From Squalus acanthias (Eukaryota): 64,000 nucleotides of DNA. Location of the stretch: contig CM059432.1 of NCBI GenBank assembly GCA_030390025.1, positions 86,864,001 through 86,928,000 on the forward strand. The letters run 5' to 3'. The translations under genes were made by a program, and so were the position numbers. The notes below the pieces were generated by a model, which searched no databases, had not been told where the DNA came from, and worked only from the letters and a program-made list of their open reading frames with translations. Below, one piece after another: positions 1 through 64,000 of this stretch (the first letter of the stretch is position 1; every line of letters begins with the position of its first letter).

Positions 1-327
1 AAATTATGCATTATTTCCTTGAATGTTAGCCATTGTATGTCCACCTTCATACCTTTTAGTGAAGTCTCCCAATCTACCATGGCCAACTTGTCCCTCATAC
101 CCTTGTAGTTTCCTCTGTTTAGATTGAAGACCTTAGTTTGAGATTGGACTACATCACTCTCAAACTTAATGTAAAATTCAATCATATTATGGTCACTTGT
201 CCCTAAAGGCCCGTTTACCACAAGATTATTGATTAGCCCTTTCTCATTACACAGTACCAGATCCAGAATAGCCTGTTCCCTGGTTGGTTTCTCCACATAC
301 TGATCCAGGAAACCATCTCGCATGCAT
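1..327 (-). mobile_element. CR1 LINE fragment (endonuclease region), runs off the window edge
   Basis: Reverse complement of 7401-7728, encoding LDLVLCNE..LGTSDHNMIEF motifs. Confidence 0.9.
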
Positions 328-905
328 CGAGTGTCTCACCTCCTGACTCCCCAAATCCTTCCCACCAACTACAAGGCACAAGTCAGGAGTGTGACAGAAT
401 ACTCTCCACTTGCCTGGATAAGTGCAGCTCCAACAACACAAGAAGATAAACACCACCCAGGACAAAGCAGCCCGCTTGATTGGCAGCCCATCCACCACAT
501 TAAACATTGACTCCCTCCACCACCGGCGCACTGTGGCTGCAGTGTGCACCATCTACAAGATGCACTGCAGCAACTCGCCAAGGCTTCTTCGACAGCACCT
601 CCCAAACACGCAACCTCTACCACCTAGAAGGACAAGGGCAGCAGGCGCACGGGGAACACCATCACCTCCAAGTTCCCCTCCAAGTCACACACCATCATGA
701 CTTGGAAATATATCGTTGTTCCTTCATAGTCACTGGGTCAAAATCCTAAAACTCCCTCCCTAACAGCACTATGGGAGTACCTTCACCACTTGGGACTGCA
801 GCGGTTCAAGGTGGCTCACCACCAACTTCTCAAGGGCAACTGGGGATGGGCAATAAATGCTGGCCTTGCTAGCGACGCCCACATCCCAGGAATGAATAAT
901 AAAAA
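328..905 (+). mobile_element. Jockey/CR1-group LINE ('family B') 3' end
   Basis: Translates YKAQVRSVTEYSPLAW, QDKAARLIG and SLHHRRTVAAVCTIYKMHC; ends in an A-rich tail. The same family recurs at 6670-10880, 55445-57020 and 59740-61720. Confidence 0.85.
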
Positions 906-908
906 AAG

Positions 909-2900
909 TATCCAATTCCCTTTTGAAAGTTATTATTGAATCTGCTTCTCCCACCCTATCGGGTAGTGCATTCCAGATCATAACAACTAGCTGCGTAATT
1001 TTTTTTCCTCATGTTGCCGTTGGTTCTTTTGCCAATTACCGTAAATCTGTGCCCTCTGCTTACCGACCCTTCTGCCACTGGAAACCGATTCTCCTTATTT
1101 ACTCTATCAACACCCTTCAAGATTTTGAACACCTCTATCAAATCTCCTGTTAACCTTCTCTGCTCAAAGAACAAACCCAGTTTCTATAGTCTTTTCATGT
1201 AACTGAAGTCTTTCATCCCTGGTACCATTCTAGTACATCCCCTCTGCAGCCTCTCCAAGGCCTTAATTTCCTTCTAAGTGTGGTGCCCATAATTGGCCAC
1301 AATACTCCAGCTGGGGCCTCACCAGTGTTTTATAAAGGTTGAGCATAACTTCCTTGATTTTGTACTCTATACCTCATTTATAAAGCCAAGGATTCCGTAT
1401 GCCATTTTAACAGCCTTCTTAACTTGTCCTGCCACCTTCAAATACTTGAGTACATACACACTCAGGACCTCTCTGTTCCTGCACCTTTAAAATTGTACCC
1501 TTTAGTTTATCGCCTCTCCTCATTCTTCCTACCAAAATGAATTACTTCACACTTCTCTGCGTGAAATTTCACCTGCCATGCGTCTTCCATTTCACCAGTT
1601 TGTCTATGTCTTCCTGAAGTCTGTTACTATCCTCCTCACTGTTTACTACATTTCAGAGTTTTGAGTCATCTGCAAACTTTGAAATGACGCCCTGTAAATC
1701 TAAGTCCAGGTCATTTATATATATCAAAAAAAGCAGTGGCCCCAGCACTGACCCTTGGGGAACACCACTGTCTACCATCCTCCGTATGAAAAACAGCCAT
1801 TTACCACAACTCGCTGATTCCTTTCCTTATCCAAGCTGCCACTGACCCACCTATTCCATGAGACTCAATTTTGTTAACCAGCCTTCTATGTGGTACCTTG
1901 TCGAACGCCTTCCTAAAATCCATGTAGACAACATCCAATGCATTCCCTTCATCAATCCTCCCTGTTACTTCATCAAAAAATTCAATTAGATTAGTCAAAC
2001 ACGATCTGCCTTTTACAAATCCGTGTTGGCTCTCCTGAATTAGTTTAAACCTCTCCAAGTGCCCGTTAATTTTTTCCTTAATTATTGTTTAGAACTTTAC
2101 CCACCACTGATGTTAAACTGACCAGCCTGTAGTTACTCGGATTGTCCTTACACCCTTTCTTGAACAATGCTGTCACATTTGCCACTTTCCAATCCTCAGG
2201 CACCTCCCCCGCATCTAGGGAAGATTGGAAAATTATGGCAAGCCCTTCCGCCATCTCCTCCCCCAATGCCCTTAGAAACCTGGGATGCAAGCCATCTGGA
2301 CCAGGCGACTTGTCCACTCTAAGCATACCCAGCCTTTCTAGTACATCCTGTCTATCAATTTTCACCCCTTCCATTGCTTCGACCTTTTCCACTTCTACCG
2401 ATATTTTGTCAGCATCCACCTCCTTAGTAAACACCAATACAAAGTACTCATCGAGTATTCTAGCCTTGTCCTGCGCCTCGAAGCATATATCACCTTCTTT
2501 GTCCCGAATAGACCCCACCCCACCCCACCTCTTACTACCCGCTTACTGTTTATATGCCGGTAGAAGATTTTTGGGTTCCCTTTTATGTTAACCACCATTC
2601 TACTCATATTCTCTCTTTGCCAATCTTATTTTCATCTTCACATCCCCTCTCAAGTTATTGTATTTGGTCTGGTTCACCCTTGAAGAATTCACCTGACATT
2701 CATCATACACCCTCTTTTTTTTGTTTCATAAGAACAGAAGAACATAAGAGCAGGAGTAGGCCATACGGCCCCTCGAGCTTGCTCCTTCATTTAATAAGAT
2801 CATGGCTGATCATCGACCTCAACTCCACTTTCCCGCCCGATCTTCATATCTCTTGATTCCCCTATAGTCGTCATCTTCTCTATCTCCCTGGTCATCCAAG
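909..2900 (-). mobile_element. CR1 LINE (decayed RT), with a short CR1/HE1-type 3' tail inserted at ~2727-2868
   Basis: ORF fragments SQHGFVKGRSCLTNLIEFF, DFRKAFDKVPH, KSPGPDGLHPR and RRLTGDLIEVFK. Confidence 0.9.
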
Positions 2901-4722
2901 ATGCGTCCAGGATTTCCCACATGGCACAGGATGTGCAAATCACGGGACTGAGCTGCCTAGCCATGCCTCTATCTACCAGACTATGGAGGTAATTTAGCAG
3001 AAATAAACTTAAAACTTAACAAGAAACACTCAACAGCTAACCACCAATCAGCTCTTCCCTCTATTAGATAGGCTATGAACTACTTAGCAGAAATATACTC
3101 AAAACAGAACAAAAAAAAAAACTTAGCACTAATACTCACCCTATACTCACCTCTCAGCTCCCTTGTGCCAGCGACACCTTTGAATTCTGACGTCACTCAT
3201 TCGTTGTGTCGCTTGCCGACTGTCTCCCTCACAGGTAGTCCGCTCACTCAGACTAACTGGTCTATAGTTATCTGATTTATCTTTCTCTCCAATCTTAAAC
3301 AAAGTTATTGCAATGGCTACTCTCCAGTCGCATGGCACAATGTGCCAATTTAAGGAAGATTGAAACTCTATTGTAATATATATTATGGAGACAGTTTCTG
3401 CTCTCCGTAAGCCCATTGCATGCTGCTGCAAAAATACAGAGAACAGCACAAGTCATCATGCTAGAATGTCATGACAGGGTGCTCCTAATCATTTTTAAGT
3501 TGGGGACAGTCATGGGGAAACACCCTTTAGCAGCTCACATAAGAGTTTAATGTAAATTAAATAAAGTTACTTTTTCCAATCAGATTCTCCAGCTTTTTGC
3601 AATGTAGTTTGCCAATGTTTTCAGTGCTGAGCTTGTTCTCTTCATCGTATGCATGCGCCATAAATGCACCAAGGCGCACAAACCTACTCATGGCATTTTG
3701 TGAGCCACGAGTAGAGGTATCAGAACTATGGAGATCAGGTTGTTTACATTGCTAAGTGCCACTGACAGCAGGAATGTCTAACATGTACTTCAATGACACT
3801 CCATCGTGGTATTAGTGATTTTGAAGTATTAAAATACAAGAGTAGCCTCATTACTTGTGAAAAGATGCTCATTTGAGACAGACTATGTCGCTAACTTTTC
3901 TCTGATTGCTTCAAATTAGGGCTATTATGAACAGATACATGACCAACTTTATTTTACATTAGGCTAATAATGTCAATTTAACATTTGAGGTTTAATTTAA
4001 AACTAATACTTGAGGAAGCACCTGTACCTTCAATTTATTGTGCCCAGAAAGGCAATTAAGATGGCTCCTCAGTTTGCTACACTAATTCAGTCTCAGAGAA
4101 ACATGGTTTCTTGGACAGAAAAAGGCTGTTCAGAAAACATAGCAGTCTCCAGTCAGCTGCCAATCTATTGAGTAGGGACCACTAGTTATTTCTATTACTA
4201 GATTCGGTTCATGGTGCTCAATGTACCCAAAATATTCAATACTGGCCAGCTGATATTAGCATTCAGAATGGGGAAATGTACTGATGAATGTTCATTAGCC
4301 ACAGCTAGCTAGAGAGACAGGTTCACCACATTCATTGTTCAAGGAGTTCTTTACTGCTTGGGAGGCTCAATGTGGATAGCTTCTAGGAGACTGAATTTTT
4401 GCTGAACAAACAAAAAATGCAACTGTCAAGGTTTAAAATCACATGAAATGGAATTAGTATAAATTTATCAAAACTCTGCAAATAATTTTCATCAGCTAGT
4501 GCTTTCAAGTGAACTTAAAATGTGATTGCGTAATATGTTGGTCACCAAACTGTAGAATAGATGATAAAACATGGGATTTTCTGGGTTTTCATATAGTTCT
4601 TACTTTGATTTAGTGCGTTATTTTATATAATTAATTTTACCAATTTCCTATTAAGTAGTTAAACATACACTTACAGGAATAAACATTGCAGTCATCAGGT
4701 TCTATCTGTGTACAAGTATTAC

Positions 4723-4825
4723 CTGAGGTGAATCAAAAGGGTAACGACTGCTGAACTTGAAGAGAAGCTGAAATTTCTCCCCTTCATATAATGTGCCAGG
4801 AGCTCCTTCCATGTCTACAATCCAC
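4723..4825 (-). CDS. UBE2W: UBE2W coding exon 3 (Q-WIVDMEGAPGTLYEGEKFQLLFKFSSRYPFDSPQ)
   Basis: 103-nt exon with a tttgcAG acceptor and GTAATA donor. It completes the split CA|G codon from exon 2. Intron 2 is 34,331 nt; later exons are not in the window. Confidence 0.96.
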
Positions 4826-5120
4826 CTGCAAACATAAAATAAATTACCTGGTCTGTACAGAACTCTAGTTATTTATCACACATCCACGTCAACATAACAC
4901 TCTTGCCATCTCGCTAACTTTCTGTTAAGGAAAACAATCAAGTGATGGGACATGTAACTGCACCTTCAATTACCCACATAATCAACACTTGATTTCCATC
5001 ATATTTTGAGACAGACCAGCATAGCTTTCCAAATTTATCAATATCCCACAGCCTGGCAGTTGAGAATGGAGACCCACTGAGTAGCAAGATTGCTGAGCGT
5101 TAAAAGGTGAAGGAGAGCAA

Positions 5121-6650
5121 GAACAACTTGCATTTATATAGCACCTTTAACATAGAAAAATGTCCCAAAGCACGAGTTGTTTTAAAAAAAAAGACAGAGG
5201 CAATGATGTAGAATATTAGACGGGGTGATCAAATACTTTGTCAAAAAGATGGATTTTAAGGGGGTCTTAAAGGCAGAGAGGCAAAGAGGCTTAGGCAGGG
5301 AATTCCAGATCATGGGGCCTATGCGGCTGAAGATGCAACCGGCAGTGGTGGGGTGACTTGGGGGAGGGGAGCATAAAAGCCCAGAGTCGGAGGAACATAG
5401 ATTTTGGGGCAGGGGATGTAGGGCTGGTGGAGGTTAGAAAGATAGGGACAGATGAGATCATGAAGGGATTTAAACACAAAGATGAGAATTTTAAATTGGA
5501 GCCAATGTAGGTCAGCAGGACTTGGTGCAGGATAGAATTGGGCAGCAGAGTTTTGGATGAGCTGAAGTTTATGGAAAGTGGAGGATGGGAGGTTGGCCAG
5601 GAAAGAATTGGAATAGTCAAGTCTGGAAGACAAAGGTATGGATGCGGGTTTCAGAAGTAGATGGGACGAGGTAGGACAGAGGTGTAGAATGTTATGGAGG
5701 TGGAAATAGGCAGTCTTTGTGATGGACAGGATATGTGGTCGGAAGTTCAGGTCGAAGTCAAATGTTGAGGTTGCAAACAGTCTGGTACAGCTTGAGTCAA
5801 TGTTCGGGGAGGGATTGGAATTGGTGGCAAGGGTATGGGGTTTGTGGCAGGAGCGAAAGATGATGGCTTCGGTGTTACCAATGTTCAACTGGGATAAACT
5901 GCAGCTCATCCAAGACTGCATGTTTGACAAGAAAACAAACACAGAGGCAGTGAAGGGGACAACAGTGGTGATGAGAGGTAGAGCTTGGTGTCCTAAGTGT
6001 TTGTGTAGAAGATGACACCAAGGGCCAGCATGCAGTCAAGGAACTGGAGGGAGCCGAGAATAGATCCTTGGAAACTTCAGAAGTAACTATAAGGAGTGGG
6101 AAGAGAAGCCGTTGATGTAGATCCTGTGGCTAAGTTCACATAGTTAAGTCAAAGGCGGTAGAGAGGTCAAGGATGAGGAGGAGGTATAATCCAGTCTCAG
6201 GATGTCATGTGACTTTGACTGGGGGCATTTCAGTGCCACGGCACAAATAGAAGCGTTATTGAAGAGATTCAAACATGGAGTTGTGGGAAAGCTGGACACA
6301 GATTTGGGAGACATTGAAGGTCCTAATAGCAAAGAAAGGGTGGTGTTGGAGCAGGAGTTTACAGGGCAGAGGGGTTATAGTTGGGTTTTTTGAGGAACTG
6401 TTGATCATGGCAGTTTTCAAAGGGAGAGGGAACCATTTACAATATCAGCTAACATGAGGGCCAGGAAGGGAAGTTGGGTGGTCAGCAGTTTAGTGGGAAT
6501 GGAGCCAAGGGAAAGGGAGGTGGGTCTCATTGACAAGATGAGCTCAGAGGCCAAAAGGGAATATAGGAGAGAAACCAGAGAAAGACACAAGTTTATGGGT
6601 ACGGCAGGGGAGAGCAAGGTAAAACAGATGAAGCAGCATAGACAGCTGAA
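5121..6650 (-). mobile_element. L2 LINE fragment
   Basis: ORF 5319-5942 has L2 C-terminal motifs (ITKTAYFHLHNI, SRLDYSNS, LQLIQNSAA). The tail reads aacaacttgcatttatatagc. Confidence 0.85.
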
Positions 6651-6669
6651 CGGATGGTCTGAATCACTC

Positions 6670-7200
6670 CACACGATATCAAGAAATGACTCAGCACAAT
6701 GGATACAGCAAAGGCTATGGGGCTCAACAATATCCCGGCTGTTGTGCTGAAGACTTGCGCTCCAGAACTAGCCGTGCCTCTAACCAAGCTGTTCCAGTAC
6801 AGCTACAACACTGGCATCTACCCGACAAAGCGGAAAATTGCCCAGCTATGTCTGGTCCACAAAAAGTAGGATAAATCCAATCCGGCCAATTACCGCCACT
6901 TCAGCCTACTCTCAATCATCAGCAACGTGATGGAAGGGGTTGTTGACAGTGCTATCAAGTGGCACTTACTCACCAATAACCTGCTCACCGATGCTCAGTT
7001 TGGGTTCCGCCAGGACCACTCAGCTCCAGACGTCATTACAGACTTGCTCCAAACATGGACAAAAGAGCTGAATTCCAGAGGTGAGGTGAGATGAGAGTGA
7101 CTGCCCTTGGCATCAAGGCAGCATTTGACCGAATGTGGCACCAAGGAGCCCTAGTAAAATTGAAGTCAATGGGAATCAGAGGAAAACTCTCCACTGGCTA
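6670..7200 (+). mobile_element. Family-B LINE, 5' part (interrupted by CR1)
   Basis: RT motifs ALGIKAAFDRMWHQG; the element resumes at 9751. Confidence 0.85.
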
Positions 7201-9750
7201 AGAAACAACAAAGGGCGGAAAACATTGGTGGGAGTTGTGTATAGGCCACCAAACAGTAGTGGTAATGTAGGGCACAGTATCAATAAAGAAATTAGAAGTG
7301 CATGTAACAAGGGCAATACGGTAATCAAGGGGGACTCTAATCTACATATTGACTGGGCAAATCAAATTACCACTAATGGTGTGGAGGACGAATTCTTGGA
7401 ATGCATGCGAGATGGTTTCCTGGATCAGTATGTGGAGGAAACCAACCAGGGAACAGGCTATTCTGGATCTGGTACTGTGTAATGAGAAAGGGCTAATCAA
7501 TAATCTTGTGGTAAACGGGCCTTTAGGGACAAGTGACCATAATATGATTGAATTTTACATTAAGTTTGAGAGTGATGTAGTCCAATCTCAAACTAAGGTC
7601 TTCAATCTAAACAGAGGAAACTACAAGGGTATGAGGGACAAGTTGGCCATGGTAGATTGGGAGACTTCACTAAAAGGTATGAAGGTGGACATACAATGGC
7701 TAACATTCAAGGAAATAATGCATAATTTGCAACATATATTCCTCTGGGGCATAAAAACCCAAAAGGAAAAGTGATCCAACCATGGCTAACAAAAGAAATT
7801 AAAGCTAGTATTAAGTCAAAGGAGGAAGCTTATAAAGTTGTCAGAAAAAGCGGTCAGCCTGAGGATTGGGATCTTTTTAGAAATCAGCAAAGGGGGACCA
7901 AGAAATTGATAAAGGGAAAATGGAATATGAGCATAAACTAGCGAAAAATATAAAAACGGATTGTAAAAGCTTCTATAGGTATGTGAAAAGGAAAAGACTG
8001 GCGAAGGTAAATGTAGGTCCTTTACAGTCAGAGACGGGAGAATTTATAATGGGGAATGAGGAAATGGCAGAGAAATTAAATAAATACTTTGTTTGTCTTC
8101 ATGGAGGAAGACACAAAAAACCTCCCAGGAATACGAGAAAACCAAGGGTGTGGCGAGAATGAGGAACTTAAAGAAATTATTATTAGTAAAAAAACAGTAC
8201 TAGCAAAATTAATGGTACTAAAAGTCGATAAATCCCAAGGACCGGATGACCTACATCCTAGGGTTTTGAAAGAGGTGGCCATTGGAATAGTGGACGCATT
8301 GGTTGTCATCTTCCAGAATCGATAGAATTTTGGAACGGTTCCTGCAGATTGGAGGATAGCAAATGTAACCCCGCTATTTAAGAAAGGAGGGAGAGAGAAA
8401 ACGGGGAACTACAGACCCGTTGGCCTCACATCAGTAGTTGGGAAAATGCTGGAATCTATTATAAAGGATGCAATAACTGGGCACTTAGAAACTAATAGTA
8501 AGATTGGGCAGAGTCAACATGGATTTATGAAAGGGAAATCCTGTTTGACAAAGCTATTGGAGTTCTTTGAGGATGTAACTAGTGGAGTAGACAAAGGGGA
8601 ACCAGTAGATGTGGTGTATATGGATTTTCAGAAGGCCTTCGATAAGGTCCCGCACAAGAGGTTGGTGAACAAAATTAGGGCACATGGAATTGGGGGTAAT
8701 ATACTAGCATGGATTGAGAATTGGTTAACAGACAGAAAACAAAGAGTAGGGATAAACGGGTCTTTTTCAGGATGGCAGGCTGTGACTAGTGGGGTACCGC
8801 AAGGATCGGTGCTTGGGCCCCAGCTATTCACAATCCATATCAATGATTTGGATGAGGGGACTAAATGTAACATTTCCAAATTTGCTGATGATACAAAGCT
8901 AGGTGGCAGTGGCAGTTGCGAAGAGGATGTGAAGAGGCTTCAAGGGGATCTCGACAGGCTCAGTGAGTGGGCGAGAACATGGCAGATGGAATATAATGTG
9001 GATAAATGTGAAGTTGTCCACTTTGGTAGAAAAAACAGAAAGGCAGAGTATTTCCTAAATGGTGAAAGATTGGGGCATGCAGATGCTCAAAGGGACCTGG
9101 GTGTTCTTGTACATGAGTCACTGAAAGTGGCCTTCATTACAAGAGGATTTGAGTACAGGAGTAAAGTCGTCTTACTTCAATTATATAGGGCCTTGGTGAG
9201 ACCACACCTGGAGTACAGTGTACAATTTTGGTCTCCTTACCCATGGAAGGATATACTTGCCATAGAGGTAGTACAACAAAGGTTCACGAGATTGATTCCT
9301 GGGATGGCGGGACTGTCGTATAAGAGATTGAGTAAACTAGGCCTGTATTCTCTTGAATTCAGAAGAATGAGACGGGATCTCATTGAAGCATACAAAATTA
9401 TTACAGGGCTTGATAGGGTGGATGCTGGGAGAATGTTTCCCTTGGCTGGGGAGTCTAGAACCAGGGGCAAAAGCCTCAGGATAAAGGGTAGGCCATTCAG
9501 GACTGAGATGAGAAGAAATTGCTTCACAGAGGGTGGTGAATTTTTGGAATTCTCTACCCGAGGGCTGTGGAGGCTCAGTCATTGGGTATATTCAAAACAG
9601 AAGTCGATAGATTTCTGACTAGTAAGGGCATCAAGGGATATGGCGATAGGGCTGGTGAATGGAGTTGAGGCAGAAGGTTAGCCATGGATTGGCAGAGCAG
9701 GCTCAAAGGGCCGAATGGCCTACTCCTGCTCCTATTTCTTATGTTCTTAT
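7201..9750 (+). mobile_element. CR1 (HER1-like) LINE, 5'-truncated, EN to 3' tail; RT ORF 8446-9618
   Basis: [32 protein letters not shown] and RPHLEY motifs, plus a 3' tail ggcctactcctgctcctatttcttatgttcttat. Confidence 0.93.
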
Positions 9751-10880
9751 GTCATACATGGCACAAAGGAAGATGGTTGTAGTTGTTGGAGGTCAATCAT
9801 CTCAGCCCCAGAACATCGCTGCATGAGTTCCTCAGGGTAGTGTCCTCGGCCCAACCATCTTCAGCTGCTTCATCACCGACCTTCCCTCCATCACAAGGTC
9901 AGAAGTGGAGATGTTTGCTGATAATTGCACAGTGTTCAGTGCCATTCACGACTCCTCAGATAATGAAGCAGTCCATGCCCGCATGCAGCAAGAGCTGGAC
10001 AACATCCAGGCTTGGGCTGATAAGTGGCAAGTAACATTCACGCCATTCAAGTGCCAGGCAATGACCATCTCCAACAAGAGAGAGTCTAACCACCTTTCCC
10101 ATGACATTCAATGGCATTACCATCGTCTAATCCCCCAACATCAACATCCTGGGCTCACCATTGATTAGAAACTTAACTGGACCAGCTACATAAATACTGT
10201 GGCTACAAAAGCAGGTCAGAAGCTGGGTATTCTGCAACAAGAGTCTCACCTCCTGAAACCCCAAAGTCTTTCCACCACCTACAAGGCACAAGTCAGGAGA
10301 GTGATGGAGTACTCTCCAATTCATTGCCTGGATGAGTGCAGCTCCAACAACACTGAAGCTTGACACCATCCAGGACAAAGTAACCCGCTTAATCGGCCAC
10401 CCATCCACCACCTTAAACATTCACTCACTCCACCACCGGCGCAACATGGCTGCCGTGTGTACCATCTGCAAGATGCACTGCAGCAACTTGCCACGGGTAC
10501 TTAACCGACAGCACCTCCCAAACCGGGGAGGGGGAGAAGGAGGAGGAGGAGGAGGAGGAGGAGGAGGAGAAGAAGGAAAAGAAAGAATTGCATTTATATA
10601 GCACCTTTCACGACTACCGGACATCTCAAAGCGCTTTACAGCCAATTAAGCACTTTTTGAAGTGTAGTCACTGTTGTAACGCAAGTCACACACCATCCTG
10701 ACTTGGAAATACATTGCCGTTCCTTCAGCGTCACTGGGTCAAAATTCTGGGACTCCCTACCTAACAGAGCACCTTCATCACAGGGGCTGTAGTGGTTCAA
10801 GGCGGCGGCTCACCACCACCTTCTCAATTCGGGATGGGCAATGCAACGTCCACATCCCGTGAACAAATAAATAACATTTT
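9751..10880 (+). mobile_element. Family-B LINE, 3' part, with a Deu/SacSINE-type tail and (GGA)n inserted at ~10523-10680
   Basis: FADNCTVFS, WADKWQVTF and LDTIQDKVTRLIG motifs. Continuous with 6670-7200 once the CR1 is removed. Confidence 0.85.
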
Positions 10881-12896
10881 TTAAAAAACCTTAGTGACAA
10901 AGAAGTCCGTGAGCTCCTTGCATTTGCTGTTGGAGGTGAAGGTGGAAGGGGCAGGGGAGAAGGAAGAGTTTAAGGAGATGGTCAGTAGTGCAGTAAAGAA
11001 GCCATCTTTGTTCTCTAGGATGATCCTGGACTAGTGGGTGGTTTTGGAAGTAATGAGTTTGGTAAATGCCCACACGAGTGGACAAAGAAATTTCAGGTTT
11101 CAAAATGCTCTCCAGCCTTTGTGATCACCTGTGATCTAGGAAGTGCATCAATCTGTACTGTCCCACAGAAAACTGGTTTACATTTTATTTGTGTACTTTA
11201 TTTCCAACCATTTTCAACATCATTTTCTTAAATATAATGTGGTCGGAGTTAATCTGCTAATTCTCATTAAAATACTTAAAAAGGGTTCACTACTCAAGCT
11301 ACATAAATAAAAAACCATTAACCTTGATATATTGTGGAAACTAATTTTCTCAGTGGCTAACTCAATATCCAACAGGATAACCACCAGGAATGCTGCAAGA
11401 CAAGATTCAAAATAATGTTTTGCTCTGTCACATATATACTAAATTCAGTAAGTGGGGCACAATTTTTTATTGAAAATTCATTGTAAGTACCTGCAGTACT
11501 TGTTATTCCTGTAGTTGGCATGGAGATAGGTATTTTCGATCTTAAAGTGTCACGGTTCCCCATCACAGCCTATGGCACAGAAATTATCTCTTATTTTATA
11601 GTGAGAGTAGATCACCCTGTGATTGGGCCATCTGGTCACTGGATTCCCACAATTTGATCAAACCGCTATTTGAATTTTTTTTTCCAATCATTTTTTTCCT
11701 TCAGTAACTAAAATTTCTGATGTTCAAATTAAGGGTTGAAACAAATTATAAAAAAAATTAAATTACATATTTCACGATAACATGATTACATTCAATCCCA
11801 AAAGCACCATGATTAAATGTATCCATTGAACAGTCTTTGAATACCTTCATTAAAATTCTTGCTTGAAAGCCTCAGCCTCTTCCAAAAGCCTAGACTTAGA
11901 TTTGATATTTTTGTCCAGAGTTGATTTTGGATTGTACAATCTGTGCACGTGCAGTGTCCCTAATTTCCCAGACTGCATCTATACCAGCCAACTGTCCATG
12001 CATGTGTATTTTTAAAGCAGTGGGTCATGTGTATGTTTTTTAAAACAATACAGTGTATTTATTTTTAAAAACAAGAGTCTGATAAATGCGAGTAATTATT
12101 GTAGCTTTTGTTATGCTCTATAAACTTCAGAAAGTGCATTAAGCCCACGGAGAGACAGTGTTTTCCTCAAAAATCACCAAGTACATTGCTCACAGGAATC
12201 CTTTAGAAAGTCACAAACCAGTGCCATCAGGCACGAGATCACACCCAACCAGTGCTGTCAGGCCCATGCCCTCACTGTTGACAGACTCCAAGAATCTATC
12301 AGTCAGCCAAACCTCAATCCCCAGTTGTGCCAAACCTCACTTTCGCCTTCCACAGCTCAGCCATACCTTAGGGTTCCCCTCCAGTGATGCCAGACAGAAT
12401 GATCTCCCCATGCTGCCAAACTACAGCAGCCCCACTTCAAAACTGTCAAACTCCAGCACATCCACCCCAGTTCTGCCAAGGTCCAGGACCATTCCATTAT
12501 GCAACCAAAGCCTAGGACTACCACCAATCGCAGCTAAACTGCATTCCCCCTCACCAGTACCACTAAATACTAGATATCTAACTGCAACTGGTACATCTTG
12601 CATGCCATCATGCATTGTATTCTCAGCTTTAAAAATAGTAAGGGATAAAAATGAGGTATGGGAATGAGTACATATAAATTATATATATTCCAAGTTTAAA
12701 AAAAGTATTCTGGGATTTTATACTGGCGTTTTGGGATTAAATTCCACAACTCCTTCCATTATTCTTGGAAAACTGCCAAACTCCAGGACATCCACCCCAG
12801 TTCAATTCCACTATGCAACCAAAGCCTAGGACTACCACCAATCACAGCTAAACTGCATTCCACCTCACCAGTACCAGAAAAAGTGGGCAGCGCTTC

Positions 12897-12981
12897 AGGA
12901 CCTGAAATGTTAACTCTGTTTCTCTCTCCATAGATGCTGCCTGATCTGCTGAGTGTTTCCAGCATTTTCTGTTGTTATTTC
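12897..12981 (+). mobile_element. Penelope 3'-terminal fragment
   Basis: Matches 27829-27905 (gacctgaaatgttaactctg...gatgctgcctga.ctgctgagt..ttccag); lacks the CTGANGA half of the ribozyme. Confidence 0.75.
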
Positions 12982-13380
12982 TCAGAAAACTCAGTGGTTT
13001 TTATATATACACACACGCATGTAAGGTGTACCAGGTAGAATAGCCATAGCACCCCCACCACCACCACCCCCCGCACAAATAAACCAGTAAAAAAACCTGA
13101 CTTAAAAAAAATGGAATTTGATTTATCACTTGCTGTAAATCAGTCACCCTGATGTTTTGTCCTACAGGATATAAACATTCCTATTGTTCTAAAACAGAAA
13201 ATCCTCTGATTCACCATAAGCAATGCCACAGATCTACTTGTACTTGACTGAACACACAGCTAAATTAGCATTTCAGTAATCTCATAATTGTAATGAAATT
13301 TGTTAGTAGAGAAGAGAAAGTAATAACCTTTAATCAGTATGTCAATAATAGAATATTAGTGAATAAATAATTTTACATAA

Positions 13381-13916
13381 TGGCCCAGATTTTGCGGTCA
13401 GCAGCGAAGCAATGGCGCTCACCGTTCATCACATGGACAGCTGCCCACAAACTTTTAGCAAGCTTTTAAGCAGCAACTTGTGCTATTTAGAGATCATTTC
13501 CAGCATGGCACCCTCTTCCAGGGAATCTGGGGGGTCTGTGAGCAGAGCACCAAACAGCGAGGCTCTTCAACCAATCAGGTTGAAGAATCCTCACTGAGAC
13601 ACACAGAGTCTAAACCAGGAAGTATAAATTAGATTTAATTCAATGTAAAATCATATACAGTAAGCTAAATAATGATTGGAAAAGAAAGATGGGATTAAGA
13701 GAGAGAGAGATATAAAGAGACAGAGAAAAAGTTTTTTTTTTTTAAGTAATTTTTACAGCGCAGCCTGTGGAGGAGCGGGGTATCTCTGACAGTAACTTCC
13801 GGTATTCTGCGTTCAAACGCGCATGTGATGACGGCGGAAATTGCTGTCCAATTTACTCCGTAATAACAGTGAGCGCCATTAGCCTCACCGTTATATTTAA
13901 TGCAAAATCCGGACCA
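13381..13916. mobile_element. Non-autonomous TIR element (Harbinger/PIF-like MITE)
   Basis: Ends TGGCCCAGATTTTGC ... GCAAAATCCGGACCA form a 13/15 inverted match, with an A-rich centre. Related sequence lies at 41640-42990. Confidence 0.6.
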
Positions 13917-14503
13917 ATAGGTTTAGAAATATTACAGGGTCAACAGTTAAGTACTGAAAATAATTGAATAATGTATGGAATAATTTGTACACATATATAT
14001 GGTGAGAAATAGCACAATACATGGTTCATTGCATTCCTAGAAACACCCAATAACCTGAAGAAAGTCACTAGTGCATTTAAGGAATCTTCCTCACAAGCAA
14101 AATAAACTGGAGTAATCTGATGTTTCCTTTTTCTTTAATACTTCTGCATAATAAATAGAATGAACAAAGTTTCATTTTTCCCCATTTGTTTAGGAATCTC
14201 TCCTCAACTCTTTCCAAAAGTACTGGTCTTCAGCTTGAACATTTTGCCATCGTGCTCGCTAGTTAGTTAGTTTCCATATTCCAGGCTAAATGCATGATAC
14301 TATCATTGAAAGAGAGCACATTTAAAGCTAGAGTTTCAATGTTATCACAATCATCAAATCACACGTCATTTAATGCAAAGAAAGCATGCAACAGATTTTT
14401 ATTTTGGTCGGCTAGCTTCTGATATATATGGAAACCCATCACCATATTCAAGAGTCTTCAAATCAAGCTGAGACAGGGACACACATCATTTACCAAGGGA
14501 TAT

Positions 14504-15193
14504 TGGGCCATATTTTCCGATCGGAGGCTTCCCGCACTTACCTGAGGGCTCCCGAGGTGCGTATAGTTCCGATGCTGGGCCTCTCCAACTCGAAATGTGC
14601 AGGGCCCACGTATCCCAGAGGCGCATGCGGTTCGCAAGCATCCCTGGGATCACGTAGGCCATGGGGAGCCAATCAAAGAAGGGAATCTCCATTCATACAG
14701 TTGAGATAGACCTGTCAAATATATGAATGGAGATCACCCCAAAAACACCCTAAAACATTAAATAAATCTTATCACATTTTTAAAATTAGTTGAAATTACA
14801 ATAAATTAAATATTTTAAACAAAATTTTAATTTTTTTATGGGGCTAAAAATAAACTTACCTTTTTTAAAAAATATTTTTAAATGATAAATGACTGAAATT
14901 TTTTTTATTTTAAAAAAAAACTTTTTTTCAACTCTTATCCTGGTAAAAGCAGGCCTTACGCGTAAGAATTCTAAGGGTTTTCTGCGGGCGGAGGGTCTCC
15001 AGAAAGCGGAACTCTCCCCCCACAGAGGCCCTTCTCTAGGGCAGGCGCCCGATCTGTCAAGAGCATTCTTGACAGATCGGAAATGCCGGTTTTCAGCGCA
15101 TGCGCTGTGCATGCCTGAAACTGGCATTTCCAATGTCCCTACGGGTGGGTACACAGCGCATACCCATCCGTAGGGATTGGAATATCTGGGCCA
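14504..15193. mobile_element. Non-autonomous TIR element (Harbinger/PIF-like MITE)
   Basis: Ends TGGGCCATATTTTCCGATC ... GATTGGAATATCTGGGCCA form a 15/19 inverted match, with GC-rich arms and an AT-rich core. Confidence 0.55.
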
Positions 15194-16984
15194 TTAGGTG
15201 CAGACTGCCAACAGCCCAGGCTGCAGTGATCCAGAGGTGTGCACCTAGTATTGATGGAGTTCAATCAGCTAAAATCAAACAGTCCACTAGCACAGTTAAG
15301 TTTCCCACTGTTAGCCCAGCCGCGACCACCCTACCCATTAAGGTGTTGGCTTGCAGGATTATCTGTAGCCAAATGGGAAGAATCCTAGGTCCGAGTGACT
15401 AGTCTACCCCTCCAGTTCCCATTAATGAGCTAGACTGGCTGGTGAAATATCCACAACAACCTGCAGTATTGCCAAATGTACCACTGAAGATCAACTGTTC
15501 TAATCTTCCACCACCAGGATTCTCATTTTGGAGCCATCTCATCTCTCGCTGCACCCCTCCCTTAAAAAGACACTAATCATTAGATAACCGAATATCGTAG
15601 GTTTTAACCCTTACTAGGCAGACAGCAGATACCAAGAGGTCCTCGACTGTCATGCTGAGTAGTATATTTTATTATAAATTTCAAGTCAGCCTTAAGTCAT
15701 GCCCTTGGGTACAGCAATGTTGGTCACTCCCATAACCAGTCCAATCGTCTTACATTCAGGAGTGTACTTTTACTGCCAATATCTAATTATACAATAGTAT
15801 AACCCGGGGGGGGGGGGGGGTGTAACAATTAGGACCCCCTTGTGATTTAACTACATAGAGGGAGGTAATTTTCACCACCACCACGGCGGCGATAATCTGA
15901 AGTGGATTGGCTGCCTGTTTTAGAACCCGTCCAATTTTCATCCCTTTGATTTCATCTGCTGTTACTGCATAACTGGGCAACTTGTACCTTAAGAGCTCAC
16001 AAGGCTTCCCGATTTGCATCACAGGATTTCTAAGATCGGCAATGGTTTGCCTGTCTTACTGTCTTCAGATCTCAGACTTCTGTTTGGTTGCCCCCTCCAA
16101 CCTCGCCCAAGGAAAGCTGCGCCCCTGGCCGCACGCAATGGCTTCCCTGTGCTATTAAATGAGTATTTGACTGCAATGGCTATCACAATCTAGCTCAATC
16201 CTGTCTTGTTGTGCACTTCAAGTAGACATTCAATGAAAAGCAAACTTGATCAGCAATGATAGCCATCAAATGCAGCACGTCTACCTCTCCAGCTGAGATC
16301 TGTTAACTCAGCACAGATTGAACTTGGAATCTGGTTCATCTACATGGCTCAGCTATTCAAGAAATTTACTTAAACAAATTCAATTGATACTCAATGTTAT
16401 AATTCGGGCAGTTTGCTAACATTTCAAATTCAAGCAGTTTCCCAAAGCAGACCAGCTTCTCCTATGAACTGAAGGTTGCTTGCATGCACATGAATGGGAT
16501 AGCATGCTACATCAGCTTCCTGCCACTCTCCTGTCTGTTTTGAAAGGCTGAAAACACCAGTCAAAGCTGTTACATTCATGCTAAACTAAATTGCAATTTC
16601 TTTTTACAAGTAATTATAATCACAAACAGAAATACACAGCAAAAAACTAAAGTACCAATTTTGCTAAAGCAACAAAGATTCAATCAGGCCACAAGTGCTT
16701 AATTAATTAAAAAGTACAACTGCTGGAAATCTGCAACAAAAAAATACAAGAAATACACAACGTAATCAGCATTTTTAAAGAGAAATGACAAGTTAATATT
16801 TTGGGTATAACCAATCAGAATTACAAAGTTTAACTGGTTATTCATCGAATTGCTGTTTGAGCATCATTGTCTCTTTCACATTTGCCAATACAACAATCCC
16901 TGCACGTCAGCAGTAATTAATGTGCAAAACACTCAGACATTTCAAAACAATGTTGTTTGTCTCATTTAAGTCCAGGACCCAGAA

Positions 16985-17457
16985 AAAGAAAAAAGAAAAA
17001 AACTTGCATTTATATAGCATTTTTCACAACCCCAGAATATCCCAGAGCGCTTTACAGTCAATGAAGTATTTGAAAGTGTAGTCACTGTTGTAATGTAGAA
17101 AACGTATCAGCCAATTTGCATACAGTAAAGTCCTACAAACAGCGGTGAGATTAATGGCCAGATTGGATTTTTTTTTTTTAAAGATGCTGGTTGAGGGACG
17201 TATGTTGGCCAGGACACCAGGAGAACTCCCCAGCTCCTCTTCAAATAGTGCCGTGGGATCTTTTACATTCACCCGAGGAGGCAGATGGGGTCTCAGATTA
17301 ACGTCTCATCTGAAAGATGGCATCTCCAACAATGCAGCACCCTCTCAGTACTGCACTAAAGTGCCAGCCCAGATTATGTGCTCAAGACTGTGGAGTGGGG
17401 CTTGAACTCAATGACCTTCCGACTCAGAAGTGAGAATGCTACCACAGGCAATGCCAA
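16985..17457 (-). mobile_element. SacSINE1/Deu-domain-type tRNA-derived SINE
   Basis: tRNA-like head at the right end, a Deu-type body (ctcttcaaatagtgccgtgggatcttttac) and an L2-like tail aacttgcatttatatagc. Family recognised from memory. Confidence 0.75.
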
Positions 17458-17519
17458 CACCCAAGGATGCATATTTAGTACTTATGCAAGAATTCCGAAC
17501 ATAAGTACACCTCCAAATG

Positions 17520-18885
17520 ACTTAGAAAATGTAATAGTAACTGCCAGGAGAGTATTACGATTCATGGGACACTGGCACCAGTACTGGGGAAAGAGGGAGC
17601 CATTAGGACGGGCTCCACTTAAACCGGGCTGGGACCAGTGTCCTGGCAAGTTGAATAACTAGGGCTGTAAACTAAAAAGGGGGGGGGGAAATTTTAGAAA
17701 TCTAAAGAGAAAAGTCAAGGCAATGGAGCAGTGCAGCGATTTGGGTAAAGATAAGCAGAGTGTGACAGGAAGGGACAGAGAGTTTAACGGTAATAGTGTA
17801 TCAGCAAATAAGGTGAAAGCAGGGAATTATGGAAAAATGTCAAATAGCCATTACAGAGATGTGGTTGCAAGGTGACCAAGGTTGGAAACTAAATATTTCA
17901 GGGTACTTGAGGTTTCGAAAAGATAGGCAGAATGGAATCGGAGGGGTGGTAGTCCTGATAATAAAGGATGACACAAGGATCTTGGCTTGGAAGATCAGGA
18001 AGTAGAAGCAGTATGGGTGGAGATAAGAAATAACAAGGCGCAGAAAACACAGGAGAAATTATAAATGGGGAATAAGGCAATGGCAGAGACTTTAAACAAA
18101 TATTTTATATCTGTCTTCACAGTAGAAGACACAAAAAGCATAACAAAAATAGTGGGGAACCAAGGGGCTAATGAGAGTGAGGAACTTAAAGTAATTAAGA
18201 TCAGTAGAGAAAAAGTACTTGACAATCTAATGGGACTAAAAGCCGACAAATCCCCTGGACCTGATGGCCTACATCCTAGGCTTTTGAAAGAGGTGACTGC
18301 AGAGATAGTGGATGCATTGGTTGTGATCTTCCAAAATTCCCTAGATTCTAGAACGGTCCCAGCGGATTGGAAGGTAGCAAATGTAACACCGCTATTCAAG
18401 AAAGGAGAGAGAAAACAGGGTACTACAGGCCAGTTAGCCTGACATCAGTTGTCAGGAAAATGCAGGAATCCATTATTAAGGAAGTGGTCACAGGGCATTT
18501 TAAAAATTATAATATTAGGCAGAGTCAACATGGTTTTATGAAAGGGAAATCGAGTTTAACAAATTTATTGGAGTTTTTTAAGGATGTAACTAGCAGGGTA
18601 GACAAAGGGAAATCATTGGATGTACTATATTTGGATTTCCAAAAGGCATTCGATAAGGTGCCACATAAAAGGTTGCTGCGCAAGATAAGGGCTCATGGAG
18701 TTGAGGGTAATATATTAGCATTGACAGAGAATTGGTTAACGGACAGTCATTTTCAGGTTGGCAGGCTGTAACTGGTGGTGTGCTGTAAGGATCATTGCTT
18801 TGGCCTCAGCTATTTACAATTTATATTAATGACTTAGATGAATGGACCAAGTGTAATATATCCAAGTTTGCTGATGACACAAAGT
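17520..18885 (+). mobile_element. CR1 LINE, internally deleted (ORF1 esterase remnant, EN, RT fragments)
   Basis: GHWHQYWG, KSPGPDGLHPR, SQHGFMKGK and DFQKAFDKVPH motifs. Confidence 0.85.
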
Positions 18886-19776
18886 GTGTTAATTACCAGT
18901 GTTGTGTAAAAGTAGCAGGTGCAGTATTAAAATTTTAAAATAACACTTTGCTTGAAATACTGATTTCAGCATTCCATTTCTAGTTTCCTTCAAAGTCTTT
19001 TGGAAAAGACAAAGAAAGTCTCAAATACCACACCCTTTAATTCAACTCAGAAACCTAGTAATGCATACTAGGAAAATCTGCAAGTTACATATGCTCAGAA
19101 GGCACAGGGTTTTTTCCAACTATTCAGGGAAAAAGTATGCAGTCGAAGTCCAGTCTTTTGAGATAAGCTGAGGCCTTGAGGTTAAATAAAGGACGGCAGT
19201 AAAAGGCACAAAAGACAATTTGATGGGTAACTGTAAACCGGTTATGAAATACGTATATTTTTACGTTTTTCTTTTAAGCGTTTTTGTGGACATATATTCC
19301 AACATGGTACCGTTAGGCACTGTAAACAGGAACTTCACATTTTGGTCAGTTTTCAGTTTACCCTATAGGTTCAGTTCTAGCCATGGTAATTAAGTAATTA
19401 TAAAAAAATTACAGCAAACTATTTGCAAATTTATATAGCATATACAAAATATTCCCGCTCATAAACATATCTGTATTTTGTCCATTGAACTTAAGACATC
19501 ATGCCTGCATGCACACAAGTATCACTGTTATATCTGTACCGGATTAGTCCGTGTTACATATTCATAAAACATCAATAAGTCAAAACTGAAGAGGTAGGGA
19601 AAGTACAAGTCAAACACAAGGAAAGTGAGTAGAAAAACGACCAATGAAGAATTACTAAGGGCGTACGAAACAACAAATCAAGCGTGAGTTGTCAGCACAA
19701 TCTAGCAATATAAAGTGAGAAGCTGAACATTGCTCCAAAAAAAAATTGAAAATCTTTTTGGCTATCAGCTTTGTTT

Positions 19777-20505
19777 CATAACATAAGAACATAAGAAATA
19801 GGAGTAGGCCATTTGGCCCTTCGAGCCTGCTCCGCCATTCAATATCATGGCTGATCTTCTACCTCATCTCCACTTTCCTGAACTATCCCCATATTCCTTG
19901 ATTCCCTTAATATTCAAAAATCTATCGATCTCTCTCTTGAATATACTCAACGACTGAGCATCCACAGCCCTCCGGGGTAGAGAATTCCAAAGATTCACTA
20001 CCCTCAGTGAAGAAATTTCTCCTCATCTCAGTCCTAAACAGCCGACCCCTTATTCTGAGACTGTGACCCCAGGGGAAACATCCTCCCTGCATCGACCCTG
20101 TCAAGCCCTGTAAGATTTTTGTATGTTTCAATGAGATCACCTCATTCTTCTAAACTCTAGGGAATATAGGCCTAGTCTACTCAATCTCTCCTCATAGGAC
20201 AATTCCCCCATCCCAGGAACCAGTCTGGTGAACCTTCGTTTCACTCCCTCTACGGCAAGTATATCCTTTCTTGGGTAAGGAGACCAAAACTGTACACAAT
20301 ACTCCAGGTGTAGTCTCACCAGGGCCCTATATAATTGCAGTAAGACGTCTTTACTCTTACACTCAAATCATCTTGTAATAAAGGCCAACATACCATTTGC
20401 TTTCCTAATTGCTTGCTGTACCTACATGTTAACTTTCAGTGATTTGGGTACAAGGACACCCAGGTCCCTCTGAACACCAACATTTCCCAATCTCTCGCCA
20501 TTTAA
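19777..20505 (-). mobile_element. CR1 LINE 3' end
   Basis: LEYCVQFWSP and LYSLEFRRMR motifs, with a (cataagaa)n tail. Confidence 0.88.
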
Positions 20506-21655
20506 TGGGGGCATCTACTACTAGATATAAGGTTAATATAAATTTTAAAATTACAAGGAAATTATTTTTTCTGTGTTCAAAATGCCTATAACAATGTTTT
20601 CTCAGAGGCCTGCACCCAAGTGCGAAACCTGAAACATGGGTTCAGACAGGTTTCCAGACTCATCATGATCAGCTGGAGATTCAAGCCAGCAGGCTACAGT
20701 TCCCATGCACCTATGCATACAACTTATAGAATACTTTTTCCCCAATGATGGACAGCAAGACTGACCATTCATCGAGCACGTCAGGACTGATGTTTGCAAG
20801 TTTTCCCCACCAATGGAAATTGATGAGAATGAAAAACACCAGCGAATTTTTAATGAAGTGAATTTAACCAGAATTTGTTTCTGTATGTAAAATCAACAAA
20901 GTATGAACTCAACTTTTTCTTCATTTTTTTCCTGAAAGAAAACAATGTAGGCATCATATTCAAAGGGATGTTTACGGAATGTTACAGGTATGAGACAAAT
21001 TAAACTTTAAACCACGCCAATTTCAAGAAGAATCTTCACATTTTGTAATATATTCTACATGGTTTTACTGCAGTTGGCTTTTAGTTAGTTATACTGGGAA
21101 CTCAAAAGCAACAGTTGATATAAACTGCTGGAAGGACTGTGCTACTAAAGCTTGGGGGGAAGGTATGAAAAAAAAGTCTTGCGTTTAAAATGTTTTGCTA
21201 AAAGTTTCAGCTTAAATGCACTAAGCACTGCTGCAGAGAAAGGAGGACAGATTCAAATAAGGGAAGTATTAAATATTTCTTGGTCTTCTTTATAAAAAAC
21301 ACATTTTAAATCAAAGATAGTAAAACATGGGTTTTCAAACTAGGCTCCCCAAGCTTTCAGATTTCTGACTTTCTTCATTTGCTAATGCATCATTTAAGTT
21401 GTTGTATATTAATAAAACATGCTTTCTGCAACAACAGCATTTCCTTTGAATAGCTGATGCTACTTTTCAGAAATTAGGATAGGGGTCCTCAAGAGTTTGC
21501 CAATATTTGTAGAAGGTCCTTCATAGAGAAAAGTTTGAAAACTGCAGTAAGTATACACTTCAATCCCACAGTACATGCAGAGATTTATGCATGTATGGTA
21601 TACTATGTAAGGGAACACAATTATTTACTTACTTGCAATTGGTAAGGAAATGCTA

Positions 21656-22019
21656 CAGGAAACTCTTTATTAACCGGCACCCAAATATCCGGAAATCTCT
21701 CTTAACCGGCAAAATTCTTGAGTAGGTAACCGGGGTTTTCCTTCATCTCTCGTTTAAAATTAACTTTAAAAAAAAAACGAGGCGTTTGCCTTGTATCGGA
21801 GCGTGTAGATTGGGAGGGGAATGTGCAGCCCGGGTAGGCAGCGGACACGACAGATGGTCAAGCTGGCGGTCCCCGGGGAGACAGAGCTCCGAATGCAGGC
21901 TCATGTCAATGTGTACGGGGCTCTCGTACGTTGGGAGATATAACTCTCCATTATCCGGACTTTTTGATTAACCGGCACCACGCCGGTCCCGTCGGTGCCG
22001 GTTAATAAAGAGTTTCCTG
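21656..22019 (+). mobile_element. Tigger/pogo-type MITE (364 bp)
   Basis: Perfect 26-bp TIR CAGGAAACTCTTTATTAACCGGCACC with TA on both flanks. Subterminal sequence is shared with the 28966-31711 element. Confidence 0.93.
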
Positions 22020-22279
22020 TATATTGATTATTTCAGGTACCAATTTACTTCAGTGTCTTTGGGAAGACAAAAATCTATTTAAATTCTCCCCACTTTCACA
22101 CCCTAGCAGCCCATTGCAACAATGTAACCTCTGACTTACTGCAACCAATGCCATGAAATACCTACTAGTAGAATTATAAAAATGAAAATTGCCTAAATTG
22201 TAGGATAAAACAATTTTAAAATTACCCTTGCATGTTTCTTCTTGCACTCAGTTACTCCATGCAGCAATCTGTGGAAACG

Positions 22280-22956
22280 TAACCCTTATTGGAATAGTCA
22301 GACGATTCAAAATGGTGTCTGAAACCCTTCAGTATAACTAGCATGGGCACAAAATGGTTTCGTATAAGGGATGACTGCTTAAAGGTAACAATAGATGTTT
22401 TTAGTTTCGAAAAGATAGAAAAGAGAACTATAGCCTTATGAAAGGTAGATTTGCAGACCACGGCAATTTGCAGCGAGGGCAGTTTCCTCTAAACAGTTTA
22501 GATTTGCAAAACAATAAAGGTCATGTAATGCCTACTGTCATTTTATAAAAAACTAGTATTTGAGCTGTGTCCAATCAAGGGTCGACAACTTAAGTTGACC
22601 TAGGCCATAGTAAGCAAAACAATACGTATAAGTCCAGACGGTTAAGATAAACAAAATGGGCTTCGCTGATGTTGTATAAGTTGTTTTCGAAGGAATGTGA
22701 TTGGAGGTTAATGTGTGTTGCCAAGAGAAATTGTGTAAGACCTGCTGACTACGTCTTATTGAAGTGTATATAACCTGTAACTTTTGAGAGTCCTTAGTGC
22801 TTTCCTTCTAGCTGTTAGACCAGGTTCGGCTGAGATCTGATTAACAGGTAGAACCGAGTGCTCCGGCCGATACAGAATAAACGATTATTCTTTGAGAAAA
22901 CAGTGTTTGAGTTGACTATTGTCGAACCAGATTGACGCCTAAAAGAATGGATTACA
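22280..22956 (+). mobile_element. Possible solo-LTR-like segment
   Basis: TATA-like GTATATAA (~22765), AATAAA (~22876) and a ...GGATTACA end. The left boundary and TSD are not established. Confidence 0.4.
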
Positions 22957-23495
22957 TAGGATATACAGTACAGAAACAGGCCATTTGGCCCAACCAGTCC
23001 ATGCGGTGTTTATGCTCCACTCAAGCTTCCTCCCGTCTTTCCTCATCTATACTATCAGCATAACCCTCTATTCCCTTCTCCATTATATGCTTATCTCGCC
23101 TCCCCTTAAATGCTTCAAACTATTCGCCTCAACTACTCCCTGTGGTAGCGAGTTCCACATTCTCACCACTCTTTGGGTAAAGAAGTTTCTTCTGAATTCC
23201 CTATTGGATTTCTTGGTGACTATCTTATATAGATGGCCTCTAGTTATGCTCTTCCCCACAAGTGGAAACACTCTCTCCGTATCTACTCTATCAAAACCTT
23301 CATTAATTTTGAAGACCTCTATTAGGTCATCCCTCAGCCTTCTCTTTTCAAGAGAAAAGAGACCCAGCCTGTTCATCCTTTCCTGACAGGTATAACTTCG
23401 CGTTTCTGGTATCATCCTTGTAAATCTTTTTTGCACCCTCTCCAGTGCCTCTATATCCTTTTTATAATATGGCGACCAGAATTGTACACAGTACA
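22951..23495 (-). mobile_element. CR1 LINE 3' end
   Basis: YCVQFWSPYYKKDIEALERVQKRFTR...RRNFFTQRVVRMWNSLP. Confidence 0.88.
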
Positions 23496-23884
23496 ATCTG
23501 TCGGACAAAGGGGCAGTTCCACATGCTGGAGACTGGCTGATTGCCAAACTAGAATTACCTAGCATGGAGATTTGGTGTCAGTAGTGTATCAGCAATACCC
23601 AGTCAAACTGGTCCCAAGCACCGATTACCAAGTCAGGCGACAAAACTACTCTCGGAAACCCAAAAAGATCTTTATGGGAGGGAAGTTCATTGATAAAACT
23701 GATGTCTCTTAGAAGATAGATTCAACTTCATGTCTAAAGGAAGCAAACCAAATTTTTACAATTATTTTGATAATTTATGTATGCTGCTGGCTATCAAGGA
23801 GATGGTATGTAAAACCCTTCTATTTTTTGGGGGGGTGGAGAAGGAGGAGAAGAGGAAATGGAAAGAGATGAGATATTATGATGG

Positions 23885-23992
23885 GCTAGAACACTGCCTT
23901 TTTCATCTCTGGATCTGGTTTGAATTCAGTTCAGACTGATCAGGTGAAAATCTCTGCCAGCTGTAAAGCTTCTATACAAAACCAGTATGGGC
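23885..23992 (+). mobile_element. Old LF-SINE-like tRNA-derived fragment
   Basis: gcctttttcatctctggatctggtttgaattcagttcagactgat resembles the LF-SINE head as recalled; heavily decayed. Confidence 0.35.
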
Positions 23993-24053
23993 ACTTAAGA
24001 ATTCTTTTTAAACTATTAATAACCAGCACAAATCTTTATCTTAAAACTATGTA

Positions 24054-24521
24054 CAGGAAACTCTATTAACCGGCACCCAAATATCCGGAAATCTCTCTTA
24101 ACCGGCAAAATTCTTGAGTAGGTAACCGGGGTTTTCCTTCATCTCTCGTTTAAAATTAACTTTAAAAAAAACCCCGAGGCGTTTGCCTTGTATCGGAGCG
24201 TGTAGATTGGGAGGGGAATGTGCAGCCCGGGTAGGCAGCGGACACGACAGATGGTCAGCTGGCGGTCCCCGGGGAGACGGAGCTCCGAATGCAGGCGCAT
24301 GTCAATGTGTACGGGGCTCTTGTACGTTGGGAGATATAACTCTCCATTATCCGGACTTTTTGATTAACCGGCACCACGCCGGTCCCGGTTAATAAAGATC
24401 ATGATGTGAAGATGCCGGCGTTGGACTGGGGTGGACAAAAATGAGAAGTCGCACAACACCAGGTTATAGTCCAACAGATTTATTTAATTTTACAAGCTTT
24501 CGGAGCATAAAGAGTTTCCTG
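24054..24521 (+). mobile_element. Second copy of the Tigger-type MITE; right TIR interrupted by a Penelope fragment
   Basis: Nearly identical to 21656-22019 with TA flanks. It has a 2-nt deletion in the left TIR and a 9-nt deletion near the right TIR. Confidence 0.92.
24399..24506 (-). mobile_element. Penelope terminal fragment with 7-bp TSD ATAAAGA
   Basis: Reverse complement (gctccgaaagcttgt...ctgttggactataacctggtgttgtgcgac) matches 36382-36445. ATAAAGA is duplicated at 24392-24398 and 24507-24513. Confidence 0.85.
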
Positions 24522-24869
24522 TAAATAGAGGATTGATATATTTATCTAAAAGGCTATGAAAGTTCTGTCGTTTCGCCTACCTGTTGAGTAAATAACATTC
24601 CGAAGGTTCCAAATGTTTTTTCTGTTCCTACCATTGGCACAAATAATAAACTCTAGGTTTATAATTGGTTTAATAAAATGAGGTGAACTCGCTGTGATTT
24701 ACGGCAATTTATTGCAATGTCATACTATCATAGAAGACATTTCAAATCAGGAAAAAGACCATCAGTTCTGTTGTCATGGCTACAACTACAGAAACCATTT
24801 AAATTTAACAGAGTTATTAGTGAGTTGCAAGAGTCCAGCACACTGAGAAGACATGTAATTAAGTAGAAT

Positions 24870-25205
24870 TTGTCCTTGTTTTCAAATCCCTCCATGGCCT
24901 CTCCCCTCCCTATCTCTGTAATCTCCTTTAATTCTGGCCTCTTGAGCATCCCTGATTTTAATCGCTCAACCATTGGTGGCCGTGCCTTTAGTTGCCAAGG
25001 CCCTAAGCTCTGGGATTTCCTGCATAAACCTCTCCGCCTCTCTACCTCTCTTTCCTCCTTTAAGGCGCTCCTTAAAACCTACCTCTTTGACCAAGCTTTT
25101 GGTCATCTGCCCTAATTTCTGCTCATGTGGCTCGGTGTCAAATTTTGTTTTATAACACTCCTGTGAAGCGCCCATGTTAAAGGCGCTATATAAATACAAG
25201 TTATT
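24870..25205 (+). mobile_element. L2 LINE 3' end
   Basis: GGRAFSCQGPKLW..FKALLKTYLF, ending gcgctatataaatacaagtt. Confidence 0.85.
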
Positions 25206-25502
25206 GATCTGGAGTTGGCTTTCAGTTATGAGTTTCCAAGTCCATTTAGTATGGCAGGACAGTGGATAGCAGTATTGTACAGAACTTGCATTATGTGGGA
25301 GTTTTTGGAAACAACTGTGCCTAGGACAACCACAAGTGGAATATGCGCCTCCAAATGGATGCACTTAAGCTCAATGAGCTTAAGAAACATCATATTATAC
25401 AGAAGAAAAGGACCCTGGAAAACACATTGCAGGAAGTGGTCACCCCACAGTTAGTGAGGAATAGTGAGGTAGAAGAAAGGAATGGGTAACGAGCCACAAC
25501 AG

Positions 25503-25539
25503 AGTTAACGTTTCAGGTCGAAGACCTTTCGTCAGGACT
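25503..25539 (-). ncRNA. Minimal type-I hammerhead ribozyme motif (Penelope pLTR)
   Basis: Minus strand reads AGTC CTGACGA A AGGTC-TTC-GACCT GAAA CG TT AACT: intact core, 5-bp stem II and palindromic AACGTT in place of stem III. Confidence 0.75.
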
Positions 25540-27808
25540 AGAAAAATTTAGAGATATAACAGATTTTAAGCAAGTGCAGAGGCAGGGAAAGGGGTTGGGA
25601 GGGGAGAAAAGAACAAAAGGGAAAGTCTGTGATAGGGTGGAAAGCAGGAGAGATTAAATGACAAAAGCCGTGATTGTACAAGGCAAAAAGAGATGGTAAT
25701 GGAACAAGAAACAAGAAGAGTCTAGAAGAGGTGTAAATGGCAACACCAGAACCAATACCAGCACCTGCAGTCCTAAAAAAAAAATGGGAGCAGTGATTAT
25801 AATCTGAAATTGTTGAACTCAATGTTGAGTCCAGAAGGCTGTAAAGTGCCTAATCGAAAGATGAGGTGCTGTTCCTCGAACTTATGTTGAGCTTCAGTGG
25901 AACAGTGTAGGAGGCTGAGGACAGAGGTCAGAGTGGGAGTGGAGCGGAGAATTAAAGTGACCGGTAGCTCGGGGTCACGCTTGCGGACTGAATGGAGGTG
26001 TTCCGCAAAGCGATCACCCAATCTGCGTTTGGTCTCACAATTTAGAGGAGCAAATACAGTATACTAAATTGCAAGAAGTACAATTAAATCGCTGTTTCAC
26101 CTGGAACGAGTGTTTGGGGCCCTGGATGGTGGGAAGGGAAGAGGTAAAAGGGCAGGTGTTACATCTCCTGCGCTTGCTCGGGAAAGTGCCGTGGGAAGGG
26201 GAGAGGGTGTTGGGGGGGGGGGGGTGATTCAGGAGTGGACCAGGGTGTAGCGGAGGGAATGGTCCCTTCAGAATGCTGAAAGGGGAGTGGAGGGGAAGAT
26301 GTGTTTGGTGGTGGGATCACGCTGGAGGTGGCGGAAATGGCGGTGGATGGTCCGTTGAATGTGGAGGTTGGTGGGGTGCAAGGCGAGGACAAGGAGAACC
26401 CTATCGTGGTTCCAAATAAAAGGTGTTGCTATGGGAACCCACATGGGTCCCAGCTATGTCTGCCTTTTTGTGGGATATGTGGAACATTCTTTGTTCCAGT
26501 CCTACTTGGGTCCCCTCACTCACCTCTTCCGTTACATTTATGACTGTCTCGGTGCGGTTTCCTGCTCTCGCCGAAACTGGAAAATTGCATTCACTTTGCT
26601 TCCAATTTCAACCCTTGCCTCGCCTTCACCTGGTTCACATCCAACTCTTCCCTTCCTCGACTTCTCGGTCTCCATTTCTGGGGATAGGCTATCGCCGAAA
26701 ATCCACTATACACCCACTGACTCCCACAACTACCTTAACTACACTTCCTCCCACTCCGCTTCCTCTATTCCATTCTCCCTGTTTCTCCATTACATCTGTT
26801 CTGACGATATCACCTTCCATACTAGTGCTTCCAATATATTTTCCTTGTTCCTCAACTGAGGATTCCCCTCTACCGTGGTTGACAGGGCCTTCAACCGTGT
26901 CCATTCCATTTCCCACACTTCTGCTCTCACCCCTTCCCCTCCCTCCCAGAACCACGATAGGGTTCCTCTTGTCCTCACCTTTCACCCCACCAGCTTCCAC
27001 ATTCAATGAATCATCCTCCGCCATCTCCAGCGTGATCCCACCACCAAACACATCTTTCCCTTCCCTCCCCTTTCATAATTCTGAAGGGACACCCTGGTCC
27101 ACTCCTCAATTACCCCCAACACCCTCTCCCCTTCCCACGGCACCTTTCCGTGCAAGCGCAGGAGATGCAACACCTGCCCTTTTACCTCCTCCCTTCCCAC
27201 CGTCCAGGGCCCCAAACACTCCTTCCAGGTGTTACATGATTTACTTACACTTCTTTCAATTTAGTATACTGTATTCGCTGCTCACAATGCGGTCTCCTCT
27301 ACATTGGGGAGACCAAACGCAGATTGGGTGACCGCTTTGCGGAACACCTCCGTTCAGTCCGCAAGCATGACCCCGAGCTTCCTGTTGCCCGTCACTTTAA
27401 TTCTCCGCTCCACTCCCACACTGACTTCTGTCCTCAGCCTCCTACACTGTTCTAAACAAGCTCAACATAAGCTCAAGGAACAGCACCTCCTCTTTCGATT
27501 AGGCACTTTACAGCCTTCTGGACTCAACATTGAGTTCAACTATTTTAGATCATGACCTTTGTCCCCATTTTTTCCAGATGGCAGCTGTTGATGATTCTGC
27601 TATTCCCATTTACACCTCTTCTAGACTCATCATGTGTTTCTTTACTTGTCCCATTACCATCTCCTTTTGCCTTGTACAATCATACCTTTTGTCACTTAAT
27701 CTCTCCTGCCTTCCACCCTATCACAGACCTTCCCTTTTGTTCTTTCCTCTCCTCCCTCCCCCTGCTTCTGCACTTGCTTAAAACCTGTTATATCTCTTTA
27801 CTTTTTCC

Positions 27809-27845
27809 ATTTCTGACGAAAGGTCATCGACCTGAAATGTTAACT
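27809..27845 (+). ncRNA. Minimal type-I hammerhead ribozyme motif (Penelope pLTR), slightly decayed
   Basis: ATTT CTGACGA A AGGTC-ATC-GACCT GAAA TG TT AACT; the palindrome has decayed from CG to TG. Confidence 0.65.
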
Positions 27846-28194
27846 CTATTTCTCTCTCCACAGATGCTGCCTGACCTGCTGAGTATTTCCAGAATTTTCT
27901 GTTTTTAATTGAGGATTTAAACTAGTAAGGTGGCGGAAGGGCAAATCTTAGAGCATATGGGGGATGGGTTAAAAGTATAGTCAAAGGGCAAAGCAGTCTA
28001 AAATACTAAGCTGAGGGGCAGGTATGGAGAGACACACCTTAGTACAAGTAGAATAGCGATTAAGGAGAAGGATATTGAAGAAAAGGGCAAAGAGTACTGA
28101 GGAATTATGAATCGGTTACAGTGTTGATATGCAAAGGTGCAAAACATTACAAGTCGAGTCAGGAAACTAGAGGTATCAATTAAAATAGGATGGC

Positions 28195-28642
28195 ATAGAA
28201 ACATAGAAACTAGGAGCAGGAGTAGGCCATTCGGCCCATCGAGCCTGCTCCACCATTCAATACGATCATGGCTGATCATCCAAATCCAGTACCCTGTCCC
28301 TGCTTTCTCACACAGAATCCCCATCGAGCCTGCACCGACACATATCCCACCCTATCCCCGTAACCCCACGTATTTAATTCCCCCTAACATATCCCATCCT
28401 ATCCCCGGAACCCCACATATTTAATCCCCCCCCTAACACTAAGGGTCAATTTATCATAGCCAAATCAACCTAACCCGCACATTTTTGGACTGTGGGAGGA
28501 AACCGGAGCACCCGGAGGAAACCCACGCAGACACGGGGAGAATGTGCAAACTCCACACAGACAGTCACCCGAGGCCAGATTCGAACCAGAGTCCCTGGCG
28601 CTGTGAGGCACCAGTGCTAACCACTATGCCACCGTGTTACCC
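28195..28642 (-). mobile_element. HE1-like V-SINE (tRNA head, V domain, CR1 tail)
   Basis: V-domain sequence tgtgggaggaaaccggagcacccggaggaaacccacgcagacacggggagaatgtgcaaactccacacag, a tRNA-like head at the right end and a (catagaaa)n CR1 tail at the left. Confidence 0.82.
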
Positions 28643-29271
28643 TGTATGGCATGATGATATCACCTTGACGGGGCAAGACTGGGATCTAAAATTATTCCTG
28701 GCTATAAAATTTTCAGGGCGGGGAAGGAAAAAAAAGAGGGGTGGTCTTAAAGATATGATTATAACCACAGATATACAAGATATGGAACATAAGATTTGTT
28801 ACAGAAATTAAGACACATGGTTTTAAAGGCTATGTAGCTGAGTACAGGTTAGGGAACAGAAAGCAAGGAACAGGGGTAAATGAATGTTCTTCAGATTGGC
28901 AGGATATGCGTAATGGTGTGCTCGACGGCACCTGAACAATGTTGGGCGCTCTTATTTTCCAATTACAGGAAACTTTCGTTTATCCGGCACCCAAATATCC
29001 GGAATGCTCGCATAACCGGCAAAAATCATCCTCCGAAAACTCCTCTCAAATAACCGGCAATGTTGCCGAGTCACAGTCGAGTCTCCGCGAACGCCGAGTG
29101 CTCCGAAAACTCCTCTCAAATAACCGGCAATGTTGCCGATCCAGAGTCCGAGTCCGCGAACGCCGATTTAGTCAGTGGGGTGCTTTTCAAAACTGCCACT
29201 ACTCGGCCTCCTGGCGCTGTCGCAAGTCCGAAACATTGCAGTAGCATGAGTAGATTCTCCCGCGCTGCCTG

Positions 29272-29615
29272 GAGTCTCTTCGGATCGGCCATTTTGCTGG
29301 GTGTCTCCCACGATGCTGGTAGTCTCTTCTGATCCACCATTTTGCTGTGTGTCTCCCACGCTGCTGGTACTGTAGTCTCTTCTGATACACCATTTTGCTG
29401 TGTGTCTCCCACGCTGCTGGTACTGTAGTCTCTTCTGATACACCATTTTACTGTGTGTCTGCCACGCTGCTGGTACTGTAGTCTCTTCTGATACACCATT
29501 TTGCTGTGTGTCTGCCACGCTGCTGGTACTGTAGTCTCTTCTGATACACCATTTTGCTGTGTGTCTGCCACGCTGCTGGTAGTCTCTTCCTAACCACCAT
29601 TGTTCTGTGTGTCTT
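29272..29615. repeat. 48/53-bp minisatellite inside the transposon 5' region
   Basis: CCATT(T/G)T recurs at 29289, 29337, 29390, 29443, 29496, 29549 and 29597 (periods 48,53,53,53,53,48). Confidence 0.95.
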
Positions 29616-29653
29616 TCCATCTTCATCGGCAATTATCTCCTCCATCTTGCATT

Positions 29654-31416
29654 ATGGAATTCCCAAAAGCTGGTCCAAGCAAAAGGAAGGGAGTGGTCTT
29701 AACTTTAAAACAGAAAATCGAGATATGCCAACGACTAGAAAGGGGAGAGAAGCGTATCAACATTATGAATGAATTCAAAATCGGTTCGTCAACAATCTAC
29801 GACATCAAATCGCAGAAGGATAAGCTGCTCAAGTTTTATTCAAGCTCGGAGACATGCAAGAGTGTAGAGAAACGGCGTACGCTTCGTAAGCCTAAGCTTG
29901 AAGAGCTGGATACCGTGCTTCGTGAATGGTTTTCTCTTAAGCGTTCAGAGGGTGTTCCAATTTCCGGACCCATGCTAATCGAGAAAGCGAAGGATTTCTA
30001 TGTAAGGATGGAGCTCACTGACAAGTGTGCTTTCTCCGATGGATGGCTAACGTGCTTCAAGTTACGGCACGGGATACGACGACTCGATATTTCCGGGGAG
30101 AAGAAATCAGCTGATCACGAAGCCGCAGAAGAATACTGCAATTATTTAAATCAGATTGTGCAGCAACATGATTTGTCGCCAGCACAGATCTACAATGCCG
30201 ATGAAACTGGCTTGTTTTGGAGGTTTTTGCCAGAATCAACGCTTGCTGGGGCTAGTGAGGCTAATGCTTCAGGTTACAAGAAAAATAAAGATAGTGTAAC
30301 CGTGCTAACGCCACTGGATCACACCGGGTTAAACTTCTTGTTATCGGGAAGTATAAAAATCCCCGTGCATTTAAAAATGTGAGGCACTTACCTGTTGAGT
30401 ACAAAGCTCAAAAAAATGCTTGGATGGATAAGGAAATCTTCTCCGATTGGTTCCTTCATATTTTTGTTCCATCTGTGAAGGAACATTTCCGCAAAATAGG
30501 GAAACCTGAAGATAGCAAATGCATTTTATTGCTTGATAATTGCAGAGCCCATCCGCATGAATCCCAGTTGGTTTCGGGAAATATTTTCACCATTTATTTG
30601 CCACTAAATGTAACTTCTCTCATCCAACCCATGGACCAGGGCGTTATCCAAAATCTGAAGTGTCATTACAAGAAAGACTTCCTACGTAAACTGATAAGCC
30701 AAGATGACAATATTCAAGTTTTGCAGAAGGAATACAATATTAAAGATGCCATCTATAATGTTGCATGTTCCTGGAAATTGGTGAAAGGTCACACTCTGAG
30801 GCAAGCCTGGCGCAAATTGTGGCCTTCTGTAATGTTTGCTGAAGGTTCTTCTTCAGAGGAGGAATTTCATGGGTTCAGTGTTCGTCCCAAGAAGAGTACA
30901 ATAATGGAAATGGCTGGAATGGTGAAAAATGCAGGCCCAGCAAACCCTCTACGTCACCTCAGTGAAAGTGATATCGAGCAGTGGGTTGATGCAGATAGAG
31001 AAGTTGGTGTTGTGCATATGCTAAGTGATGATGAAATAATTCAGAATGTTTTGAATCCAAAGAAAGAAAAGGAAAGCGAGATGGAAAGTGAAGAGGATGA
31101 GATTTCTGAAGAAGAGAAGATTTCTTGGGCTAAAGCTGCAGAAGGATTTTCTACAATCCTCAAATTTGCTGAAAGGCAGAATTGCTACTCTGCACAAGAA
31201 GTTATGCAACTCCATATTCTGCATTCCACCTTTCTACAGAAAAGGCAAGAGTCCACTAAGCAAACCGACATCCGCAACATGTTTAAGAAAGCTTCCAAAA
31301 GAGTCGCAGCAGCGGAAGTGCCTGAAGAATCTGTGGCATCGGTGGAACTGCGTGATCCTGATGACCCAGCTGGCACGGATACGGATATTTCTGATGAACC
31401 AGATGACTCGGAATAA
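29654..31416 (+). pseudogene. Tigger/Jerky-like transposase (CENP-B-type HTHs + DDE_1, DD32D), one frameshift at ~30302-30306
   Basis: ATG at 29654. Catalytic motifs are [12 protein letters not shown] and QPMDQG, with 32 residues between D2 and D3. Frame 1 ends ...KDSVTVL and frame 2 resumes [16 protein letters not shown]; there are no other stops. Confidence 0.93.
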
Positions 31417-32229
31417 GTGTACAGTCAACTACAGTACTGTAGACAGTCGTTTATAAGTTTTGTTTTACTGTTAAGTAATTAAAGAGTTATGGATTACCCT
31501 CAACTGGCAGTACTGTACTTAATCAAGCATCTTCCACTATCCATTTAACACAACATTCTGTAGGTGAGTACCCAAATACTGTATACTGCACATTTCTTGA
31601 TTTTTTTATGTTAAAAATAGCCTCGGTAGATATAACTCTCCGTTATCCGGTACTTTCGATAAACCGGCACCACGCCGGTCCCGTCGATGCCGGATAAACG
31701 AAAGTTTCCTGTATGTGAATTGGACATAGGCACAGGAAGAAAGATATCCAATTTTGCTGATAATACCAAACTACGGGACATGGCAAATTGTGAGGAAGAA
31801 TGCAGGATGGCACAGGTTAGCGGAATGTTACAGTTCAACTTAGAGAAAGGTGAAGTAGTACATTTTGGGAAAAAAAAGAACAAAACCAAGTTTGTAAAAT
31901 TCATAAAGTTAAGAGGTTCTGAGGTTTCCAAAATTTTGAAAGGGTTTAAAACCTCAAAAGCTAAAGATTGTTTTCACTAGCTGGTATGCTAATGAGGGTT
32001 CAAAGGCTCGTATCACTAGAAGTTTTTTTTTTAATTCACACCGAGGAACATTGAATGCTTTACTACAAGTGGCTCTGAGGCAACAACTTGCATTTATATA
32101 GTGCCTGAAACATAGAAAATACCCCAGGGTATTATAGATAGCGGAGAGACCGAAAATAGTACAACGTTAATAATATGAATAAAGGAGTAGATGCCGAGCC
32201 AAGGAGAAATGCACAAACGCTTAGTCGAA

Positions 32230-32950
32230 AAGATGGGGACTGGATGAGCAGAAATTTCCTCCAACTAAATATTGGAAGACCGAAGCCATTGTCTTCAGTC
32301 CCCACCACAAACTCCGTTCTTGAGCCACTGATTCCATCCCTCTCCCTGGCAGCTGTCTGAGGTCGAACCAGGCCTTTCGCAACCTTGGTGTCGTATTTGA
32401 CCCCAAGATGAGCTTCCGACCACATATCCGCGCCATCACCAAGACTGCCTACTTGCACCTCCTTAACATCTCCCGACTCCACCTCAGCTCATCTGCTGCT
32501 GAAACCCTCATCCATGCCTTTCTTACTTCTGAACTTGACACTTCAACGCTCTCCTGGCCGGCCTCCCATCTTCCATCCTACAAAAACTTGTGCTCATCCA
32601 AAACTCTGCTGCCCATATCCTAACTCACACCAAGTCCCATTCACCCATCACCCCAGTGCTCGCTGACCTACATTGGTTCCAGTCCAGCAACACGTCAATT
32701 TTAAAATTCACATCTTTGTTTTCAAATCCCCCCATGGCCTCGCACCTCCCTATCTCTAATCTCCTGGAATTCCCTCCCTAAACCTCTCCGCCTCACTACC
32801 TCTTTCTCCTCCTTTAAGATGCTCCTTAAAACCTACCTCTGACCACTATCTCATGTGGCTCGAGTCAAATTTTGTTTGATAATGCTCCTGTGAAGCGCCT
32901 TAGGACGTTTTACTACATTAAAAAGGTGCTATATAAATGCAAGTTGTTGT
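32230..32950 (+). mobile_element. L2 LINE 3' end
   Basis: WMSRNFLQLNIG, HIRAITKTAYLHL and IQNSAAHIL..SPITPVLADLHW motifs, with the tail. Confidence 0.85.
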
Positions 32951-32989
32951 TGTTGTTTGGATGTGTTTGAAGACAAAGACATGAATTTT

Positions 32990-33580
32990 AAATTTAATAT
33001 GCTAGGGATAGAGCACCAATATAGATCAATGACAATGGGAGTGATAGATGAATAGGACTTAGTGCAAGACAGGAAAAAGGCAACTGAGGTTTGAATGAGT
33101 TGGAATTGTTGAGTGTGGTTGATTTGGTGGGGAGGGGTGGGCTAGAACATGAGTAAGGGTTTCCATGGCAGTGGGGTCGAGATAGGTAGGAATCGGGTAA
33201 TATTACCAAGTGGAAGTAAATGGCCTTGGTGATGGATAGGGTGTCGATTTGAAGTTCAGCTCGGAATTGAACAGGATGTGAAGGTTTTGCATGATCTAGT
33301 TCAGCCTGAGAAAATGGCAGGGGTGGGGGAGATGGAGTCAGAGGCAAGGGAAATGTGGTTATGCTGCAGGCTGAAAATTATGTCTTCAGGCTTCCCAACA
33401 TTCAGTTGGAGAAAATTTCGACTCATCTGCAACTTGATATTAGTCTGGCAGCACAGAGGAGATCGTAGGGTCAAGGGAAGTGGGTGTCACCAGCATACAT
33501 ATGGGAAATGATCCCATGTCTGCAGATGGTGTCACTGATGATAACATGTAAATGAGGAAGAGGAGAGGGGCCATGGATAG
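32990..33580 (-). mobile_element. L2 LINE fragment
   Basis: SITKAIYFHL motif on the minus strand; similar to 43380-44560. Confidence 0.7.
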
Positions 33581-36284
33581 ATGATTTCTATTCATTGGTT
33601 AATTTCTTTTTGCATCAAAAGCAGGGAACATTTAATGCAGGACTTTCTGCAGTATGTGCAAGAAATACAGCTGCAATTGACAGAAATCGTTGATCTCTTA
33701 AAATTAAAACATTTTGAAAAAATCCTACGCATTAGTTATATATAACACTTGCCATCCCCATCCTTTGGCATATGTTAATTCCAGGTTCACTTCATGCATC
33801 AAATGAACTCAATCACCTGTTCATTTATGTTACTTTCATACTGGATTTGTGGTGCTGTTGCAGTATAAAATGGGTAAACGCACATTAGTAATGAACTGAA
33901 AGAGATAGGGGTCACACAGATTACGTATCCACATTGGCTAGAGTATTTAAAGAAACTCTGGAGATTTGCTGTACTATCACTTATGATTAAAGATTAAAAA
34001 GTGAAATACATAATTTGTTTGTTTACATTTATTAAAAATCATTTCTGAAGCAAAGCAGTGCTCCGTACACATGGGTAATTCTGACATTCCAACTTCAGCG
34101 AGAGTAGATAGTAAAATTGCGGCTCTGTGTGTGCACCACTATCAACAAAAAACTATTTTTATATGGCACCAAGGAATACAGTATAAAAATGACAATATAC
34201 ATGGACAGTCTCAAAATTCATTCATTAAACATGGAAATCTAAATTGATCAGCTTTCTGCAAAACAAAGTATAACACCCAAATATAATCTTCAATATATCT
34301 ACATCTTATAGATTTACCACACAGGTCATTATAAAGTTACATGTTTGATGCATTCTAAGTGGAGGAGAACAAAATATTTCTCTTAAATTCTTACCAACTC
34401 CTAGTCTAAGTGACTATAAAAAAGCCATCTATTGTGCTAACAGTCATACTTTATTGTACTGAAACAATGCTTTCAGATCAGAAATCACTTATGAATTGAA
34501 CCTGAACTGACTGCTAAAACAAATAAGCTGAATCAAGTGTACAAACACCACAGCTGCCAACAGTTTAATGGTGCCACTATTACTGTTCAATTATGCAAAA
34601 AAGTAGTTTTTAAATCCCTAAACATTAAATTCTAAAATTAAAAAGTGCAAAATGGAATACAGGATATTTCCTTTTTTTTTAAAAAAAAAGCATCCAGCCA
34701 TCCTTCCCTGAGACAACAGTGACAGAAAATGTGTGTGTCATTCCTGTGAAATTTGAACATGTTTAACTCTGGAAAGTGAGCCCTGATACCATGTTTGTTC
34801 TTATTAATAGAAAATAGTTTGTTTCAGTGAATTCTAATCTGTAGGTTTAATGAAATTAAATATAACCATTTGGCAGAACTATGAATAGATCAGAACAGAG
34901 CAAGGGCATCTGAATCAGTATTCCAGCAAGTCAATGTGCATCACTGTCTTGCACTTAGATTACAAATTTGTAATGATCTTATTGACTTACAAATAAAGAT
35001 GGTAATTAAAAGAATTGATTTCCACCCTCCCCCAAGAAGCTTACAAAGCTTCAGCAGATTAAAAGACTTAAACTTTAACAAATAATCTGAATTGTAGATG
35101 TGAATATTAGTACGTTATAACTTCAATATTTACTTATTAACCCCTTTTGGATATTGAAAAAGTCTTTAACCTTTCAACATATATTATAGAAAAAGTGTCA
35201 AAATGTCTGAATACAGAAAGTACAGGGGAGAACTGAGAAAGGGCAAAGAAAGTATATGAGAATAGATTAGCGGGCAACATAAAAGGGAACCCAAAAGTCT
35301 TTTGAAAATATATAAATAGTAAAAGGGAAGTCAAAGGAAGGGTAGGGCCAATTAGGGACCAAAAAGAACTTCTGTGGAGGCAGAGGGCATGGCTAAGGTA
35401 CTAAATGAGTACTTTGCACCTATCTTCACTAAAGAAGAGGATGTTGCCAATGTCACAGTAAAGGAGGAGGTAGTAGTAGAGAAATTGGATAGGATAAAAA
35501 GATAAAAGAGATACTAAAAATGTTGGCAGCGTTCCAAGTAGAAATGTCACCCGGTCCAGATGGTATGCATCGGGAAGCAAGGGTGGAAATTGCAGAGGCT
35601 TTGGCCATAATCTTCCAATCCTCCTTAGATATGGAAGTGGTGCCAGAGGACTGGAGGATTGCAAATGTTAAACACCACTGATCAAAAAAGGAGAGGGGAA
35701 TAAACCTGGCAACTACAGGCCAGTCAGCGTAACGTCGGTGGTGGGGAAACTTTTAGAGACAATAATCCGAGACAAAATTAATTGCCACAAAATTGAATCC
35801 GATAGGATTAAAGGACAGAGGTTGCATGGATACGAAATTGGCTAAGGACTGAAAGCAGAGATTAGTGGTGAACGTTTTTTTTTCCCCCCCAGACTGGAGG
35901 GAAATGTGCAGTGGTGTCCCCCAGGGCTCGGTGTTGGGACCACTGCTCTTTTTGATATATATTAATTACCTGGAAGGGCATAGTTTCAAAATTTGCAGAT
36001 GATACAAAACTCAAATGTAGTAAACAGTGAGGATAGCAACAGACTTCAGGAAGACACACAGACTGGTGAAATGGGTAGACACACGGCAGATGAAATTTAA
36101 CGCAGAGAAGTGAAGTGATTCATTTTGGTGGGAAGAATAAAGAGAGGCAATATAAACTTTACAATTTTAAAGGGGGTGCAGGAACAGAGACACCTGGGGG
36201 TGCGTACACAAGTCTTTGAAGGTAGTAGGACAAGTTGAGAAAGCTATTAAAAAGGCATACGGGATCCCTGGCTTTATAAATAGA

Positions 36285-36448
36285 TTGGTCTGCAATTGTA
36301 AAGTACACATGCTTTTTTTTCCATCTATATATGCTCTGACGATTCTGTATCCAATTTACTTCACCTGAGGAAGGAGCGATAGTTCCGAAAGCTTGTGATT
36401 TCAAATAAAACTGTTGGACTATAACCTGGTGTTGTGCGACCTCTCAAT
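36285..36448 (+). mobile_element. Penelope pLTR fragment with 12-bp TSD TTTATAAATAGA
   Basis: TSD at 36273-36284 and 36449-36460; contains a hammerhead motif. Confidence 0.85.
36361..36398 (+). ncRNA. Minimal type-I hammerhead ribozyme motif
   Basis: TCAC CTGAGGA A GGAGC-GATA-GTTCC GAAA GC TT GTGA: stem I TCAC/GTGA, stem II GGAGC/GTTCC and palindromic AAGCTT. Confidence 0.78.
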
Positions 36449-39156
36449 TTTATAAATAGAGGCAGAGTACAAAATCAAGAACGTTATGCTCAACCTTTAT
36501 AAAACACTGGTTATGCCCCAGCTGGAGCACTGTGGCCGATTCTGGGCACCACACTTTAGGAAGGATGTAAAGGCCTTGGAGAGAGTTCAGAGGAGATTTA
36601 CGAGAATGGATGAAAGACTTCAGTTACTTGGAGAGACTAGAGAAACTGGGGTTGTTCTCCTTAGAACAGAGAAGTTTAAGGGGAGATTTGATAGAGGTGT
36701 TCAAAATCATTAAGGGTTTTGATAACATAAATAAGGAGAAATGGTTTCCAGTGGAAAAAGGTTCAGTAACCAGAGGACACAGATTTAAGGTAATTGGCAA
36801 AATAACCAGAGGTGACACGAGGGGAACAAAATTTAAGCAGCAAGTTATGATGATCTGGAATGCACTGCCTGAAAGGGTAGTGGGAGCTGATTCAATAATA
36901 ACTTTCAAAAAGGAATTAGATAAATATTTGAAGTGGAAAAATGTGCACGACTATGGGGAAAGAGCAGGGGCATGGGACTAATTGGATAGCTCTTTGAAAA
37001 AGCCAGCACAGGAATGATGGGCTGAATGGCTTCCTTCTGTGCAGTATATGATTCTATTAAATGTTTATAAGCATATTCCAAATGTTTCTGGGCACATCCA
37101 TAAAAGCACTCGGATTTCACAGGCCTTTGTTTCCACTGCACTGAAAATTAAGTTGGTACCTCGAGTTCAACCAGCTACTTTTGACTCATTAACTGGTCCC
37201 AATGTAGATTTTTGTCTCCATCTTACATTGTAACTTAGTTGCTATAATTTCACCTATAAAAGTTATTCACTTTTAAGGGAGTACAATTTGCTATATTATT
37301 GAATGATACTGTGGCTATCAGTTCCTCTCAGCTCATCTAAAATGCAGAAAAAAGATCATAAAATATTAAAGCAATAGTATCTTTTTCTGGTACGCTACTG
37401 AGGATATGCTTCCATATGAGCGAGAATTAAATCTAAATTGCACTCAGCTACCAAAAAATAAAATTAAAGTTTACTATTGCCTGCAAAAGATTTTTAGCTA
37501 ATTGGTTATTTGACAGCTTTCAAAGTATAGCATGTACTGAGCTTTCCGACAAGGCTGTATTTGGTCTAGATTTCAGATTCTATTAAACTTTGGTTAAGCC
37601 AATTTTGTTTAAATTGAAATTAGCATGGTTTTATACAGAGTTTTTAAAATAATTACTTTAATAAACAGTCATTACCATAGCATACTTTAATGACAGTGTC
37701 AAACATTTTAGTCAGGTATTCAATCCACTGAAACAATCCATCAAATCATAACATGGTTACCATTTCTTGATCAACTGCAATGCACTGTTAACATTAAAAA
37801 CTCTAGTACACTCACAAAATGTTTCAAATACATAATCCAACGCCTACCTAATAAATCAAACTAAAAATACAGTTGGGTGTTTTCTTTACTATTGAAATGA
37901 TGCCAGCAGTCTCCTGCAGAACAGGATCTGGACATTCAGATTAAATGTTTGTACCATACTCCTACAAAGTTCCTTAATAAACAGGATTGGTGGTTCCATT
38001 TTATTTGAATTATAGTTTTGTAATTGACTACATTAGATTGAGTGCAACAGCTTTATAATAGGTTTACTATATCAGATCAGTACAGTCAGTGTTATACATT
38101 ACAGGCAATGATCATTTGTAAGATATTAAAAGTTTTCTGCAGCAAAGAGATTTTTAGAATACAAGTTACTCTATATACTCCACTGCATAATTCTGCAAGT
38201 TAGGTATTTCAGTAATAACCTATTGAAAATTCAATAAATGACTTGCATACGACCCATATGGAACTGAAACTGTTCAGAAATGCCATCATTATTCACCAGG
38301 TAAAACAGGTGAGTTCACAAGCACAAATAAAGGCATCACAATTTATTGTGCTGATCATATACAGTTCTAAACCATTTGGTAGGGTGAAGAGTTAAATGAA
38401 GCAATTAAACAACAATGAATGGTACATACATATCACAAGAACTGCAACATTGCAGAGTTCCTTCTATAAATAGGCAGACATTGCTAAACCCACACATCAA
38501 GTAAACAAAGACACTATCTGGACCTTAGAACTTTTTTTTCCAAATGAGACGACATTACAGTCACATTGCAAAAATATTGACAGAGTACATAACCACTTCA
38601 CTACAGTTACATTAGAACCTTCTTGAAAGCCTGTCAGACCATGCAGTGTCTAACAGATTCACAAAACAAAAATCACTTTACATGTTTTGTATGGCTCTCA
38701 AATTGCCAGAAATCTATTCAAAATTAGCATTTATAAAATAGTAATCATTGTACAAACTTAGCTTTTTTGTGAACAGCCATACTGCTCTCATTCACTACAT
38801 AAATGTAATCCTTTTAAAGCTTTTTTTTACATCAGTGCTTCACCTTGATATCTATCCAGCAAATTATATATAACTATTCACATTGTGAAATCATACAGTG
38901 AGTCACATTTTAAAAAACAGTCTGGTATAGTTAGAATTTTGTAACCTTCTTAATCATACCTTCTTCTCAAAAATAACCCAGTACCACTTATCCAACTGAA
39001 GGTACGTATGCAGTTCACATGTCTTCATAACCACACAGTAATTGTACTGGAAAATGATCTTCAAGTTGTCAAGATTTTAAAAAAGCACTTGCCTTAAACC
39101 GGTTTTTCACATTTTAAATAGATGAAAATAGGCATAAAATATTTAAAAGTACATAC

Positions 39157-39248
39157 TGTGTAATTGAATTTTGTACACTCTTCTCATTTAAAGTCATTCC
39201 TGGGGGTGGGTCATTTTGCAAAGCCATTAGTTCCTTCTGTAATCTTTT
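39157..39248 (-). CDS. UBE2W: UBE2W coding exon 2 (KRLQKELMALQNDPPPGMTLNEKSVQNSIT-Q)
   Basis: 92-nt exon between a tttctctattAG acceptor and a GTATGT donor. The translation matches the UBE2W UBC-domain start as recalled. Confidence 0.96.
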
Positions 39249-39939
39249 CTAATAGAGAAATATATACAAGTTAGAAAATATGCATGATTACTGTGATATT
39301 GTGCAAATTAAGTTATAACTTTCCAAATTAATTCTCTACTTGTGAATAATGTTGGATTGTAATTGATTTTTTACTTCAAAATTAACAATTAAACATACTT
39401 GCGTGCAAATTCTGTACCCTATAGAACCTTTATTCAGTTTCATACCTTCCTAACTTAATTCCACAGCCACTCCTTTTATAAACACACCTAATTACTGTAT
39501 ACATATTAAATGTCACGATCTATACAACTGCTAGACTCGTGTACACATTTAAGTACGAGTTACCAAACTTGGGAGTGCACAAAAACAAGTCTGCATCGAC
39601 TTATTCAATTAAAGCTTTCATGAATATTGATATGAATAAAAAATCCAGGATGTGAAATATAATGTGGGTCTTCATTTTCTGGACTTATGAAAGTTTTATC
39701 ACTGAGAACGAACACAAATCCACATCTATGGTTTCCATTGTTACTTGTTCGTTCATACGTTAAAAAGGCCATTACCAAAAAGGTCGGTGGTTATAAGTTT
39801 ACTGATGTGAGGTAGCCTTTGCTTGATCACACAACCGTACCCTCGACAGTTTACCTCACACCGGGGGGGAAGAGAGACAAACAAAACTAAGGTCGTGAAA
39901 ATGAAGTCGATTTGAGTATGGCAACTTCTCAAGTAATAA

Positions 39940-40580
39940 AAAAAATTACGATGGCGGAGGTGACTCGCGACTGCTCAGCCGCTTGCTGTTCCTGCGGGAG
40001 CTTCGCCTGGTGTCGCTGACACCTGTAACCTTCACACGGTGCGGTCTGCCAGCAATACTGCTGCCATCACCTGTACAGGGAGAGAGAGAGAGCCCACCTG
40101 ACCTCACCCGAGGGGTCATTTGTCCATCTCCTGCTCCCGTGGCCTCATCCTCACGAGTCCGACACCAGCACCCAGCCCCCTGCCACTCATCCCCACGATT
40201 TCAACAGCCGCACAAAAATACATCAAAATACACAAGCCGCCGGCCGGCCAGCCAGCCAGTCGGGCCACTCGCTTCTCCCAAGGCCCTGCTGAGAAGGCCC
40301 TGCATGTGCCGAGGGTACCAGGCCTCGTCCTGACCCGGGTGCGGATAGAAAACTCCGCAAGAAAGCGAGAACCTCCGTAAAGCGTCGCCAAGCCGCTAAC
40401 ACACTCACCTGCATTGACGCCATGATAGAAACCCCCTGCGCCAGAGACTACACTCGACCAGGAAGACGTTAGTGCGTCATCACGCAGGCGCCTGCGCGCG
40501 CGCGCGCGCCCGCCGCCCCCCGCCCGAGACAGGCAAGGAACCGCGCGCGCCTCAGAATGAGCACGAGGCGGACTTGCACT
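39940..40580 (-). promoter_or_regulatory. CpG island / UBE2W promoter and 5' UTR
   Basis: Strong local CpG/GC enrichment around exon 1. It contains a CRE/ATF-like TGATGACGCA (minus strand, ~40473-40482), an NRF1-like GCGCCTGCGC, a (GC)8 tract, a GC box CCCCGCCC and an ETS-like CAGGAAG. Confidence 0.8.
40409..40423 (-). CDS. UBE2W: UBE2W coding exon 1 (MASMQ)
   Basis: Minus strand reads ATG GCG TCA ATG CAG followed by a perfect GTGAGT donor, inside a CpG island. MASMQ is the known N-terminus of UBE2W and splices in phase 0 to exon 2. Confidence 0.93.
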
Positions 40581-40659
40581 GCTTCCTATTGCCCGTCAAA
40601 CTGCAATACTAAATAAACAGCACACACCACTCAGCTTGTTTTATTTAATGTAGCATTAG

Positions 40660-41635
40660 AAAGGAGAAACAAGGTGCACAAAGGATTGGGAGAGACAAGA
40701 TAGCACTAGAGTAAGAAATAGTACAGTATTAGGTGGGGTCAGACTAAGAGAGAATACAAGAAGGCCTAAGATAGGTTTACAGTGCATGTGTGTGAATGCA
40801 GGAAGTGTGGTAAACAAGGTTGTAGAGCTGCAGGCGCAAATAGCCACATGGGAATATGATATCGTGGCGATAATGCAGATCTGGCTCAAAAAAGGGCAGG
40901 ATATAAGGTGTTCAAGAAAGATAGGGAAGGAAAGAAAGGAGGTGGGGTGGCAGTATTGATTAAGGAGAATATCACAGTGCTGGGGAGAGAGGATGTCCTG
41001 GAGGGGTCAAGGACAGAATCTATTTGGTTAGAGTTAAGAAACAATAGCGGTGCCATTACACTACTAGGTGTATTCTATAGGCCACCAACTAGTGGGAAGT
41101 ATATAGAGGAGCAAATTTGCAGGGAAATTACAGAGACATGCAAGATCTATAGAGTAGTGATAATGGGGGACTTCAATTATCCGAATATAGACTGGGATAG
41201 TAATAGTGTAAAGGCAAGAGAGGATGAAGAATTTCTGAAGTGTGTTCAGGAGAACTTTCTTGATCAGTACGTTTCCGGCACAACGAGGAAGAAGGCATTG
41301 CTGGAACTGGTTCTGGGGAATGAGGTGGAGCAAGTGTCAGTAGGGGAACACTTAGGGAACAGTATCATAAGGTTTAGATTAGCTATGGAAAAGGACAGAG
41401 AGCAATCTAGAGTAAAAATACTTAATTGGAGGAAGGCCAATTTCAGTAGGCTGAGAATGGATCTGGCCCGGGTAAATTGGAATCAAAGATTGGCAAGCAA
41501 AACTGTAATTGAATGGGCTGCCTTTAAAGAGGAGATGGTTTGGGTACAGTCAAGGTACATTCCCACGAGGGGGAATGGTAGGGCAACCAAAGTCAGAAAT
41601 CCCTGGATGACGAAAGAGATAGAGAGTAAGATGAA
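40660..41635 (+). mobile_element. CR1 LINE endonuclease region
   Basis: ORF 40908-41738: KKGGGVAVLI, GVFYRPP and IMGDFNYPNIDW. Confidence 0.9.
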
Positions 41636-41639
41636 GCCA

Positions 41640-42990
41640 TTATTTTTGCGGCACAAATTGCTGGAATTGCGAATTGATAATGGTGCAGCAATGTCCATGG
41701 GGCAACTGGAACCTCATGAACATTGGTTAAGGAGATAGGCTATTGAACCCAATGAAATTCATGGATAGAGAAATAAACAGAGTGAATGACAGAGAAGGAA
41801 ATAAGGAGAATTAGAGTCAAATTAGATACAGAAAGAGAAATAAAGAGAATTAATTAAGGGAGAGAAAAAAAGACAGAAAGGAAACTAAAAAAAGACAAAT
41901 TAAAAATTTTAAACACCTCTAGGAACAATTTACTATCTACGCGAAAGATACTCCACAGTTTCATATTCCCTTTCTGGGCCTCCAAAGTGGAGTGGCATGT
42001 CAGGACCATAAATAATCTCCCGCAATTTGCGATCAGCAGCGAAGCGAAGGAGTTCGCTGCTGACCCCGAAGTATACTTCGCACAAGGATCTCGCGATCCC
42101 TATGTCGAAACTTAAGGTTTTCCGACCTTCAATTCAAATCAACGGAGTTTAGTGGCGATCCCCTTGTTCGAGCTGCTGTGACGTCAACAAGTTGTCTAAG
42201 CAGCCAATCAAAACACAGAATTCTCACAGACAGCGAACAAGGAAGTGAGTAAGCCCTTAAAATTCTAACTTTTTAAAAATGTTGGAGAGAGCAAAACAAA
42301 GATTGGGGCTCTCACATGGGGCAAAGGCAAACCTGAAATAAAGATGGGCAAACTTAATTTTGAAAAATTTCTTAAACAATTTAATTTTTATTAAAATGGA
42401 CAAATTTCACACTGCACAAAATTAAAATTCGTTTTCCAGGCCCTTAACATTTGTTTAGCAGTAATAACGCTGTTAAAACCCCAGTTACACCTAATCCATT
42501 TGGGTCGAACTTTTAGTGGGAAATTTAACAGTGTAATTACTGCGGAAGAGCCAAAGTTTTTGTCAGTTTCCCTGATTTGGCTGATTACACAGATTGCCGG
42601 CTGTGTGTGTGGAGGGGCGGGGGGGAGGGCACACACAGCCTGTTTCGGAGCTGTCAGTGACGCACCACAACTTCAGGAATTCCGGCGCATGCGCCAAATC
42701 CCGAAGTTTCAAAGGTGGAATGACGGTAAACACTGCCAGTTCACCGTCATCCCGACCGCACGGACCAATGTCATTAACAGGATGCTTACGACATGAATTA
42801 TCAGCCCTAAATGGCTGTGGCGGGATTAATTCGTATTAATGGTATTAGTGGCGCAAATCATCCAGCAATTAGTGGCGAATTGGAACTCATGGCATATCTC
42901 TTCTTTGCCACAAATTGTTGGGTTTTTTACACACTAATAATGGTGGGTGCCATGAACTTGCCATTATTTTTCCTGTAATATCTGGGCCAA
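41640..42990. mobile_element. Nested non-autonomous TIR elements (related to 13381-13916)
   Basis: Shares the tttgcg.tcagcagcgaagc block and A-rich core with the 13.4-kb element; ends ...ATCTGGGCCA. Confidence 0.5.
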
Positions 42991-43379
42991 TGTTAGCCAC
43001 AACTGTCCACTGATTTTTGGGTAAATTTTGTAATAAATCACTAGCCTTAATTAAGAATAAGTAGATTTTTTTGGAAAATAAATATGTATGGAGTTGATTA
43101 CAGATTTTGTAAAGAAAAATACAGCAAAGTGAATGGGCAGATAAAATCAAGGGGAAATAATGACTTCATTTTTCAACCAGTAAGGTGCAGATCTGAAATT
43201 TTTCTCACTGAAAATAGAAAAATGATACTGCATTATCTTCTGAATATTGGATAATGTCTGTGTAATGAGGGCTTTTAATTTCCGAGGCATTCAGTAGTTC
43301 AATGGTGAGCCATCTAGTATTGAGGTCAGGACAGCTGAAAGATTTGTACAAACCATAAATGATTGTTTCCTAACACTGC

Positions 43380-44560
43380 AACAACTTGCATTTATATAGT
43401 GCCTTTAACATTGAAAAACATCCTAAGCTGTTTCACAGAAGGGTAATCAGACAAAAATTGACATTAGGATAAAGAAGTTGATATTAGGAGAGGTGACTAA
43501 AAGCTTGGTAGACTTAAAGAGGTAGGTTTTAAGGAGTGTCTCAAAGGAGGTGAGAGAGGTAGAGAAGGGAAGGTTTAGGGAATGAAATCCAGAGTTTAGG
43601 GCCTTGATGGCTGAAGGCATGGGTGCTAATGGTAGGGTTGCACAAGTGGCCAGAGGTGGAGGAATGCAGAGTTCTAGTAGGGTTTTAGGGATGGAGGAGG
43701 TTACAGAGATAGAGGGGCGAGACCTTTAAGGGATTTAAATACAAGGATGAGATGTTGGGGGACCGAGGGCCAATGTAGGTTAGCGAGCACAGGTTTGATG
43801 GGTGAGTGGGTGAGTTGAAGTTTGGAATAGTCGAGTCTGGATATGACAAGTGCATGGGTTTTGGCAGCAGATGGGCTAAGGCGGGGTAGTAGACATGCAA
43901 TGTTATGGAGGTGGAAGTAGGCAATCTTTCTGATGGAGAGGATACAGGATCGGAAGCTCAGCTCGGATTTAAATAGGATGCCAAGGTTGTGATCGGTCAG
44001 CTTCAATCTGAGACAGTGGTCAGGGAGGGTGATGGAATGTGGCGAGGGTACCAAGTTTTTGGTGGGGGCCAAAGACAATGGTTTTGGTCTTCCCAAAGTT
44101 CAACTAGAGGAAATTGGGGCTCCTTCAGGACTGGATGTTGGACAAGAAGGCTGAAAACAGAGGCAGTGGAAGAGCCAAGAGAGGTAGTGGAGACATAAAT
44201 CTGGGTGTCGTCAGTGTACATGTGGAACCTGATGCATGTCTTCAGATGGTGTAGCTGAAAGGCAGCTTGTAGCTTAGAGGAGGTGGGCAAGGATAGATCC
44301 TAGGGGCATTCCAGAGGCAACAGTGCCAGTACTGGAGATGAACTAGATATAATTGGATAGGTAAGAGTGGAACTAAGCGAGTGCAGTGCCACTCAGCTGG
44401 ACAACAGAGGTGATGCATTGGAGGGGGATGGTATGCTCGACTGTGTCAAAGGCTTCAGAGAGGTTAATAAAGATGAGGAGGGATAGTGCACCATGGTTAT
44501 AGTCACAAAGGATACCATTTGTGACTTTGATTCGGGCTGCTTCAGTGCTGTGGCTGTTTC
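43380..44560 (-). mobile_element. L2 LINE fragment
   Basis: FHMYTDDTQIY, KIAYFHLHNI, ISRLDYS and PIKPVLANLHW motifs, with the tail at the left end. Confidence 0.85.
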
Positions 44561-47500
44561 AGTGCTTGAAGAACAGCTGTAGTCCAAGTGTGTGAGCTAG
44601 AGTAAAGAAGGAGCTTGAGTGTTTTCAAAGGTTGCCCTTTGCAGAAGTGAGTTTTCTGATGCTGAGAGAGTTAAGAGTAAGAGAGGTAAGGAGGTGAGTG
44701 AAGGGTGTATGAGTACAGACACTTACCCCCTGTTGCTGCAAAAACATAAGATAACAGCGTAACTCGTTGATTTACTGTGGCTTTTTTTACAGACAAAAAC
44801 TTGTTAATAAGTCTCAATTGTAATAAAACACTTAAGCGCAAAGAAGCAAGTTTCTGCAGCAGGAATTGGATTCAGGTTCATCAACCCAGTATCAACCAGT
44901 TCCATCCGTTTCATTGATAGCAACTTGGCATCAAACAGTCCTGATAAATGATATCCCACACCAATGATGACTCAGCGACTACTGCTTGAAAGTGCTTCAA
45001 ACTCAAGAAAAACAAATGCTCGAAGTGTCAATAAGACACTGAAACGTTGAAATGACCTTCTGCTAAGGCAACATGGAGAAGGTACCGCTGATTGCGGATG
45101 CATACTGTCCTCCCATTTGTATTCACATGAAAACCTATTATTACATCCCAGCGCTTGATACCATTGTGACCTAAATGACACTCAAGGGTTTACTGAGCAT
45201 TTTTCATCAGGTTAAGCCCTTTTAACTGGAGGTGGCAAACTATGACATAATGCAAGCCTTACAATCACACTGAGCATCACTATGAGATGTGATATCACAA
45301 TAGATTTGTAATGTGGATAAATTTGAGACTAGAGGCTGCATAACCAGTTTAACTGATTGAAAGGGAGCTACACTATTGTAACTAACTGGGAGTGAATGCA
45401 GTCGCCTAGAAGTTCAGAACAACTTTGGTTTCTGAAGGAAACATGAACAGTGAAAATGTCACCTACCAACTGACAATCTGGAAGGTTACTGACAGAGAAA
45501 GGTTTGTTTCAGCATGTGTTTCATCATGTATTATTCTCTGTGCAAGTCATAATGAGGCAGTAAAAACCACCTGTTGTGATTATGTAGATAAAAAGCTCAA
45601 ATTTTGGATGGTAAAACTAATTTGTATAAAATGTGCAAATTTTTCTCATTAGTACAAGTTGTGCTGCACACCAAATGGACACTTGGGCATAGATTTTCTT
45701 CTTTGGCACCAATCTAACTGGAACTACAGTAAGAAGCCTTTTCTCTTGATGCTGTCCCATGTGAATTCATACATGCTGACCTACAAACTCTGAAATGCTG
45801 ACGAAAAGTTGCAGAAAAGCTGACAACTCAAAAATAAACAAATTACAATGGAAAACAGTCCTGCATAAAGGATTATGACCAAGGCCACTGCTTGACCGAA
45901 GAAGTAAAATTCTTTTATATTAAATTGGATTTTGTAATTAGTACTTTGGGATTTCAATCCACAATTCAGATTGTTTTTCTGTGGAAAATGAAACTCAGTG
46001 GCCTCACATATGGCATCTGTAAAGAACCAGTTACAATTGGAGTGCAGTGAGGCAAGATGACTTACAGAGAAACACAATGCTAAATTTTTCACAGACAGAT
46101 AGCTTTTCCAGGCCCTATTTGTGCTGTTTGCACAGGAACTGGGATGTCCACTCTTTCCCAGTTTCTATATCTGCAATCCCACAACACCTGAAGGTATTCC
46201 ACTCCTATGCTGTTCACAGGCATTACATAGAGCCAATCTGAGTCGTATACATCTTATGCTGTGCTCAGACATCATGTTGAGCTTCTCTGATCCTCTTGTT
46301 CCAATTTCACGCTATCCTTGGGTGAATGTGATCCAAGTCTTGCTGCTGCCTCTCTGTTATTCACTCTAAGACACTGTGAGCCTAGACTGCACTGCTCCAG
46401 CCATCAAAAAACTTTGCACTTGCTAATTATGGACACTTTAGAATCATCTGGAAGGGTGCTGCTTCAGCACCCCAGCATTATCAGACAGACCTGGGTAATG
46501 GTCAAACATCAGAGTTGTGTGTGCTGTAAAATACTGTACAGGTTTTAACTTGTGCATGACTGCTTATCTAAATCATGTACAGAAGGCCATAGGACAGGTG
46601 AAGGCAGCTGATAGCTTTATCTTACATGAAACCTGCAAGGGGGTTGATTTTCCAGAATACTGCACGGTGAATTTTGCTACTTTGCTGCTCTTTCAACATG
46701 TAAATAATGAATTATAAATAAAATTAACTGCAGCAAGATATTAAGTTTTACTCAGTTGAAAATAATAGTGCAGGTGTTCCCACGGTCACATGCTAATTTT
46801 GGGACAATTTAAATTTCCCCAGAACACAAAACGTACCAGCTATTCTGTGCATTGTGCTGAAACATTGTGCGTGCGTAGAAGTGACCTACAGTGCATTGTT
46901 GGACGATCTTAAACTGTCCCAAAATAAGCTTATTTTTGCACCCCCATGTGAGCAGCACCAATGGGGGACTAGAAACACTGACCATACCCTGAAAAATGGA
47001 TGGATGGCAATTATTCTGAAAACAGTCCTTGTGTCATTTGTATAAATAACTATCTAATACCAACCAGTCTTTAGTTAATCCTTCCCTCACCTTGCTCCAT
47101 CTTAGCTCAGTGATCTACTCCAGTCATATATGTTCTTCCAACATCTTCTTACCCTTCACTCTGCAATTGACAGCAGGTCCTTTAGTGATTTGCCCCTGCC
47201 CTGCAGATCTCTCTCCCTAAGTCCCTCAGCCTTGCCACCTCCCTTCCTGCAGTCAAAAGCCTCCTAAAACCTGTACCTTCAGTGTTTCCACCCCTCCCCC
47301 TCGCCATTGTCCATGCATAGTGGCATCCTCCAGCAATCACCCACTCTTCTCCCCCCATCCCAGTCAGGTTGCTGACCAGCTGGGGAGTTCACCTTCTCCA
47401 GTGGATAAGGGTCAGTGGACATTGAGTTGGCACATACATTTGGAACTCAAAGCGGCAAGTTTAGTCTTGCAAACCTCTCTCTCCACCCCTGCCAGTGGAT

Positions 47501-48929
47501 GATCGATTTTGAGGCTGCCTAGTATCTTATCGATCCTTGTGGTTACCTGCTGTGGGAACGAGAGTCAACACTGCTTGAGTACCTCAAAGTCCTGGGCAGC
47601 CTGCGGGATCAGCACACATTAAATTAGGCCCCAAAGATTAATTAAAACACCTTTCTGCTGAACATGGGATTGTAAGCTATGCACTGTGTAAGGGGCCGCA
47701 AGGCACAAGCATCTCCACAGATAAAAAGGATGATGCAATGCCTGAAAGTAAGTGTTCAGCAATGTCTGTAATGATCTGGAATATGTCTATCTGATCACTG
47801 GTGCTTAGGGGGAGTGGTACTGAGCTAACTAAGGCAACATAACCATGGTAATGGAATAATTGGAAAGGATTAAGAAGGACAAAATGCATTTTAGCTGTGT
47901 GCATGTATCTTTGTTTAACTACAATTAATTGGTTATACTGTCACCTGTATCTATCTTTGCTTCACTATGATTTATTGGTAATATGCATGAAGTGTAATGA
48001 TCAAAGGAAAAAATGGTATATAAGTGTGAGCCAATCACTGTATAGGAGCACTCATATTGGAATCATGAGTATGGTGTCTCAATAAAGACCTGATCCTGCA
48101 TTGTTACAACTGTATGTGTGTGTACTCTGTTGTTTAAGGTAATGAGACAAATTTGAACGAGAATGCAATCCAACACCTGCAACTTAGCCTTTTTGCTTCA
48201 CCAGTCTCATTTTCACCTTCCTCTCTATGGGTTGCAACCACAGTCTGTAGAATAGATGATCTCTCTTTTTACTGAGCTCAGATTTCTCTCTGCATTTCCA
48301 GCCTTTTTGCTAATCCCCGGACTCTACAAAAAGTACACGTAGAGAAAGAGAAGCTGACCCTGATACCCACTAATCCATTCAAAACCCACAGCTTGCAGAC
48401 ATCTTGGCATTTAACAGTGTTCTCGCTGGAGAGACCTCTCAACTATAAGGTCACATCCTTCACTCAGATTCAGGAGGTTTACAGTTGATTGCCTGGCTGT
48501 TGAGAGAGCATGCTTTAGTGTCAAGGCCATTCTCTCCCATAGTTCTCTCCCAATGCTTCTCAAAAACCACTTACTAACAAAGCTTGCAATTTAACTGGAA
48601 GAAGTTTGTGGAGTGGATGTATTGCCCAAGACATCAATCCTCTCTCCTGTGATGTTACATCAGTGTCATTATATTTAGATTTCCTGATGGACCTCCATCT
48701 GAAATTATGCTTCATGAAGCAGCAACATCAGCCTTTCATGAACCACTGACTTGAGGTTGGTTGGGGGAAACCCTGTCATTTCTCAAATAATACATGGTTT
48801 TGAGAATCAGAAGCTACTCTCTTTTCTGTCCATCATGAATTTTAGTTTAGGCCCTGAAAATCTGTGGGGGTGGTACGTCTTAGTGTAGGTGCCGAGGTGA
48901 GTTAATAGAATCAAAACCAAAACCCAAAT

Positions 48930-50043
48930 TGCAACAAAGAACTTACAGCACATCCTCAGGACATCCCAAAGCACTTCACAGCCAATGAATTATTTTTGAA
49001 GTGTAGCCACTGCTGTGATTTAGGAAAATGCGGCAGTTAATTCGTGTTGGATAATTCCTTTACCCTTTTAAACAGATTCGTACAACTAGAGACAGTAATA
49101 TGTTTGATAATTCACTAGATTTATTATTGACAAAACACTAATCTTAAAACACCCTAACCAACCATACTAAGTAACGCACATTAGCCTTACGTCTAATCAT
49201 TCATGTGCGTGGATTTAATGAGGGCTCGTGAAGATGGCTTCTCCAAGCCTGTTCACGCCACAGGGTCTCAAAGGCAGCAACTGCCTTTCGTTCTTTCTTT
49301 CCATCTAACTAAGTTAAAACATGACATCTTTGTAATACCATTTTCTTTCATGGTTCTTTTCCTGCTGGATGCAACACTATCTGATGTTTTATCACCACCC
49401 AGTTGCTCAAACCAATTGCCAGACAGAAATGAGAGGTCCCATGCCTTTTCACACCATACTGTTACTTCCTATCATTGTTTTCCCAAGCCATAGCTTTGTT
49501 GTAAACAACCTTTGATGTTCTTCTCATAGCAGCACATTACCTTTTATATTGCCTGCCCTGATATAATGAAAAGCCTGTGCTTCAAAAGCTTCATCTTATC
49601 AACATCATTGAGGGGAAAAGACAGGCTTTTTGATTACAGAATTTAAACCAATTCTGTCTACATTACTGTTTTGTCTTTATTAGAAACAAAAGTAATGTAA
49701 AAACATATCGATAGTCTTACAATTTGTGCACAGCCAGGTCCCACAAACAGCAATGGGATAAATGACCAGATAATTTGTTTTAGTGGTGTTGGTTGAGGGA
49801 TAAATGTTGGCCAGGACATTTCCCCTGCTCTTCTTTGAATAGTTCCATAGGATTTTTTTATGCCCATCTTGCAGGCAGATGGTTTAATATCTCATCCAAA
49901 GGACAGCACCTCCAACAGGGCAGCTGTCCTTCACTACTGAAGTGTCATCTCAGATGATGTACTCAAGTATCTGAGGTGGGGCTGGAACCCACAATCTTCT
50001 GACTCAAAGGCAAGAATACTACCACTGAGTAAAAGCTGACACT
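48930..50043 (-). mobile_element. SacSINE1/Deu-type SINE split by a solo LTR
   Basis: 48930-49044 and 49722-50043 join into a copy of the 16985-17457 family. Confidence 0.75.
49045..49721 (-). mobile_element. Solo LTR (677 bp)
   Basis: TG...CA ends, 5-bp TSD ATTCG/ATTTG and an AATAAA on the minus strand near 49120. It interrupts a SINE exactly. Confidence 0.7.
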
Positions 50044-50860
50044 AATAAATGAGAGAAATACAAATAAATGTCAGAGTAAAAATATTTACAATTATAAAAA
50101 TTACATGAGTTGATTAAAACACATTTCAATGACTAAAACAAAAAATCTATACAGCACATGGGGGTGAATTTTCTCACTGCTTCCGATGTACCTTCTGAGT
50201 AGAAATGGTGTAGGAAATTTTTTTAGCGAGGAAATTTGGGTGGAAGCCATTTCCACTCAGTTTTCACTTTGAAAAGGCTTCCTCTAAGTTTCCTTGCAAG
50301 TCTGCAATACTCCACGATTTGCCCACTGAGTCGCCACCAGCCCTTTCCATATGTGAAAGTGAGGTCCAGCAGCAAAGCAGATCAGAGTTTCCTTGGTTGG
50401 GACTGCTGATGTTACAATGAGTTCTATGAGGCATAGCAGCTGCCAGGATCAGGTGATCAAGGCACAAGTGAGAAGTTCCTGATATAGAAGAGACAGGAGA
50501 TCTTTGAATACAGATTTCTGCAGGTGGGAAATTATTTTTAAAGCTTTTTTTTTTGCCATTTTGCCTGCAGACACCCGCACTTGTCTCTGACTGTTACTCA
50601 CAGCGTCAAACCGCTGGCAGATTTTAGGACCCCCTCCCCCCCAAACCAGCTCCCCACACTGAGGGCTTCTCATAAGCAAGTATGGCACTCCTTATGGGCA
50701 AACTCTTGTATGCCATTATCATAGAGGGGGAGCCGCACCACGGAATAGAGGAAAAGACATTCAGGCAGCATTTACTGCAAAAGGCATCCTTTGAAACAAG
50801 AGCCTTACCTCCTTCTTCCCCATTTTCAAATTAAGGAAATTACACTCAAACCACCACCAT

Positions 50861-53800
50861 TGTAATGTATTATGATGTATTCATATATTATCATAATGTA
50901 TGCAGTTACTATGCACATGGATGTGTAAGAGCATGCGCAGTGCACCCTTGCATAATAAACACACACATGAACTGCAACTCATCGTGTCGTTGCCCCTCAT
51001 TTGTTCTACCCAAATATACTACATTTTTGACGACAACAATGGGATCCCAAAGCCATTTTTAGGGATCATTGAAGGACACAATGTTCAACCTTCGAGAGGA
51101 CAAGTTTAAGGTGAAGTTGTGACACATAAACTGAATTTTTGTGATGTTTTACCGTTAATGCTCCTGCAGAATCATCTGTGCTTCACCTTCGTATGTCTGT
51201 ACACAGCAAAAGCAGTGTTGATTCGCACACGCACACAGGTAGTGTGCGGAGTCATTGTTCGATGGGATCGGGACAATCATGGCCACACCTATGGGATTCA
51301 TCGGAAGTCTCGGCATGTATGACCGAGCTCAGGAACCATTCAGTTCTTACATTGAGCGGATGGAGATTTTTTTAGGGCCAATAACATTATTGAGACCAAA
51401 GGTGCAGTTGAGAATGTTTAAGCTCAAAATAAAGCAAATTGTGAACGGAAAAAAGCAATTTTTCTATTGGAGATCAGGCTAGATGTCTACGGAATGTTGA
51501 CAAACCTACTCGCGCCCGAGAAAGTGAAGGATGCATCGTTTAAAGACATTGTCACAAAACTCAAGGACCATTTCGACCCAAAGCCGTTAGAAATAGCAGA
51601 GAGCTATAAGATTGGTACCAGAAATCAAAAACAAAGTGAAACCATAAGTGAGTACATTGTAGCTCTTAAGAAACTGCCTTTGTATTGTAACTTCGGCACA
51701 TTTTTGGATTGTGCGTTGCGAGATAAGTTTGTGTGTGAACTGGTGGATGAGTGCACACAGTCCAAGTTACTGAACACTCCTAACCTAACGTTTGACATAG
51801 CATGCAAAATTGCCCTATCTATGGAGATGGCATCTGAAAGCTGGGGAACTCCGTACAACTCAAGTGACTAGTGTGCAGCTGAGGTCTACAGTCACAAAGC
51901 CACCGCCAAACCTAAAGCTATGAGACCGAGTCAAAAACATGTCAGTGAGAGCAGTTCAATTAATTGTTATCACTGCAATGGAAACCACTCACCACAGTCC
52001 TGACAATACAGAAATGCAAAGTGTTTTAACTGCCAGAAGAAAGGCCATATTTCAGCAGCTTGCAGAGCTAGATCTAAAACAGGAAGTAAGAACCATTCTA
52101 GTGGCAATGCAAAGCAGTGACAACAAAAGGAAGGAGTTCACAACCTTGACCTGAACACACCTGATGCTGAAGAACTAGGCATCAGTATCTATGCCACTAG
52201 TGGCAACGCTAGCAGTCGTGAGAAAGACTTCCATACAAAACTTTTGATCAACGAGCAATATATTGATATGTGTATCGCTACAGCGGCGGACTGCTCTATA
52301 ATGAGTAAGGACACATATGAGAGTAAGTTTAATCAAGTACCACTTACAAAGAGTACCATAGAGTTAAAAACTTACTCCGGAGAATGTACAGTTCAACACA
52401 ATGGCCAGTCAGTAAAGCTGTAGTGACAGGTCAACCCGCATGGGCAAAGACTGGTTGAGAAGGTTAAAACTAGACTGGAAAAACGTCTTCAGTGTAGATG
52501 CTTCAAAGAAGCGACTCAACACAATGTTGAACAAGTATGAAAGCATGTTCACAGACAGTTCTGATGGCATCATTGGGTATGACGCCCATATCCGCATCAA
52601 GTCCAATGCAAAGCCTGTCTATTATAAGGCAAGGCCGGTCCCCTATGCGTTGAAAAGTCAGGTGGAGGAAGAGCTAGTGAAGCTCAGAGAGACTGGAGTG
52701 CTAGTAAAAACTGACAAAAGTGAATTGGCTACCCCGATTGTGGTAGTGCCCAAAGCAGACAAAACTGTACGCTTGTGCAGTGACTACAAAGTTACTATCA
52801 ACCAAGCAGTTGATGACGAGCAGTACCCGTTACTTACATTGCAAGATTTGTATGCAGCACTCTGGGGTCAAAGGTCTTCTCCAAGCTTGACCTGTCGCAA
52901 GCTTATGCTCAGCTGAATGTTGACAAAGAGAGTCAACAATATCTCACCATCAACACACACAAGGGACTGTACTCATACACCAAGCTGCCGAATGGTGTAA
53001 AGTCCTCCCCCAAAATCTTCCAGGCTAAGATGGATAAGATTTTGCAAGGAGATCCTAATTGCTTATGCAACCAAGACGATGTGCTCATCGCAACAAGCAG
53101 TGAGGAAGAAAATCTAGAAGTGTTAGATATAGTGCTTCAAAGGTTGAATTCCCACAATGTCAAATTGAAAAGGAGTAAATCTGCTTTTGTGCAGCCCAAG
53201 GTTGCATACCTTGGTCTGATAGTTGATGCAAATGGCTTGCAACCAGTGAAGGAAAAGGTTGATGCTGTCATCGATGCTCCAAAGCCACAGAACGTGTCCG
53301 AGTTAAAATCTTTCCTTGGAATGGTCCAGTACTACGCACGTTTCTTACCTGAGTTAGCGACCATGTTAGCTCCATTGCACGAGCTCCTCAAGAAGGATGT
53401 CCAATGGAAGTGGATGATAGCGCAACAAGAAGCTTACAACGCTTATAAGAGAAGTCTCTCTAGCGATGCTCTACTTGTGCACTACAACACAGAGCGTGAG
53501 CTTAAGTTAGCGTGTGATGCTTCTAGCTATGGTGTGGGAGCTGTCATAAGCCACATAATGGATGATGGCCAAGAGAAACCAATCGTGGTCGCGAAAAGAA
53601 CGAAAGAAACTACGCGCAAATTGAAAAGGAAGCACTCGCCATAGTGTTTGGAATCAAGAAATTGCAACAGTTCCTGATTGGCAGAAAGTTTACCCTGGTA
53701 ACTGATCACAAACTGCTCCTAGCAATGTTGGGCTCAAATCTGCCATCCCTGCAATGGCCGCATCGAGAATGCAACGTTGAGCAGTGTTGTTTTCACACTA

Positions 53801-55236
53801 TGACTACACGATTGAATATCGCACTTCAAAGCAAAACGCAATCGCAGATGCCTTGTCCAGGTTGCCACATGAGGATTCGTGTTGGGAGTGAAGGTGTGAT
53901 CTTCACGCTAGGTGCAGTTGACAAAGACTTTCCTCTGACTGCAACTGAGATTGCAGATGAGACTCAAAAGGACTCAGTACTGAAAAGATTGTATGAAAAC
54001 ACCTTGAATGGATGGACTGATCAGTGTATGGAGACAGAATTGAAACCATTCTATAGCCGTCGGACTGAATTGTTTTGTGAGCAAGGTTGTACTAAGTGGG
54101 GAAACAGAGTGGTGGTACTTACTTCTTTGAGAGATAGAATTCTGGCCGAACTTCATACTGAACATCCAGGGGTTGTCAGTGTGAAATCAATTGCAAGAAG
54201 CTTTGTTTACTGGCCTGGATTGGACAGTGATCTTGAATCACTTGTCAGCAAATGCAGCGTTTGCCAAAATTGCAGAAACAAACCACCTAAAACTCCATTA
54301 CAACCCTAGTCATGGCCAAGTAGACCTTTTCAGAGAGTACATGTAGACTTCTGTGAGAAAGCAAATGATGAATTTCTGGTACTTGTAGATAGTCACTCAA
54401 AGTGGATTGAAATGAAACACATGGGTTCAAATACTACAACTGAACGTACCAAAGATGTTCTTATAAAGGGAATTAAGGGTTACGGGGAGCGGGCAGGAAT
54501 TTGGACATGAGTCTAGGTTCGGATCGGTCATGGCCCTGTGGGTAGCATAGCGGGCCCAGGGGCCGTGTAGCCTGATCCTGCTCCTATTTCGTGTGTCCAA
54601 TTCTGTTAGGTTCAGGAGATGGTTCTCTGATAGTAGATTGGCGGTTAGGATCAGATCAGCCATGATCTTATTGAATGGCGGAGCAGGCTCGAGGGGCCAA
54701 TTGGCCTACTCCTGCTCCTATTTCTTATGTCTTATGTTCTTAGATGAGTTGAGGTCTATCTTTGCATGTCACAGCTTACCTGAAGAGCTTGTTTCTGACA
54801 AAGGCCCTCAGTTTCGTTCTACGCTGTTCCAATAATTCATGAAATGGAATGGTATCAAACACACTCTTGTTCCACCATATCATCCAGCTTCAAACGGAGC
54901 AGCCAAAAGGTCAGTCAGAATAGCGAAAGAAGCTCTCAAAAAGCAAGTGTTGCAGGGTTGTTTTGGACTCAGCATGAAGCAATGTTTGGCAAATTTCTCA
55001 TTGAAGTACAGAACTACTCCGCACACTACAACTTTACATAACCCAGGAGAACTCTTGATGAAGAGGAGACTGAGAACATGATTGAGTCTTCTTCAACTGA
55101 ATTTGGCCCCAAGAGTTGAACAAAAACAGTTGAGTCAGAAACATCATTATTTGGTTGAAATTGGTGACAAAATCCAAAGTGTTCATGTAGATCAAATGAT
55201 CTCTGCAAGAGATGAACGAAGACATGATTGTGAACC
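50861..55236 (+). mobile_element. Gypsy (Mag-like) LTR retrotransposon, decayed and 3'-truncated: 5' LTR 50861-51023, PBS 51028-51045, gag-PR-RT-RH-IN
   Basis: TGTAAT...ACTACA LTR and a PBS matching the tRNA-Ser(GCT) 3' end at 14/18 as recalled. Gag starts MATPMGFIG..YIERME and has two CCHC-like knuckles. RT has TPIVVVPK and NQDDVLI, RH has LACDASSYGVGAV, and IN has HPG..C..C and PPYHPASNG. Many stops and frameshifts. Confidence 0.92.
54458..54741 (+). mobile_element. Tandem CR1-type 3' tails inserted into the Gypsy integrase
   Basis: AGATG is duplicated at 54453-54457 and 54742-54746. Removing the insert restores TERT-DELRSIFA. Confidence 0.8.
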
Positions 55237-55444
55237 GCTTGATCATCCAGGCAAGTGTTGATAATTCCATCACACTCCTAACTTGTGCCTTATAGGTGGT
55301 GGAAACATCATTATGACACCAATAAGAAAGAACAGTTTCAAACGAAACAAGTGCGTTCATGTTCTCAGTTCCCCAGGCAAGTCGAGTTCACACAAGTGGG
55401 ATGTAGGAACCATAGTAAAAATGAACGAAGACATGATTGTGAAC

Positions 55445-57020
55445 TGCTTGATCATCCAGGCAAGTGGTGATAATTCCATCACACTCCTAACTTGTGCCTT
55501 ATAGGTGGTGGAAAGGCTTTGGGGAGTCAGGAGGTGAATCACTCACCACAGAATACACAGCCTCTGACCTGCTCCAGTAGCCACAGTATTTATGTGGCTG
55601 GTCCAGTTAACTTTCTGGTCAATGGTGACCCCCAGCATATTGATGGTGGGCGATTTGACAATGGTAATGCCATTGAATGTCAAGGGGAAATGATTAAACT
55701 CTCTCTTGTTGGAGTTGGTCATTGCATGGCACTTGTGTGGTGCGAATGATACTTGCCACTTATCAGCCCAAGCCTGGATGTTGTCCAGGTTTTGTTGCAT
55801 GCGGGCACACGCTGCTTCATTATCTGAGGAATTGTGAATGGAACTCAACACTGTGCAGTCATCAGCGAACATCTCCATTTCTGACCCTATGATGGAGGGA
55901 ATGTCATGATGAAGCATCTGAAGATGGTTCAGCCTAGGATGCTACCCTGAGGAACTCCTGCAGCGATGTCCTGTGGCTGAGATGATTGGCCTCCAACAAC
56001 CACAACCATCTTCTTTTGTGCTAGGTATGGTTCCAGCCAGTGAAGAGTTTTCCCCCTGATTCCCATTGACTTCAATTTTACTAGGGCTCCTTGATGCCAC
56101 ACTCAGACAAATGCTGCCTTGATGTCAAGGGCAGTCATTCTCACCTCACCTCTGGAATTCAGCTCTTTGTCCAAGTTTGACCAAGGCCGTAATGAGGTCT
56201 GGATCCAAGTGGTCCTGGCGGAATCCAAACTGAGCATCGGCGAGCAGATTATTGGTGAGTAAGTGTCGCTTGATAGCACTGTCGGTGACACCTTCCAAGA
56301 CTTTGCCTATGACTGAGAGTAGACTGATGGGGCGGTAATTGGCCGGATTGGATTTGTCCTGCTTTTTGTGGACAGGACATACCTGGGCACTTTTCCACAT
56401 TGTTGGGTATATGGCAGTGTTGTAGCTGTACTGGAACAGCTTGGCTAGAAGCACGGCTAGTTCTGGAGCACAATTCTTCAGCACGACAGCCGGGATATTG
56501 TCAGGGCCCATAGTATTTGCTGTAGCCAGTGCACTCAGCCACTTCTTGATATCACCTGGAGTGAATCGAATTGGTTGAAGACTGGCTTCTGTTATGGTGG
56601 GGACCTCAGGGGGAGGCCAAATGGATCATCCACTCAGCACTTCTGGCTGAAGATGGTTGGGGATGTTCATGAAGCCTCTTCCTCTCATTTTTTCTTTAAT
56701 TGTCCACCATCATTTACGACTGGATATGGCAGGACTGCAGAGCTTTGATCTGATCCGTTGGTTGTGGGATTGCTTAGCTCTGTCTATAGCATGCTGCTTC
56801 CACTGTTTAGCATACATGTAGTCCTGTATTGTAGCTTCACCAGGTTGGCACCTCATTTTCAGGTACGCCTGGTGCTGCTCCTGCCATGCTCTTCTACACT
56901 CCTCTTGAACCAGTGTTCATCGCCTGGATTGATGGTAGTGGTAAAGGGAGGGATGTGCCGAGCCATGTGTTTACAGATTGTGGCGGAATACAATTCTGCT
57001 GCTGCTGAAGGCCCACAGCG
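55445..57020 (-). mobile_element. Family-B LINE
   Basis: GPDNIPAVVLKNCAPEL, ANYRPISLLS, ALDIKAAF and FADDCTV motifs. Confidence 0.87.
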
Positions 57021-57380
57021 CCTATATTCCCTAGAGTTTAGAAGAATCAGAGGTGATCTCATTGAAACGTCTAAAATTCTTAAGGGGCTTGACAGGGTAG
57101 ATGGTGAGAGGATGTTTCCCCTGGCTGGGGAGTCTCGAACTCGGGGGTCACAGTCTCAGAATAAGGGGTCGGCCATTTAGGACTGAGATGAGGAGAAATT
57201 TCTTCACTCAAAGGGTTGTGAATCTTTGGTATTCTCTACGCCAGAGGGCTGTGGATGCTTAGTCATTGAGTATATTCATCATCAAACAAACAACATGTAA
57301 TAGATCTTTGGATACTAAGGGAACCAAGGGATATGGGGATAGTGCGGGAAGGTGGAGTTAAGGTAGAAGATCAGTCGTGA
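57021..57380 (+). mobile_element. CR1 LINE 3' fragment
   Basis: LYSLEFRRIRGDLIE...ERMFPLAGESRTRG. Confidence 0.85.
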
Positions 57381-59739
57381 TCATCCCCTAATCATTTTGC
57401 GGTCGGCCAATGCTGTTTTGAGGACTCCCTCCATTTCGCTCCCAGGAACCGATCACTCATCGTTGGCTTCCAGGTTGGGCCTGCAAATTTCTGCGGTTCT
57501 TGGCTTGGCTTTCGGACTTTGGACTAGGTAAATCAGCATTCCCCTGTTCCCAGCTCGGTTCCTGACCTGCCAAATTGGCCAAATCTTGAGTTTGACCCCT
57601 CCCCCCCGCCTCAATCAACCAATTCTAGCTATGCCACTGCGTCTTCTGCTTTTACATCTCCATAGGCATGTTGAGTTGTACTTTTATACAGAACTCTACA
57701 GGCAGCAAACACAAGGGACTTCCATATGTCCACGGCAGAATCATAGACCCATACTTCTCTAGGTCTATAATGCTGTTGGGATAAGTGAGTTAGGCTTATT
57801 TATAATATGACCTGCAACCAATAGCTTGTGCCATTTGATCACTGGATTCCCATAGATTGATCAAAATACTTCCTTAAATTACTTAAGGAATTAAAATTTT
57901 TAAGTGTCCAAAATAAGGATTTAAAGAAAATAATAAATATATATATCATAATCACATGATGAAATTTGTCCACTGAATTGAGTTTTGTGTGTTTTAATGT
58001 CTTCATAAAAGTCTTTTTTGAAGGCTTAAGCCTCTTCCCAAAGCCTGGGCTTAGACCTCGTTCTTTTACCCAGAGATGTGACTCTGTGAGCTGAATTTAG
58101 ATTGTTCAATATGAGCATATGCAATGGTTTTGTGAGAAAGTCAGAGACAATTAGTCAAACAGAGACAGAGACAAAAAGTGAGAGACAAGGGAGCACTGAA
58201 ATTCCTACCCATTTGTGGAATGGAGAGTGCACAATCTGGGCAGGGGAGGAATTTGGGGTTGAATCTGTTTCTGCCAGGTATCTGCCCCTTTCTGCCAATG
58301 TTCAAAAATTGTGACAAGAGGAGGAGCATTTTCTGCCCAGCTCCTCCCCCACTGTGATATCATTGCAAGAGGCGGGACTGATGGAGTGACATTCACTGCC
58401 AGAAATCCTGTCAGTTCCACCTAATGTACAGCCGATGTACAAAATACTGCCATGATGCAGATGTACTTACTATACCGTGGACCCATAATACCACATCTTA
58501 ATTGCAATCAATCTCAGAGAGATCGACTGCCATTAGATAGTCGTATCTCAACATTGGATGTGGGCAGGATCAAAAATGTCTTCTTTGACCAGTCTTTTCC
58601 CCCAATCGGAGTGGCAATGTGACATTCTGGAGCCCCCTCCAATAAGCATTGTAAATGGCATGTGCACCCTTTTTATGTTATGGCTAGTCCCTGGGACAGT
58701 GGCAGCACTGGGGCATACTGTTGGGTAGAAGTCCACTGCGTTGCATTTCTGGTAGTGCAGCAGCTTGCAGAGAATTCCCATGCCTGGAGCTTCATCACCA
58801 TTTTATTTTGTTATAATTTAAAAACAATTATTCTTCATAAAGTTAGAATTTAAAAATAATGATTGCTAATAGAATTAGATGAGTAATGAGAGAAAAAAGA
58901 ATAGAAAGATATGCTGAGATGAGGTAGATAGAATGGGAGGAGATGCGTGGGGAGTATAAACACCAGCAGAGGCTAGTTGGGCCGAATGATCTGTTTCTGT
59001 ATTATATATTCTATATAATTCTAAAATTATTTTTCTCAATGTCTTTCGCATGCTGTAATATGATTTATGAGGCTTTTTTTCAACCAAATGGAATTTAATT
59101 CTGAAAGCTTTTTCGGCAAATATTTCACAAGAACAAAGGCTAATTATGGGCAGTTGTGCTCCATTTACACTTTCAAATTGAAAACATTTTAATCAATGCA
59201 TCTCAGCTAGCTATTTGTTTATCAAGCTGCAGTGGCTAAGAGAAAACAAGTGAAGAGAATATTGGAAGTATTTTGAACAAAAATGTTTCAGATGAAAATT
59301 AATATAAACCTCCACTGCAATGCTGCCAAAAGCCCAGGAAAGCCTCTCACTGCTAACAAAGCCCAGTGCCCTTCACCTAGAGTTGCTAAAACCCGAGATC
59401 CCCTTGAGATTGGTACATTGGTACATGTTGCCTACAATTTATTTGTGTATCCTGGGCTTTAAAAAAGGTCAGAGATAAGATTGAGTACATGTGTAAAGGA
59501 ACATATGATAATAATCAAGGCTACTGATTTACGGTTTTCATGGAAAAATGGATAAACCCACAGAATTTTATCTTGAAAATGCCAGCAAAAATCCTAAATA
59601 TGAGGTGATAAAAATGCAATTTGACTTATTCTATTACTGTAAACCAGAGGCACTGATAATAGTGTGTTACATAACATGCTAGTATAATACAGTATACCTT
59701 GGTGACTGACTGTGAGCAATCAATGGTGATTTTTTTTGT

Positions 59740-61720
59740 TTTTTATTCATTCACAGGATGTGGGTGTCGCTGGCAAGGCCAGCATTTATTGCCCATCCCT
59801 AATCCAGTTAAGTTTCTAGGCAATTGTGACCCCCAGGATATTTATGGTGGGGGTATTCGATGATGGTAATGTCAATGAATGTCAAGGAGAGGTGATTAGA
59901 CTCTCTCTTGTTGGAGATAGTCATTGCCTGGCACTTGCGTGATGCGAACGTTACTTGCCACTTTTCAGCCCAAGCCTGAACGCTGTCCAGGTCTTGCTGC
60001 ATGTGGCACGGAGTGCTTCATTATCTGAGGAGTTGTGAATGGAACTGAACACTGTGCAAACAGCAGCAAACAGCCCCACTTCTGACCTTATGATGGAGGG
60101 AAGGTCATTGAAGAAACAGCTGAAGATGGTTGGGCCTTGGACACTGCCTTGAGGAACTCCTGCAACAATATTCAGGGACTGAGATGATTGGCCTCCAACA
60201 ACCACAACCATCTTCCTTTGTGCTAGGTATGGCTCCAGCCAGTGGAGAGTTTTCCCTGATTCCCATTGACTTCAATTTTACTAGGGCTCCTTGATGCCAC
60301 ACTCGGTCAAATGCTGCCTTGAAATTGGTGACAAAATCCAAAGTGTTCATGTAGATTAAATGATCTCTGCGAGAGATGAACGAAGAGATGATTGTGAACT
60401 ACTTGATCATCCAGGCAAGTGGTGATAATTCCATCACACTCCTAACTTGTGCCTTTTAGGTGGTGGAAAGGCTTTGGGGAGTCAGGAGGTGAGTCATTCA
60501 CCACAGAATACCCAGCCTCTGACCTGCTCTAGTAGCCACAGTATTTATGTGGCTGGTCCAGTTAACTTTCTGGTCAATGGTGACCCCCAGCATATTGATG
60601 GTGGGCGATTTGACAATGGTAATGCCATTGAATGTCAAGGGGAAGTGATTAGACTCTCGCTTGTTGCAGTTGGTCATTGCATGGCACTTGTGTGGTGCGA
60701 ATGATACTTGCCACTTCTCAGGCCAAGCCTGGATGGTGTCCAGGTTTTGTTGCATGCGGGCACACGCTGCTTCATTATCTGAGGAATTGTGAATGGAACT
60801 CAACACTGTGCAGTCATCAGCGAACATCCCCACTCCTGACCCTATGATGGAGGAAATGTCATGATTAAGCAGCTGAAGATGGTTGGGCCTAGGATGCTAC
60901 CCTGAGGAATTCCTGCAGTGATGTCCTGTGGCTGAGATGATTGGCCTCCAACAACCATCTTCCTTTGTGCTAGGTATGACTCCAGCCAGTGGAGAGTTTT
61001 CCCCCTGATTCCCATTGACTTCAGTTTTACTGGGGCTCCTTGATGCCACACTCGGTCAAATGCTGCCTTGATGTCAAGGGCAGTCACTCTCACCTCACCT
61101 CTGGAATTCAGCTCTCTTGTCCATGTTTGGAGCAAGGTTGTAATGAGGTCTGGAGCCGAGTGGTCCTGGCGAAACCAAAAATGAGCATCAGTGAGCAGGT
61201 TATTGATGCGTAAGTGCTGCCTGATAGCACTGTTGACGACACCTTCCATCACTTTGCTGATAATTGAGAGCAGACTGATGAGGTGGTAATTGGCCAGATT
61301 GGATTTGTCGTCCTTTTTGTGGACAGGACATACCAGGGATAAGCCTGGTGCTGCTCCTGGCATGCTCTTCTACACTCCTCACTGAACCAGGCTTGATTGG
61401 AATGGTAGAGTGAGGGATATGGAAGGCCATGAGGTTACAGATTGCAGTGGAATATAATTCTGCTGCTGATGGCCCACTGCGCCTCATGAATGCCCTGTTT
61501 TAAGCTGCTAGATCTGTTCGGAATCTATCCCATTTAGCACGGTGGTAGTGCCACAAAACACTTCATCTCCACAGGGACTGTGCGGTGGTCACTGCTACCA
61601 ATACTGTCATGGACAGATGCATCTGTGACAGGTAGATTGGTGAGGATGAGGTCAAGTAGGTTTTTCCCTCGTGTTGGTTCTCTCAGCACCTTTACAAGCC
61701 CAGACTGGCAGCTATGTCCT
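59740..61720 (-). mobile_element. Family-B LINE copies, joined through a duplicated Gypsy fragment at 60321-60398
   Basis: GVPQGSVQGP, KAAFDRVWHQG and FADDCTV motifs. 60321-60398 matches Gypsy 55157-55236. Confidence 0.85.
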
Positions 61721-63074
61721 TCAATAGTATATACAAAAATCTTTCAATCTACATCCATTTTACCTTAATTAATATTTAAGAAGCATTACTTTCATTCCTA
61801 AAGCTCTAGAATTATATCAAACCTTTTTTTATATACGATGGATTAGGAATTCCACCTCTGCGCTTCCTAACCCATGATTGTCTGCTCATGCACTTTAAAA
61901 AGGGACAAGTCACAAGCTGGCAAGTGCAGAAGTGGCATTTCTACTGCTATATATTTAATCTAATTTCTCCATTCATTTGCAATTCCATTTCTCGATACAG
62001 TTTCATCTATTTTTCATTTTCTTTTTAGCATCATTCAATTTATTCCAAACAGTATCAAAAATATACCAGCACAGCTCAATAATATATTCTGCATCACATT
62101 CTTATAAAACTGCGTATCCTGTGACTTACTATAATTAATGCAATGGGAGATCCCCCTGTTATATATATTTTGAGTCTGTCACACTTCTAAAAAAATCATA
62201 GTTTAAAGTGTTACACATTGCATAAAAATGAATTAAAATGTACATAAATCGGAATAAAGCCATTCATTTATGGTTGCTTCTTCTGAACTTCAGCATGAGC
62301 CAAACATTTACAAGCACCTGCTAATCTACAGAGAAATAATTATCTTTTAATTGACCTCACGATATACCTATTAGGCCTTGTGCCTTGAAGGGACAGACCA
62401 GGCTACACACAGCTTCAGTATAGCAGCGGGATAATATATTATGTGTTACACGGTATAACCCTTCTGTCATTGTAAAACAGTCTGCCATCCAACTTGCCAT
62501 GAGAAATGCCATGGCGGATCTGCTGGTATGGTATAAAAGCACTTTTAATGATACCACAGTATCACTGGCATTAAAACAGCAGAGATCAATCAGCTAGCTC
62601 AGCACAGATCAGGTATCAAATCTGGAATCTTCCTGGTCCGTACGGCTGAGTATCACTTCCAGCATTGCATTTAACCACTGAGAACAATTATATTCTAACC
62701 CTTTATATAATTTTTTTTTTTTTTTTTTACAAAAAGCAAGCTTCTTCCCTTTCAGTTGATTCACAAGCACAAACCAAAGTGACTGATGAGGTGTGGATCA
62801 CACTATATTTTCCTCATTAATGTTCCCCCATGTATGGCATTGTGCAGGTGGGTAAAGCTGGTAATGAAGTGCTGTAAGTGCCATAAATGAAAGTAAGCTT
62901 TCATGTTAAATATCTGCAAATACCAATGTTGCTTAGTGTTGAAACTGCACAAATAAAACCATATGAAAATTTGCTCAGTGTACCCAAAAGGTACAATGCA
63001 ATTATTTAACTTTGGAAAATGCCTTTTTATTAAGTCATCACTTTTTCCATTTTCTCAGCAGAGGTGTACTGTAT

Positions 63075-63780
63075 CTTCTTCTTCTTCTTCTTAGGCAGTC
63101 CCTCGGAACCGAGGATGACTTGCTTCCACGCTAAAAATGAGTTCTCAGGTGACTGATGAGTCCAGTGCGGGACCTACAGTCTCTGTCACAGGTGGGGCAG
63201 ACGGTGGTTGAAGGGGCGGGCGGGGTGCTTGGGTTGACGTGCGCTCCTTCTCGTCTGTGGCTTCCAGTGTTGGGGCGTACGCACTGATAACCATAGCACA
63301 TTGGTTCCGGGCTAGGGTGAGCCGTAGAGTCATGAGGTGTTCGTTTATTCCACAAGGAGTCTCCGAGACGTTCAACTAGCTCATTTTTTATGGTGAAGCC
63401 TACCCAATGGAGGCAGCGTTCTTCTTCAGGTTTGCCTTTCCAGAAAAAGGTGTAACCACCGCCTTGCTCCTTGAACTGGCCTTCCCCTGCCTGCCGGGTC
63501 TTGCTTAGGGCAGCGATGTCTATGTCGAAACGTCTGAGCTACCGGGCAACGATAGCAGTACGGCGTTCTGGTCTGTCGCTGTTGGGGATGTCCATGAGGG
63601 TCCTGACGTTCCAGGTCCTGAACTTCATTTTAAAGGGTGGAAGATGCCTGTGTGTGAATTCTTTTAATGTGGGGTGGCCGTTGCACACCAGCTACCACAC
63701 GGGCTTGACAGAGCAAGGTCTTGGTCCAATGGCAAGGGGATCCAAGATGATTGGAGACCAGGCTCTGCTACATCGGCCTA
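63075..63780 (-). mobile_element. RTE-clade LINE, internally deleted
   Basis: ATG at 63628 begins MKFRTWNVRTL..ERRTAIVAR..GYTFFWKG..VISAYAPT, joined to the C-terminal CPTCDRDCRSRTGLISHLRTH, then a 3' UTR and (GAA)n tail. Confidence 0.88.
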
Positions 63781-64000
63781 GCACACACATACACACAAAC
63801 ATACTCCTACTGTCCTCCTCCCTCCTTCCCGCAGGTCCTCTCTGCCTGGGTTTTATAGGCTACAGTGTGGTCCTCCCGACCCCACTGCTGGTCCACGCTG
63901 CGCCACTCCTGGGCTCGTCCTCACTCCTGGGTCCTGTCCTCGCTCCTGGGTCCCGGCCTCCTTATAGTGTGTCTCCTTCTAGTGAGTGCGTCCCGCGGTG

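Follow-up and report, generated by a model that had tools for sequence, protein, structure and literature searches.

The window that we analysed, a stretch of 64,000 nucleotides of the genome of Squalus acanthias, carries a transposable element which sits, antisense to the host gene and inside an old LINE, in the 34 kb intron 2 of UBE2W. The intronic location put forward in the initial annotation is correct: two minus-strand exons of the gene, coding exon 2 at the upstream border of the intron (39157..39248) and coding exon 3 (4723..4825), bracket the element. It extends from a left terminal inverted repeat (TIR) of 24 nt, CAGGAAACTTTCGTTTATCCGGCA (28966..28989, plus strand), to a right TIR of the same length (31688..31711, minus strand), with an unstranded TA target-site duplication at 28964..28965 and at 31712..31713; a TA is found at both sides in 56 of the 58 full copies of the family, the target being a TA duplication within an A/T-rich palindromic site. 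The two TIRs are complementary at 24 of 24 positions, or over 26 nt counting the flanking TA, whereas shuffling the 5 kb region 200 times gave no perfect inverted match longer than 18 nt, so that the perfect repeats described earlier are borne out together with their TA duplications. On either side lies one half of a decayed LINE reverse-transcriptase fragment, split by the element (28777..28963 and 31714..31869, plus strand). When the flanks are joined, tblastn gives one continuous alignment to LINE reverse transcriptase over the junction (E 5e-18); plain blastn of the joined flanks returned no LINE partner, but a softer blastn did give one. The joined flanks being one LINE piece, the TA is a true target duplication.

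Both ends are rich in the motif WWWCCGG, with nine occurrences in the outer 200 nt of the two ends and two in the inner 2,346 nt. Five direct motifs occupy positions 28981..29127 of the plus strand (starts at 28981, 28996, 29013, 29051 and 29121), where a 70 nt unit present in two copies (29031..29166, plus strand) carries one motif per copy, and two subterminal motifs, inverted with respect to the right TIR, lie at 31644..31667 (plus strand). From their arrangement we regard them as putative transposase-binding sites. The 5' non-coding region further contains six copies of a 53 nt minisatellite (29269..29581, plus strand), and the copies of the family, from 2,541 to 2,910 nt long, vary in length by steps of about 53 nt.

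The transposase is encoded on the plus strand in two parts. The 5' part (29654..30306) holds a CENP-B_N domain (aa 10-61, E 2.7e-17), an HTH_Tnp_Tc5 domain (aa 83-143, E 2.5e-14) and the first catalytic D (30200-30202). The 3' part (30307..31416, stop codon at 31414-31416) holds the DDE_1 domain (E 1e-49) with D298 (30535-30537) and D331 (30634-30636), an acidic linker and C-terminal helices. Between them, at 30306..30307 and hence before the second and third catalytic D, a deletion of 10 nt relative to the sister copies shifts the frame, and an equal gap occurs in two of these (L017 and L019). The earlier reading of an intact triad with a single frameshift is therefore right: the triad D183/D298/D331 is DD32D, within the DD29-36D of the Tigger family, and an intact transposase, absent from the window copy, is present in sister copies. 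The sole PDB sequence match is CENP-B (1HLV). An AlphaFold model of middling quality (pLDDT 67, pTM 0.47) confirms the fold only, and the top fold matches of this predicted structure are Mos1 mariner complexes and CENP-B. The Tigger family is marked by short TIRs (at most 40 nt) and a TA duplication, both of which the element has, and in our trees it groups with JRK and with proteins matching the Tig1-like rows of Gao et al., other named pogo families not being included. Hence, by its domains, triad, ends and tree grouping, the element is a member of the Tigger family of the pogo superfamily.

About 1,000 coding copies are present in the genome: a 30-mer around D331 finds 997 sites (control 0), and all 40 scored matches are copies of the family. 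The TA followed by a young TIR end is found 7,166 times genome-wide with at most one mismatch, and never in the reversed control. The samples of copies are the best 30 to 40 matches of each search and are thus biased toward intact copies; among them, both TIRs are found at 29 of 30 loci, 17 of which have a 590 aa ORF, and in the youngest wave 28 of 30 loci have a 585 aa ORF. Among copies taken in order of position, 9 of 30 have ORFs of at least 585 aa, which, extrapolated to about 1,000 copies, gives perhaps a few hundred unbroken ORFs. All 14 short elements at TIR matches (C1) are MITEs of 323-425 nt made from the ends of the element. A related set of MITEs of 230-300 nt has ends 75-80% like those of the element, and its left and right ends differ in the way seen in the oldest coding wave; no coding remnant was seen at the 52 loci picked by these older ends. 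The TIRs of the family changed between waves. The subfamily tree omitted segmental duplicates (L033/34/35/38/40, which have a common flank, and L078-81, which form a 20 kb tandem array).

RefSeq labels all close relatives "jerky protein homolog", and one could accordingly imagine a single-copy domesticated orthologue of JRK. Coding copies number about 1,000 and are dispersed, the TIRs are perfect, the window copy is frameshifted and dN/dS is about 1, so that we regard this as practically impossible; the copy number alone refutes it. The dN/dS ratio is 0.93-1.70 for private changes and 0.50-1.01 between subfamily majorities, which shows that the transposase protein evolves neutrally inside the host. 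Dispersed copies, differing flanks and MITEs thus substantiate the earlier view of a multi-copy, TIR-bounded and recently mobile transposon.

Is the family transposing today? Four identical whole copies of 2,642 nt lie in four places on three chromosome-scale contigs, and there are two identical copies of 2,699 nt, the flanks differing in each case; TIRs are perfect and ORFs intact, and private changes over 2,050 nt are absent from 10 of the 29 youngest copies. However, the mean is 1.07 private changes (0.05%), so that unchanged copies are expected by chance even after a finished burst. At the mutation rate of the epaulette shark, 7e-10 per generation (CI 1.4-14.1e-10; PMC10587355), 0.05% corresponds to about 0.7 million generations, with the caveat that the rate is that of another species. 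Neither insertion polymorphism nor RNA was seen, no RNA run being among the listed runs holding words of the element. We therefore consider present activity possible but rather doubtful. The window copy itself belongs to a middle-aged wave; its divergence, 0.81%, is the highest among the 29 copies compared. The initial annotation had taken the retention of CpG as a sign of youth: the retention is real (observed/expected 0.77 in the element and 0.37 in the remainder of the window), but it is a weak clock, and it does not make this copy young.

We hold with high confidence that the window carries one copy, with a shifted frame, of an autonomous cut-and-paste transposon (pogo superfamily, Tigger, DD32D) which amplified in several waves and is a cousin of the progenitor of JRK. 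By analogy with the biochemistry of Tc1/mariner and pogo elements, its two N-terminal HTH domains would bind the WWWCCGG motifs within the TIRs and just inward of them. The ends would be paired, and the DDD RNase-H-like domain would excise the element and insert it at a TA. The enzyme made by intact copies would presumably also serve, in trans, MITEs and defective copies, in which case the window copy could still be moved, though it is unable to make the enzyme.

A fairly recent horizontal transfer into the host, which is compatible with the preceding reading, would explain the 65-67% identity to coelacanth and turtle relatives; we give it a serious though less than even chance. Neutral evolution in the host alone cannot hold 67% identity over the gnathostome split, and DNA transposons have been described as neutral within genomes, with purifying selection only across transfers (PMC7070016). 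A looser coding probe gains only eight sites (1,005 against 997), so that the coding copies reach a divergence of a few percent and no more, and the wider clade in our trees mixes vertebrates and invertebrates. On the other hand, the closest relatives are shark genes, the named non-shark proteins are all at most 69% identical, and the older 230-300 nt MITEs fit a longer residence. As to sequencing runs, 17 under 9 organism codes hold at least half of the words of the element, but the 4 that we examined closely all contain the flanking SINE/LINE repeats of the host as well; the unique flank is covered in only one of them (X7), and the other three are possibly thin host DNA or other species.

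We then come to the relationship with JRK. The trees place the element with Rhincodon and Chiloscyllium proteins (supports 100/99 and 97/93), and JRK with Latimeria_b, turtles and echidna (99/96 and 98/94). They show that the family is the chondrichthyan branch of the JRK clade, beside a branch of coelacanth, crocodilian, turtle and mammalian proteins. The branch joining sharks and sarcopterygians is not starred, and under a mixture model two KRAB/crocodilian rows move out and Latimeria_a comes to lie beside the sharks; hence the deep order is unsure. These trees were built without named JRKL, TIGD2, TIGD5, TIGD7, CENPB and Tigger1-20, the outgroups being mostly unnamed relatives of 35-43% identity. 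A search of the Squalus genome with the Chiloscyllium protein gave only the transposon family, at 65-66%, and no orthologue among the 78 of 2,140 candidates scored in a strict first look.

The initial annotation had seen in the element a "proto-Jerky", perhaps a member of the transposon lineage from which JRK arose; taken strictly, this would make it the exclusive sister of mammalian JRK or its direct progenitor. The likeness does run over the whole length (51% identity to primate-type JRK, 58% to possum JRK), the DNA-binding domain is identical to that of primate-type JRK at 87 of 134 residues, and the five JRK motifs named there all occur in a primate-type JRK (P0042). But proteins of a turtle (P0002, 60% and 71%) and of Latimeria (P0004, 61% and 70%) are nearer to these two JRK proteins, and an AU test on 27 rows rejects the element and therian JRK as exclusive sisters (p=1.98e-6 under the model used). 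In Gao et al. (PMC7386202), the label order of Fig. S5 sets Chpi- and Alsi-Tig1-like beside platypus JRK, and the Codebook work (PMC13538051) points to Tigger15a. We consider a direct progenitor or exclusive sister very improbable. The element is a cousin of the progenitor of JRK, not the progenitor itself: what stands of the claim is a recently mobile member of the clade holding JRK, and what falls is its place as sister or progenitor, turtle, alligator and coelacanth proteins being nearer.

Element and JRK have in common the two HTH domains, DDE_1, the DD32D/E spacing and the C-terminal region, with 51-58% identity for therian JRK. They differ in both HTH recognition regions (GMST and GSST; WLWRFK and WLTCFK), and JRK, a single gene that stays in place, is kept by purifying selection (Ka/Ks 0.21, Table 1 of PMC7386202), whereas the element has many copies with TIRs and neutral substitution ratios. 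The replacement QPMEQ, given earlier as a trait of JRK, is not general: the third catalytic position is D in 36 of 58 therian-clade proteins and E in 22. The common lesion is a deletion of 8-9 residues right behind this position in all 58, the segment counting 15-16 residues there and 24 in our query.

In a bolder scenario, which we judge unlikely, the transposon would be natively intact and still active, the HTH pair of human JRK would bind the WWWCCGG array in its TIRs and subterminal parts, and its lineage, within the JRK clade, would have been domesticated separately at least twice (as JRK in mammals and as a gene of carpet sharks) and have contributed to KRAB fusions as well; its TIRs would have passed from asymmetric to perfect between waves in one genome. 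Such an element would offer a working ancestral enzyme with which to test whether the loss of catalysis in JRK goes back to the 8-residue deletion and not to the change from D to E, and whether JRK kept its DNA specificity. The unbroken sister copies are a ready pair of enzyme and ends for asking what the ancestor of JRK did, whether JRK still recognises such ends or interferes with transposition, and which change ended catalysis. The family is also a candidate native gene-transfer tool of the Tigger type, and "jerky protein homolog" annotations in shark and coelacanth can be transposon copies.

That JRK comes from a Tigger element is already known, the relatives known so far being Tigger15a, a fossil of mammals, and reptile elements that are decayed and low in copy number. 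New is a shark family of the JRK clade which is abundant and natively intact, whose putative binding sites resemble in their layout those of the reptile elements, and whose TIRs changed between waves. We found no published account of it in open papers or in rows 5-36 of the 45 "Tig1-like" rows of Table S1 of Gao et al., where the sole cartilaginous-fish row is an unrelated Tig1B; the family may already bear a RepeatModeler or Repbase name. Viral contigs gave nine pattern matches and no relative. Among metagenome contigs, 80 of 375 loci were kept (best 52%) and none is a vertebrate JRK-clade element with TIRs; no surrounding TIR was found at the five 52% loci. More distant metagenome elements (33-47%) have TTATCCG or TAATCCG in their TIRs too, which shows that this core is not specific to JRK.

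According to PMC13538051 and PMC11601254, Tigger15a has the strongest homology to JRK and is its likely source, and JRK binds Tigger15a, with a predicted site in the TIRs. Tigger15a (Dfam/Repbase) is an extinct therian fossil. A progenitor is thus already catalogued for the lineage, though, in these sources, not as the shark family; nor does our element reveal the ancestral TIR, as had been suggested, since nearer reptile TIRs stand in Table S1 of PMC7386202. That table lists Tig1-like elements of turtles (Chpi-Tig1-like1, Chmy-, Mate-, Pesi-, Apsp- and Tetr-Tig1-like) and of crocodilians (Alsi-, Almi- and Gaga-Tig1-like), with DD32D-type transposases of 586-601 aa and a TA duplication; we assigned P0002, P0003 and P0005 to the listed 591, 597 and 586 aa by length and N-terminal text rather than by accession. 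Their TIRs of 22-26 nt terminate in TTATCCGGCA, and the turtle TIR equals the shark one at 17 of 24 positions, by eye. Also by eye, the spacing of three direct left-end motifs (Gavialis row) and of two inverted right-end motifs (turtle rows) matches that of the shark element. These listed elements are low-copy (4-26) and closer to JRK, with decayed, imperfect TIRs starting with CAGT or CAGC. In the shark, by contrast, the TIRs begin with CAGG and are perfect, ORFs are natively intact, and about 1,000 coding copies are accompanied by thousands of MITEs. The coelacanth "jerky protein homolog" entries (P0001 cluster and P0004) are 67-69% identical to the query, and P0004 is nearer to JRK than are the shark elements. 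Judged from its proteins (15 in RefSeq, spread over several long contigs, within 90% identity), the P0001 cluster looks like an unrecognised multi-copy transposon; one coelacanth protein of the family is given as a JRK pseudogene by Gao et al. (PMC7386202). Finally, Passer (PMC9976928), a natively active pogo-superfamily element of fish genomes, was recognised by the kind of signs of youth that the shark family shows and is its counterpart, as a tool, for another pogo family. It differs by its BrkDBD, its DD35D triad and its place as ancestor of POGK/POGZ, and its activity has been demonstrated in cells, whereas the shark family is known from sequence.

The element (28966-31711, 2,746 nt) ends in perfect 24-nt inverted repeats with a TA on either side; counting these TAs, the perfect inverted match is 26 nt long, whereas 200 shuffled versions of this 5-kb region gave 18 nt at most. 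Once the element and one TA are taken out, a single alignment to a LINE reverse transcriptase (E 5e-18) spans the rejoined flanks, hence a clean insertion. The second intron of UBE2W (34 kb) holds the element in antisense orientation, between minus-strand exons at 39248-39157 and 4825-4723; a likely first exon, MASMQ, was placed by eye in a CpG island (40423-40409, minus strand). The transposase is read in two overlapping frames covering CENP-B_N, HTH_Tnp_Tc5 and DDE_1, its triad D183-D298-D331 is of the DD32D type, and the frameshift of this copy is a 10-nt deletion after 30306. The CpG observed/expected ratio is 0.77 in the element and 0.37 in the remaining window. On all these points (repeats and TA duplication, intact triad with a single frameshift, CpG contrast, intronic position) the initial annotation was right. 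A 70-nt stretch is duplicated in the 5' non-coding part, which also holds a 53-nt minisatellite (29269-29581, upstream of the start codon); the unit number of the minisatellite differs among otherwise near-identical copies, and its period is 48 nt in the oldest wave. The outer 400 nt contain 9 matches to WWWCCGG, the inner 2,346 nt only 2, and these motifs are predicted to be the transposase-binding sites. Immediately to the right, amid high-copy SINE/LINE pieces, nested inverted pairs occupy 32081-32995 (26 nt at 32081/32924; 30 nt at 32697/32966), and at 51422-54309 one can recognize by eye broken-frame gag/pol fragments resembling an LTR retrotransposon (RT, RNase H and integrase-like text).

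The element is one copy of a large transposon family. In a search of the 3.71-Gb genome, 40 of 3,192 candidates were scored and all 40 were family copies; at 29 of the 30 best loci both terminal inverted repeats (TIRs) are present, and 17 have a 590-aa ORF, with 1 more having a 605-aa ORF. The copy count which had been proposed as a check thus shows a multi-copy element: 7,166 TA+TIR ends with at most one mismatch were counted (none in the reversed control), and a 30-mer spanning D331 occurs at 997 sites, a looser 24-mer at 1,005. Most of the ends belong to MITEs: the 14 short elements among the first 30 TIR loci are all MITEs of 419-425 or 323-333 nt, the longer type joining the element's first 315 and last 103 nt. 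Of 58 full copies, 56 show the TA duplication, and the target context is A/T-rich and palindromic. Some copies sit inside segmental or tandem duplications (L033, L034, L035, L038 and L040, with the same flank and stop codon; L078-L081, at 20-kb spacing), several of them on contig C3806.

The best fold matches of the predicted transposase structure are of Mos1/pogo type, and the order of steps which we propose is the established one for Tc1/mariner and pogo elements. Paired HTH domains would bind the end motifs; the ends would be synapsed, after which the DDD domain would excise the element and integrate it at a TA, doubled through gap repair. The enzyme would also work in trans on other copies, from which neutral decay, MITEs and broken copies such as the one in the window would follow.

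The mean difference among thirty copies in contig C1 order (exact probe matches, 4 of them tandem duplicates) is 3.1%, and an ORF of at least 585 aa is present in 9. When 59 copies are placed in a tree, from which 9 duplicate loci were excluded, older groups lie 1.3-1.7% from their own majority, the 590-aa group 0.43% and the 585-aa group 0.10%. What had been called a young insertion applies to the youngest wave, with its four identical copies; the window copy itself belongs to the 590-aa group and carries 17 changes. Among the 30 best matches to L039, a copy of the youngest wave, 28 have a full ORF and 29 both TIRs; four whole elements of 2,642 nt are identical at differing flanks, as are two of 2,699 nt, and private changes average 1.07 per 2,050 nt. 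By its sequence this group is very young, but sharks mutate slowly: at the rate of another species, the epaulette shark (7e-10 per generation, PMC10587355), a divergence of 0.05% would take about 0.7 million generations, and a finished burst would also be expected to leave unchanged copies. The ends also changed between waves (loci L225-L244 compared with L183-L212 and L213-L224, L245-L284). In the oldest coding group the two ends are unequal, CAGGAAACTCTCGTTTAAACGGCA on the left and CAGGAAACTCTTTGGTATCCGGCA on the right, both present in 17 of 20 loci, while the two younger coding groups carry the perfect TIR; end symmetry is possibly linked to renewed amplification. A further set of older MITEs, mostly 230-300 nt with CAGT ends, has the left/right asymmetry of the oldest coding group and only 75-80% likeness to the present element ends; no coding partner was seen in 52 loci examined. 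Left-type ends of this kind number 3,548 at two mismatches, a figure to which the oldest coding group contributes.

The initial annotation suggested that the element may belong to the transposon lineage that gave rise to JRK. The JRK motifs it listed do all occur in a primate-type JRK (P0042, which begins, by eye, like the JRK construct in Table S3 of PMC11601247). Among the best 120 of 886 matches, the intact copy L006 is 67-69% identical to Latimeria, 67% to Alligator, 65% to Chrysemys and 64% to Chiloscyllium proteins, 58% to possum and 52% to mouse JRK, and 46-54% to snail, spider and insect proteins. Trees were built from 172 rows (FastTree), 53 rows (LG+G4) and 27 rows (mixture model), a sampling that leaves named JRKL, TIGD and CENPB sequences outside. 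The query groups with Rhincodon and Chiloscyllium (support 100/99; 97/93) and therian JRK falls into one group with echidna, turtles and the coelacanth lineage Latimeria_b (99/96; 98/94), while the deeper branching order varies with the model. A tree made to place the query beside therian JRK is 113 log units worse (p-AU 2e-6), which rejects a sister position; turtle and Latimeria_b proteins are also closer to possum JRK (70-71% identity) than the query is (58%). QPMEQ is not a constant feature of JRK, for 36 of the 58 JRK proteins in the therian clade keep the third catalytic D. What every one of the 58 is missing is a stretch of 8-9 residues immediately after this position, which the query and the coelacanth, turtle and alligator proteins retain; this deletion, not D-to-E, is a candidate for the shared change behind the loss of catalysis in JRK.

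Several relatives deserve mention in their own right. Fifteen coelacanth RefSeq models named 'jerky protein homolog' (P0001, P0266-P0279), within 90% identity and on several long contigs, look like transposon copies that were taken for genes in the annotation; this family may be a closer proxy for the JRK progenitor than the shark family. Another coelacanth lineage, represented by P0004, is nearer to JRK. A KRAB domain (PF01352) is fused to JRK-clade transposases on separate branches in Pelodiscus (P0009) and Geotrypetes (P0063), suggesting further independent captures. The single-locus proteins P0006 and P0010/P0290 (Chiloscyllium, Rhincodon) form the sister group of the mobile shark family; in the searched genome, no orthologue was seen among the 78 of 2,140 candidates that were scored with the Chiloscyllium protein. 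The metagenome loci L103, L104, L105, L107 and L108 (L107 being equal to L108) carry a JRK-clade ORF at 52% and share 88-93% identity over 3.6-7.6 kb, flanks included, with no TIR pair at any of them; they look like a single locus, perhaps domesticated, that is orthologous between related animal hosts.

Inside the host, transposase evolution is neutral: simple counts give a dN/dS of 0.93, 1.12 and 1.70 for private changes and of 0.50-1.01 between group majorities, and an uncorrected count, from a sample leaning to intact copies, gives 0.62. Yet identity across gnathostomes is 65-67%, and such conservation between species with neutrality within genomes has been tied to transfers (PMC7070016). 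The coding copies also have no old tail (the looser probe adds little, 1,005 vs 997 sites), and the wider clade mixes vertebrate and invertebrate proteins. Four observations speak against a recent arrival from a source other than sharks: the nearest relatives of the query are shark proteins, no near-identical non-shark protein was found, older related MITEs are present in the host genome, and the four sequencing runs examined all carry the host's other repeats too. At some point in the history of the clade transfers are likely to have happened, but that the shark family itself entered this host horizontally, as had been suggested, is a tentative reading which we rather doubt.

The JRK-clade lineage, its TIR type and the binding of JRK to its progenitor are already in print. 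In the literature searched (Dfam and Repbase lay outside that search), we did not find the shark family, its size, its youth or its TIR history; PMC5753468 merely lists Tigger15a and PMC7325037 does not mention JRK. According to the Codebook papers (PMC13538051, PMC11601247, PMC11601254), JRK binding is enriched on Tigger15a, whose TIRs contain a predicted site and which is the best TBLASTN match of JRK in Dfam. Passer is natively active (PMC9976928). Gao et al. 2020 (PMC7386202) trace JRK back to Tigger and record JRK 'pseudogenes' for cartilaginous fish, coelacanth and frogs. They also describe Tig1-like elements of turtles and crocodilians, which are TIR-bounded, encode 586-601 aa, exist in 4-26 copies and have TIRs such as CAGTAAAAGCTGTGTTATCCGGCA; in the label order of their Fig. 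S5 these have platypus JRK on one side and coelacanth JRK-PS on the other. The sole cartilaginous-fish row in their table is an unrelated Tig1B. The subterminal motifs in the Tig1-like rows are, by eye, spaced as in the shark element. What makes the shark family valuable is that this relative of JRK's progenitor is abundant and natively intact, so that binding and activity tests are easy.
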